Made by a program: the position numbers and the translations under genes
Notes under the pieces: generated by a model
The model's database searches: none
What the model was told of the DNA's origin: nothing
The model's input: only the letters and a program-made list of their open reading frames with translations
Assembly: GCA_010405405.1 (NCBI GenBank)
Contig: MU004233.1
Location: forward strand, 2,768,539 to 2,832,538
Direction of reading: 5' to 3'
Length of the DNA stretch: 64,000 nucleotides
Source: Microthyrium microscopicum
Taxonomy: Eukaryota
Shown here: positions 1-64,000 of the stretch, one piece after another
Position numbering within the stretch: the stretch's first letter is position 1
How the letters are laid out: the number at the start of each line of letters is the position of its first letter

Positions 1-1052
1 CAGAAAATGACTGACCTCACTCTGCCTACGAAGCATATTCACCCCACACCCATTGACCAAATATATTCTCTCATTCCCTCTCCCCTGCGACGCTCCGATA
101 AGCCTCAGCATCGCACACATCTGAAATTCCTATCCTCTAACTGGTCAATCCTATCCGTCTACATCTTCAAGAACCACCACCATTGCCCCTCCAAAGCAAC
201 AACTCGATTGATGAGTGTAAAACCAATTTAGACCCAAATTACCGAGCTTCGGATGGCATCAGGCTAAATTTCTTGACCGCCTACACAAAGTGCTATCCAT
301 CTCGCCGGAATACTCCTCGTTCAGCTCCAGCCACGAAGTGAAATCGGAGATTCGGAGACGACGCTTTTTAACATCATGGGCATATGAGCCTCCTACCTCG
401 GAAGCGGATACATTGAACCACCCAAGCTTAGAGTTCCGTGCTTTTCCTACCGGCCTCTTTTCCAGAGCAATCTAACTGTATGTATCCCTACTTGAGTTCG
501 TGCTGAATCGGAGCTATTCGGGTGAACATTACAACTTCATCTACAAACAACCTCCTCGCAGAAGTTGAACCTTTTCAGCGCTGGGGTTGTTCAATGTTGT
601 TGAAAACCTCGCATCTGTTTCCCCACGAACCGTATGGCCGGCGGGTATGGGGTCCACTAACCGATCGTTCTTGGCCCACAGCGTGGCGTGCTTGCGTACC
701 AGATCTTGGTCCCGATCTCAAACATGTGCATTTTTTTCTCTTCAGATTTCGTGCGACCTGCGTGAGCAAGCAGAAAAACACACTGCCTCCAAACAAGACA
801 TGAAATTATTCTCCAGCCTGGACTCGTATCAACTGAGAGTAATGCCCTGATATCAAAGAGCTCCAGCCTTGTTCCCCCACGAATCTGAAACTTTCTTGCA
901 TCCAAGGTTTATCCTGGATCCGAGCTGGCATAAGTTCTGGAGCTATCAAACGCCGACTACGCAATTGAAGCTGCACGTATGCGGTATTTCTAACATCGAT
1001 ATAGTCTTATTTTTTTACTGTATGGCACGAGCGACATCTGCGCGGTCTATTA

Positions 1053-2013
1053 TCACACTCCATCATCCTCTTGAATTTGTTCCTGAGGTAAATCGATCAC
1101 AACTAGATGGTCTTGCGTATCATCCGATTTTCCCGACGGCTGAGTCGCGACTTGCCCCACACCTTTCTGCTCTACGTAGAGCTTGCTTAAATTTCTAGTC
1201 ATTAATGCGTTGAACTGAAAGTTCAAGAAAACAAAAAGACCAAAACATAGGACGATAACCGAAGACTTCGAGTTCAGTCAGTAAATTCAAAGAGCATTTA
1301 CACTCACAGTGCTTAAAAAAGTGTTCACATACAGTACTATCAACGGACCAATTTTCGTGCTTGATCAATGGTGTTGCAATGTGCAATGTGAACGCCATCA
1401 AGAATAACACCCAAGACCAGCTCATCAGCATGAGTGGATTTTGCCAGAAATATATCCTAAGAGCACTCTCTTTGAAATTGTTGTTACGAAGCTTCTTCGA
1501 AGTCGAAGTTTGTCTCGTGTCAGATCTCGCTCCACGTTTTGATGTATGTCGATCAGAAACTTCTTGAAGAACCATTCTCAGTGCTCGAGTGACTTCTTCA
1601 TCTGAGCAAGATACCTTACTCGGTAGATAGTGAAATGCTCGAGATTGCGCAGAGGAGACAAGCGCAGCTATGGAGGCCAAGAGACTGCACTGCCATAACA
1701 TATTGGCGACCCAATAAGTTTCCTGAAGACTTGTCCACGAGAATACCTGCACGGTACATGCGGCTGAAAGCCCACTCTGCATCACATTAGGAACGGTAGA
1801 CTTCTGAATAGAACTGGTGAACGTTACAGCGAGGCTGACGAACTTGAATTCAGAATCTTTGCGTTTTCGGAATTCTATTAGTTTCTCTCGAAGTGCCTTG
1901 CCGTCACGCTGGCATTGAATGATCTCCGCGATAGGATCTAAAGTAGAGAAATGGATGTGGTCATAGTAGCTCCAGATTGCAAGGCGGAGACAGCATTGGC
2001 GGAGCCAGCTCAT
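1053..2013 (-). CDS. Hypothetical fungal membrane protein (about 3 hydrophobic segments), 2 introns
   Basis: 272-aa ORF contains an in-frame 51-nt intron (1777-1827, GTAACG..CTAAT..GCAG). A second GTATGT donor near 1332 joins a hydrophobic last exon (SSVIVLCFGLFVFLNF...) ending TGA at 1053. The second acceptor is a non-standard AAG. Confidence 0.6.
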
Positions 2014-2380
2014 GGTTAAGAATTGCTGTTAATCTCGTTTTGTGAAATACGGATAGCCTTGTTGTGCTTATATACCTGAATCACTCCCTATCCGGGTGGC
2101 CATATACCTACCTACATGATGGAGATTCTGCCTAGAGTCTCCTTGCGGGCTGTGCAGAACTGGACACTCTTTAACGTCGAATCAGGTTTAGCAATCGCAG
2201 CTCATTTGCCACTATGCTCAAAGCACAGCTACTCTATAACGAAGTCTTGCAAGTTTTGGGCGCCATAAGTCTAATATTTCTGAACTTGCCTCATACTTTA
2301 TGAATCGAACTGAAAGCTCAAGATTTAAGAACACCCGTGAATCATAAGCCGTATTTGATTGTTGGTGCAATCGCCATTCC

Positions 2381-3076
2381 TCAATCCTCATCCCAAGTGC
2401 AATGTAGCTTGCCATCGATTCTAAAGAAACGAGGAGGCCCTGGACTGAGATCTTTGACCCTCCCCAAAGATCGCAGATCTTCAATCGCATTGCCAACAGG
2501 ATTACCAGTGCTTGCATGCCTCGCCGTACTCGCCGTAGTTTTCTTCCAGGCATCATAAGTTTTCGGCAGCGGAGCCTTGTAAGGCTGATCCATCGTCCTA
2601 TTCCTGAGCACCGCCGAATTGCTATCACACTCATTTTTCACATAAACCCCTTTCAAAGTCTCGTAGGCTGTTTCAATTGTCAGCTCACTCTAGCCAAGTA
2701 CACATTTGGCTCAAGGTAGGAAATCACCAGCCTCCACATACTCTCCGGTCGTTTGACTCGAAGTTCCAATTCTTTCAATCCTGGCCCCGGGAGCCAGTGG
2801 GCGATTCTCGGTGGGCGTTGCATGGGGCGTCAGATTCCATAAATGCCGCTTGCCTTCTACATGCACGTCACTTCTACGAGTGCTGACATGCCTGCCATGA
2901 GTGTCGTTTTTGGGGAACCAAGGCATGTCTTCTTCCACATTTGATACAGGAAGAGGCGCTCGCTTCGCGTTTCTCTCAGGAATACCGAGTTGTTCAAGAA
3001 GAGCGTTTTGACGTGTAGTTGCATCGGCATCTTTCTTGGTAGAATTGGACGACGAAGAGCGAAACCAACCCATCAT
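2381..3076 (-). CDS. Hypothetical protein, exon structure uncertain
   Basis: Two adjacent minus-strand ORFs (121 and 91 aa) flank a GTATGT..GCTGAC..CAG intron (about 2668-2741). The frames join cleanly only from an ATG at 2823, so the start is unresolved. Confidence 0.35.
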
Positions 3077-4179
3077 GTAAGAAATTGGAGCAATGGAACT
3101 CGTGTGAGGCTGTGATGAGTGATCTGTTACTGTAGGAAGTAGGGTGTATGATCTTGAACGATGTTGAGGGCGTCGAATTTATAGACTTGGATACGAAGTC
3201 ACAAAGTGAGGCTACCAATAAGAAGGATTTGAGGAATCAATTTTTTGGGCAGCTGACCGAGCTTCGCGCCTTATTCCATAACATCGTCGCAGTGAGTCGC
3301 TGCTTTCGGCGTAGATTAGCAGCAGGCCGAGAAGTTTGCTGGTTCCACACAGAAGTCAGATTCAGTAGCTCATGCTATCGTAATATCACTAACAATATCA
3401 AGAATCACTAAAGAGATCCAAGAACAATCTAGCAGTAATCCTAGGAAGAGACAGGTTGTCTGAGAAATTGGTGGGAAGACTTTCCTTTCCATCAGGCTGA
3501 AAGTGCAGGGGTAGCGCTTTCGCGTAGAGTGAACGGCTGGACAGAAGGGAAGCTCACGCGGCTGCCAGGTTATAGGATGACGCGCGTGCAGGATCCTTAA
3601 CGTAGACCGTAAATATAGATTATGACTTTCAAGCCAAAGATGATCTTGAAGTAAAGGCTAAGGAACGAAAGAGGTCGCTGGATCTAAGGCGTAGGCAGCA
3701 CAACAAGGGCAGGACGAATTGACAGAGACCTCACTGCAGATGGAACGGTGAATTATTTCAGTAACTTCATTCCCAATCTATCGAACTATGGAGTATTCGC
3801 AATGATTCATTCATGAATCGTTCAACATTCAGGGCCATAACCAGGGCAAGCAAAGGCAAATATACCATGACCTCAACATCAAGAGACTGACGCAGTGGTT
3901 TATAGCAAACCAGGACAGTAAGTGATGAAGATAACCACGGAAAAGCCACCAAGCCACAACACGCAACAACAATAATTTTTGCAAGAGAAGATCGAGTAGA
4001 CTCGATAGCAAGCTTGCCTCGAATGCTGAAGAACCGCCCATTCATGAAAATAATCCAAGAAGAAGCTGATCGAAAGCAAACCAAATCCACCGAAACACAC
4101 AGCAGAGACAAACTCATTCAACGAGAAAAGAATGAGCAGAATCAATCAAGACCTTCGAAGACGATGGCCAAGAAGTCGC

Positions 4180-5876
4180 TTAAGCCATGTTCATAGAAAG
4201 ACGCTCATCGAGAAGCAACTCTCCCTTCTGAGGCTCCGAAGCACCACAATCGCCACGGATGCAGACAAAGTCCTTGCCATCCTCCTTCTCACGAATGACA
4301 GAAGAGCAATGAGGGCAGCGCAAGTATAGACGAAAGTTCTTGCCAAGCATGACACCAACCGCCTGAATGAAGTCCGACAAGTACGCAGTACCAATGGCAC
4401 GCGCAGCCTTGTGGAAGGCAGCTTGGAGAGGAGTACCCTTGTCAAGCGAGCGTTTGACCTTGCCAGCCTGAGACTCGATGATAGCCTCGATGACATGGAA
4501 TGATGGCGTTGGCGCAGCTTTGCCCTTGCCGGTGGGTTTGGGCACTTCCTGGATTTTGTTGTAGAGAGCATCGCTGAAGATGCCATTGCAGAGAGCCTTC
4601 TTGAATTTGTCGGCGGCTTGGGCTTCGAGACGAGGGGTGCCAAAGTAGGCGGCGGCTTGCATGAGCTTGAAGTGGTATTCGACTTCAACGGCTTCAGGAC
4701 GCTCGTTTGGCAATTTCCACTCGGATTTGTAGGACGGGGGGAAACTATAGCTTCCGCGGTAAGCGTACTTGATGATAGCCTGGACAAAGGTTGTGCTCAA
4801 TGCGATGGGGACTTCGGCTTTCTTTGGAGTCTTGGCCATGATTTTGGTGAGCAGAGCTGATTGTGGACAGATGACCACTTTGTGGCATAGCATGGTCTTG
4901 TTTTCGGCGGACTTCAGCGTGAGATCGAGATACAGCTTCTTCTGCATCGCCCTGAATATGTTAGTGGAATTCTGATGCACGATAAAATCTTAGCTTACTC
5001 AACAATGCCGTCGAAGAATGGTGGCTTCTCAATTCCAGTCAGGTCTGGCATCTCGAGGTCGTGGGCATCCTTTGCGGTGGCCTTGCAGTCTGCAGTGACT
5101 TTTTTGGCTTTGTCCTCCTTCTTGACAACAGTCTCCTTCTTGACAACATCTTCCTTCTTCACAGTCTTCTTGTCAGCAGGCTTTTTGGCATCGTTCTTGA
5201 CGACAGTGGCCTTGCGATCAGTCTTCTTGCCAGCGGCCTTCTTGTCGACAGTAACCTTAGCAGCGCCTTTCTTGGCAGGCTTCTGCTCCGGGACTTGTTC
5301 GTCAACATCCATGGCATCAGACTGGGCTTCTTCGTCTCCGGCCTCATGGTCAGACTCGACAGCCTCCTCAGCCTCCTCAGCAGCGCCAGTCTCCTCATCA
5401 GAAAGATCGGACTCATCCAGAGCGGTTTCTTCTTCGATACCAACGGCTTCACCGTCCACAGCGTCATCTTCCTCAACACCGGTGTCTTCTTCAGCGCCAG
5501 CACCCGCATCCTCATTAGCCTCGCCTGTTTCGACAGTTTCGACAGCATCGTCGGCACCGCCTTCGGTTAGACCAGCCTCAGCTTCGACCTGATCGATGTC
5601 CATGTGCTCGACAGAGTCCTGGAAAGTAGTTTCGTCGCCTTCAGCTTCAGCCTCGGAGCCAGCGTTGGCTTGGACTTCAGTGGTCGAAACCTCGCGAGTG
5701 ACGGAGCGGCTTTGACGCTCGCGGTCATCCTCGGCAATTGGAGTGTCCGCCTTCTGGGCGGCTTTGAATTCCTTGGAACCCTTGGTCGCTTTGGATTTGG
5801 TGACCTTGGAGCCCTTGGAAGCAACGGAAGAGGCACGAGAGCTGGCCTTGGTGGTAGCTTTGGATCGAGCAGCCAT
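4180..5876 (-). CDS. BTB/POZ-domain protein with Lys/Ala-rich and acidic disordered N-terminal half and C-terminal Cys4 motif (about 549 aa)
   Basis: Exons 5876-4999 and 4951-4180 join in frame across a 47-nt GTAAGC..CTAAC..CAG intron. BTB-like signature LDLTL..CHKVVICPQS..VQAIIKYAYRGSY. C-terminal CPHC..C....C. Strong C-ending codon bias. Confidence 0.75.
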
Positions 5877-6633
5877 TGCGAAACCTTGATAGTAGTGAAG
5901 AGGCTGTTAGGTAGAGAGTTGTTGAGTGATGTTGTCTGGAGATTTGAGGGAAGTTGGTAGTTGTTTCAAGAGATTGAGAACTCGCCAAGAAGTGCTCGAA
6001 GGCCAAGATGGGTAAAGAAGATGGTTGGTTAGAGACCAATTGGAAGAAGAGGTGAAGTGGTTGGATGAGAACCGCTTTGAGGGAAGTATGAAAGTTGAAA
6101 GAGGTCGGGTATCGAAGAGATCGCAAGACCTGGTGAGTAGCTCAAAGAGATGTTCTCGAACAAGTGGTTAAGAAGGACTTGCTTTGAATGCAGTGGTCAG
6201 TAATGAGATCAATGGGATTGGTTGATGTATGTATCGAAGCAGATGATCGTTGAAGTGTAAGAGAGTAATGCCAACTGTCGTGTTTGGATGTGGAGTTGAA
6301 GAGGGTAGATGTTTTGGAGACGAAGACAAAAGCTTAAGTAGTTGTCAAAAATTCCAGAATTCCAATAAGGGACTAGAGCTGGAAGTGTGAATGAAAGCCT
6401 TCGTCAGAAGTTGAGGGTAGAGTGTTGCTCGAATTAGCAACGAGCCATGACTTTGAGCCATATGGTCATGCCGAAATTGGCTGAAAGCTGGTGGGCCAAA
6501 GAACAGTGAGCTTTCATGACCGGCTGCAAGGATTCGCCATCACTGAGGTATTCTGACAAAGAAGACATTGAGTCCTGATTGGAAAATGGAAATGCTCTCC
6601 GTCATAATTGTATTGATGTTCCAGGCTCCAGAT

Positions 6634-7075
6634 TCACGATTCCTTTACGACATCGACAAGCTGTTGTCTCAGGTCTACCAGCTGTTCCTGTTTAGTTTTC
6701 TCTTCATCGATACTTTCTAACTTCAACCAGCCCCAGTAGAGAAGCTGATATGTAAATATTGAACCCAATGCGACCTTTAAGACCGGAAATCCAAAGGAGC
6801 CATAGAAATCTCGCTGGCCACATTTTAGTTTCTCATCTCAACCTTTCCTAGTCAAAATTTCTTACGTGTGGATTTGGCTCAGTCGATTTGGGTTTCCCTG
6901 AGTTTGGCGGCTGCCAGTTCTCAGATGATTGCGACGACTGAACGTCTGCTGGTGAGCTTTCAGATTTGGGAGTGTTGCGATATAATGGCCCCGAGTGCCA
7001 TCGCTGTTGAGGGTTCGCGGACAGAAGTGACTGAAGACGAGGCGCGGTCCTCCTCAGATGCTGAATTGGGCTCAT
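6634..7075 (-). CDS. Small mitochondrial inner-membrane protein, INA17-like family (129 aa)
   Basis: Arg/Ser-rich presequence-like N-terminus. Intron 6814-6865. Exon 2 reads RDFYGSFGFPVLKVALGSIFTYQLLYWGWLKLE.. followed by a coiled coil. Family recognised from memory. Confidence 0.65.
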
Positions 7076-8230
7076 CTTGTCTGAAATATCTTCAGATTAT
7101 TACAATGCTGAGGAATGTGAAAGGTCTCGAGCTCGTGAAGTCGAGCTTGTGCACGTGAGCTCAATTGAAAAAAAGTAAGAAGTCCAAGCGTCTGTCGTTT
7201 CGCGACGCGAATCGGCATGCCGAGCATCCATTTCTCTCGGCCCGAGTGTCAGCATTCAAATAAACAGTTGAGATTTTGAACCTCGAATGATTTCTTTGCA
7301 TCCATTACAATCAGATCACATACATCGTTATTCTCATCCAGTCTTTTTGCAAGGCAATGCTTGCGAGAAGACAGTCATGTGATTGATCGTTGCATGTCTT
7401 GCAGCAGAGGCACACTCATGCCATTTGGAACTTATGCAGTGCTTCCATCTTACTTGACGCACAACTTGCAGGCAGCGGATGAGTACCGAGACTCGGATTT
7501 CTCTTTTCCTTTCTCCTCATTGTTGCCGATTGATGGTTTATTGATATTCTCATAATTATAGTGTGAACCCGAAAGCTTGAAGCTGTATCATTACCTCTTA
7601 GCATTGTTCCATGATTTTCGGACAATCCGCACGACTTATTTGGTTTAGTTCTGAAAACCAATCTACAAGATATGGCAAAGATCAAAATGCGATTGTATGC
7701 TTCCTGACGATCTTGAATCCAGAGTTAGCTTTGGCAATTGATGTAGCTACTTGCAGCCGCCAGTACCGACTTGTGGACTGCGAAAGATTATGTGGCGGAT
7801 CATAGAATACGTCAGACCGCATTGTGATGAGATCTTTGCTCTCGGATGCCAGACAAGATGCATTTTAGGACTTGCATCTAGCATTAGTGTCTTGCTTCCC
7901 GAGGCTTGTGGTTACATGAAAACAGACTACCAGCAGATCTGTTTTCTAGATCTCGACTTCGTATTGGACATGGTGCTTCAGGGAATCGAGATCGTCGTGA
8001 GGCTCCATAAAACTCAATTACCACTAACATGTAGTGCTAGACTTTGTTGTCATACCAAGTTCTCCACGAATGACCTTTGGCCATTTCCTAGATGAGTCTA
8101 AACCCGAACACAAAGACGATCTGGTCAAATTTCACACATTGAACTATGACATAAAAAACCCCAGCCGAGTATAAGATCAGTACTGAACCGCTTTGGTAAG
8201 TATGACTATTTTCAGAAGATATTCATCAAT

Positions 8231-10102
8231 ATGTTGTTGCATCGCGCTCTTCTTGCTGCTGCATATACCCCTTTCACCCAGGCCCTGCTTGGCCAATTCT
8301 CATCCCCTGGACGTCTAGTAGGAAGCTCCTTTGGCATTCCAACTCTAAATGCCACCTACGATTACATCGTCATAGGAGGCGGTCTTGCCGGCAACGTTGT
8401 AGCAGGAAGATTGACCGAAAAGTCAAATGCCTCAGTTGCAATTGTAGAAGCAGGAAATTTCTACGAGCTCAACAACGGAAATTGGAGCCAGATACCCTAT
8501 TACTCAGAGCAATGGGCAGGCTCCGAACAAGATGACTACAATCCACTCGTGGACTGGGGTTTGGAAACTGTCCCTCAAGTCAGTGGAGATATCATCCATT
8601 ATGCTCAGGGAAAGAATTTGGGTGGATCGTCGGGACGGAACCAGATGCTTTACCATCGCGCGACCAAGGGCTACTACCAGGCTTGGGCCGACCACGTAGG
8701 AGATAATAGCTATACTTGGGAGAACATGACAACGTATCTTGAGCGGAGCATGACTTTCACGCCGCCACGGCCAACAGCGCAAAACGTCAATGCTACGACG
8801 TCGTATGATGCCTCAGCTTTCTTGCCCACCAGCAATTCAAGTAATCCATTGCAAGTCAGCTATCCATCTTTCGTCCAAGAACTATCAGCATATGGGCCAG
8901 ATGCATTCCGGAGTATTGGGCTAGAAGAACAAGCAGGCTTTAGCAGCGGAGTGCTTCATGGCTTTGGCACATGGACATCCACCATTGACCCCACCACTGG
9001 GACGCGCTCTTCATCCGAGGCATCATTCTTGCAAGAAGCGTTCGGACGAGAACAGCTGACAGTCTATGTCAATACCAAGGCCCAAAATATCATCTTTGAC
9101 GCCAACAAGACTGCAATCGCTGTCAACGTTACGAGCAGCAGTAGCGCAAGCGATGCCCTATATTACACTCTTTCAGCGCGGAAGGGCATTTTACTAGCCG
9201 CTGGAGCATATCACTCGCCTCAAATCCTCATGCTTAGTGGCATTGGTCCAAAAGCTACGCTAAACCAATTTTCAATACCGATTGTCTCTGCACTGGAAGG
9301 TGTAGGCCAGAACATGTGGGACACGACAAATATCGGCGGAATCGTCTACAACATTAGCACGTCTATTACAACCTTTTCCGATTACGAAACTAATGCGACA
9401 CTGTTTGCTGAAGCAGAGCAGCAATTCCTGTCTGCCGGCACTGGTCCATTGACCAACATTGGGGAAGATTTTGTTGGATGGTACAAAATTGGTGATAATG
9501 TGACTTCTGAATTCTCAAACGCTACTCAAGCATGGCTTGCATCACTGCCGTCCGACTGGCCAGAGCTAGAACTCAGTCTGGCCAGCTCTTCGCGGTCATT
9601 GGAAGTTACGAATGACGAGACAAAAGTGGGCAGCCTCAACTGCTTGATGGTTGGAACCGCTGGACGAGGAAACATGACCATACAAAGCGCCTCTATATTC
9701 GACAAGCCAGTAATTGATCCAAATTGGCTACGTGACCCCAGGGATCAAGAAGTTGCAGTTGCAGCATTCAAACTGGCCCGAAAAGCATGGCAAGGCGTCC
9801 CTCCTGGGGTCATTGTTGGTGATGAAGTTTTTCCTGGGAAGAATGTCACGAGCGATGCGGATCTACTTGAAGCCATCAAGGGGAACATTGCCGCAATCCA
9901 CCATGCAAGTGCAAGCTGTGCTATGGGAAAGGTTGGTGATCCGACAGCAGTAGTTGACAGTAAAGGAAGGGTCATTGGTGTGCAAGGGTTGATGGTTGTG
10001 GATTCGAGTTCGTTGCCTTTCACGAATCCGGGGCATACGCAAGGAACTACCTATGGACATGCGGAGAAGATGGCTCAAATTGTGCTCGATTCCATGTTTT
10101 AG
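8231..10102 (+). CDS. Secreted GMC oxidoreductase (CAZy AA3), 623 aa
   Basis: Signal peptide, FAD-binding YDYIVIGGGLAG, GKNLGGSS, SPQILMLSGIGP, GVGQNMWD, and C-terminal HHASASCAMG..VVDSKGRVIGV..VVDSS..GH. Intronless. Confidence 0.95.
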   Translation: MLLHRALLAAAYTPFTQALLGQFSSPGRLVGSSFGIPTLNATYDYIVIGGGLAGNVVAGRLTEKSNASVAIVEAGNFYELNNGNWSQIPYYSEQWAGSEQDDYNPLVDWGLETVPQVSGDIIHYAQGKNLGGSSGRNQMLYHRATKGYYQAWADHVGDNSYTWENMTTYLERSMTFTPPRPTAQNVNATTSYDASAFLPTSNSSNPLQVSYPSFVQELSAYGPDAFRSIGLEEQAGFSSGVLHGFGTWTSTIDPTTGTRSSSEASFLQEAFGREQLTVYVNTKAQNIIFDANKTAIAVNVTSSSSASDALYYTLSARKGILLAAGAYHSPQILMLSGIGPKATLNQFSIPIVSALEGVGQNMWDTTNIGGIVYNISTSITTFSDYETNATLFAEAEQQFLSAGTGPLTNIGEDFVGWYKIGDNVTSEFSNATQAWLASLPSDWPELELSLASSSRSLEVTNDETKVGSLNCLMVGTAGRGNMTIQSASIFDKPVIDPNWLRDPRDQEVAVAAFKLARKAWQGVPPGVIVGDEVFPGKNVTSDADLLEAIKGNIAAIHHASASCAMGKVGDPTAVVDSKGRVIGVQGLMVVDSSSLPFTNPGHTQGTTYGHAEKMAQIVLDSMF

Positions 10103-10526
10103 TTAGACATCATGGATACCAAGAATGATAAAAACTTTGATCGCATGACATATCCCGAGAGTGAATAACACAGGATAGGAGAGCATTGCTAGGAAGTTGC
10201 TTTGGTGTAGCGGCAGGTGACGAAGGAATCCGAGGCTTGTACTCATGAGTCCAAGGCCTATCCCGAAAAGTCGCAAAATCAAGATGCAAGCGTTACTTTC
10301 TACTAAGTACCTACATGGTGATAGTGTTGCGTCGAACTGCATGTGGTTTGATTTGGTTGCGACCCATGTAATAAGGGGAAATGGGGCTGTGTAGAAGAAA
10401 TTTACCTCCCTTGAAATTTCAGCGCCCCATCGTCTTTATCATCCTCGACGTATGGGCATCTGCAATATCGTCAACTTACCCGTCAAGGTAGTGAATTTGC
10501 GACTTTCTACTCAAGTCTTGGACCAG

Positions 10527-10815
10527 ATGGCAGAGCAACAAAATGGTCAATCGGCGCAGTCAGCCCAGGCCGATCTACTCAAGGTCACCATCCTCCCCAT
10601 ATCATGAATCAAAGCAGGCTTCTGACAGTGTACAGGCATTCCAAGAAGTTGCCCAAGGAGAGCAAACTGCTGCCGCCTTGGAGGCCCAGCTCAATTCTCT
10701 AGAGAGGAAGATTGAAGAGCTTCTAGCCAAAGCCGAAGAAGCCCAGAAGCAACCAACCAGCGATGCCAAATCAGAAGAGCCAAAAGAGGATGAAGAAGCC
10801 TCCAAAAGCTTCTGA
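10527..10815 (+). CDS. Small conserved-type fungal coiled-coil protein (78 aa)
   Basis: ATG 10527; intron 10584-10635 (GTCACC..CTGAC..CAG). Exon 2 reads AFQEVAQGEQTAAALEAQLNSLERKIEELLAKAEE. Confidence 0.65.
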
Positions 10816-10970
10816 TCAGTATGAATGAGATCAACACACACCACATCAGCGACGAAAAACGATCAGATTAGACTCGATTTATTTGATTCAAGTACCGCTA
10901 CCTCCTGGCCTTCCGTTGCTTTGGAAATATTGCTATATACTACTTATACATACTCAACCAATCGCAATAT

Positions 10971-13417
10971 TCATTTCCCCTTCGCCGCCACTCTCGCCCA
11001 CTCACCAACCTCAAAAGCCACCCTCCTTACTGCCGCACCATCTACAGTAGCCATGCCCTTCTCTTTACTGCTCCGCACCACCAAGGTACCCATATCCTCA
11101 CTAATGTCTACATGGCTCTTGTTATTGCTGCCAGCCCAATCCATGCTATCTCCCTGTCTCTGCGCTGCCTCGCCCTCTTCGCTGCGCACATAGATAGTAA
11201 AGTCTGGTCCTAGCACGCCGCGCCAAACTGTCGCGGCCCAGGACCAGTGGTCGCTGGAACCATAGGCATCGCGGATCGGTAATGCGGCGGCCCAGGCATC
11301 GGACGAGCCGACGAGGTAGCTGGGGATCAGGACGAGTGTTATTTTGCCGCTGGACGAGGGCTCGGCGTGCGAACTGGTGGATGCGTAGAAGAGCGAGGAC
11401 ATGGCGCTGTGTTTAGACGCTGCAGAAGCTTGTGAAGTGATCGAGTCACGGCGGCCTAGCGAGGGTCGCTTGCTATGCTCTGAAGCGCTCTTGGACATGG
11501 CGTCGTCCGCTTCAGCCATTTTAACGTCCTCGCTGGTATCAGACACGCGGACTGCTTTTGGTGTTCCAGACGCGCTGTTAGTAGTGGCGGCCGCATCGTC
11601 TTTAGGCGGGCCAACAAGGAGGTCGTAGAGCTTGGCGCAGCTGGTGTGCCAGCGGGCTACTTCGCCGAGATATTGGCCAAATGTAGGATTGGTGCCAGGC
11701 AGACCAGGCCCGTTCATGGTTTGTACGTCAAATTCCCCAGTTTTGCGCAACTCCATTTCGAGCGCGGCGAGAACACTGTCTGTGGGCGCGTCCTTGTCGC
11801 CTTCGACGGCAATGATGGCGCCTTTCTTGCTGATATTGGGGCCCATGGAGGCATCGATTCTGATGGGTGGCACTACGCGGCGAAGGATTCTGATTTTTCC
11901 CAGGAAAGGCGTGGGCATCATGCGATTGTGGTCCACTGATCCTAGTGATGAGACTCGTGGACTCTCTGGAATGTGGACGGGTCCTTGCGGGGACTGATAA
12001 CGTAGACTGGAGGGGGATTGTGGACCGACTGCTATTGAGCGCGGAGTGGGGGGAGGTGGTGGGATACCGTTTACGCTGCGACTAAGCATTGCAGAACGAG
12101 GAGGCGGTGGACCCATTGGAGCATTTCGGTCGGTGGGACTTTGGGCCATGGGATGACCAAGTCGCTCACTACCCCGTGTGAATGTCGCTGATGGCGGCGG
12201 GGGTAAAGAGTCTCGTCGGTTTTGCGAGTTGTAGCCGGTGAATACAGGAGAGGGACGACCAGCACTTGTAACTGGTCTTCCCTCGTCTCTTACACGGTTC
12301 GACAGCGCAAGAGCTGCGGGAGAGCCGTACGACTCATATCGTCGCTTTTTGGCACTTTCTGCCATTGTACCGGTGGGTGGTTCGAGCGTTTTCAGAGGAC
12401 TTGTTGGTGTTTTTTGAGGAGAAGTCAACTTTAACTGTTGAAGATGGGGTAACGTTCGGTGTCCTGGAGTTGATTGATCAGTTGACCCTGAATTTGGCGG
12501 GTTTGTGCTTTGTGGCGACGATGGTATCGAGCCTATGCTTGAGATGCTTCTTCCACCGCACTTGATACAACGACCTTTCTCTGTGACCTGAGTATTTGCG
12601 GCCCGACCCTTCGTTTTATGACGCGGTTGAAAGCGATACTCTGGAAACTGTAATGAGTGGCGAAGTTTCTCTTCCTAAACTGAGTCAGTCATTATATCAG
12701 AAACAAACGCTTTCAAACATACCTCAGCCAACTTCTTCCACTCGTCCTTTGTATTATCAGGCTCCTTTGCCCAAAGCTGGCCCGCGATCTTTGAAATATC
12801 CGGATTCGAAGATCCAGGATACTCTCTCAGAATGTCTGCGTGATGATGCTGTCGATATAGTATAAAAGCTATTTTCACCATGTCAGTTCTGAGTCAGTCA
12901 TGTCGGTATCGGCCACAAACTCACCGTTTCTAGGTCTTGGAATCTTTGGATCTGGTTGACAAAGGCAAATATGCGACGACGGTGAAACCTGCTGCTCAGT
13001 CTCCAGCGCACTCTCCTGTTCAGCCGATAACTGATCTTCGTCAAATCCAGCCTGCTCCGCCGCTCTCTTCCTAGTCATGCGCGCAAACGAACTAGGCGGC
13101 TCTGAAATGTTGCGCGGGCTGGCGCTCAATGCCGTCCGCAGGCGAGTCTCTGGCCCTTTACGTGCTTCTTGCTCGAACACTGGTGGTGGTTCTTCGCTGG
13201 TGCTCTCGCGCGGGGCAAAGGCCCAATTGTTGCTTTGTTGGCGGTCAGGGGCCGCTGGCAGATGCGACTGGTCGTGCCGTCGACGAAATGAAGCAGCAGC
13301 GTCTCCCTCTGGTGCTGATGCTATTGCCGCTCCTGATTGTTTAGCTTCCGGTCTGGGAACCGACGGGACATGCGGCGCAGCGGTGGAAGCATGCATGGTA
13401 GCCACGGCTGACGACAT
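10971..13417 (-). CDS. HMG-box transcription factor (MATA_HMG class, Rox1/Ste11-like box), about 780 aa
   Basis: Exons 13417-12925, 12868-12723 and 12674-10971 join in frame. HMG box KIPRPRNAFILYRQHHH..NPDISKIAGQLWAKE..KDEWKKLAEEEKLRHSLQFPEYRFQPR, followed by a CIKCGG motif. Confidence 0.9.
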
Positions 13418-14298
13418 GAATTTGTCTTTAATAAACAATACAACGAGAGAAGGGGGTGTGCGTGTGTGGGAAGTCGGGAATTGAAATGAACGGGGCATGT
13501 ATCAAAGGGAACTATGGAATTCAAACAAACCGCGCCAGATGGCAACGCAACAGTGAATAGATTTTCTCTGCCAAAGAACCCATTGTTGTGCAAAAGAAAC
13601 TATGACGGAAACGGCTATCAATTCAAGGAATGGGGTTCAATGTTCTATTGTTGACATGGTTAACAACCCCATTTCCCGGATTCGCTGGCTTAATGGAGTG
13701 TATGCATGGCAAGGAAACACAGGTCGGGAACACACTTCTTTGTCTTTGTTATCCGTTCTTTGTTCCATCGCCACATTCCATGCTTGGAGAACAAGGTCTC
13801 CTCATATGACGAGCTTTGATGACTTTATTTGGAAAGTTGTTCAAGAATATCATTGTATCTTTGTACACTCATGACAGTGTTGGTGTATGAAAGCACCTTG
13901 ATCGAAATCTTCCATAATGAAACTCGAATATCAATGTTAGGCCTCATAAGCAAATTCATGAAATCATAGAAGTTAGCTTAAACTTGCCTGTACTCATAAT
14001 CAATTGCAGCTGCGCATATATGCATCCCTAGTTTCACAACAGCCGCTCTACATCTTCCCGCAAATACAAACAAAGAGCAAGTGAAACCGAGAGCACCAAA
14101 CCTAAACTTGACCAACATAATCTCGTGGTCTTTGTCCAAATCGGTCCATCCGTATGCAAAGCCACTTGTGTCACCCCATTGATTAACCCGATATCCTATC
14201 AAATGTTTTGACCGTGTCAAACGACAGAATGATCCATTCATGGAATGTATCAGAACCTTTTTTGTGAATGGAATGTACATCTCTCTTTATTCAAGAAC

Positions 14299-14307
14299 TA
14301 TTTTACA
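14299..14307 (-). promoter_or_regulatory. Possible Puf-family binding element (UGUAAAAUA) in the RSM23 3' UTR
   Basis: Minus strand reads TGTAAAATA about 25 nt after the stop, matching a UGUAHAHUA Puf4-type motif. Short, so could be chance. Confidence 0.3.
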
Positions 14308-14332
14308 AAAATAGGGGTATATTCGATTATCT

Positions 14333-15872
14333 TCAAGTTCCACCATTGAGATTCATCCTTACGACCGCCTTTTCCAATTCTCCAATCACACCTCCCCCGC
14401 TCATTGTCCACTTCTCACCAACATAGTTGTCTTGAACGCGATCGCGGACAAGACCACTGAGTGCCCAGTAGCCAATAATCTCTCGTGCTTCCTCTTTTGA
14501 TATCCCTTTAAGTGGGAGGACGTCGATGTTGATGACTTGGTCGAGGACTCGGCGATCTATCTTGACAAGGGGATTCCAAAAGTCGTTGACCTCGAGCTTT
14601 TCGTCAGGGTACTGTAGACGCTCTTGTCCCATTTCGATAGCTACATCTAGTGGTGGACAGGTGATGTAGTGAGAGGAAGAAGTAGCTCCAAGGATAATTC
14701 CGCCATTTGGAAGGGTGGTGGTCCCAGTGAGAAGATCGATATAGTGCTTTGGTAGCAAGAGGTCGAAGGTGTGGACTGGTACTAGTTTGTCGTTTTCAGC
14801 AAGCTTTTCATACTTTGACTCGCCGAATATATATGAGATGTTGTCGGCGCAAAACATGACGGGCGGTCTTTTGCCGAATTTCTCAACAACCTCGGGGTCG
14901 TTCTTTGCGGTCAGTTCAGTCCATAGTGCTTGAAACACTGGCCAGGCCAAGTCTAGTTCTGCAGCACCGTGTTCAGCCAGTTGATGGAGGTTCATTTGTC
15001 CTAGGTTGCGAATTGGTAGGGTGTGACTTTGTGATACTTTGATTTTGCTGAGAACCGTTCGATTCACTCTTGCAATCTGATCCAGGAGAGTGGCTGAGTA
15101 TTGCTTTTGGTAAAACTGTAATGGATCGGTTCCCTTGACGGGATTGTAATCCGATGTCAAGGCATCGGTCAGTTCGCGGCCTGTGGCATTTAGCATCATA
15201 CATTGCTCACTCCTCGAAAGTCAACTTACATTCGGGTATATTGATAACCACCCACTCGCGAAGCATAGCCATACTCAAAGCTTGTAAAATGAGCACGCTC
15301 TTGCCAGATTTCCTCTCGCCAATAATGACTTTGCGAGTTGTTTCTGCACCCAAGCCAGCCTCAGATATTTCGTTCATACGTTGACCAATGTACCACGTTT
15401 CTTGCCTTATAAGGGTAGCTGGACCTTTGTAGTTATGCCATCCCTGAGTCCTCTTGAAAGCACCCATAAGTCTAAGCGCATCAATATGATTTCCGGGTAT
15501 AGTAAAGACTTTTCCTATCGACTCTTTGGCAAAAGCTGTTTCAGCCGTCAGACGGTCAAGTCCGGGTACGGTATTTGCGTTCGTGTTCTCTAATATGATT
15601 CGCGTTCTAAAAGCTTTTCTTGATTCTGGGGTTCCGATTGTGGCATCTTTGACTCGCATGTCGCGCTTGATCTTCAACGTCTGTCTTCCTTTCTTGGGAC
15701 CTTCTCCATGGCCTCCTGTCCCCTTCTTCTTTCCTGCAGTTGGAGGAGCATATCGATAGCTCGTCGTAGAGAAATATGTAACAGAACCTGGTCTGCGTAG
15801 CGTAAGAGGTCTTGCGACGATGCAGTCGTCCAGGAGTGCTGGCACTCGGCGAAGGGTGGTAGTTGGGCGCAT
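14333..15872 (-). CDS. RSM23: Mitochondrial small ribosomal subunit protein mS29 (DAP3/Rsm23)
   Basis: Mitochondrial presequence, P-loop GERKSGKS, EWVVINIPE, C-terminal EKWTMSGGGVIGELEK. Intron 15181-15229. Confidence 0.9.
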
Positions 15873-16175
15873 GGTACAGGATCGAGGTGAGAACTTGGAT
15901 TAATGACTCATCATGAAAAGTTTAGTACAGGGGCATACGATGGACGTGTGTAAAAGGATGGAGAGCTTGTTGTATTAATTGGAGCTTCTTGATCTCCATT
16001 GAACATTGAAAGCCATCAACAATTTTCGACGATCCCGATTCGGCATCCCGACTTTAGCGCCTTCCGAAATTCCTGAGCGCCTTCCAATTTTTTTCTTCGA
16101 AATTTCGGAGCTTCCAACCACAACTCCGCATCCCACAGAAAATTTATATCTCACCACCCGCCTTTCCCCTCAAAT

Positions 16176-16826
16176 ATGTCTGATACCGAAATGGCAGACG
16201 CCGTCCAGCCAATATCACCCTCCGAACAATTGCGCAAAGAAAGCGCCGAACAACCTACCACCAATGGCACTAGCCGCCCACCCGTCACTGTCACCAAACC
16301 AATCCCATACACCTTCGATCTAGGTCACCTACTTCTCCACGACGCCAATCCGATACCTGCAGATCCAACCACAGAAACCCTCCTAGCCGAAGGCCGTGAT
16401 TGCGCACAAGCACTCATCAACCAACTACTCACCACTTGTCCCGTCACAAGCACACCCGAAGGCGTCTATCTAGGCCTACCCGACCCACAAATGCCACTCC
16501 CACGCGAAAAGGCCATACCTAAAGAGAAGGAGCCCACTAGATGGGAGAAGTTTGCAACGAAACGTGGAATCAAGGCGAAGAAGCGGGATGGCAATAAGGT
16601 GTACGATGAAGCAACAGGTGAATGGGTCGCGAAATGGGGATATAAGGGCAAGAATAAGGCTGGCGAGAATGATTGGCTCGTTGAGGTTGATGCCGACAAG
16701 GAGAAGCGGACTGGTGAAGCTGGTGATGTGAGAAAGGAGAAGAGAGCAGAACGGGTGGAGAGATTGAAGAGACAGGAGCGAAGAGAGCGTACGAATGATA
16801 AGCGGGCGTTCAAGACTGCGGGCTGA
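16176..16826 (+). CDS. RRS1: Ribosome biogenesis regulatory protein Rrs1
   Basis: PYTFDLGHLL, RDCAQALINQL, LPREKAIPKEKEPTRWEKFA..GI, VYDEATGEWVAKWGYKG. Confidence 0.95.
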   Translation: MSDTEMADAVQPISPSEQLRKESAEQPTTNGTSRPPVTVTKPIPYTFDLGHLLLHDANPIPADPTTETLLAEGRDCAQALINQLLTTCPVTSTPEGVYLGLPDPQMPLPREKAIPKEKEPTRWEKFATKRGIKAKKRDGNKVYDEATGEWVAKWGYKGKNKAGENDWLVEVDADKEKRTGEAGDVRKEKRAERVERLKRQERRERTNDKRAFKTAG

Positions 16827-16948
16827 TGCTGGACTGCTAATGATTTATGATTTGAGAAGAGCTGGTCGCTATACCGGCATTTAAGATCGAAGGTTTCCTC
16901 CACGACTACTCCAAGCCACGATGTATCATAGCCGCATTTCCATTCTGC

Positions 16949-17621
16949 TCAGGTGGACGCAACAGCATCTGATGGTTCTGCTGGAACTTCGCCCCCCTCA
17001 GGAAAAGTTTTGAGATATTCATCATTCTTCCACTTTACATATGCTGTCCGTTCAAGACTTCTCGCAGTAACCTGGATATCGGTTTCGATATCTTCAATCA
17101 ACGACTCCTTGGAGACATAATCATACTCAGGTCGAATGAAGCCAAGGATAATGAGGTTGAGATGATGGCCGTAGAAGTCACGCCCAAATTTGTGCATGAT
17201 ATGGACTTCCTAATCAATAGTTAGTTGTATGTTTATGAGACGCAAGATTTAAAACCTACCAGACTTCGTACTTTGTTTCCATAGAATGGATTCCATCCTA
17301 TACTCATAACCATTGGATAAATTGTTCCTTTATTGTTGGTATCGTCGAGATTTAATCCAGCCCAGCCGTAGTAGATCCCACTGTCTAGATCTTCATGGCC
17401 ACCTATTTCTAAACCCGATAGAGGTATATTTGCGGTAGGAATCCCTAGCTGAGAGATATCAGAGTTCCATGTGCTTTCAAAAAGACTGGACTTACTTCTT
17501 TGCTGCCTCTTCCGAATCCTTTGACAATCGGACCATTAACTTTGACTGGAAATGGCTTCTCAGGTCCACTTTCTGGACCAGCGTATAATTCTCGAGCTCC
17601 GGTGGGTGGTTTGGGCGCCAT
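16949..17621 (-). CDS. FMN1: Riboflavin kinase
   Basis: [66 protein letters not shown]. Two short introns (17449-17495 and about 17210-17259). Confidence 0.95.
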
Positions 17622-17930
17622 TGTCTTAACAGTAGCTGCGCTGCTCAAGAAATTCAGGAAAATTACTAAAAGCTCAAAATCGTAGCAGTCATGGAAACTG
17701 GTCAAATGTTCATTTCGCCGCCACAGATTTGATATCAGAGTCAGACCCCTCCACGTGAAAATTGCTAGTAACGAACGACACCAGTTGACGAGATCGGACC
17801 TTCCTCCACAACCATCCAACATCACTTTATAATCCAATCAGTCAAAAATCACCAAGGATTTCAATTCTTTAAGAGCTAGGGAAAAGGGCGTATCTAAGCA
17901 GGAACGACAGCACCATCTCCAACCGCATCA

Positions 17931-18965
17931 ATGGCAAAATCCGCAAAATCCAAACGCGCAAAAAAAGCAGACTTCACCAAACCAAAACTAAAACTCGGCC
18001 GCCCAAAACCAAAACCCGAAAACTATACAGACGTCTCCTTCTCCGCCCAAAGAATCGCCGTCCTCCATCAAAATCTCTCTTCTTCCGCCCCGTCCCAGAC
18101 TGCGCTTTTCACACACCACCTGGCGCTACTATCGCATAAATCTGATGCGCAGCGCGCTGCGAGTCTCGCGCATTTGACCACTGCTCTAAGTAGTCTGGGT
18201 GGCGAGCTACCGTTGCCGGGAGCACAAGTATTAACGAAAGTTGCGCCACTACTACTCGATGCGAATGGAAGCGTACGGAACAATACGTTGAAGTTTTTAG
18301 CCCTCCTATCAGACGCCGTGAGCGCAGGAGGCATTTCCACACTTCTCCTGTATATCCGCGCCGCACTCACACATCTCAGCGCACGCGTGCGTTTCTCCGG
18401 CGTCGATGCGCTCAGCTGGCTACTCCGCACCGACAAACGCGCCACCAGGACCGCAGCAGTGTCCTCCTCCGGCGGTTTCGCAGGCCTCCTAGAAGGCATC
18501 CTCGGCCTCCTCGGCTGGCTAGTCTCCAAGCCCGGAAATTCAAAAGGCTGGAGTTCCAGCACAGCCAGCGGCGGCAAAGCCGAAGATGAAGGCAAAGGTC
18601 GCGCCACACAACTCACCGCCCTCGCACTCCTACTCGATGCCGGCCTCGTTGATGGAGAGCGGGAATCAAGGGCGCAGAGGAGGAAGTGGGAGATGGGTGT
18701 GCGGTGGCCGTTGGTCGATTGGCGGGCGCATAAAATCGGTGGGGCGGGTACGTACGATTATCTCAATCTATACGGAGATGTAGGTGGCGCAAGTGACGAA
18801 GCTTGTCCAGAAGTTGCAGATCGAATGCGCGTGTATGCACGACATGGTGGTGCGGTACGGGCGGGACTGGAGACGGCGAAGAGGGAGGGTGGTGGGATTG
18901 GGAGGGCGGCGGTGGCGGTGGAGAAGGTTCTTGCTGGTGTGTATCTTGATGATGATCGAGAGTAG
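17931..18965 (+). CDS. IPI1: Pre-rRNA-processing protein Ipi1 (Rix1 complex)
   Basis: N-terminal KKADFTKPKLKLGRPKPKPENYTDVSF..QNL, HHLALLSHKSDAQR, PLLLDANGSVR, AALTHLSARVR. Confidence 0.9.
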   Translation: MAKSAKSKRAKKADFTKPKLKLGRPKPKPENYTDVSFSAQRIAVLHQNLSSSAPSQTALFTHHLALLSHKSDAQRAASLAHLTTALSSLGGELPLPGAQVLTKVAPLLLDANGSVRNNTLKFLALLSDAVSAGGISTLLLYIRAALTHLSARVRFSGVDALSWLLRTDKRATRTAAVSSSGGFAGLLEGILGLLGWLVSKPGNSKGWSSSTASGGKAEDEGKGRATQLTALALLLDAGLVDGERESRAQRRKWEMGVRWPLVDWRAHKIGGAGTYDYLNLYGDVGGASDEACPEVADRMRVYARHGGAVRAGLETAKREGGGIGRAAVAVEKVLAGVYLDDDRE

Positions 18966-19712
18966 AGTAAATACTATGCTCAAGGGGATGGGTTCGTATG
19001 TGTGTGCGATTAGAGTATGGGGTTTGATATTTAGCGATATACCCAGTAATGCGCACAGCTCTTGTGGGCTCTCTCATAATGATATTGCTCAGTCAGGTCA
19101 CGAAGAGACTATAGAAAGAAAAAAGTTTGTGCCACCAATTTCAATTTCTATCAAAAATACCGCAGGCCTTTATCGGCGGCAGTTTATATACATGTGCAAT
19201 CGCGTAACACGATTGACAGCAGCTGTTCTTCAAAACAACATATAAAGCAAAATGGTGGTTTCAAAGAAAAAATGCATCGCATAAAATCAACAGAGTGTTG
19301 ATATCAGTATCCCAATCCAGTGGACAGCCTTGGCCAAGTCCATTCCCAACGCCTTGCTGTTATAAATAAATTTCAAAATCATGGGGTAGTTCCAACGCCG
19401 TGTGTAATGCAATCTGTTTTTTGTCGTCCGTGAAAAGCAGTGGTGTGCCCATAACACCGCAAAAATGATGGGCTGTGAGCATGAAAAACCTGGGGAAGTC
19501 GTGTAATGGCCGTTGGTGCGATAATGTAAGAACCGTTGTGGTGATAGCTTGAAATTGATAGGGGCCTTGAACGGTAGAAACCGCGGCCGCCTCAATCAAT
19601 TTAGCATAGTGATACCATGACGTTTGAGAGCCTTTTGCTGACGACGATTGAGTGGTTTTGACGCAGAAGATTGTGGGGTTTGTGCTGGATTCTTGTTTGA
19701 AGACACTTTGTT

Positions 19713-20774
19713 CTACGTTGATGTCTTCATCTCAAGTCGCTCCATTTTGCCCTTGTTTAACCATTCTGGCTTGATGATTCGTGCGCGGTCTTCGTACACC
19801 TTCTTCCATGCGCCTTTGATAGTGCCGTCGGAGACATTAACCACGGCACCAATCTCCTTGGGGGTCTTTGGCATTCCTACAAAGGCAGAGATGACAAACA
19901 AGGCGACAGCTGCGATCGAGACGGGCGAACGACCAGCGAGTAGACCAGCTTGGCTCAGAAGCCCAGCACATTCGCCAGCCATAATGTTGACCCAGGCTGG
20001 AAGGTTGAGATGAGTGCCATTTCGAACGCAGAGAACGCGTGGCTCCATGACAGTCGCGTTGTTGTAGCCTTGAAGCTCGGCCGTGTTCTTTGTAGTTTTT
20101 GCCTGTTTCTTGAAGAAAGGCTCGAGAAGCTTGAACACGCGACCAAGATCTTTTTTAGAGACACCGCAAAAGTTGGCTACGTCGCGAAACGTCCGAGAGG
20201 TATTACCCATCTGACGGCAACCGAGGAAGACACAACCGGCGATGATAGCGTCGTTTGTCTTGGTACGGAACTGCTTGCTCTCCCAAGCGACTTTGTAGAG
20301 CTGCTTGACCTTTTCGACGATAGGTTTGTTCAAGTGCATTGTACCAGCATGTTCGTCAATTCTAGCAAATCCGTCGATCAACTGCTTATTGCCTTTGTCG
20401 TCGTTGGATTTGCCTTGCGCGCGACTAAGATCTCGAGCAAGAGCGCTTTTGCTGTCAAAGGTGATTTTGGTTGCAAGTTGAGGTCCAATGTCGATGAGGC
20501 TGCTGGCTTGACCAACTCGAGATGGATCATCGCCTCCTTGATCATCGTTGGCGAAACTACGCCATTCGGAGCGATTGTCGATGATATTTGACTCCAGAAC
20601 CATGCCACATGATCCACAGACGAGGTCGCCGGATGAGTACTCCTCGACTAGGTTTGGCGGGTCTTCCTGACAGTCCTTGCAGATGACTTTGCGATTGAGG
20701 TTTTGCTGATAGACCGCCTCCTCCTCAACGGCTGGGAAGGGGGCAACCTCACCAGGTGATAGTTCGAAAGACAT
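19713..20774 (-). CDS. SUA7: General transcription factor TFIIB
   Basis: Zinc ribbon CKDC..GDLVCGSCG, B-reader IDNRSEWRSF..DPSRVG, two cyclin folds (RTFRDV; GRSPVSIAAVA..VSDGTIK). Confidence 0.97.
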   Translation of the reverse strand: MSFELSPGEVAPFPAVEEEAVYQQNLNRKVICKDCQEDPPNLVEEYSSGDLVCGSCGMVLESNIIDNRSEWRSFANDDQGGDDPSRVGQASSLIDIGPQLATKITFDSKSALARDLSRAQGKSNDDKGNKQLIDGFARIDEHAGTMHLNKPIVEKVKQLYKVAWESKQFRTKTNDAIIAGCVFLGCRQMGNTSRTFRDVANFCGVSKKDLGRVFKLLEPFFKKQAKTTKNTAELQGYNNATVMEPRVLCVRNGTHLNLPAWVNIMAGECAGLLSQAGLLAGRSPVSIAAVALFVISAFVGMPKTPKEIGAVVNVSDGTIKGAWKKVYEDRARIIKPEWLNKGKMERLEMKTST

Positions 20775-22742
20775 GATGATGAGAGTTGTTCAGTCGATGT
20801 TTGCGCAGGCGAGGAGATGAAGCGCAGGCGGACGGAAAGAATTAAGAGGCCAACAGACCAGCTGTGATCTCGTTTCGCGCTCTTGCTGGAGGCAAACTAC
20901 TAGGCCAGTAAAGGTGTTTGTTGCGTCTTCAGCAGAGTGGAGAGTTTGGTTGTTTCTGGGCAGTGGTGAGAGTGAGCGGTGTGGTGAGGGATGAGAGTGA
21001 CGGACAGCGTGACAGTAGAGTAAGAGAGATGGACAAAGAAGGTTTGAAAGAGATGGTGTCAAAGATCTTATGCGGAGTAGAAAGTGATGGCTCGCTGACT
21101 CATAGCACTAGTCTGGTTATGGTTAGTGCCACTGTGGAATCGGGTTTACTAAGGTCAACTTAGTACTTACCAAGCCTGAGCTTACCTCAACCACGGTAGC
21201 TTGACAGACCTTGACAGCCGCCGAGAACCTTCCACGTACGCTTTTGATATTCTCAGCAACCCATATTATTAACCTCAATCTTTGCTACCTATTTCGATAT
21301 TTATTCTGTCCGCTGACTTCAAATCCGTTGAGGTGTCAGCTAGTCAACAAGACATGCCCTCTATACCATGCAGGACAGTCTCACATTTCAGGTAGCCATG
21401 GCATTTCTCTTGCTTGAATCGGTACAAAGTACTAGTGAAACATCTGGCTTGGTATCTAGGCGCCATCGACATTGAGAATAATGCAATATCAAATGGAAAG
21501 AGATGGCAAGCGCAATGATCACCAGCCATCAAGAATCCGGGGAACTGAAATGTGGCGTTTGGATAGCGCCGGCAGTAGCCGCAGAGCCGTTAATTTGACA
21601 AGTTGACTTTCCGTCTTCAATCTTGACAAATGGCAAATGGAAGCACAGAGTATTTCTGGTAGAGTACTGTTTGCAACATGTTAGGTGATGTCGTTGCTAA
21701 GGTCACTTTGTTCTACTGCGATATCTCATACATAATCATGTTCGAGATCAATTTCAATGCCATTCGTGATTGTCTGGAGACTTTCGATGGTACTGGCAGC
21801 AATTTTACTGTCCTTTTCGTACCGGAATTCCATGCCAATAACTCTGGACCCTGGTCCACTGGAACTCAGATGCACTCGATGCCTCAGGATACCAGTCTCT
21901 ATTCACTGCTACCACGCAATCCTAAGCCGCGATCGATATAGTCCATCAGTGAATACTCGATCGTGAGCCCGTGAATCGAGTGACGACCATCGTACTTGTT
22001 GGTAGCCGAGGTTGATAGAAATAGTCCAGATGGCTCGACGGCCGACCTATGGTGCCTGTACCGATACCGTTCGCAGCAGGCGCTAGGATGAGGAGTAGGA
22101 CTACTGTAGCAGATCTACCTACCCATTAACGGTTCATATACTGAAGATCTCTATATGTGGCTGATGCTGAGTTGCAGACTTCTCCTTCTCATCTGTAAGG
22201 CACAGGTAAAGCGTCCCAATAGTTTCAAGTATCCCCGATGAGTACATGAAGACTACAGGCCGCGATGCCGTACGAGCCCGATGTAGCCATTGACCACTCA
22301 GTATTATGTATGATGACGTAGATGCCTTATTAAGCACTAGTGGTATATCACTCACTTTCAACTTGAGAGGAAGACAACTCACACTTCCTTCATACAAAAG
22401 TCAACAGACAACAGAAAACTACAGAGGACGATACGAGTGACAAAATAGTCGTTTGATTTTTTCAGCTGCTACCCGACTGTTTTTCTTGCATAGCCACAAA
22501 TCAGGTCAGCAATCGATAAGAACCCTGCTTTCGTCGTGGTTGCAACCTTCAGCGTTGTTCCCTGCCCCGCTCTGTGACCACTCGTCTGAAGGCCTGACCA
22601 GTCCACCATCACCCAACTACAACCCATTCACTTGGCACAAGATTCATCAGAGAGGCTGAGTCTATTTCTTCCCTACTTCTTTAAATTCCCGCTCTTCCTA
22701 CTATTCTCGCCCTCTAATCCTACAAAATACACCTCTATCAAC

Positions 22743-24017
22743 ATGTCTTCGCGCGAATACCCGGAGCGTCGGCGACCACGTCCACGCCGTTATTCTGATG
22801 AAGAGTCTGATACCTCAGAGGATTATGATCGCCGCGGTCCCCGTCGTGGCCCAAAAATAAGACCTCCTCCAGTTGGTGGTCCTCCATCAGATCGACTTCC
22901 ACCTGGAGGTATTCCTCCCGCCGGAGCACCATTGCCACGAAGAGGAGGACCAGTTATGGTTGACGATGACGCTGGTCCACCACCTCCCGGCCCACCGGGT
23001 CCTCCACAAAGCGATCGTGGTGCTGGTCGCGGTCCGCGTCCACGTTCTCGCGTGCGCATTCAAACGTCATCGGATGAGGATTCCGATGGCGGCAAAGCAA
23101 GAGCACGAAAGGACAGAAGAGCCCGTCACGATCTGGAGCGCAAAAATAGTCGGGAAAATCTACAATTCCGCGAAAGGCGTGATGGCTATCTCTCGGACGA
23201 GGGTGAGACTTTGAAAACTGCCAAAAAGGGTCGCCCTCGGCGACGTGATGGCAGCGATGACGACGATGAGCGCAAACCACGAAAAGAAAAGAATGGATTA
23301 CTTGGTGTCTTAAGCGGCAAAAACAATCGTTCTAAGAGCGAAGAACCACCACCACCTTACCCAGCAGATCCACGAGATGGGCCACCACGCGATCGTGGTG
23401 GTCCACCTCCTCGCTCTCGTCGAAACGAATACGATACAGACCCAGAAGGCGGACCCCGTCGCCGGCAATCCGCTCGCGATCCAGGCCGCGGTGGCAGAGG
23501 AGGTCGAGGCTACGACGACTACGACGATGAGCCCGAACCACCTCGCCGTCGTCGCCCTCAATCTGGCCATGGCCCACCTCCCCCAGACGACCGCGGCTAT
23601 CGATCCGATGGTCGACCACGTACACGCCCCCGTCCAGATGATGATTATTACTATGGCCACGGCGATCCCTACGACCAAGACCCGCGTGACCGCAAACCTC
23701 GCGGCGCACCTCGTCGAGACGAAGGCTACCGCTCAGACCATGGACCCCGCAGGCGAGACTACGACGACCGGCGTGGAGGCGGACGTCGGGACGACAGAGA
23801 CCGATATGACGACAGATACGACGACCCACGCGACCGGAATCGCAGCTCTCGTGATCCACGCAGTGGAGGTCGCAGCCGTGGAAAAAGCGGTGGTGCCGCA
23901 TGGCAGAAGGAAGCAGGCGATTTGTTCCTCATGTATGGCCTACCTCTACTGAAGCAAAACGGACCCAAGTGGGCAAAACAGGCACAGGATATGTGGAGTA
24001 GCCGGCGCGGGCGATAG
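22743..24017 (+). CDS. Low-complexity Arg/Asp/Gly/Pro-rich hypothetical protein (about 424 aa)
   Basis: Long uninterrupted ORF, likely start MSSREY at 22743. RGG and RDDR repeats, short amphipathic C-terminal segment. Confidence 0.7.
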   Translation: MSSREYPERRRPRPRRYSDEESDTSEDYDRRGPRRGPKIRPPPVGGPPSDRLPPGGIPPAGAPLPRRGGPVMVDDDAGPPPPGPPGPPQSDRGAGRGPRPRSRVRIQTSSDEDSDGGKARARKDRRARHDLERKNSRENLQFRERRDGYLSDEGETLKTAKKGRPRRRDGSDDDDERKPRKEKNGLLGVLSGKNNRSKSEEPPPPYPADPRDGPPRDRGGPPPRSRRNEYDTDPEGGPRRRQSARDPGRGGRGGRGYDDYDDEPEPPRRRRPQSGHGPPPPDDRGYRSDGRPRTRPRPDDDYYYGHGDPYDQDPRDRKPRGAPRRDEGYRSDHGPRRRDYDDRRGGGRRDDRDRYDDRYDDPRDRNRSSRDPRSGGRSRGKSGGAAWQKEAGDLFLMYGLPLLKQNGPKWAKQAQDMWSSRRGR

Positions 24018-24208
24018 AAACGCAAATTGACACTCTTCATTTGACGAAACCCCTGCTCTACGGCAACGGAAAATAACGACACACTTCTTCATTGTTTTTG
24101 GTTTGGTTTACATAGCATAGATAGCCGATCCTCACTCCCAAATACATTACCCTCCGATTTCTACAACTCTGAACGTCCAAAATTGCCATGCATCCTACGT
24201 ATATACCA

Positions 24209-24929
24209 CTATCGTCCCAGAAACCCAGCAATCTTCCTCAACCTAACAACATCCACCTTCGCCCCCCTAACCCCCTCCGCAGCAACATGTCTAACCACAA
24301 CATCACTAAACCTATGATTCTCCTTCCACGCCTTCTCACCAGTAAACGCCTCCAACACCCTAATACTCGTCCGTGCTTCCCTATCCTGCAGGATCATATA
24401 CATCCCCGTCTCCGGCTCATTTCCCTGTGCATATTCAACACAATTCTTCCACCCTTTCAATGCATCGCCGCGCGTATATACGTCCGGATACGTGATATGT
24501 GCCCAAAACACCAATGGATCGCTGAATGAAGAGACGGTCGGTCTGTCGACGCCAAGAAGCGGGTCGGCCATTGTTACGTGGACGGGAGATGTTTGGATGG
24601 ATTGGTCGGATATTGTTTTTATGAGGGCGAGGACGGGGGCGGTTTTTACGTGTGCGTCGAAGGAGGCTTGGGATTTATATCTTTGGGATTTTGTTAGATG
24701 ATTCAATCAATCTCAAGGGGTGTTATGGGGGAGGAGAGAGAACGTACTCTTCAATGATATACAGTGCCAAACTATCTGGCTCATCCAGCGGGACGGTTAA
24801 TGCATATTTGGTGACGTCTGGTTCGTGGGCGGTTGTGTGTGCGATTACGGATTCAAAGGTGGTGATGAATTGTTGGCGGGCGGAGGGGGTTTTGGGGGAG
24901 ATTTTGCCTACGCAGATGAATGGTGGCAT
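24209..24929 (-). CDS. Tandem ABM-like (dimeric alpha-beta barrel) protein
   Basis: Two repeats of the EP..Y..EEY/EAF..H pattern (HEPDVTKYAL..IIEEYKSQASFDAH; NEPETGMY..VLEAF..NH). Intron 24682-24747. Confidence 0.75.
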
Positions 24930-25591
24930 CTTGATGGTTGGTAGGACGTGTGAAGTACGAGTGTTTTTTTGGAATGGGAATTGTTTGGCTTGGTTGTTGA
25001 TGTGTAGAGGTTGATATGTTGGATGCGATATGTTAGTAGGCATGGCGGGTATTGAATTCCGTGTAAAGGTTATGGAGTGGATACGAACGATATGGTGCTT
25101 TGTATCCATTCTAGGCATTGATGGGTTTGCGAAGGGAGGGTAGGGAGAACTTTTGATTTTCTCGGAGATATAGCATACAGTTGATATTCAGGCTTCGGTA
25201 TTGAACACCTTTTGGAAATCATGAAAGATCTGCTAAGGTTGAAGAATATATCGAGATAGAGTTGACGACATGGCTTTTCATATGAAGAACTTACGAAGGC
25301 ATTCGCTTTTATCAGTCATATTAACAGCGGTTAGTACTAGTAGAGTCTATCGTAGGCAGGCTCTATATTCTACAGATAATCAACAACGCCTTGCCCAATG
25401 AAGCCTTCAAATGCAGTATTACACAATATCAAAGTAGCCAACCCAATTTAGACAATGATAAAAATGCAGACTATCCCATTTAACACCATGCCTGCCAAAA
25501 AACAAAGAAGCAGGAAGCTGAGGGGAGAGGTGCCGTCCAGTATAGTAGTTTAATGCAAGTCGATCCATATGTTTCGTGACCCAGGGCTTAC

Positions 25592-26624
25592 TCATTCAAA
25601 TCGTCTCATCAGCTTCGAGCGAACAGAAGTATTCACAACACCACCCACGCCAAAAGCAGGCACAATTCGACAAATACGCGCCATCCAGCTAGGGAAGAAA
25701 GCGGTCCGTACCAATTTGAAGCGTTCTGCGAGCGATAGATTCTTTCGATTGTACATGTCGAGACCCAGCAAATGCACAGGAGTACTTAGCACTTGAATGG
25801 CAGCTGGCGCCAAAAATTGCGCTATGCTCTGCTTGTTCATCTTTTTCATGAAGCTGGGCAAGAATTCAGTGCGAATATGTGGTGCGATTACGGCGGGAAG
25901 ATTGAAGGATGCGAATATCGTGAAGGAGTCGCGGAGTGCGAAGAGGGCGTATGTCGGACCTGGGATGCGACCGGGTGCGGATGTCGAGAATAGTTTTGTC
26001 AGATGTGCGTCTTTCCATATCGAAAGGCCGAGATTCGATGTGGATGTTCCGATGAACTTGGCGGTTCCGTGGGTTGTTGTTGAGGCAGGTTTGGATTTGA
26101 TGGTTGATAGGGTGGTATCGACCGTGTTGGCCATGATATACGTTCCTCCATAGACGGACTGTACGAGGATTAGCAGGGTGTTTGTTTGATCGATACTTTG
26201 GACGCACATATATAAGGAAAAACGGCTTCGAGAAGATGAACTTATGCGGCCTCAAAAGCAATGTCTTCAACGACCCAACAATACTATCCTTCAACGTCGC
26301 CTTCCCCGAAGCATTCTCAATGATTCCTCTGCACGCCAATTAGCCTCGAAACCTCCATTTCATATATTCCAAAACATACTTGTCAATCATCGTAATCAAC
26401 GGCGCAACCAACCCACCCGCACAAGCAGCCGCAAACACATCCACCACCACCCGCTGAGGAAGAGCCTTTGTATTCCAATTGCGCGCTTCCTCCCCCACCT
26501 CGTCCAGCGGACTCATGCCACGTGCTGCTGGCCAGCTTACGACCGGAACGCTGGAACCAGTGGTTGCCGGCACGCGCGGAGACGCGACGACGGACTCGCC
26601 TAGGGCGCCGCCGGAATCTTTCAT
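25592..26624 (-). CDS. Conserved fungal membrane protein, mitochondrial carrier/sideroflexin-like
   Basis: AGGLVAPLITMIDK/GIIENASG, YGGTYIMAN, LFALRDSFTIFASFNLP, STPVHLLGLDMYNR, ARICRIVPAFGVGGVVN. Two introns (about 26329-26380 and 26159-26208). Confidence 0.75.
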
Positions 26625-27060
26625 TATCAAGCTAAGTGCTGCATAGGGTGTTGAGACTGTGTCGCAAGCGCAAGCGAAGACTAATCGAAAATGACAGACG
26701 GGATCGCAGAGGGGAACTTGTAAGATGTTGACTTGGGGATGAAATCTGGGGATTTGATGCAAGATGGATCATGGATGGGTTTAAACTTTAAACAGGGGTC
26801 GGGGAAGATACGATGCGGCTCTAGAACTTTTTGGTTGCGATATCGGAGCCCCCTGCACAATGTCTATAAAAGTGCTAGATATTTAATGCGCCATCGACTC
26901 TTAACGATTATATATTCTGCTTGAAATGTAACAGCTTAGTATAGTAGTAAGTATTTTAAAATTAACAGAAGGCTATAAATACATGTTTCTAAAACTATCT
27001 GCATGCGCCTATATCGCGTCTCGTCTGAACATGTTCACAACAGCCTCAATGGGTATCCAA

Positions 27061-28909
27061 CTAATAACTATCCTCTCGCCAACGACTTCGAGTCTTTTTC
27101 CATGCGTCTGTATCTTCCTTTCCACCCTTTGATTCCAATCCCATACCACGTTCAACCCAGTCCTTGCTGCCCATCTCCACGAGTCTGCTGAGTGCTCGAG
27201 CAAAAGCGAAACGTTCCTCATCACCTGAGAATATGTTGCTGCTTTTCAGCATGTTCATGTTCATGCCCAAATCGTCCATTAAAGATCTCATCACGTCGCT
27301 GACATCGTGATGTTCATCGCCCTCTGGAACATCGCCTTTCTTCTGTGCTGACACCATGGCCTCGTTCAATTCTTTGTGGGATAAGAAGAGTTCAGTTAAG
27401 GCGACTTCGCATGTCATCACTAGTTTGGCCTAATGATTATTAGTGTGATGCGCTGTTTGTATCAAAGGATAACTTACTCTACTTTCGTACACCGCATCAA
27501 TAAACGTGATGAAGCGTCGAGCAAGATCTCGCGACTTGTGATTCATCCCAGGAACATCTGTGATGATGAAAGCTTCGTAGTTTCTTACAAGCTCAATATA
27601 ATCTGCTGCACTCGTTGCACGTCCGATAAGCTCGTCGAAGGTAAACCATGCGGCTTTACCACTAGCCTTGGGAACATGTACTTCCCGACCCCAAACAGTG
27701 TGAGTGGCTTCATGCGGAGGATCAGAATCTAGATCTCCGAAAAATCGAAACCAGCGTTCAGCATGGCTTTGCGCAGCTTTGTTTAGAGGATGATGATAAA
27801 CTCCGGATGGTGGTCGAGGAATCTTGCGGTAGTCCGTTTGTGAATCAAGATTGATCACTTGTAGTCTTGATTTGAGTAGATTGATGCATGGGATAAAGGA
27901 TTGTCGTTGTATACCGTTTTTGTATAGCTCATCCGGATGTCGGTTCGAGGTCGTAACAATGACGACTCCATGGGCCATCAGAGACTCGACTAATCTTCGC
28001 AAGTGTTAGCGACCTCATACTGTATTTCAGTAGCAGCGTACGTGCCTTCGAAGAATCATAGCATCCGCCACATCTGTACATTGAAACTCATCAAAGCACA
28101 AAACTGTAGCTTCTTCTGCAATATTGGCCGCGACCATTGGGATAGCATCAAAGTCATTCCCATATCGCATCTTCATCTTGTGTAGATCCTTATGCACTGC
28201 CTGCATGAAATTGTGAAAATGTAGTCGACTCTTATGGGTGACGTTAGGTGGGAGTGTTTCGTAGAATAAATCCATCATCATAGTCTTTCCACTTCCAACA
28301 TCTCCATACATATACATGCCTTTTGGAACATCTTCGGGAATATCGAATGAAGCCTTGTTGGTCGTCTCGCTTCCAAACAGACGGCCAAAAAAAGACTTTT
28401 TGGGAGGTTCAAGCGACTCTATAGTTGGATGTGCGACCTTGACCTGATCATAATGCGCGACTGTATCATGAAGATCTTGTAGGTTCTCTATTATGGCTAT
28501 ACACCGTCAGTGTTGCGCTCTTGGTTTGGACGTTTGTCTTACTTCGTTGGTGCTCGTCATTTCGTAATATGCCATTCTCGACTCGTCGATCGTATTCTTG
28601 TATAGGTCCATGGGTATTCCTTTTCGCCGGTTCTATATTCCATGAGCTGCAGTTTTCTTCATACCAAAATAATTGCGTACGTGATGCAACAGAAGCCAAG
28701 CCTCGAGCGGAGCTATCCGTATACCAGGACAGAGCCAGTGTCCGACCACGCACACGCGCTGTTCTACGTTCCAGCAACGCATTTCGTTGCGAATGTAACG
28801 CTCGTAAGCAGCTTCGGCATATCGAGTCTACGTAGATCCGCCGCCCGGTTGGGCGTACTGCGTATCGAAGGTAGCTGCCCAGCGGGTCGAGTAGTAGTCT
28901 CGACTTCAT
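27061..28909 (-). CDS. AFG1: Mitochondrial AFG1/LACE1-family ATPase
   Basis: GMYMYGDVGSGKTMMMDLFY, LCFDEFQCTDVADAMIL, TSNRHPDELYKNGIQR, ARRFITFIDAVYE, EERFAFARALSRLVEM. At least 3 introns. Confidence 0.95.
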
Positions 28910-29312
28910 GGTGATTATGAGGATAGAGGGTGCCACCGCAGGATCATAGTCGAGAAGTATGTTTATATAAACGGAAGTTCGAGGAGCGGAGAAGTTGATA
29001 AGGAATAGCACATGGTGAAAAAAAGCATGGAAGACATATGATCAATATCATTTACTCGGTCGAGTCGGCATCGTGGCTTGAACGGCCCGAGCTTCAGATG
29101 CCCGATTGCCGGAGGTTACTATTTCGGCCCGTGCATGTATGTATGCCTCTTGCCTTTTCCTCCATCGTTCCTTCCTAATCTTCAATGCTAGCAAACTCAA
29201 TCTCAACGTCTGGTCTATTATATTATTCTTTTTCGACATTTAGACCCGGTATGTCGTAGTACAGGGTCAGTCCGTCGTCGGCTAATTTAAACCTTCATCA
29301 AGCCATCAGAAA

Positions 29313-31157
29313 TCAAGAGAACGATTTCCCCTGAATCCATCTTGTCATCAAATCCAAAGCAACCTCAGGTTTGTTCAATGGAACCTATGGGCAATATCAG
29401 TGTTACTCGACAATATCCGGGATCTCACGTACCATATGACCGGCCTTATCAACAGTAAGGAATGTAAAGAGCGTTTTCTTGTCGTTACCTGGCATCTGAA
29501 TCCGAACTTCTTTATACGTGCCAACCTCCTTGCCATCTGATGACCAAGGTTGGAGATCTTTGGCACTGAATTCTGCTTGTCCTTTCCATGGCATATTGTT
29601 TGCCCAACGATAGTTTCCAGCCGTATTGCAAGCGAGATCCAAATTCCCCTGATAAAACATGACATCGACCCCTTTCGCCAGCAAGTTTTGCACTTGTGGG
29701 GTGGTGCTGATAACAGTCTCCCCCGTTCTCACAAACGCATTTTCCACCTTTGAGGACGACACGTTGAATTTGTCAATGGTATCGGGAACACCTAGAGCTT
29801 GCCACACGTCCTTTTGATTGAGATATTTGTCGATCAGGCCAATACCTCTATAGCAGAGGTCATCCATTTCGCAAGGCGCAGTGATGTCGAACCGGTTTCG
29901 TCCGCCTTGTACTGCTTCGCCGTCGTAGAGCTCAACGACTCCGGTCCAACACACGTTCTCAGCGGCAGTGCATATAGCGGGATCTGGGTTCTTGTTGCAT
30001 ACGTCAATGAGCTCTACGCACCGAGGAAGATTCGTGGCTATGATATCGCAGCGGGTGGTGTTGAAAACGGGTTCCTTGACTCCTGGCTTGGTGGTGCATA
30101 GTGTTTCCCAGTAACCGAATGTCGTGTCTTTAGGGGAGACGTAGCCATTTCCTATGAATACTGACTTCAGGTTAATCTGTACTCCGGATGGGTTGTTTGC
30201 GTTCTGGTTCAATATCTCTGTTCCGAATACTGGTATGTAATGGCCCTGTATCATGTCCATCAGCACGTTCTCTTTTCACGGACAAGTGGTCAACCAATTG
30301 CTCAATTAACTGGCGTGCTCCCGTCAACTGCGTTGGCTCCCATGTGCTTCTATCAGTCAGTAGACAATCAGCACTTTATCGACTAGGATGGGAAGCATAG
30401 CATCTTCCATTGGAAAGAAGGATTGGGAGCCATTGGCGTTTTTGAGAGGGTGCCATTTATTTTGCCAGGCCGTGGGTGGTATTCAAGATTCAGTACTCAC
30501 TCCGTAGCTTTCTCCAGATATGTGGAACGGCCTTTCGCGTAGTTGTGGAAACGTTTGACTGACAAATATTTGCAAGAACTTATGAATGTCTTTACCGGCA
30601 GAGAAGGAGCTGGATGGAATAGGCTCACCCTTGTCTAGATAGGAGAAGCCTACCCCAGCCGGTTGATCGATAAACAATACGTTTGCGTTTTTGTTCCACG
30701 CATACTCATTATAATTAGTGCCATTTCCATATCCATTTATTCGACACGGTCCCATCTCTTCCATCATTCCTATCATGCTTGATCCGCCTGGGCCGCCAGT
30801 AAGCCAAAGAACGAGCGGATCATTCTCTGGCGAAGATTCGCTTTCATGATACCAGAAGAAAAAGTGTTTGGGCCCAACATCTAGCCAGCCGGTGTATTGC
30901 ATTGACCGAGAATCGCATATTGTCTGATTTTCTTGTTTTTGGATTCTGATAGAATAAGATGGGTCATCTTTGTTTGCATAAACCTGAAATACTGCTTGTT
31001 TTTGTGACCAGTTAGTGCCTAGATTTGAGAATTTTGGGTGCACAGTTCCTTGGACTCCTTCGTAGCCAATTCGATTTTGTGGTGCAAAGTCTCCAGGAAG
31101 TGTTATCTGCGCACTCGTTGTGACTACAGCTAGGAGCAGCGCCTGTATAAATCTCAT
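29313..31157 (-). CDS. Serine carboxypeptidase, family S10 (CPY-like), secreted or vacuolar
   Basis: Signal peptide, [50 protein letters not shown]. Introns 30246-30500 and about 29384-29431. Confidence 0.93.
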
Positions 31158-34114
31158 TATGAAGTCGTCCTGCACGAGATGTTTTTTCCACGTGCAATGT
31201 TGAAGTTAAGACGTGGATTAGGCATACCAATAGCAACAAGCTACTGTACTCTACTACCAGGAAGCGAAGCGGAGGTTAGCCCCAGACTCATGCTGCAGGT
31301 AGATCATTCATCCGAGGGATAACCCAATATTGCTGTATTTCACGACTTGGCTAAACAGGGCTATATGTTCAAAATTCCTCATCCCTTTTCATGTTATTGC
31401 AACAAAACCGAAAGTCATTATAACATGGAACAGGCTGATATCTCTCTGCTCACCGCAGTTCCAGGAAATCAATTCTCAGTTAAGCAGCATAAATCTCCAC
31501 AGTAAAATCCCAGGCAAGGTTTGGGCTACCAAGCTATTAGAGCGTGCACATTGTACTACTGTACCAAGTAGCACTAATGCATGAAATATTCACAGCTGGC
31601 AAGGCCTAATGCTTTGGTCTAATATATGGCCAATAGAAAGCATGTCTACTCCGCAGTTTTACGACGGTGTTTACTTGGACAGAAGAGACCGGTGTTGAAT
31701 GCAGAAGCCTCCATTGACTTTCCTGATGTATGTATGGCTGTTTGTGGATCATATTGATCCATTGGTACCATTCGATGTGGTTTGTAGTGCAAAGAATCTT
31801 GACAGGTACCAAGAGGTACTTCCAAAATGTTAGCTCCATATCTATGACCTGGTAGGCGGCCAAGTTGCAGCATAACAACGCTGAGCAAAGCTGTAATAGG
31901 GCCGATACTGTAGCGCGGTACAGGATTTAGGCTAGTGAAGTCTGATGTCGACATGGTAGACAAACAGCCTACCGCTTGGTACATGAGAGTGACCAATTTG
32001 ACATCCTTGAACCTCCATCTGACGGAGCAGGTCTTGTGGTGCCCATATGATCTTCTCGGCTAACTGGGAGGTCGAGGGTTGACACTATCGTTATGCCTCT
32101 TGGTCGAGAAGAACGAATGAATGCCTCGATCGCGCTCAAGGACAGTCCCTGTCGCGCTGCACTTGCATTGAGTTGGTAATTGGGCACAGCTGCATAGCAT
32201 GTTGAAAGCTTCCGCACGCGACCTGCCAGTGGCAAGATCAAAAACATCAGCATTTGCATGCATCAGCTCGACATGCTTCGCTTGTGTATCCTGCCGACTT
32301 GTCATTGCAGATCCGAGACTCGATGCTGGATCCCCAGGAAGACAACGTGGTTCGCTGACGGACTTGAAGCCCGCAGAAAGGAGGAGATCTGGAGAGTATT
32401 TCCCGGAGCCAGCGCATCGGAAGTTTCAGGGGTTCTTCGGAACAGATACTTTAGGAGACTAGCGTACCGCAGTTGCAGTGAAGCATATTTTGACTTCATC
32501 TTGTTCAAGGATTTCGTTGACAACCTTCCTACCCAGCTCTTGCCTCTTCTCGTGAGCTGTCGCTGTCCAGTATCGTCTCGAGCCTGACTCTATGTGTCCT
32601 TCTGCCCACCATAGCGGGTCACTTCTTGGTTACGACCCCACAGCGCCCTCGATACGCAAGCGAGCAACAACAACGCTGAAGATGAAGCGGACCCGACTTC
32701 AACTTTTAGGAGTACCCTTCATGCGTGCGCCACACACGGGGCCAGACATTGTTTGTTGCTCAAGGCAGAACATCTTCGGGGCGTGCAGTATACCACTGTC
32801 AGCGCCAGCTTCCAGATATCTTGGTATGGTAGCGACTCGAGGTTCCGGAAGCAAGACCGCAGTGCCTGCGTGACATCGAGGAACTTATCTTTATCGTATA
32901 CTACAGGCATGTTCTGATATACGCTATAACTTTTCACTATGGTCGTTGCTGACAGTGAGATATGAAATCATCCTCTTGCACGACTGAAAACTCCGAGAAC
33001 GCGTGTCGCTTTTCTTTCTCTCGACTAAAGTCGATATGGCGAGCCATTTGTAAATTTACTGGACGTACAGATGACCAATGCGTTGGTCGCGCGAGTGAGA
33101 CGTGGATGATGTACGAATTCGAGCCTCTTGCGGCGCCCGGAGGAGACATAATGAATACTTCTGTTACACACAAGTTAGAATTTCCATGATCTGGCCAATC
33201 TTGTGTCATACATCCGACATCTTACACAATGAGGTGAATTGACGTAATTTGACACCGGTTGAACGTGCTGTTATACAACAAAGTGTGACGTCTGTTGTGG
33301 TGGCCCTGCGGACTAGAAGGCAGTGTAAGGCTGGAGAGGATGCTCTATGTACCTCGAGGGCAGTAACGTGGCATAATTGTGCCTGAAGGAGGCCACCACT
33401 CGCTTTTGAAACGGATCGTTCAACGTAGGGCAATGCAATCGGTTCTGGAGAGGAACGTTGTATAGAACTTAACGGTGAGGAGAGGGGACTGAGCAGAGTT
33501 ATCGCAGTCAAACGGCGAAAGAGAAAACTAGCAAGGGATCGACTCGTAATTGATTCAGCGCGTAGGAATGAGGCCACAACCCACTTTGGCCGAAGGCATT
33601 GCTGGCTAGGGGGTTGATTGGGTACTGCTAGAACAGCAGCACTTAATCTTATCCCCTCTTTTCTATTCGGAAGGCTTCGTACGGGACTGGAACTTGGCTA
33701 TGGAGCACTTGATATGTGAAAGAAGACTCTCTCGATACTCAGATCCAAGAGATCGAGATGTTACAGCCGTTGTTGTGGCTCATCGCACCGCACGTCTGTG
33801 ACTGTCGCACAGTTTCTAGTTGTTCTGATGCAAAACATGTACTTTAGGCACCCACAGATGGCTTTACAACATGCCGAAAAGATTGTATTATGGAAGAGCT
33901 TCATTAATCGTACACTTATACCAGACCTTTTGGGTTCTGCGACTTTTCTCGTCATTTCTTGTCCCGTCCATGGGGAGATTCTCATCCTTCGAGGCAAAAG
34001 GCTCGGAATTGGATCGGAGAATAGTGCGAAAATGACTAAATAACGAATGCAATGTACTCTAACGAAACATGTTGGGGAATAGAGCGCCTAATGTGACCGA
34101 CATCCGTCGTCAAC

Positions 34115-34765
34115 TCATCTTCCCTGGCCAGGCCAATTGTTCTGTTGTTGTTGGTTCGGTGACTGAGGAGGCTGCTGCGCCATTGTCTGCGCCAGCTGTT
34201 GCTGATACGACGCCTGATGCTGTTGATGCTGTTCAGGAGTCTCCAAGCGCTCAAGTGCTACTTGGGCTGCGTCTTCCTTTGCGTTCGTGATGAAATTGCC
34301 ATCATACCTGGTCATTCTGCTATCAGTTTGACTCGAGCTGGTGTCAGAATAGGGGGATGTTTTGGTCAACTCACCAGTATCTTGCCAGGTACGGCGCACC
34401 GTTCACTTCAACAGCGGCTGACCATGCTGTTCGGCCTCCTAGGGGAAGTATGAGCATTGGCAACTTACTGGAAAGATGACTGCCTCGAAAGCAGTGTTCA
34501 ATTGCCACTGAAACGCTGAAATCGAGGTCAACCCTCGAGAGTGCGGAGATCACCACAGGATCCCATGGCCTCATCGATCCCCCACTCTCACTAAAGGCTG
34601 TAGATTGTGTAGAGCCGACTTACCACGACGGTCTGACGCAATGGAGTAGACAGGAGGCCGAAGGCCATTGTTACCACAAAATTGCTCTAACCAAGTTTGC
34701 CACGGCCCGATTGCTCGACGGTCAGAGTCGACCTGTTGCTGAGTAGAGGGTGAGGGATCGGACAT
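34115..34765 (-). CDS. Small dsRNA-binding-domain (DSRM-like) protein with Gln-rich tail (132 aa)
   Basis: Exons 34765-34624, 34438-34375 and 34307-34115 join in frame: WQTWLEQFC..LRPPVYSIASDRRGGRTAWSAAVEV..ARYWYDGNFITNAKEDAAQVALERL, a dsRBD pattern with the C-terminal AKEDAA helix. Confidence 0.8.
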
Positions 34766-37762
34766 GATTACGGAATTGAAGGCTTTTAAACAAGACCGAG
34801 TCAATGGACAAGGAAAGGCCTGTGAGCCCGGGCGTAGAAGTAGGCTTGAGAGTGGAGTGATAGTTTGTCCGTAAGAGGCTAATTCAAACAGTATTGAAGG
34901 GATCTAGGAAGCAACAGAGTTGGAAGCAGGTGGGTAAAATGGTTGGTTTGACTGAGCCTGAGTGAGGGTTATGCTTGAAGAGAGCCTACTGCTTTGGATG
35001 AATTGCAGGCTAGACAAGCCAGTAAACTAAAACTCGTGATGTAACTAGGAAGAAATCGAAAACAAAGTTGATCTGATCACGCAAGCCCTTAAAGACCTGA
35101 ACTATAGATGCCAATTCACACAAGATGACCATCTCAGCTTATATTCTCTTCTTCTGTTCCCAGGCAACCTGCGTAATGTTGCCTTGTTTTCCATTGGGTT
35201 ACCACCATAACATACCACATCCAACTGCCATGAAGAGTTTGCACTACTTTAAACCTGAAGCCCGACTTATGGCTAGCCGTTAATAGCGACGCCAGCATAA
35301 AGGCATTTAACAGCACATCCTGCATAAAGCAACCCAACTCTGCACTCAACAAAAGAGTGGCACATCATGTATCTTCAGGTCATCTCTGCCGACTAAGCCT
35401 CCACACTTCTGAATCACCAGGGCGGGAGGGAAACGGGAAGGGAGGCTTGGGCCGCTCCGAACCTCAAAAGCGACCGACCGTAAATGTTGCCAGTACATTC
35501 GATGGCTCCCTAAGAATGCGTTCTCAGTGTGGCTATGAAACCTTTATACAGGGCTGTTCCTGGGCAACGTTTGCAATCTACCAGATTACCTAGGCAAAGT
35601 GCGGGTACGACGGACGGACTCGGAGGCATATTGAGCCCAAGAGTGTCGGAACAGCGACTCTACTTCCGATCCTACGGAAGCCAGTAGTTGACATGCCCAG
35701 GATGCTCGAATAGGTTTAGATAGATCTGCAGTAGCATATATGCATCATCAGGATAGAATAACTTACAGCGGCTGTTTTCAATATGCAAAACTGTCGTTCC
35801 AACGGAGTGACGAAATGAATGGCAAGCTCCCGTCTGCGATGATGGCGACCACCAACACGATTGGACAAATGATGCTATTTCTTCGAATGTATTCAACTCA
35901 GTATCTGCAAATCTACGCATCCGACATGGGATTGTTCAACTCATTTTGTCACGTCGTCCATGCCTGAGAGTCTGATGGTATCGGTTGCTGTCAAGTCTGA
36001 CACGAAATAGATCGCGTCAAAGCTTTCCCCTTGGGCCCGAGCTGCATGAGAGTGTGATGTGGCAGAACAGCGTGTCCGATCAGACATTTAGCGGGCTCAA
36101 ACTCCCAGATAATCCGCTAACAGTGTTGGGAATTTACCAGACAAATCATCCGATGAAGTTGCTCTTGATGATGATGAACCATCAAGTAGTGTGATGATGT
36201 GCGTAAGAATTGCTACGAAGCTGCAGACTCGGCATGTCTACCACTCATTATACCGATCTCAAGCTGTGGGCGTGCATATGTACCTCTGCGCAACCTCGCG
36301 GACGCGGAGTACATCCTGCAATACTCCCAGGTACATTATGTTTGGTACTTTTACATGTGAAATCATGTTGTACCGGTACATGAGAGACCCAATGCAGAGG
36401 ATAGACTCGAGAGCGATTGTGTTGACATTCCATTGGAGCGTGCTCATCCTGCTGGTCTCCAGCAGCAACAAGAGACCCAGCTTGTCGGTACCTGCGCGCT
36501 ACATTGTACAAACTATCAAATCCACCTGTTGATGACATCAAATAGAGATACTAGCTGACACGTGTCTTGTGGATCTCCACACTTCCGATTCTTGTCGGTC
36601 TTCAAGTACATACTTGTTGGGTTTGGAGGTGGGAGATTCAGAGCCTGGGCTGCGCCATTGACGCAGTGACCCTCGCCACGCACGTCTCGCACACTTGAAC
36701 TCTTATGTGTTGGCGATGAAGTGAGCAATGTGTCCCTGCGCATGTATGTTTTGGGAACCTGTACACCTTCGATGCGAACACCTCCTCGCCGTTGACATGG
36801 AACTGCCGAACGCATACCAGGCTCCTAGCATGGAAAGGCTGGCAAGGCTGGGCGAACTGTTCGTCGATCCCATGGTTGTCACAAGATCCTTCTCCATGCA
36901 AAGAAATGTCCAACGCGACTCATTCCAGAATTCAGTGGCTAATTATGGCACACTGAGGTATATGCGTGCCAATGGATGGTACATTATTCATTGCTGACAC
37001 TGCCCTGAAGAGGTATTCTACCGACGAAGAAAATGTATGTCTTGCCCTCATCTGCTTCGCTGGCTCCCATAATATACTCAGCGTTCTTTGTCATAAGCAT
37101 GTCTCTCATCGAGTGTGTAGATGGAAGGGTAAATCTTCAATTAAGATGGGAAGTAGAGCATATTGTGATATGGTCCTTGTAAGAGATATGATATGCGATG
37201 AACAATATAAAGGTGTGCCCCCTATCCACCCCTTTGACTCCGATCCACTGCGTTCTGGTATCAACCGCTGTGATCCATATTGTAGTGGATTAAGAGCTAC
37301 CATCTAGTTTGTCAGTCAACTGGCTTGTTCAAATCTGATGGCGATCCCAAAATCAATGCTTTGATTCGGACCAGTCTGTGAGTCGAACATGACAGGTAGG
37401 ATATTCGTTTTCAGAAGCCTTGTTTGTTAGATACATTGATCTCTTATGGACGATTATAGTCCAGACTAATCATGAATTCGTCAAGTCATACTATTCCATC
37501 AATGCAACTAGTCCAGTACTATTAGATATTGAATATGGTGTGAAACCTCAGCTATTCCCCATCTCTTGGGAGTAAAGTATACGCTGGAAATATAAATACG
37601 AATTGAAATGCTGCACTTGACAGGAAAGAAACGAAATGCTGAGCAAAGCGCAAAAGTAATAGAAATGAAGAACCTGGACTTTTATCACAGGCATGAATCC
37701 AAGAAAAGCTGAAACGCTATGCGAGAACAAATGCCGAAATGCGTGGCGAGGGGAAATAAAGA

Positions 37763-39177
37763 TCAAGCAGTGATACGACGATGAGGGTTATGTGGAGCGA
37801 ACGAATTTCGTCTCCATGAGCTTTGGGGCCGCTTGAAAACATCTTCGATGAACCTTCTCGGCCCCATAGACTCCCAATCAAACCCTCGTGGAGAGGACAG
37901 GAGAGGAATAACAAAAGCACGTCTTCGTCTCGACGGCCAAGTGGTCTTGATGCAGTCGTCAACGAGTGCCATGAGAGCACTAGCAACGATCACGCTACAC
38001 AATTTTAGTATCAGATCTCTAGATTTCTTTTCTCATTCTCATGGACTTACTCAGCGACATCTGGATGCGAATGGATGATTCTACGATCCTTGATCCATAG
38101 TGAGCAAGGAGGAATCCATCCACCTCTCCGACGCTCCTCATCAACCTGACTAATAGTCAAGGCGTCTGGGACAACGTGAGCACAAGGATATTTCTCCCCT
38201 TCTCTAAAGAGATGAAATGATGTCTCTGTGATGCCATCCATTTGTTTGATGTGTCGCCTCCAAGCATATTTCACACCCCAGTACTCGAAGGTATATCGCT
38301 TCCCAGTGCGATTGCCTCGACGGCTCACTTGAACATGCGCATAATTAGAGAATTCCATCTTGATAGTGTCAGTTGGCTGCTGAGTTCGCCGCGTTTTCGA
38401 TGATGATCCTGAGGTCTCCGGCATGTTTTCGTCAACATCTACAGAACTGTAGCCAGAATCCCTTCGATCAAGCTGTGGCGGAACAGAGGATTTGATGGAG
38501 GTTGTTCGGCGAAGAGTATTCAAGGCAGTTGTTAGAGAACGCTGTAGACTGGGTTTTTCGTCTTTGAAGGGCTCTTCAAACTTGCGCGCTGATCGGCATA
38601 CTTCTCTTCCAGAGTCGCGGCAATATCTGCGGAATGAAAAGTCTCTGCTCTTTAGATCATGCATCCGGAGATGAAACAGAGTCAATGGTCGTTTTCTGCC
38701 GTACCGTGTCTGAATCATGGTATCTAATCGTAGATTCATATTACCATCAAGCGTTGAATCATCATGCCGGATGGCTATTCTATTGTCTGAAGGAAAAAAG
38801 TCGGCAAAGTCTCTAGGAGTTGATGGTATTGCTTCTGGAACATATTGCGAATCTGGCATCGCGAGAGCCTCATACGACTCGTCGAGATCTATTTCAGATT
38901 CCTCGTCATCCGAAGGAAGGGTTGAAGCATAACTCTGAACTGATACTTTCTCATACATTGTATGGCGTCTGTCTCTGTCTGATGCTAGGTTGGACATCAT
39001 ACTGTCATGCTGAGCCATCTTCCTGTCTCGTGAAGCCGGCGGTGTGCTGTATTCCGTGGGTGCAGTACTTCGACTTTGTGCTGTTGACCGGGATGTCTTT
39101 GATGCTTGACTGTGTGATGAGCTTGGTGCTTCGTCCCCGTTCTTTCCATAGCTATGCCAACCAGGTGGTACTGCCAT
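37763..39177 (-). CDS. Conserved hypothetical ascomycete protein
   Basis: 376-aa ORF with ordered motifs (IRHDDSTLDGNMNLRLDT, LFHLRMHDLKSRDFSFRRYCRDSGREVC, FEYWGVKYAWRR, GGWIPPCSLWI). A GTAAGT intron near 38050 leads to a last exon VIVASALMALVDDCIK.. ending at 37763. Confidence 0.8.
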
Positions 39178-41299
39178 ATCTGCTTCGGTCTTTCGATGTG
39201 ATTGGGAATGGATGGTTGAAGTAAGCTGGCCGGATGGTCTTTGATTCTTTCCGTCACTTGATGAGAGATTAAACCAGCATTGTGATTAAAAGTATAAGAA
39301 GTCGGAAAGAACAAAGGCACTAATACTTTAGGCCAATAATAGCCAGGTCAAAAAGATTCCGGAGATCCGAGCCGCGAGGTAGTTGGGATAGCCCTGTACA
39401 GTGGTAATACTCGGGTCGACTTGGAAATACAAGAAACAGCAGGAAACAACATCCGCAGATGAAAAAGAATAGAAAAAAGAGAAGGGACAGCCAGAAAAGG
39501 GTGGTTATGCGGGGAGGAGCAATGGACACGGCTTATGTTCCAATGCGTTGCGTTGGCAGTATCCTTGGAGGACAAGGCAGCATGTCAAGAAGCGGTTTCC
39601 GCCGAGGCTTTCCACTTCTACTACTTACCGGTCCTGTACCTTTATTATTCGAAGCCCTGCAGCCGTTTAGCCCATCCTTGAATAGTAGATGTGGGAGAAG
39701 TCTCCTAGAAAGCGGGACTTTTTCATGCATCGGTGTCGGAACTGGCCAACGAACGTGCAATCCAACAGAGTGGCTGGCCAGTGGAGCTTCGTGGCACCAC
39801 TCCAAGCCTCCCGAAATCCATTGGATACTTTACCTGCGGAATAGAATTTTTGCGCAACAGTTTGCCTGCACAAGACTGCCTTTGGAGCCATGTGGAGGCC
39901 CAACGTCGAGACTCGAAGCCGTGGGGAGTACTGCGTTGTCGATGGGCACTATCAACCTTGATGCCGATGGGAATCATGACTGAAGTGTAAGAAAGATACA
40001 GGTAGTGCCCAAATGTCGACTGCGAAAGAACAAATTCAAGCAGCGAGAGTCTCCTATTCGACAACTTTAAGGAGTCGAGAAGAGTCAACGCCACGAGGTC
40101 CGTGACCTGCTCTCATTTTCGCCAACTTCATCGCTTCACAACCTTTGAACCTACGTTGTGCACATCGAGCCGCCATCAGCCGTGGAAGGTCTATGCTTCT
40201 AGAACTTTTGCCTCATTTTCTTCCCTGTCTAGAACCTAGAGGCTAGGCCAGACGCGTACATGAATTGCGATGTCTCCTATCGACTACACTCTCGTATTGG
40301 GTGCTCAATTTCCCATAGAGGGCGTTTGATACCTAACGGTTCATCAAACGCCATGAGAATTCAGACGCTCTATAAACAGTGCGACCGATAGCAGACATCG
40401 ACTTGTGGAAGCACATCAGTCATTTTGTCCATTGGTCGGGCCATGCGCGTATTGTGAACAAGCCTCCCAGATCCATAACCATGCAAATCACAAGACGACA
40501 AGTGATGCTACTCTAGGTAACTGCCCTTTTCAACCTTGCGTTCCCCAAAGTATATATCGATCTCCCATTTTACCCTTTCACGATACCTTGTTCCGAGGTA
40601 TCAATAGATAAGCCGACCAGGATATTGTACAACCTCGGGGGCCTTCCTGGTCTATTTTCAACCGTTACTTCCGTCCTGTCGCAACATCTTGTGGAAACTG
40701 CATTGAGTTCTCCTTACCAAAAGATGTTGTCGATGAAATTGTCCGGTCACGGCTATCAACCCAAGGCCGAGCTGCTGGATGGCATCGATCACTGCTGCGT
40801 CAAGAACACGGATCATCCTAGGCCATCATGTTCAAAGCTGCAAGAGGACGGGTGTTTCGCCTGGATTCCCCACAGTGATCTGCTTCACTTCCGCCTTGGA
40901 TGGTAGTCTGTCAGTGCAGACTTTCAACGAATATCCTTCATTCTCGCATCCACCTTCGGGTCCTGAACAGCCACAATTGAAGCATCATTTCCGATTACCT
41001 GGAATGGCAGTTCGGGTTCAGAGATCCATTACTTTCGGCCTAAAAACTCCGAATATGGAAGAAAATTGCTCACTGTACTGTCCCATTTGCGCGCTTTGGA
41101 CTACAATACTAGTGTGCAGTGTCTAACTTACTGCACTTCTAATTCGGTACGTCGAGGCCAATACCAAGCTTCGCCCACGCTTCGACGACTTGAAGCCTCC
41201 AATTAACGCTTAAGGAATCTGGTCAGATGTCGCGGAGGCGAACCAATTATGGAGCACTGTTAGATGGATATCAGATTAATGCACTACTTGTACGATCAG

Positions 41300-41451
41300 T
41301 GTTGTGATGAAGAACATGCCAAGGGATTAGATAATCGCAAGACCTAATTAGAGATAACATAATCCCCTAATTAGCGTGTCCTAAAAACTATATTAGGCCC
41401 TTAGACTCTTATAGTAATTAACTACGCTTTATTTCTTATATTCTTATAATA
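41300..41451 (+). repeat. 5' LTR
   Basis: Aligns without gaps to 51087-51238. About 19 differences by manual count, all transitions. Confidence 0.95.
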
Positions 41452-43827
41452 TCTAGTAGTAATAATTTAATTTAATTAGGACCTCTAAATAACAAACCTT
41501 TTATAAGAATCCTTAAATTTACTTTATTATTAATAATTACTTAGGATTAATATTTAGCAAGATATACTCTAAGAATACTATTCTTTAATTAGCTAGCCTT
41601 ATTATAGCCTAATACCTAGTAATTATATATTAGGAAATAATTCTTAAGATTTATATATAATAATATTCCTTACTACTATATATCCTAAAAATATTTTAAA
41701 TTATCTTTAATTTAAACTACTACTTTAAGAATTATTAAATATATTATAAGAATTATTTCTTCTATAATAATACCCTCTTTATCCTTACTAACTTTTACTA
41801 TATTAATTACGTAGCTATTAAACAAAATATAAGAACTTCTCCTTAGAAAATTCCTTAGAATAACGTTATAAAAACTTTACTATACGAATTAAAGCTAATA
41901 AGTAATAATATAGACTCTTAGCCTTAGGTTATCTTAGGAAATTAGATTAAGATTTTATCTATACTAAAGAAGTATAAAAATTTGCCTTAGAATAATCTTC
42001 TAACTCTAGATTTTATCTAACTAACTTTAGTATAGAAACTTCTAAACCTTAAAACTTTTTCTCTACCTTATTAAGATTATATCCTTTATTAAAACTATTA
42101 CTTCTTTTTACTAAAATAAATAACTAGTATAATAATATTATAGCTTAAGCTATAAGATAAGATACCTAGTAGGTATAATATTAAGCCTAGGTTACTAACC
42201 TAAGTCCTTAAAATAAGTAACTTACTTCTATATTACTAAATAACCTTTTTAGCGTATTAAATCCTAGTCCTAACCTTATAACTTAGGTTACTAACGTTTA
42301 ATAATTAGGACTCTAAGCTCTAAACTATTTTATTAATATATATTAAGTTAATTCCTAGATTATTAACTATTCTTCTACTAAACTATAAACTTCCTCCTAA
42401 GCTTAGAACTATATTCCTAAAGGACCTAACTACATTCCCTAGGCCTATAACTAAACTTTCTAACGTAATAATAATAAAAATTAGTAGTTTATAAATAAGC
42501 TTATTCTTCTTTAAGGAATATTATTTTACTCTACTACTAATAAGTAAATTAAATAAGATTATAGCTCTAAACTTATAAAGAATATCTAATATACTTAGTA
42601 GTAGGAAATAGTAAATTATATTACTAAATTAATCTTTTACCTTAACGTAAGTAAGTTTATTCTACGTACTTAAGATTACTAGGTAAATAAAATTAAGGCT
42701 TATACTTAGACTTAAGCTTTAACCTAGGAAACTTTACAAATAAGTATTACTTACCTAAACCTTATAGAAAAGCTAAGTAAAGAGTTAGATAAGACTATTA
42801 AATTACTCTTCTAAACTTTTAGTCCTTAAAAACTTATTAAAATAATAAGAAATATTCCTTAGGAATAGAGATAATATTTAACTAAGTTTAAAATACCTCT
42901 TAATAGTTTATTCTCTAAGAAACTAAGTAAGTATAATACCTAAGCTAAGAGCTTCTTTTATACCTTTAAGGCTAGTAAAGATATTCTTTTATTAAATTTT
43001 ACTCTACCTAAGTAATAGAAAATTACTAAGATTAGAGAATATCTCCTTATTAAGTAATATCTCTTATAAGCTAACTTAGCCTAGTAATAAGTTATAGAAG
43101 AGTTTAAGATACTTAAAAGTTTATCTTATTTCTTTATCTACTTTTAATCTATATTTAGTATTAAAAAAGATATACTTAAGGTTAGTATCTAGTAGGATTA
43201 TATATTATAGGTTTTATCTACTAAGGAATTTATTTATTATCTTTATATCTTATAGACTTAAATAAATCCTATATCTACTAATTATAAAATAAGTATCTAA
43301 ATCTAAGAAGACTTTAAAGAATAAGTTACTTTTAAAGCTAAGCGTAGATATAGTACTATTCCTAACCCTATAGTTAATATTTTAGCCTTTAAATAAGAAA
43401 TTATTAAATATAATATAAACTTCTATAAAAATATATATAATACTTATAATACTTATAGGCTAGAGTAGCTTAATAAAATCTCCTCTAATTTTAAGAAAAA
43501 TAAAGAGCCTACTCTAAATACTAGTTTTAAGAAATATCTTAAGAAAGTTAATAATAAAAGCTATACTAATAATAAGCTTAAGTTAAATAATAAAAATTTA
43601 AAGTAGCTTAACGCTATAAATAGCTATAGTTACTATTCTAAAGAATAACGTAATACTTAATACTCTAGGAAATTTAACTCTAATAAGAAATTATATTCTT
43701 TTTATAAAAAAAACTCTAAAGGTAAAAAAGCTCTTATAGATAACTCTAAACTTAAGTACTAGAATTATAGTAAACTTAGCTACTACGCTATAAATTATAA
43801 AAAGCCTAACTAGTAATAATAGAGTTT

Positions 43828-46800
43828 AAAAAACTACTATTACTAGAAAATAAATAGGAATCTTTTAGCTTAGAACTAGAATACTTTATTTATCTATATA
43901 ATAACTAATAAGCTTTCTTTAACTATATAAGTAGATATAGTAATACTCTTTTACGTCTATCTATTTACTTATATTATAAAAATTATTTTATTAAAACTAT
44001 AGCTCTTCTAGACTTAGGAGCTAATTCTATTTATATTAGTTAAAAAATTATTAGAAAACTTAAAGCTTCTATAATATCTATCTTAAAGAAAGAAGTTACT
44101 CTTATAGATAGCTATATAGTTATAACTTCTTTTAGAATTTACTTACCCTATTATATTAAGACTTTTTATAGCTACTTTAAGGCTTATATTCTAAATATCC
44201 TTAATCTTAATATTATTTTTAGACTCTTATAGTTCTAGTTATATAATCTATAGATTAATTAGATAATAGAATAAATTAAGCTTATAAAGTAACGCTTAAG
44301 AGGCCTTTATACTTATAAGCTTACTATAGAATACTAGGTAGAGCCTCTTTAGAATAAGGAAAGCTACTTAGAATAAATAGAGTAGTTTATAATTAGCTCT
44401 CTTTATATAATTTTTTAAGTATTTTAAAATAAAGTAAAAAGAGTAAGAGACAAAGTTAAGAGTATTCTTTAGCTAATTTAAGAAATATAGAAATAGCCTA
44501 ATATCTTTTTAATAATTAATAACCTTAATATTAATAAACTTACTCTAGAAGATAAAGGTATATAGAAACTTTTAAATAATTACTATAGATTCTTTTGTTA
44601 TACTTTTCTTAAATTCTTACTATACTCTAAATTTAATTATAAAATCCTTATAGAGAACGCCTCTTCTTATAACTAAGCTTATTATTAAATATCTAACTTA
44701 TAACTAAAAGAGTAGAAAAAGTAGATTTAAGAACTACTTACTAAAGGACTTATTAGAGTCTTAAGAAGTCTTTAAGGTTTTTCTATCTTATTTATACTAA
44801 AGCTAGGAGGAAAATAGAGAATATATATTAACTACTATTTACTTAATATAGTTATACGTAAGGATACTTATTCCTTACTATAAATTAATAAGTATTTTAA
44901 TACTATTAGTAGAGTAAGATTCTTCTCTAAGCTTAACCTTCTATTAGGCTATTAATAAGTCTATATAATAGAAAAAGATATTAAGAAAATAGCCTTTAAT
45001 ACTAGGTCTAGAAAGTATAAGTTCCTTATTATACTTTTTAGATTAATAAATATACTATTATTTTTTTAGTATATAATAAATACTCTTCTTTAGCTCTTTT
45101 TATTAATTTACGTAGTTATTTACTTAAATAATATTATTATTTACTTAAATACTATAAAAGAATATTATAAGCATATTACCTAGGTTCTAAAAATCTTTTA
45201 AAATAATAAGCTTTATACTTATCCTAATAAATACGTCTTTAAGGTTAAGAAAATTAAATTCTATAGCTATAAAGTAAAAGGTTAGTAAATCTAACCCTTA
45301 CGCGAAAAAACTACCTTAATTAAGTTCTAGCCTATACTTAAGAATATATATAAAGTACGTTAATTTCTTAATTTTGCCTTATACTATTAATAGTATATTA
45401 AAAACTTTACTAAAATTACTATTTTTATCTTTAACTTCTTAAAGAAGGCTAATCTAAATATTAGGAAAAAAAAGTACTACTCTATTACTTAGACTTATTA
45501 ATATATTATAGCCTTTAATAAAATTAAGACTCTATTAACCTTATTACCTATCTTAGTAGTATATAATTTATAAAAGCCTATAAAACTCTAGATAAATACT
45601 TTAGATTATATAATTAGTTATAAGCTAGTATAAAAAAACAACTAGGGCAAATAATACTTAGTTACTTTTAATAGCTATAAACTAAGTAGAGCTAAACTTA
45701 ATTATCTAATATATAAGAAAGAGCTTCTTATAATTAAGAATATAATTAAGAGATACTAATACTACTTTCTAAGAAAAACTACTAAAGTAATTATAAATTA
45801 TAATAGCTTATAGTATATAAATATAATTAAGAATAATACTTAATATATTATTTAATAAATTAAAGAGTTTTAAAAATTTAATCTTATCTTTACGTATTAT
45901 AAAGATTCTTAAATAGTAATTCTTAATACTCTTAGTTACTATTTAAACTTTTAAGAAGAATAAATTAATACTATTTAGGAAATAGAGCCTAAAAATAGTA
46001 ATAATAACTTATTTTTTAAGGCGTAAACTACTCTATTAAAACTCTTATAAGAGTAGAAAGAATAAGAAATCTTCTATATATAGGGCTTATAAAAAGCATT
46101 AGAAAAGAAAGATTATACTATTTTTACTAGCGTATAGAAGAGGCTCTAAAAAAGTATTCTTAATTATTTTTAGATTAACCTTAATAAAGATATTAAGAGG
46201 AAATATAGTTATCTATTTTTAAAAAAAAATTCTACTAAAGCTAAGATACTTACTAGTTTACTCTATATTTATTTTCTCTATTATTAAGACCTTATTAAGA
46301 AAGTATATAATTAGTATAGGTACTTATTATATATAAACTTTACTAATATTCTTAAATTAAAAGGTTAGTAGCTAAAAATAAAGAATAACTTTTAGGAATT
46401 TATCTAGTTCTATTCTATATATTAAGTTTAATAAATAGATTAAAGTAAGCCTAAGTATAGGTCCTACTATTAAGTATAAAACTTATAGCTATTTAAGGCT
46501 TAGAGAATTAACCTAATTAGTAAACTTTTATAAAGTCTCCTTAAGAACTAGTATATTATCTATATAATTAACTATACTATAAGATAGCCTATTATAAAAT
46601 TAGTACTAAATATTACTACTTTTATAATTATAGAATTTATCTATAGGAAAATTATCTTAAAATATAGTCCTTCTTAATTATTAACCTTAGATAATAGACC
46701 TTAGTTTATTTTAGATATAATTCTATCCTTATTATAATAGATAAAGACTAAGTACTACTTAATAGCTTTATATAATCTCTAGTCTAATAGAAAGATTAAG

Positions 46801-47300
46801 AGATTTAATAGCCTACTAGATATATTCTTAACTAAGTTCTTAGAAAGAAAACTTATAGCTAGTTAGGATTTATACCTAGATTAAGTAGTTTATGCTACTA
46901 AGATATAAGCTTATACTACGTTAGGAATATCTCTCTTTTTCCTTATCTATAGGAAAGATTCTAAAGACTTTAAAATAAACTAGGTAAAGGAAGATAAATA
47001 AGCTAAATTAACTAGTACTATACTTTCTATCTATATAATTATAAAAGATTACTTAAAAAAGATTAGAATTACTAGATAAGTCTATTATAATGCTTTATTA
47101 AAATAAGCTATAGCCTTAAACCTTATTAATAATAATATAATTTTAAAAGAGGACTTTATTATTAAGTTCTCTATAGGTTCTTATATACTTCTTAAAAACT
47201 TAAATAAAACTAAGTTTTAAGTAACGTAGTTTAGCCCTTATAAAGTCTTAAAAGTCTACTTTTTAAGAATATATACTCTTAAGATACTTAATAAAAAAGT
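43828..47300 (+). pseudogene. RIP-mutated pol (protease-RT-RNase H-integrase)
   Basis: Motifs at 44002, 45121, 46501, 46681, 46771 and 47221 all fall in one reading frame, interrupted by TAA/TAG codons consistent with RIP of CAA/CAG/TGG. The true 3' end is unclear. Confidence 0.88.
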
Positions 47301-48440
47301 GCTTAAAAACCTTATCTATAAGAATTACTTTATATAAATATATACGCAAAAAAAAAAAAAATACTATTACTAAAACTAGCTATACTTTAAGTATAAGTAA
47401 CTAAGTAAAGATAACTTTAAAAGTATCTTAAATAAAGAGCATAGAAGCAAAATAGATATATTTACTATAACTAAGAAAGATTAGCTTAATAGATTAAGAA
47501 ACCTTTTAATAGAGTTAATTAATATTAAGAAGTCTAGTATTAGAAAATATTACCTAAGTCTACCTACTATTCTTTTTAATTTTATAAGAAAAGTTTAGAA
47601 AGCTAAAGTAAGTATTTATAGATAATAAAAGAAATATTCTATAGTAACTATTTATAACTTAAGTAGTAACTTAAAAACTCTTATAGTATTAAAATATATT
47701 CCTCTTAACTTAATTCTAGCTTTAGCGTAAAGTAATCTAAAATAAATAAAGTAAATTATATAAGAAGTAGAATATTCTATAATACTATAAAATCTAATAA
47801 GAGAAAAGAATAATAATATTCTTATCTCCTTAAATTAAAGCTTAGTAAGGAAGGAAATCCTTCTAGCTATAATAGATTAAGAATTAATTTTTATATTACT
47901 AAAATAATAAGAGTAAAAAGATAAATTGTTAAGACTAAGAAGCTATAATAAAATTGCTACCTTAATTACCTATACGTCTATACTAGAGGTAATAAATCTA
48001 TATAAATAAGTATCTAATCCTAGAAAGGACTATTAGGGTATTAACCCTTTATTACTAAATACTATAGAAGTAGAGATTTTTCTTATAAATTACCTTAAAC
48101 CTAGTCTACTATAAAAAATAGATATAACTAAAAGATTCTTATAGGATACTAATATATTTAGGCTAACTATAATGCTTAGTAGTTTTATATGTCCTAATAC
48201 TAATTTATAATATTTAGAATTAGGATAGAGATAATAGAAGGCTACTTCTAGATAAGAAATTATTCTATATATAAATATAGGTAAGATATCTATAAGAAAG
48301 AAAAGAAAAATTAACCTTTTATTATCTCTTTTATAACCTTTCTTAATTATATTCGTTTAAGGAAACTATTTATAAGAAATTACTTTTATTTATTATTAAT
48401 TTAAGTAAACTATTATAAGTAATAATAACTAAAATTAAAC

Positions 48441-48540
48441 CTTTAAATCTTCTTAGTAATCTTTAAGACTATTACTAAGGTTATTTAAATATAATAAGCT
48501 ATCTCTAAATCTTCTTAGTAATCTCTAGGACTATTATTAA
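48441..48540. repeat. 38-bp imperfect direct repeat (2 copies) inside the retrotransposon
   Basis: ctttaaatcttcttagtaatctttaagactattactaa (48441-48478) versus ctctaaatcttcttagtaatctctaggactattattaa (48503-48540). Differences are transitions. Confidence 0.85.
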
Positions 48541-51074
48541 AAGCCTTTTTATAAAATATTTAATAGTAAGAAATAAGAAACCTAAATAATCTAAATTTTT
48601 AAGCTAATCTACTACTTTCTAGTTTTAAAGTAATATAAGCCTAATGCTACTTTTCTTTATTCCTTAAAAGATAACTAACTCTAAGAGTTTAATTCTATTT
48701 CTTCCTCTATATAAGTAAGCTAATATACTTCTTTTTTACTAAAACTAAATATAGTTAGTAAAGCTTCTAAATAACTTAAAAATAGCGTAGATAATAAGCT
48801 ACTAATAAAGCTATAAATAAGAGTAATAAGTAGTTTAGTAACTACCTATATTAATTATATAGTACCTACGCTTATTTTCTTTATTATAAATAAGTAATTT
48901 TATTTATTATTTAAGGTATAATTTATATAAGCCTTATTAAATATAAAATTATTCTTTATATTCTAAAAGACTATATAATTATACTAAGTAATAACTTCCT
49001 TATCTAAAAGCTTAAGTATATAGTAGCGTTTATATTTATTATAATACTAATTAAATTAGTAATCCTAAGTATAAGCTATAACTACTTATAGCTTATTACT
49101 ACTAGATAATAAGTTAGTTATTATTATAGTAGCTAGCTTAGTCTAAGTAAGACTATACTTAATATAGTACTTAAGCAATACTAAGATCTCTTAAGGAATT
49201 TTAACTTTTTAATTCTAAAGATTCTATAAGACTTAGATAAGCTTATTCTAAGTCTTTTTCTTATACGTTTATAGCTAGTAGTTTAAATAAATTAATTAAC
49301 TACCTACTATAGTATAAGCTATATTATTAAGTAAATACTTATAAGTCTACTTATTAAGCTTCTTTAAAAAAGCTAAATAATAACCTAAACTAAGCTTTAT
49401 CTTAATTTAAAGCTTAGGTAAGGTCTTATACGTACTACCTTACTTCTTTATAAACTAATATAATAACGTCTTTATTTTCTCCTTATTTAAAAACTTAATA
49501 TACTTTAGTTTATTCTTAAAAATATTTAAAAAGTTAGTTTTATTAACTATATACTTATACGCTTATAAAATATTATAAGTTTACTCTAGCTTAAGCGTTA
49601 TATAATAGTAGTAGCCTTAGCTACGCTCTTAATTAATAACTTAGTATAAGGTTATTTTAGAGTATACTAAGCTATTCTAAATATACTAGAGTATATTTTT
49701 TACTACTTAAACTTAAGAACGTATTATATTTTACTTTATATATATCTATATAGAATTAAGTAATATAATATTTAAGAAGTTATAGTCTAAACTAAAAATA
49801 TTAGTAATATAAGTACTAGATATTATAAATAGCTTAATCTTATTTTAATCTAAAAAACTTATTTCCTAAAGCTATTAAAGCGTTACCTATATTAAAGTAT
49901 TCTTCTTAGTAAAACCTATCTTTCGTTTAAGCGTCTCTTAAGTAGCTTACTTATAAGCTAACTTTTGCTAATAAAAGAACTTACTCTCTAGGACTAGAAG
50001 ATATTATTTAAACATAGGTAATTATTTATAAGATTATCTTATCTTAAAATTAACGTTATAGTAGCCTATAAAAGCTCGCTAGTAAGCCTCTTTAAGAAAA
50101 GGATTTAGATAGCTAATACTTTATTAATAACTAAATCTAGCTAAAAAAGACGAAAAGTAGTTATTATTATTCTTTATGCTTAAGAATTTTAATATACTAC
50201 TTTATTAGCTATAAGCTTTAGCTAGAGAAGATAAATATATAAGCGTATTTATAAATAATTATAGATATTCCTTAGAATAAGGTTAAGTAACTAAACTTAG
50301 AAACTAAATAATAAAACTTAAAGCTTACTATAAAGATTTAGCTTAATTATACTAAGCCTAAGAAACTTAAGAATAAGTACTATACTTTCTAAGTATCTTT
50401 AAAAGCAACGTAGTTAGCTTAGTATAAGAAGCTATCTTAAAAAGTTCTTATAATTAAAAGCTTAAGAAGAATTAAGGATTAAAGAAAGGGAATATATAGA
50501 GCTACTTATACTTAATAATATTAGAAGTATAAAAAAGAATTTACTTCTACTAGCTTAAAGTATTATAAAAGTATAATAAAGAAGAAGAAGAGAAAATAAT
50601 AGATTATAAAGCTTTATAGATATAAAATTAAGCCCTTATCTTATATTTACTTAGACTAGTAATTACTACCTAGTTCTTCGTTACTATCTATATATTACTT
50701 CTTATAAACTTTATTCTTTAAGGCCTTAAAGCGTAAGTTATATATATTCTTTATTAAATTAAGTAGCCTTAATACGTCTATATAAACTTCTTATAATTCC
50801 TTAATTTACTACTACTAATAGCTCTTATGTAAATAAACCTTCCTAAAAGGATTAGAAACTATAAATACTTAAGTACTATTTATAATAGTTTAACCTAAAT
50901 CTTAAAAAAGATCTTAAAGAGATAATTCCTTAGAGATTACCTTATAATATAGCTAGGGCAATAGTTCTAGACCCTAGGTAAAGATTCTTTATTAGTTATT
51001 ATAATATTCTTTTTATTTTACTTATTTATTAAAGCTATAACTATAGGATTTATAAACTTAGGAGAGTTTACGCT

Positions 51075-51086
51075 AGTAAGGAAGGA
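51075..51086 (+). other. Polypurine tract
   Basis: AGTAAGGAAGGA directly abuts the 3' LTR. Confidence 0.7.
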
Positions 51087-51238
51087 TATTATAATAAAGA
51101 ATATGCTAAGGAATTAGATAATTGTAAGACCTAATTAGGGATAATATAATCCCCTAATCAGCGTGTCCTAAAAACTATATTAGGCCCTTAGACTCCCGTA
51201 GTAATTAACCACGCTTTATTTCTCATATTCTTACAACA
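51087..51238 (+). repeat. 3' LTR
   Basis: Copy of 41300-41451, ending TTACAACA and followed by the ATCAG TSD. Confidence 0.95.
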
Positions 51239-52375
51239 ATCAGAAGTGCTCTGAAAGTACCCCGATAGCTGCATATTCATGCATTCCATAGCTCCTTTTC
51301 CATGTGACGATCGTTATGGACTGCACATATATCACCTGTCAGACGGTTATGGAAGTATCAAAGGCTCTGCGGCCACCTTTCTCGCCGTGAATCTCGCATG
51401 TTTATACCTCTGAGGTTAGATGATGGAGAAGTAAAGGTGGATGATGTGAAGGACTAGTCTCAACGCAGTAAGTGAGGCTCAATTGAAATATGGAGACGCA
51501 TGATCTTGGTTCACTATTCTTTCAAAGTACCATCAACACGTTGGGGTTCGAACTACTACACGCAGACATATTGACGACTTGAAGACTTCTGATTCTGAGT
51601 TTTCAATACCGCCTTCCGGTATTTGAGGAAACTCGTTGACCTTATGACCTCCAACTCAATGACGATGGTAAGGGTACTAGCTCTACACACATCTAGAATT
51701 CAAGCATCATCTCTACAAAGGCCACTAAAGACGCATGAGATCGATGAAATGGGAAGCTAGAAAACGCTATATATACCTCGGCCCGCGGGCAATACTGCAA
51801 TGCAGTGTATGAAAGACTATTGAAATAAAATCGTGTATTGAAATAAAGACTTTCTAGGTAGCTCGCAAAGACGTTATTATTCACGAATCAAGAAAAGTAA
51901 ACACACGCCAATAGCCGACTGATCTAAGATAAAACGAAGTACCCAGCTGTCCTGCTCAGTCATCCATACAAAGCAAACCATAAAAACATGAAGAGTGCGC
52001 CATCTTAGCTTCGAGATCAATTTCGGATATCATTACTGGAAGTTGTGAAGACTGATGACATTCGTCATTTCAAGCTTTTAGAAGTCGTTTCGTCCGATGT
52101 TCAATATCAAAATGTACTTAGTGTGTAGCTTGAGGTTTTCAAACTTGACTTTGTCTTTTGAAGTGATTCTGATGTGTGTTTATGAATTCTATATTGTCAG
52201 TTTATGTGGCTAAGCTATAGCCAGATATCAGAAAACGTCTCTTCCACGTGCTGATGCTAAATCCTTCACAAGAAGACAACATCTCTGTCCCATGTATAGA
52301 CTGCCCGTCACCCCATAGCCCCTGTATCTATCAAGCTCCAACAACCTCCATTAGAATTTAACTTCCATACGCTTC

Positions 52376-53291
52376 TCAGAGCAGTCTCGCAACCCAATCC
52401 CACCATTTCTCCGTCTCCAACTCGTCTCCCTCCACATTGCCCCCAATGACCTCCACCTCGACCCCAAACTCCTCCAGAACATCAAAGCGGAACTTTACGC
52501 CCAAATCCTCTCCCAATATATCCGTCTCCTCCTCTGCGCCATCCGTCGCCAGTCCCCGTGCCCTCGTCTCTCGTGTTCTCGCTATCTCACCCTCCAACAC
52601 ACCCTTCACCATGCTGACTGGTAACGCAGTAAACACATCCATCTTATTCGCCGCCACCAACAACTTCAGCGGCTTTTTCCGTGTGGCAGAAGTTTTCTGA
52701 AGTGCGAGGAGAATGTCGTGTAGATAAGAGGCTGAGTCGGATAGACCGCTGATGGACTCATCATCACGGCGTTCAGAGGAGAGATTCGCGGCGTCCACGA
52801 CGAATATTATGCCAGACAGCGGACTCGTGCTGTTCTCCAGCGCAGTGAATGCATGGCGCCGTAGTTTTGCGTGCCCGGGGGTGTCGACTAGTAGAAGTGG
52901 TTGGAGCGCTTGTGCCTGCGGGTCATTCAGTGAGCGGTAGCGCGCTGAGGAGGAGCGGGTGCTTGGTGGGAGGACGGCGAGGATTGTGGTGGGTTCGATG
53001 GAGGTGTGTGTTTGTGCTGTTGATGTTTGGCGCTCGAACTGTCCAGTGTTAGCGCATGAATAGGGGAAGGGATGGGGTGTATGAGTTTACGTTTGTGACG
53101 ATGGCGGTTTTGCCGCTATTGCTGGGCCCGCAGACGAGGAAGCGTGGGATGGAGGAAGGAGATTTGGCGCGGTAAAAGAAGAAGTGAGTGAGTATGGGTA
53201 GGCAGATAAGTATTAGGGTGGTGATTATAATGGCGAATTTGGAAGGGCCAAAGGAGCGGGTCAGAAAGCTGTCTTCATCGTACCAAGCCAT
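52376..53291 (-). CDS. SRP102: Signal recognition particle receptor beta subunit (287 aa)
   Basis: N-terminal TM helix, P-loop GPSNSGKT, LVDTPGHAKLR, GIIFVVDAA, LLVAANKMDVFTA, C-terminal WWDWV. Intron 53039-53090. Confidence 0.92.
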
Positions 53292-54566
53292 GACGGGCTA
53301 ATCGAGGGGTTGGATAAGCGCGTTGAGTCGTCTACATTAAAGCAGGGAGGGTGTATGTTTGGATATTATCTCGATAGAGAAAAGTAGAAGCGCAGAATTG
53401 ATGTCCATGTGGAAGATGGGTTGATGAACATGGAACTTGCCGTTGGAGCTTTGACCATCCTGCACGCGATGCGCCAAGGCGCTAAATCTCGAAAACAGGC
53501 GCTCTCCTACATTTGGGATAGCGCCAGCCTTCCTGCGAGCGCCATGTTCCATCTCGCGTGTTGTTGCTGCTCGTTTGTATGCGACCTCCTACGAGTCCCA
53601 TCGGCGTTGACATCTCGTAATTGAGCCGCCGTGGATCGATATGTGGCAGCATTGAGAACACCTGGCGTAGCTGCGCCGCACAGGAAACGTGAATCCTACG
53701 ACCCTTTGAATTGTTAGCAATCAATCAATATGCACCAAAGCAGCATCAGCAGGCTCTTAAACATTTATAGTATTGATATGATCATATCTAGGATAAGTCG
53801 GAAACCCTTTTGTATCTGGCAGTAACAAAACATGCCAACAAGATACAATAATCAATTCCTTCATCCTAGTCGCACATCAGCAGACGTTCCTTATACACCC
53901 TTGAACGCCGCCAATTTGTACATCTAGAATCCTATGTCGCCTAGTAGCGGCAAAGCCCCATATAAACAAACAAGTTCTCTCTGCAATTACCTGCGCCGCA
54001 ATTTTCATATGCAAGCCTGCGAGGATGTCCAGAGTAGAACCTGAACTTGAAATTTGAAGGGGTTGGGGATATGAGAAGGATGTAACGGGGTGGAATAAAG
54101 AAATTAACAGGTCATATGGGGTGGTTAAATATGCTTCCAATGGGTCATGCCGCACCAAGAGAAGAGCTCGAACAGAAAGAAAAAAGAAGATGTATCCGTA
54201 CACATTCGGCCGTGTTCCATTTGCTAGACCACGCAAAAGACCCGGCCGTGAAATGATTTTTTTGATTACCAGTCCATGCCCTGGGAGAATTGCAAGCTGA
54301 TTGTTAATCCAGCAGTGCAATGTGAAAAGAGAAAAGAGTCCAAACACATGCCTGCTCCATTGCAAGTAATAATGCAACCAGGACGAGAAGAAGAAAAATG
54401 CTATGCATCATTGATGTGATCCGTTTTGTCTTGAGTCGTTCGCCATTTCGCCGTAAACGTGATCGTTTCTGTGCCCAGGTCCCAGTCCAAGGGGAAAAAA
54501 TTAAGATATGTTGATAAACCGTATAGAAGTCGAAGGTTCTTTTCCACAACCTCGAGGGTTGGGAGC

Positions 54567-57500
54567 TTACATGCTAGGCTCGGCCTGCACGTAAGAGTAA
54601 ATTCCGCGGCTGGTGTTATGAGCCATGTCATTTACTGAACGGCCCGTGAGCATTGGAAGCGTATGACCAGAGCCATCCTCATCAGCTCGAGAGACAGAGT
54701 GCTCCATTTTCACAGGGACTGAGCTGAGTGGTGGTGCAAGACCTGCTTGATGAAGTGCCCCAGGATAGTAAGAGTATGCTGGTTTAGGTTCATCGTCCAC
54801 GCCTGGGAGAAAATTTCCACCATGTGAGGTGCTGGTGTGGTATGATCTCATGGAGTCCATTTCGGTATGAGGATGCATGAGATGCTGCGGACCTGGAAGC
54901 GGACCCGGAAGGGTATCGGGATGGCAGTTGAGGGAATAGTTGTTGGCTCCGTTGGGACTCATTCCATATCGTGATAATGATGAGGCTCCATAACCTGCTT
55001 GACCACCCAGATGTGACATGGAAGTCCAACCTGGCATATTGTGTCGACCTCCTATGTTGCCGCCAGCACCTCCACCTCTGCCCATACTGTTGGGCCCTTC
55101 GTTGGAATAGTGACTTGGGCTGCGACCTCGAACAACAACCTGGCTGCTTGCGCGTTTGGCAATCTTGACCCACTTTGGAGCTTGTTCGGAACTCGTCCGG
55201 ACATCAGCAAACAGTTCAACAATAAGATGGTAGTACTGTTGCTGGGCGCGTCTTTTGCCGTTATTGGCAGTCGCGCTCTTGAACTGAATCCGCTCGAAAG
55301 TGTGTGTATTGGCCGAAGGGGAAGCCGCTGTGACCCCATTCACAGCTTGATCAGCTGTCGATTGAGACTCGGGGGCCATTTGGAGCGGTAAATGCACCAC
55401 CGGTTGTGGTGAAGCTCGAGGATGTCCACTTGTAAGGTAATTATAGTGTGGGTCGGAGCCTGGATTGGTATTATGCCCTCGGTTAGGGGGCGTAGGACTT
55501 ATCCTGGTGACCTGAATTGCGCATTGGGGACCCTTGTCCCGTTTGGGCGTATGCTGAACAAGATCGACCGTCTTTCCAGCTGCACCATCAACTGCCGCGC
55601 TCAAGCTCATTGCCATAGCTTGCACACGTTGCGGTTGCTGCCCTTGCTCATAAACGTAGATGCTCCTTCCGCTTGGAAAAGGCTCCAAAGTAAATGAGCA
55701 GTTGACTGAGAAATAGTTGCGTCTATAGCAAGTCCAGCACTCATCTCCGCTGATGAAGAACCCCTTTTCAATCTTGGCGTGGATGGTGGGCCTCACGGTC
55801 GTCGCGCCATCATCTAGCCGAATTTCGAGCAGCGTCTCTTGTTCCTGGAAAGGAGGGGTCTGTGATGGTTCTCTAGGCACATTGGAATAGGCTTGGTTGC
55901 TGTACATGGTGTTGTTGGAGTTATACGGTGCAGTGGCATGCGGTGAGAGCATAGTTCTAGGTGTCTCAGGGAGGGAAGGCGTGTAGGAAGATCTCGATAT
56001 ATCCGAATGGGATCTAGGGCCCAGGTGACGCATTAAACCTGGTGTTGATGTGGTGTAGTGATCCCGAACGGTAGATCCTGAAGTCGGACTGACAGGATTG
56101 CTACCCATAGCCCGTCCTCTACTTCCAGATGTCATACCAATTGTTGAAGGATCCGTCCTAAATGATGGTCAGCCAATCTCATCGTGAGCACAAAGCACTG
56201 CATCGGGTGCACCCGCAGGATATATGCAGATGTGGATCCCATCAGGAAATTGTCAAAGATTGTCTGGACTTACAGCGAGAGCCGCGGTGGTCGAACATGA
56301 GATATGCCGTTCACAGGAGCCGATGGATTGGAACCGTAGCCGTATGTCGAGCTACCAAACACCTGCGATGCTCCTGGGAAAGGACCACCAAGGCTTAGCG
56401 ATGGGTGTGTTTGTGAGTACAAGCTCGCGGTTCCTGGATAGGAGGAATAGGTGACGGAGCTAGCGTTTGACGATGGCGAGGTTGCAATCGAACCTGAAGC
56501 AGAATCTGAATATGCAGAGGGGGTGGCCGTGTAGCTGCTAAACAGTAAGTGTCAGTATGTATTGCCTAGAAATATCAGGCTGAAGGCTTAACGGCAAAAG
56601 GCGATGCGAGGGGTGGTGGGCGCTCTAGCTACACAGTGTAACATGCTACCCGAGTCGTACAAGAACTTCGTCGCCGCATCTCTGTGCAGGACCAGCTCTG
56701 CACTCTGGCCGTCGTGTGATCGCAGGCCAAACTCTGGCTAGTCCAGAGCCTTGGGGCATGTACAACCTGATGGAGATAAACCATCAGGCACTTCTGCACG
56801 CTAGGCCTGCCCTGTTTGACCGGAGCAATTTTCAGGGCCGGGCGACGGACAGAAAAGCTGGTGAGCATTTCAATGGTCGAAATGAAGAGGCTAAATTGGC
56901 AGAGGGCGACAGGGCGGAATCCGACAAGATGGGAAAAAGCAAACTTACCTTTCGTGAGAAGATCGAGGTGGCATACAAGGAACTCCGCTTCCAAGTGTCA
57001 GACCAAAATGGTTGGAAGTTTGTCCCAAGTTCTCACGGCCTGAATATGGACTGTGTTGACCATGAGAACCGACGGGATCGATGCATTCCTGATCAGAGGA
57101 TGGGATGGCAAACTCGGATCCCAGGTTTCCTGGTAGGCCTGCTGTTGGCTCAAAGTTAGCAAACGTTAAAGACGAGTTGAACGTCTATTAAATATTGAAA
57201 TAGCGAATATAGTTGGTTAGGAAGCAGCTAAGAAAATAGAATGATGTAGGGAGGTTGGCAAGGAGAAGGTGTTGATGGTGGAGAGTTGCAGATGGAATGC
57301 TTCGCGCAAGCCTTGTCTGGTTACACAAACCAGCGCAGGGTCGGGAAAAGTTGCACGCACAAGAGACAAAAAAGATGAAAACCGCACGAAATCCAGCAAT
57401 AAATACCTACGGCGCGGAACAGAAACCAAATTGGGGGTCAGTGACTGAGAGGCCGCATTTACGGCCGCGTAAGGATTGAAATGCTTGAAATGCAACTTGG

Positions 57501-57730
57501 CCCACCAAAGAAAGGATTTTTGGCCAAGACAGCAAAGAAAAGAAGATTCAAGACCCCTCAGCAAATAAAAGTGATGGAAAAAGACAATTCATAGAAAGGC
57601 AGCATAGCCTAATGGACAACAGTAGTGAAGGTCGACGATAATGTAAGTAACAGATGCAGCAAGGGGGCAAAAAAATGAAAGAACAAGATCGGGCAGAGGG
57701 AGGAAAAGTAGTCTACTTACGAGGATCCAT
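54567..57730 (-). CDS. NDT80/PhoG-family transcription factor (NdtA/FSD-1-like), proposed 4-exon model of 685 aa
   Basis: NDT80 domain: KIEKGFF..WTCYRRNYFSV, LVQHTPKRDKGP, FERIQFKSATANNGKRRAQQQYYHLIVEL, VVVRGRSPSHY. Upstream exons 57730-57721, 57141-56949 and 56537-56274 join exon 56157-54567 with consistent phases and no stops. The domain call is firm; the 5' exons are less certain. Confidence 0.88.
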
Positions 57731-58051
57731 AGTGGGATTGGCAGTTATATGATAGGTGCTTGCCTGGTGATTATTATGCGCGTAATTGAGAGAGCCGTTG
57801 CTCTGGGACTGTTGAGAGGGGGCGCTGGGTTGGGGAGGGGGAGACAACTTGAGAGAAAAAGCAAGGGCAGCAGCAATAATGACCAAAAGCTGCAGAGTAA
57901 AGTAGTGGGATAGTATCGCAAACAGAATCGGAGGAATTGGGGGCAGTGGGATTTGTTGTGATTACAGAAGTTTAGAGTGGTTGAGAGTTGTCGAGGTTGT
58001 CCAGAATCTAGACGGGGATTAGCAACGTCAACAAGGCAGAGGTATCTAGGT

Positions 58052-58075
58052 AGTAGTAGTAGTAATAATAATAAA
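58052..58075. repeat. Compound microsatellite (TAG)n(TAA)n
   Basis: tagtagtagtagtaataataataa, upstream of the NDT80-like gene. Confidence 0.7.
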
Positions 58076-61000
58076 GTACAGAGCAATGTGAGAATTGCGC
58101 AAAGGTCGCGAGAAAAAAGGGTTGATTTGTTTGATGAACAAGTGCGACTTACATATAGACGGGGACGATATGGTGTATAACAGTTGGTTCAAAGTCGTCG
58201 ATATACCGCAACACGATATTTCCTATGCGATAGATGTGTGGTCGCAGTCCAAGGGATCAAGAGGCTGATGTGGAGCCTCTTCCAGAAGGTCAATTGCTCA
58301 GAGCTTGAGAAGAGCACAGTTCTGGGGGAAGGCTGTGGGTTTACGGTTGCACTGTCCTCCAACTGGTCAACTTCAGCCTTCTTTCCTGCAATTGGTTCTT
58401 TTTCGGCCAATGGCTTTGCAAACTCGTTTGGTGGTAAAAGAGTTCCCAAGACTTGGCCTTTTTACTGATGCTTGATACTGTACGAATTGATCCTTCAAGT
58501 CTAGATTGTCCCTGTTTTCCCCGTTAGCTTGCAGCTGTCTGTGGCCGTCAATTGGCTGTTACCTGAAAGGATTTGACTACGATATCTTTTGAAGATATCG
58601 AGTTGTTTGAAGGTAAGCTGGACTATATGCTTTCTGTTCAAGCCTCGCACCACTGCTTTCGCCTTCAGCACTAGCTCTCTTCGCTGGCTTCCTGCCGGCT
58701 TCCTCAAGCGGTGTGTTTTCAATCTGTCGCGCTCCCAAAGCCTTTTCTTTGGCAGGCCAGATATTTTGGACAAAGTCAATTGCCGCAAAAGGGTGTCTAG
58801 TTCGACCCTGTATCGACCAGGGTGGTATATGCAGGCGTCTGCGAGTGACAAGAGAGGCGTGCAGCCACAGAACTGGCGACGTCAATTCTGACTTGTCGAA
58901 AGCGGTCCAAATCCAGGACAAGAGCGATCTGATTGCGCGAGCCTGTCGGTTTTGCTTTTTCGATCCTAGAGGCTGCTGCAAATCGTAATGGCTGGCCTTG
59001 CAAGTCGTAAACCTGGGAAAAGAGTAGCGGAATCGCCAAATTCGTAATTTCAACGGTGGTTAAATGTCAACCGTCAACGCCCTCCTCGCTGGACCTGACA
59101 GACTTTCTGATTTTGTGATTTTTGAGGGGTCCACTGTCCTTCGCCGAGTCAATATGTCGCACAAAAGTGTCCAAGCACTCGCTTTCTTGTGATTCGTCCA
59201 ATGAGTCTCAATTCAATCGTTCTCCTGACCAAGGGCCTGACAAAGAAAATTCCAAAACGAGTCCAAGTTGAAAGTTGATCTACCTCGAATCGAATGAGAC
59301 AAAATATACCAAACTCTGCTGGACTGCCAGAATCTGGACTGGGGGCAAGACAAAGTATAGTAGAAGAAATGATGCAGAGTTGTTGCAAGAGTTGAACACT
59401 GAACAGAATATCCAGCAGGAAATTGCCAGTACATGTACCAGTGCTCAGCTGTCAGCAAACATAACTTTCAGCATCTCTCCAAGGCTGTCAAAGGTCGAGG
59501 CAAGTTCCGCCCGAACTAAACTCGCCTTCAAATTCCCAGAATCTGGGTTAGAAGCTCGGATCAGTCGAGCTAATTCCTTTCAACAGATCCAGGACACTGT
59601 TCTACTGCCCACTATCCACTGTCCGCACCACCACCTCACCTGAATCCCCGTAAGTTCTAGCAGGACCCCAGTCTTTACCAAGCACATAATAACTTCATCT
59701 TCCCTCTATCGTCCAAAAGCATTTGGCTTTAACCTCATCTGTTAGCTTCCCATCACAGCCTCGGAACTATCATTCTATGCCACCTTGATAATGGTCGGTC
59801 CCAAACTTGGCAAATTCCATGGTCGTATTCTCATGACCGTCGCAGTCCCTCAACTGCGCAACGGCTTCATGGATGACGTTGGCAGACTGCACATCTGATG
59901 GCTACAGTTCCAATCAGACCTAGTTGTGAGCCAGGTACGCCATGTTGCGTTCCATCGCTCTCACTGTGGGGCTGTCACGCCTCTCCAAGGCCCCAGCTGC
60001 ACTTCGGCCAAGATATGTTTGAGAATATGTTGGAAGCTTCTCAGAACATTTTAGAACACATCAATTCTAGCAGGGCTGACAAGCCATGCCACGCCTTGTA
60101 CCCACTCATGGTTGTTATTGTCGCATGCACCGTTCTAGCACTCTCCTTGCTTCGGGGAGGCGGGTAATGTCAAGTCTCCTTGAGACGGAAGAACATGTAC
60201 GGTGCCGGCCTCATGCTGCTCACTGTGTGAGGTTCGAGCATTACCAATCGATGGGTGGGATTGCCCAGCCCCTAAATCGGCAGAGCGTATGCGATTTTCC
60301 CCATCGAGTGCAATGTCTTCCATCAAGACCTTTCGCCCTCGGTCGCCGAACTGTTCATTCTGAAGCAATCAACTGGTCCTCGAATTCGGTCCCGGTCATC
60401 ATTCTGTGCCGAACGCTATGTGGACATTGCATGGATTGGTGGTGTCAAGCTGGGGCCCGTTACGACGGGGGTTAGATGTTTGGAAGCAAGATTACTTGTT
60501 TTGTTGATCACCATACCAGCCCAGTCTCGAGTTCATGGATGGTAGGGATAGACACACTGGCGGCTCTGCAAGTTCCCACCGCCATTCCGATTTCAGATTT
60601 GGAACAACTGCTCTACCCCTCAGCACCAAAGATAGACCCCACATGTGCAAACATCAAGCAGAAATAGCGACTCGGCTCTCAGCCTTGTTCGTATTTGATT
60701 TGCACGACGTCCTATATCTTAGTCAGTCGGCAAGGAAGTCTACTAACCCAGGACTATCCTAAAGACCAAAGCAAGGCTTTCTAAAGATACTGACGCATCA
60801 TGTCCAGACAAGAGGCCAACATTGATCGTATTGCCCACAGTGTGCTAACTTAGCAATAGCTACTAAGGCCTAAATCGACGGACGAGCAAGCGCATGGACG
60901 ATCAAGATGGATGCCATCTCTTACCTCAGCGACCCAACAGCTTGGAACCATTAGTGAAGATTTTTGGGGGCAGTGGAAAAAGGCTGAAGCATTTGATAGG

Positions 61001-64000
61001 TGTAGTTGCGATGTTGCAGTGCTGTTGTGCTTCCAGGGCGTCCGTGTCAACCGTTAAAAGCTAAGGAAGCTATGCCCAGCTAGGTTAAGCGGATCAGGGG
61101 ATTTAGCGGACGAGCTTGCATAGTCTCATGGAAGGGGACCAACAACTAGTGGCAAAGATGAATGGTCCAAAACATGGGCTTTCACGTTGGTGATACAGCA
61201 CAAAGAGCGCATCCTAGAGCTCATGTTGTTGTTTGAGCTGCGCCGAGGGCGGCCACCAAATCCGGTGGTTGAGGTCGAGTTGCATGGAATCGCCCGATAG
61301 TGGTTACACGACACCAGCAATCCAGAAGTCTGGCTGTATTTGCTACCGCGGCCTGCCTGTCGACTGGCCATGGCTCTCGAGTTGATGCCGGTACCGCACG
61401 GGATGGTGTCCGTGGTTGCTACTCTCACGGCTTGGAGCAGCTAGATGGCGCCAGTTGAGGACTGATCAGGTTGCTCTAGGACTCGAAAGGTCGACTCCGA
61501 CAGGATGGTTTGTACAGAAGGATAACAATGAATGAAAAACAGCAAAGAGAAAAAGACAAGCGAGGTTGGGAGTGGACCAGACATCGATGTCGTCCTTGCA
61601 CAAATAGTAGTGGCTCAGAGAGTCACTTTGATTGGCCACTAAGGGCCAGTTCTACGCCATGATCCATCCAACTACCGTACCGTACCTCTCCACCATCTGA
61701 TCTGATCGCTACTTCCAGTCCTTCCCACTACTGATTCTGTTCAGGCCACGCAGGCTTGCTCTCACTGCATGATACATACATCTCGCCATCTCGTTACTGC
61801 TTGGCTGCCATGTGGGCCGTAGATCAAGAGGCCACGGTCGACAGTAGCATGGGCAAGGGATCCCGCTGCTGCTTGAGTACCTGCATTGTTCTCAGCTGCA
61901 CATTGATCACCCACGTTCATTCAACGCTCTGATTGACCGATCGTCCCGTCTCTATCTATTTGCTATGTTCTACCCCGTCGGTCTTTCGACTCGCCGCGTC
62001 CACGTATTTCGGGTGGGTAGACGCTCTGAGACAGCGAGGCTGCCTGTAAGCACCCGATCGGAGAATATTCTGCGACTTTCGTTGACCCACTCTCCTCTGT
62101 CTATGCTGAACCCCTATGCAGGTTTCCGATGGACAATGATGCGATCTTGCAGCGCCGAGTTCGGCTGGATGATCTGGATGTTTTGATTGCTTTGATGATG
62201 GAGTAATCGGGTTTCTGGAAAGCGCTTTCTACCAAACAAAAAGCAAACATCGAGTCTCCCGGTTTCACTGCATTCGCAACGGCGATTCGAGTCGCCGAAC
62301 TGCAGACATATTTTGACTTTGTCGGTCCGGACCGTTTTGTTTACTTTTTATCCGTCGTAATGCACAGTTGCATTGACCATTTTTTTCTCCTATCGACATT
62401 GATGCCATCCGCTCTGTCCTTGATCCAGTGCTTGGAACTTTCATAGAGTACGTGTCTATCCTGACATGTTTTCGAATACGATGGGAAATATGGCATTTCT
62501 TCTTTAGCAGCGTCGATGAATACCATCGTCGTCTGTGGGCGGGTGCTTATTTGGTTTACCACTACGTTGGCGCCACATCATGCTAGTCCATACTACCTTT
62601 CTAGAATACTTGTCATTGGCTGCCTGAGAAGAATATGTGGGTTGAAGATTTATCTTGTATCTTTACTACATATTGTTCCAACCACACCTCTCATCCCAAA
62701 CTGATTTTCGACTGTCATTAATGATCATTAAACTTTATTGATGAAAAAGCAACCCTGGGTATCTTGGTACATCAAACTTATCACGGAAGCACGGCAGCAT
62801 AAGGCGCTGTGTAAGTATTCATTCTAGTTTCACAATGTAGAGCTACAAGTTCAGCCTTCTGCCAGTACCGTGGGCATTCATACCATCAAGTCGGTATACT
62901 TGTCACAGGCGCAAAACGCTGATTTGATGCAAATTTCTCATTAAACCACATCATGCAACAGTTGACTGGCTGGGTCAAGTTCTTTGTTACATCAACTCGA
63001 TCAGGAGAGGCTTCATGGGTGTGCTCAAAAAGCAAAATGGGCGGATTCTCATCACCCCAATTATTTAGCTCGAGCGTTGAATGTAACGTTTCTCTCCCGT
63101 GTGATATCCGGCCCTTTCGGCAGTATAGCACGTGGAATATATCGTTCTTTGGGGCCGAAAATTATAGCTCCACCTGCATACCAAATTTCGAACGTCTAGA
63201 TCGCCCAATATGTAGCTGGAAATTCTGGAATAATAAAGTTTCTGGTAGTCTTCTCTGACGTTCGCATTAGCGTTCCATGCGGCATATATGCTGCCTATGC
63301 GAAGCTCATCAACACCTCTTCGATCACGATGTCGAAATACTACAGTGACATTCCAACCTTGACATCTACGACCAAAAAGTTTAAACCAAGGAGGTTCACA
63401 AACAAGCATTGCTAACTTAATCAAGCAAACTATCCAAAACTAGCCGGCACTAGAGACACAGTGTTTCTTAATATGGATATTATAGATCATACCCCTTTCG
63501 TCCTCCTGCCATCAGCAATCAGTCCCTGAAGATATGTTGTAGAGAACCATCACATCCAGAACAATCTGATCCATCGGTTACGCCGCATTCAACAGTGTCT
63601 TACTGCCAACCGCTGACACCACGTTTCAACCTCTTGAAGGATGAAGAGATCGAGCCCAGCCGGCCGGTTGAACGGCGACCAAGCTTAGACCTTGTGTTCT
63701 TATTGTTTGTCCAGACAAGCATTTTCAGAGCTACTGACTGGTCCCCAGATTATCGGGACGGATCGTCAGGCGAGAAGTTGGCACCAGAACGTATAGTACA
63801 GGTGTGCAACGCCCTGCCAGCTTCGGACAGTTTTCTCTTACTCTAAGCCCCTTTCGTCAGGCTATTTGCCAACTTGGCCTTTCTGGAGTTAGTTGAAGAC
63901 CTTTTGCTCTTATCATGGCCCAGCTCTGTGCTATTGACCATGGATTTCTTAGAGTTCTAGACCTTGAAGTATTGCTCATTTTAAACATGGCCCTCCATGT

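Follow-up and report, generated by a model that had tools for sequence, protein, structure and literature searches.

A RIP-inactivated Ty3/Gypsy family of Microthyrium microscopicum with an extended Pol and two alternative putative antisense genes between pol and the 3' LTR

Structure of the element and its copies

The window, a stretch of 64,000 nucleotides of the Microthyrium microscopicum genome, carries a Ty3/Gypsy element of 9939 bp (41300-51238), in agreement with a preliminary description of a 9.9-kb element with 152-bp long terminal repeats (LTRs). The 5' LTR (41300-41451) and the 3' LTR (51087-51238), both of 152 bp and on the plus strand, have TG...CA ends and differ by 19 transitions and no transversions. 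A target-site duplication (TSD), ATCAG, lies to the left of the element (41295-41299) and the identical five bases recur at 51239-51243; a 5-bp TSD was present in all ten full-length copies examined. The primer-binding site (41454-41465, plus strand) is a 12-base RIP-compatible match to the host tRNA-Met(CAT); among the 25 tRNA genes that were called, from 30 loci, the next best match is 9 bases long. The polypurine tract (51078-51086, plus strand) is all-purine in the 20 copies shown. The LTR ends, TSD, primer-binding site and polypurine tract are those of the Ty3/Gypsy elements (Metaviridae).

The genome contains at least 20 copies of this family (8 type A and 12 type B matches, as described below). 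The GC content of the element is about 0.20 versus 0.47 in its flanks, and the composite RIP index is 1.5-2.0; the family is now dead, killed by RIP, and every copy is broken.

Coding potential was scored per 100 nt with a model trained on RIP-simulated host genes and genes of other elements; the RIP model was fitted in this analysis, and the family copies are not independent of each other. The coding model recovered the known gag (14/14 copies) and pol (16/16) frames, plus one antisense frame in each type; single null pieces reached a score of +1.0, and the null DNA may contain small exons. Counting stop columns over all copies was uninformative as a coding test, RIP being saturated even in pol. 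The gag-like frame, interrupted by RIP stops, extends from approximately 42150 to 43750 on the plus strand (+1.21, 14 of 14 copies positive), with 7 of its 10 shared transversions in third codon positions; it is labelled gag by position and not by a family match. An A-run at 43707, which resembles a frameshift site, was found in the window copy alone.

Pol and its C-terminal extension

The pol core (44002-47240, plus strand) carries a protease-like motif, reverse transcriptase (RT), RNase H, integrase and a GPY/F-type motif, in a frame other than that of gag (coding score +0.91, 16/16 copies). RVT_1 and RT_RNaseH were detected in copy L034, and the integrase region matches P0005. RT-RNase H and then integrase match intact Gypsy Pol, giving the order PR-RT-RH-IN, in which the protease is a motif reading only. 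RT-RNase H is 26-32% identical to Tf2-type Pol proteins, and a word-seeded search with this region gave 23 matches of 22-32% identity, none of them close. The recognisable pol motifs had been described as ending at GPY near 47240, and the GPY/F-type motif was indeed located there, reading SPY near 47233.

The pol frame continues for about 365 codons beyond this motif (47240 to approximately 48333, plus strand), and this extension is common to both types. Its coding score is +1.20 in 47240-47570 (20/20 copies) and +0.37 in 47570-48330 (15/18 copies; null 95% level -0.09). Stop columns make up 7.5% of this frame versus 14-15% in the other plus frames, third positions hold 5 of 6 shared transversions, and 14 of 17 copies show no net indel. 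Read antisense, the same tail has a stop density of only 5.2% and shares its third positions with pol, but this reading was discarded on its coding score (-1.22, 0/18).

No Pfam family was found in the extension, either with single read-throughs or with alignments. The chromodomain that could not be read after the integrase in the preliminary description was not detectable here either: Pfam gave no chromodomain match in the family, and a list of 25 PF00385 matches from the genome did not contain it, though RIPed elements of other families were among them. A RIP-aware comparison with three intact chromodomains gave p values of 0.055-0.99, but its GPY/F positive control failed too. There was likewise no PF00692 match for a pol-encoded dUTPase in the family, and a RIP-aware test of limited power against the host enzyme gave p 0.22.

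Two antisense ORFs in one slot

About 3.85 kb separate the GPY/F-type motif from the 3' LTR, so the unexplained stretch noted earlier is real; it is family-wide and partly coding. It is not a nested unrelated transposable element, since its full length, or the greater part of it, is matched in 8 copies, and both of its ends recur in 12 others. A long pol extension and/or an extra gene had been proposed for it, and both hold: pol runs to about 48333 and is followed by an antisense gene, whose existence in two alternative versions had been missed.

The 3' ends of the two genes converge on a non-coding spacer (48334-48590), in which no frame scores positive and which holds a 61-bp direct duplication (48440-48500 and 48501-48561). 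A and B copies alike have the spacer; fixed differences separate the two types (15.9 transversions/kb, as against 0-1.8 inside a type), and type B shows a net change of -1 base. Beyond it lies the type A ORF (48600-50435, minus strand, 3' end approximate), about 610 codons if counted from the shared start context, in 8 copies; 12 copies carry type B instead, an antisense ORF of about 505 codons (positions 8828 to about 7300 of copy L035). The DNA of types A and B does not align, while the flanks on either side are shared. Both frames start at the cassette boundary within a short shared context, where copy L034 has an ATG. The upstream region (50436-51077, minus strand) is common to both types, with 1-base indels between them, and presumably represents the 5' UTR and promoter of the antisense ORF.

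The coding score is +0.50 for type A over 48590-49950 (8/8 copies; null 95% level -0.21) and +0.62 for type B (10/11 copies; null -0.13). The signal of type A is limited to 49950-48590; its first 160 codons have none in any frame (-1.43, 0/8 copies). The length of the gene is put at roughly 450-615 codons. The window copy has 66 stops in it, and the stop density of the A frame (11.2% versus 10.9-15.1% in the other frames) is not the lowest. The earlier remark that parts of 48600-49500 are pyrimidine-rich, as a minus-strand ORF could be, stands for the frame, which the coding model supports, and hardly for the excess, which is slight (purine share 0.45-0.49). Donor-like words occur at 50328, 50079, 49984 and 49950, but introns in type A are without support because there is no branch-like word between 50418 and 49538. 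In sequencing run X3 the depth over type A was below that over the shared parts.

By these statistics the slot that follows pol holds a long ORF running antisense to gag-pol, the evidence being statistical because every copy is broken. It is present in most or all copies, and the slot is empty in none among the copies listed.

Pfam searches with A, B and the pol tail, as single read-throughs and as alignments, gave no family (best E 0.057 and 4.8, from single members), and Transposase_28 (PF04195) was not matched, although RIP hides the integrase from Pfam too. An HMM search with type B against 1.84 billion representatives gave no matches, and neither did word-seeded protein searches with the integrase plus tail or with the A and B alignment; the sensitivity of the word-seeded search is low, because the known integrase domain was also unmatched. 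No viral contig contained the family protein or the LTR motif. In metagenomes the LTR motif was absent, and the primer-site motif occurred at 43 loci, none of which matched the family. The AlphaFold model of type B had a pLDDT of 29.6 and no usable fold.

Relationship of types A and B

In a RIP-aware comparison of A with B only one of 36 frame pairs scored, that of the two antisense frames (p 0.00012, the next being 0.06), and all 16 copy pairs gave p<0.01. The all-copy average was matched by one of 600 local shuffles, with p>=0.2 for the remaining 35 frame pairs. The score of 117 exceeds those of all 579 RIPed control pieces (maxima 84 and 92). The likeness is colinear over about 340-370 codons, at equal distance from the spacer, and survives reversal, local shuffles and three gap costs. 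Identical letters amount to about 22-25%, in part due to RIP composition. On this protein-level comparison, A and B are probably related, as very different versions of one gene within one family.

Support for the homology comes down to a score of 1 in 1000 for a pair chosen beforehand, because plain hhalign was weak (E 0.0076, probability 5%) and one of 741 un-RIPed pieces, a chance frame riddled with stops, reached 112 against B. A and B might instead be real but unrelated genes, one having replaced the other after capture or recombination from a host gene or a different element. The unalignable DNA, the unconvincing BLASTP and hhalign results, the RIP share of the identity and the chance piece fit such a replacement. 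It is nevertheless improbable, given that only the pre-chosen pair scores, colinearly, at the same spacer distance and robustly to shuffles and gap costs. The genome of M. microscopicum itself has no match to A or B outside the family, so that a captured host gene, suggested previously, finds no support. A and B were also set against the antisense ORFs that two other elements carry and against 1320 frame pieces taken from 20 further loci, and neither comparison gave a credible third homologue.

Cassette exchange and selection

Homologous versions A and B appear to have been exchanged on a common backbone. The gag-pol haplotypes defined by transversions are shuffled between A and B copies, A-B divergence in pol (2.6/kb) is the same as within types, TSDs accompany both types, and a mosaic sub-version of B occurs in 3 of 11 copies.

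Inside the antisense ORFs there are no shared frameshifts versus 23 shared transversions, whereas the flanks have 4-8 one-base indels versus 11 transversions (Fisher p 0.018 to 0.0006). Residue-replacing shared changes make up 11/23 in the antisense ORFs versus 3/24 in gag-pol (p 0.011), and third-position shared transversions 9/23 versus 19/24 (p 0.008), so that the ORFs are not conserved like gag-pol. The codon positions of the ORF transversions do not differ from neutral (p 0.35), and relaxed constraint therefore fits as well as diversifying selection.

This neutral spread is what a passenger gene, real but dispensable and with selection on it relaxed, would leave, A and B marking the neutral meeting of two old lineages that recombined, and the genome also holds an intact chromovirus that lacks such a gene. 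We regard a passenger as quite improbable too, since neither ORF has a shared frameshift while the flanks accumulate them, all 20 copies have A or B, and protein likeness has outlived DNA likeness.

Possible role of the antisense gene

We know of no established function for antisense accessory genes of LTR retrotransposons. The reading that we prefer is that of a tRNA-Met-primed fungal Ty3/Gypsy family with a long-tailed Pol and, between pol and the 3' LTR, a separate antisense gene for an accessory protein serving the element, to which we give a probability of roughly 60%. This gene would be transcribed from a promoter of its own close to the 3' LTR. A and B would be deeply diverged homologues, exchanged as a cassette within a single gag-pol pool; the likeliest mechanism would be a template switch, in the conserved flanks, between RNAs packaged together. 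The protein might act in trans for the spread of the element, in conflict with host control, which would account for a kept frame with fast amino-acid change. If the gene is real, an anti-silencing-like or RNA-handling role has somewhat less than an even chance. A fuller version, with two idiomorph-like homologous versions under balancing selection and a silencing arms race, and with an undescribed integrase tail of 250-365 residues, is rather unlikely.

The middle segment could also be non-coding, or a mere source of antisense RNA, with frame signals that are RIP artefacts; the scores are modest (+0.5 and +0.6 per 100 nt, against null pieces of up to +1.0) and the stop density of A is unremarkable. 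That is very improbable, as the coding model, the A-B protein likeness, the start context and the indel pattern independently single out one and the same pair of frames. Fungal incompatibility and spore-killer genes have allele classes resembling the A/B pattern, and two unalignable versions in one slot, in 8:12 copies and with a mosaic B sub-version in 3/11, could suggest a selfish poison-antidote or self/non-self specificity factor whose incompatible forms are held by balancing selection; this is more doubtful still, because no domain, motif or fold supports it and A and B coexist in one genome.

A coiled coil had previously been read in a plus-strand frame at 50221-50640. The quoted letters are there and appear heptad-like, and plus frames are weakly positive in some 240-300-base windows, but the score is within chance (-0.19, with 2/8 copies positive, against +0.48 for the 95th percentile of the best-of-six null), the frame crosses the A/B boundary near 50450, and in 50480-50640 eight of the nine covering type B copies differ from the window by net, frame-shifting, +1 or +2 bases. 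No plus-strand frame is supported after 48333, and the frames tested contain only marginal 19-residue hydrophobic windows (1.8-2.1, in RIP-biased letters) and no strong transmembrane segment. The env-like cargo suggested earlier is unlikely because the gene is antisense and these windows are marginal, and sense-strand cargo of either kind at 50221-50640 is scarcely credible.

If the accessory gene is as we propose, its two exchangeable, fast-evolving versions on one backbone would be a natural swap experiment, given intact relatives, and their comparison would test directly whether antisense accessory genes work against control by the host. The case also shows that purine/pyrimidine-based statistics suffice to locate and compare genes in RIP-saturated DNA, with no need to rebuild them. 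The value of the case is limited in that all copies are dead, the gene class has already been described and no protein family was found for A or B.

Comparison with known systems

Like the fungal chromoviruses (PMC3248453), the family has the Gypsy domain order, an intact example in the same genome being L051/L052; unlike them, it has no detected chromodomain, a long Pol tail and 2.7 kb of further 3' region. The likeness to VANC, the anti-silencing proteins of Arabidopsis VANDAL DNA transposons (PMC5735166), is that of a working model only, in which the element encodes an accessory protein that has diverged among related elements and has tandem repeats in its non-coding parts. VANDALs belong to another element class and kingdom, there is no sequence link, and the 61-bp repeat is common to A and B, not varying with the protein as in the VANC model.

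The plant aORF-3R elements, namely maize Grande with gene23, rice RIRE2 and Silene Retand with TRP28 (PMC7264820 and PMC11963269), share with this family a long region between pol and the 3' LTR, an antisense ORF in all copies, direct repeats in this region, an expected own promoter upstream and a function that is not established. The plant ORFs are described there as about as conserved as gag-pol, whereas here replacement changes are enriched and two versions are unalignable as DNA. TRP28 of Retand, or SMC, gave no match in A or B, with low power under RIP.

In Botrytis cinerea and Sclerotinia, Boty-like elements (BcGypsy1) carry the antisense gene brtn, for which the source paper is Zhao et al. 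2011 (PMID 21802103). Passages of PMC8365987, PMC4227169 and PMC7264820 describe, as here, a fungal Ty3/Gypsy element with a 5-bp TSD and an antisense gene in the interval from pol to the 3' LTR. According to the same passages Boty-like Pol ends in a chromodomain, whereas here none is detectable and a 365-codon tail is found instead; two alternative versions are not mentioned in them, and all copies of the present family are dead. The literature searched, mostly open papers, contained no description of a fungal family with two homologous antisense ORFs as alternatives. Figure S1 of PMC8365987, which deals with additional ORFs in Botrytis elements, may be relevant to this point. Accessory genes of this kind have been described before, but two alternative antisense versions within one family are unusual.

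Element structure and copies

The preliminary observation is partly confirmed and its interpretation partly supported: the analysis points to a Gypsy family, now dead, whose Pol has a long tail and whose antisense accessory gene comes in two forms. The window contains a complete LTR element (41300-51238) with 152-bp LTRs, the duplication ATCAG and a primer site at 41454, where a 12-base match to the host tRNA-Met, allowing for RIP, was the best among the 25 tRNA genes called. The element is saturated with RIP (GC about 0.20 versus 0.47 in the surroundings, CpA and TpG nearly gone), and its assignment to Ty3/Gypsy is based on a less damaged copy, L034, in which Pfam RT and RNase H domains are followed by an integrase-region match. 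The genome carries at least 20 copies of the family. At least eight (type A) align with the window across the questioned region between pol and the 3' LTR, and at least 12 (type B) align at 47200-48580 and 50460-51238 and differ in a 1.55-kb middle; since eight copies match through the segment and 12 share both its sides, a nested unrelated insertion is ruled out. A 5-bp duplication was found in all 10 full-length copies examined, and the LTR pairs differ by transitions only in all nine copies comparable without gaps (L042 was excluded because of an indel), indicating that both types were mobile shortly before RIP.

Contigs of run X5, from a different sample, span both insertion junctions (41000-41345 and 51164-51500), with the interior uncovered. 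Two family copies, L032 and L040, carry insertions of about 1.2 kb with tRNA-like matches (G000:C2:3112380-3112472 and C2:1419305-1419398), which are possibly tRNA-headed SINEs.

Coding frames and the pol extension

Because every copy has had its Gln and Trp codons made into stops by RIP, stops fixed across copies are uninformative, and the analysis relied on codon-phase structure, transversions and indels, which RIP is unable to generate. A third-order phased coding model, for which a RIP-simulated set of host genes and other elements' pol genes served as training data, recovered the controls gag (+1.21, 14/14 copies) and pol (+0.91, 16/16), and a second model, with the family's gag-pol as its training set, picked out identical frames. 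Upstream of gag, a plus frame at 41550-41950 was positive in the family-trained model; in the host-trained model, 41460-42150 scored -0.86, with 2 of 13 copies positive.

The preliminary description had proposed a long pol extension and/or an extra gene, and both found support. The pol frame remains the best one past the GPY/F motif, at +1.20 for 47240-47570 (20/20) and +0.37 for 47570-48330 (15/18), the null 95th percentile being -0.09 and other frames reaching -1.22 at most. Stop columns make up 7.5% of the tail versus 14-15% in the other plus frames, a net indel is absent in 14 of 17 copies, and five of six shared transversions fall at third positions (p 0.018), although one of the six, lying within an A-run, could reflect misalignment. 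A minus frame over the tail, with the same third positions and few stops (5.2%), was rejected by the coding model. Neither a dUTPase nor a chromodomain was detected in the tail, the chromodomain test being underpowered, as its GPY/F control failed as well.

Antisense ORFs

In each type, the coding model supports one antisense frame as the extra gene. In type A this is a minus-strand frame at 48590-49950 (+0.50 in 8/8 copies; null -0.21), and in type B a frame spanning the whole middle (+0.62 in 10 of the 11 copies, out of 12, that were fetched over this part; null -0.13). The spacer after pol, which contains a 61-bp duplication, has no positive frame. The starts of both frames coincide with the end of A-B DNA similarity, sharing a context of about a dozen bases, in which L034 has an ATG. 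Over the first 160 codons of A (50435-49950) none of the frames carries a coding signal and no intron is demonstrable; the start of ORF A may be further downstream, or its head may be atypical. The stop density of A is not distinctive by itself. A stretch at 49037-49131 is self-complementary (76% to its own reverse); palindromes arise readily in TA-rich RIPed DNA.

A plus-strand coiled coil had earlier been read at 50221-50640. The quoted letters are present, but the coding frame is unsupported (-0.19, 2/8, inside the null); as an ORF it spans the cassette boundary, and eight of nine type B copies have it shifted by +1 or +2 bases. It is the reverse side of the head of ORF A and the region upstream.

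Relationship of types A and B

Standard tools gave no convincing likeness between A and B. In a RIP-aware comparison, with a codon score matrix built by simulating RIP, a match is confined to the two antisense frames (p 0.00012; next best of 36 frame pairs 0.06; shadow frames p 0.04-0.77). All 16 copy pairs reached p<0.01, and the signal holds under reversal, local shuffles and three gap costs (p 0.0001-0.04). The score lies above all 579 RIPed control pieces, and when all 8 x 11 pairings of copies are averaged, one of 600 local shuffles reaches the result (other 35 frame pairs p>=0.2); the averaged match is colinear, spanning 224-596 in A and 161-500 in B. As a caution, a stop-riddled frame among 741 un-RIPed pieces reached 112 when compared with B, versus 117 for A x B, and purine/pyrimidine mismatches per codon position in the A-B alignment were the same as in shuffled controls. 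With a 1-in-1000 score for a pair pre-chosen by an independent test, these sequence comparisons make A and B probably homologous (probability about 0.85).

No identity emerged from Pfam, word-seeded protein searches, viral and metagenome scans or a search of 1.84 billion proteins with a type B HMM; AlphaFold gave no usable fold. These blank searches carry little weight, since even integrase was missed. No host copy of the antisense gene was found in the genome.

Cassette exchange and selection

Transversion haplotypes of gag-pol are intermixed between A and B copies, and pol divergence between the types (2.6 per kb) is the same as within them; differences between the types amount to 16 per kb in the spacer and 36 per kb in the stretch leading up to the PPT. 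Thus, the 3' block moves as a cassette, carried by a single backbone that recombines. A and B were most likely exchanged by the standard recombination route, template switching between RNAs packaged together.

The ORFs contain 23 shared transversions and no shared frameshifts, versus 11 transversions and 4-8 one-base indels in the flanks (p 0.018-0.0006). Third positions account for 9/23 transversions in the ORFs versus 19/24 in gag-pol (p 0.008), and obligatory residue replacements for 11/23 versus 3/24 (p 0.011), many B sites being non-independent as a single mosaic sub-version, present in three copies, contributes them. This sub-version (L035:8055-8321 coordinates; copies L040, L041 and L045) shows clustered transversions, several of them residue-replacing. 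Either diversifying or relaxed selection would account for a frame that is kept while its residues change freely; the codon-position spread of the ORF transversions is also as neutrality predicts (p 0.35). An arms race with host silencing, the A and B versions being kept by balancing selection, seems rather unlikely.

Comparison with other elements and known systems

Other elements were noted in the genome. A nearly un-RIPed Gypsy (L053/L054, G000:C6:2133902-2141488) with identical 162-bp LTRs has antisense ORFs after pol, one of them Cys-rich (L054:3318-3830, minus); Pfam had no match for these at E 0.01, and they resemble neither A nor B. An 8.5-kb element with light RIP (L055:1372-9901, G000:C5) has a GC-rich 3' region with ORFs opposite to pol (2076-2756 and 3060-3404), without Pfam matches. 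An apparently intact, un-RIPed chromovirus (L051/L052, G000:C2:1270095-1277759) lies within AT-rich DNA and has identical 226-bp LTRs, an open pol frame of 1443 residues and a chromodomain.

The plant elements Grande, RIRE2 and Retand are described as having antisense ORFs located between pol and the 3' LTR (PMC7264820, PMC11963269), and Botrytis Boty carries antisense brtn in this position (PMC8365987, PMC4227169, PMC7264820). These descriptions assign the antisense ORFs no function, but Grande gene23 has been shown to localise to the nucleus and to have a promoter of its own (PMC7264820, PMC11963269). No report of two alternative homologous antisense versions within one fungal family was found in the literature searched. 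A Boty-like assignment is not made, no chromodomain having been detected. Unlike the described class, the family in the window does not have an antisense ORF conserved equally to gag-pol. VANC (PMC5735166), as an accessory protein that diverges quickly, may serve as a works-like model and nothing beyond. In bearing an antisense ORF after pol, the element in the window would work like Grande, RIRE2, Retand and Boty.
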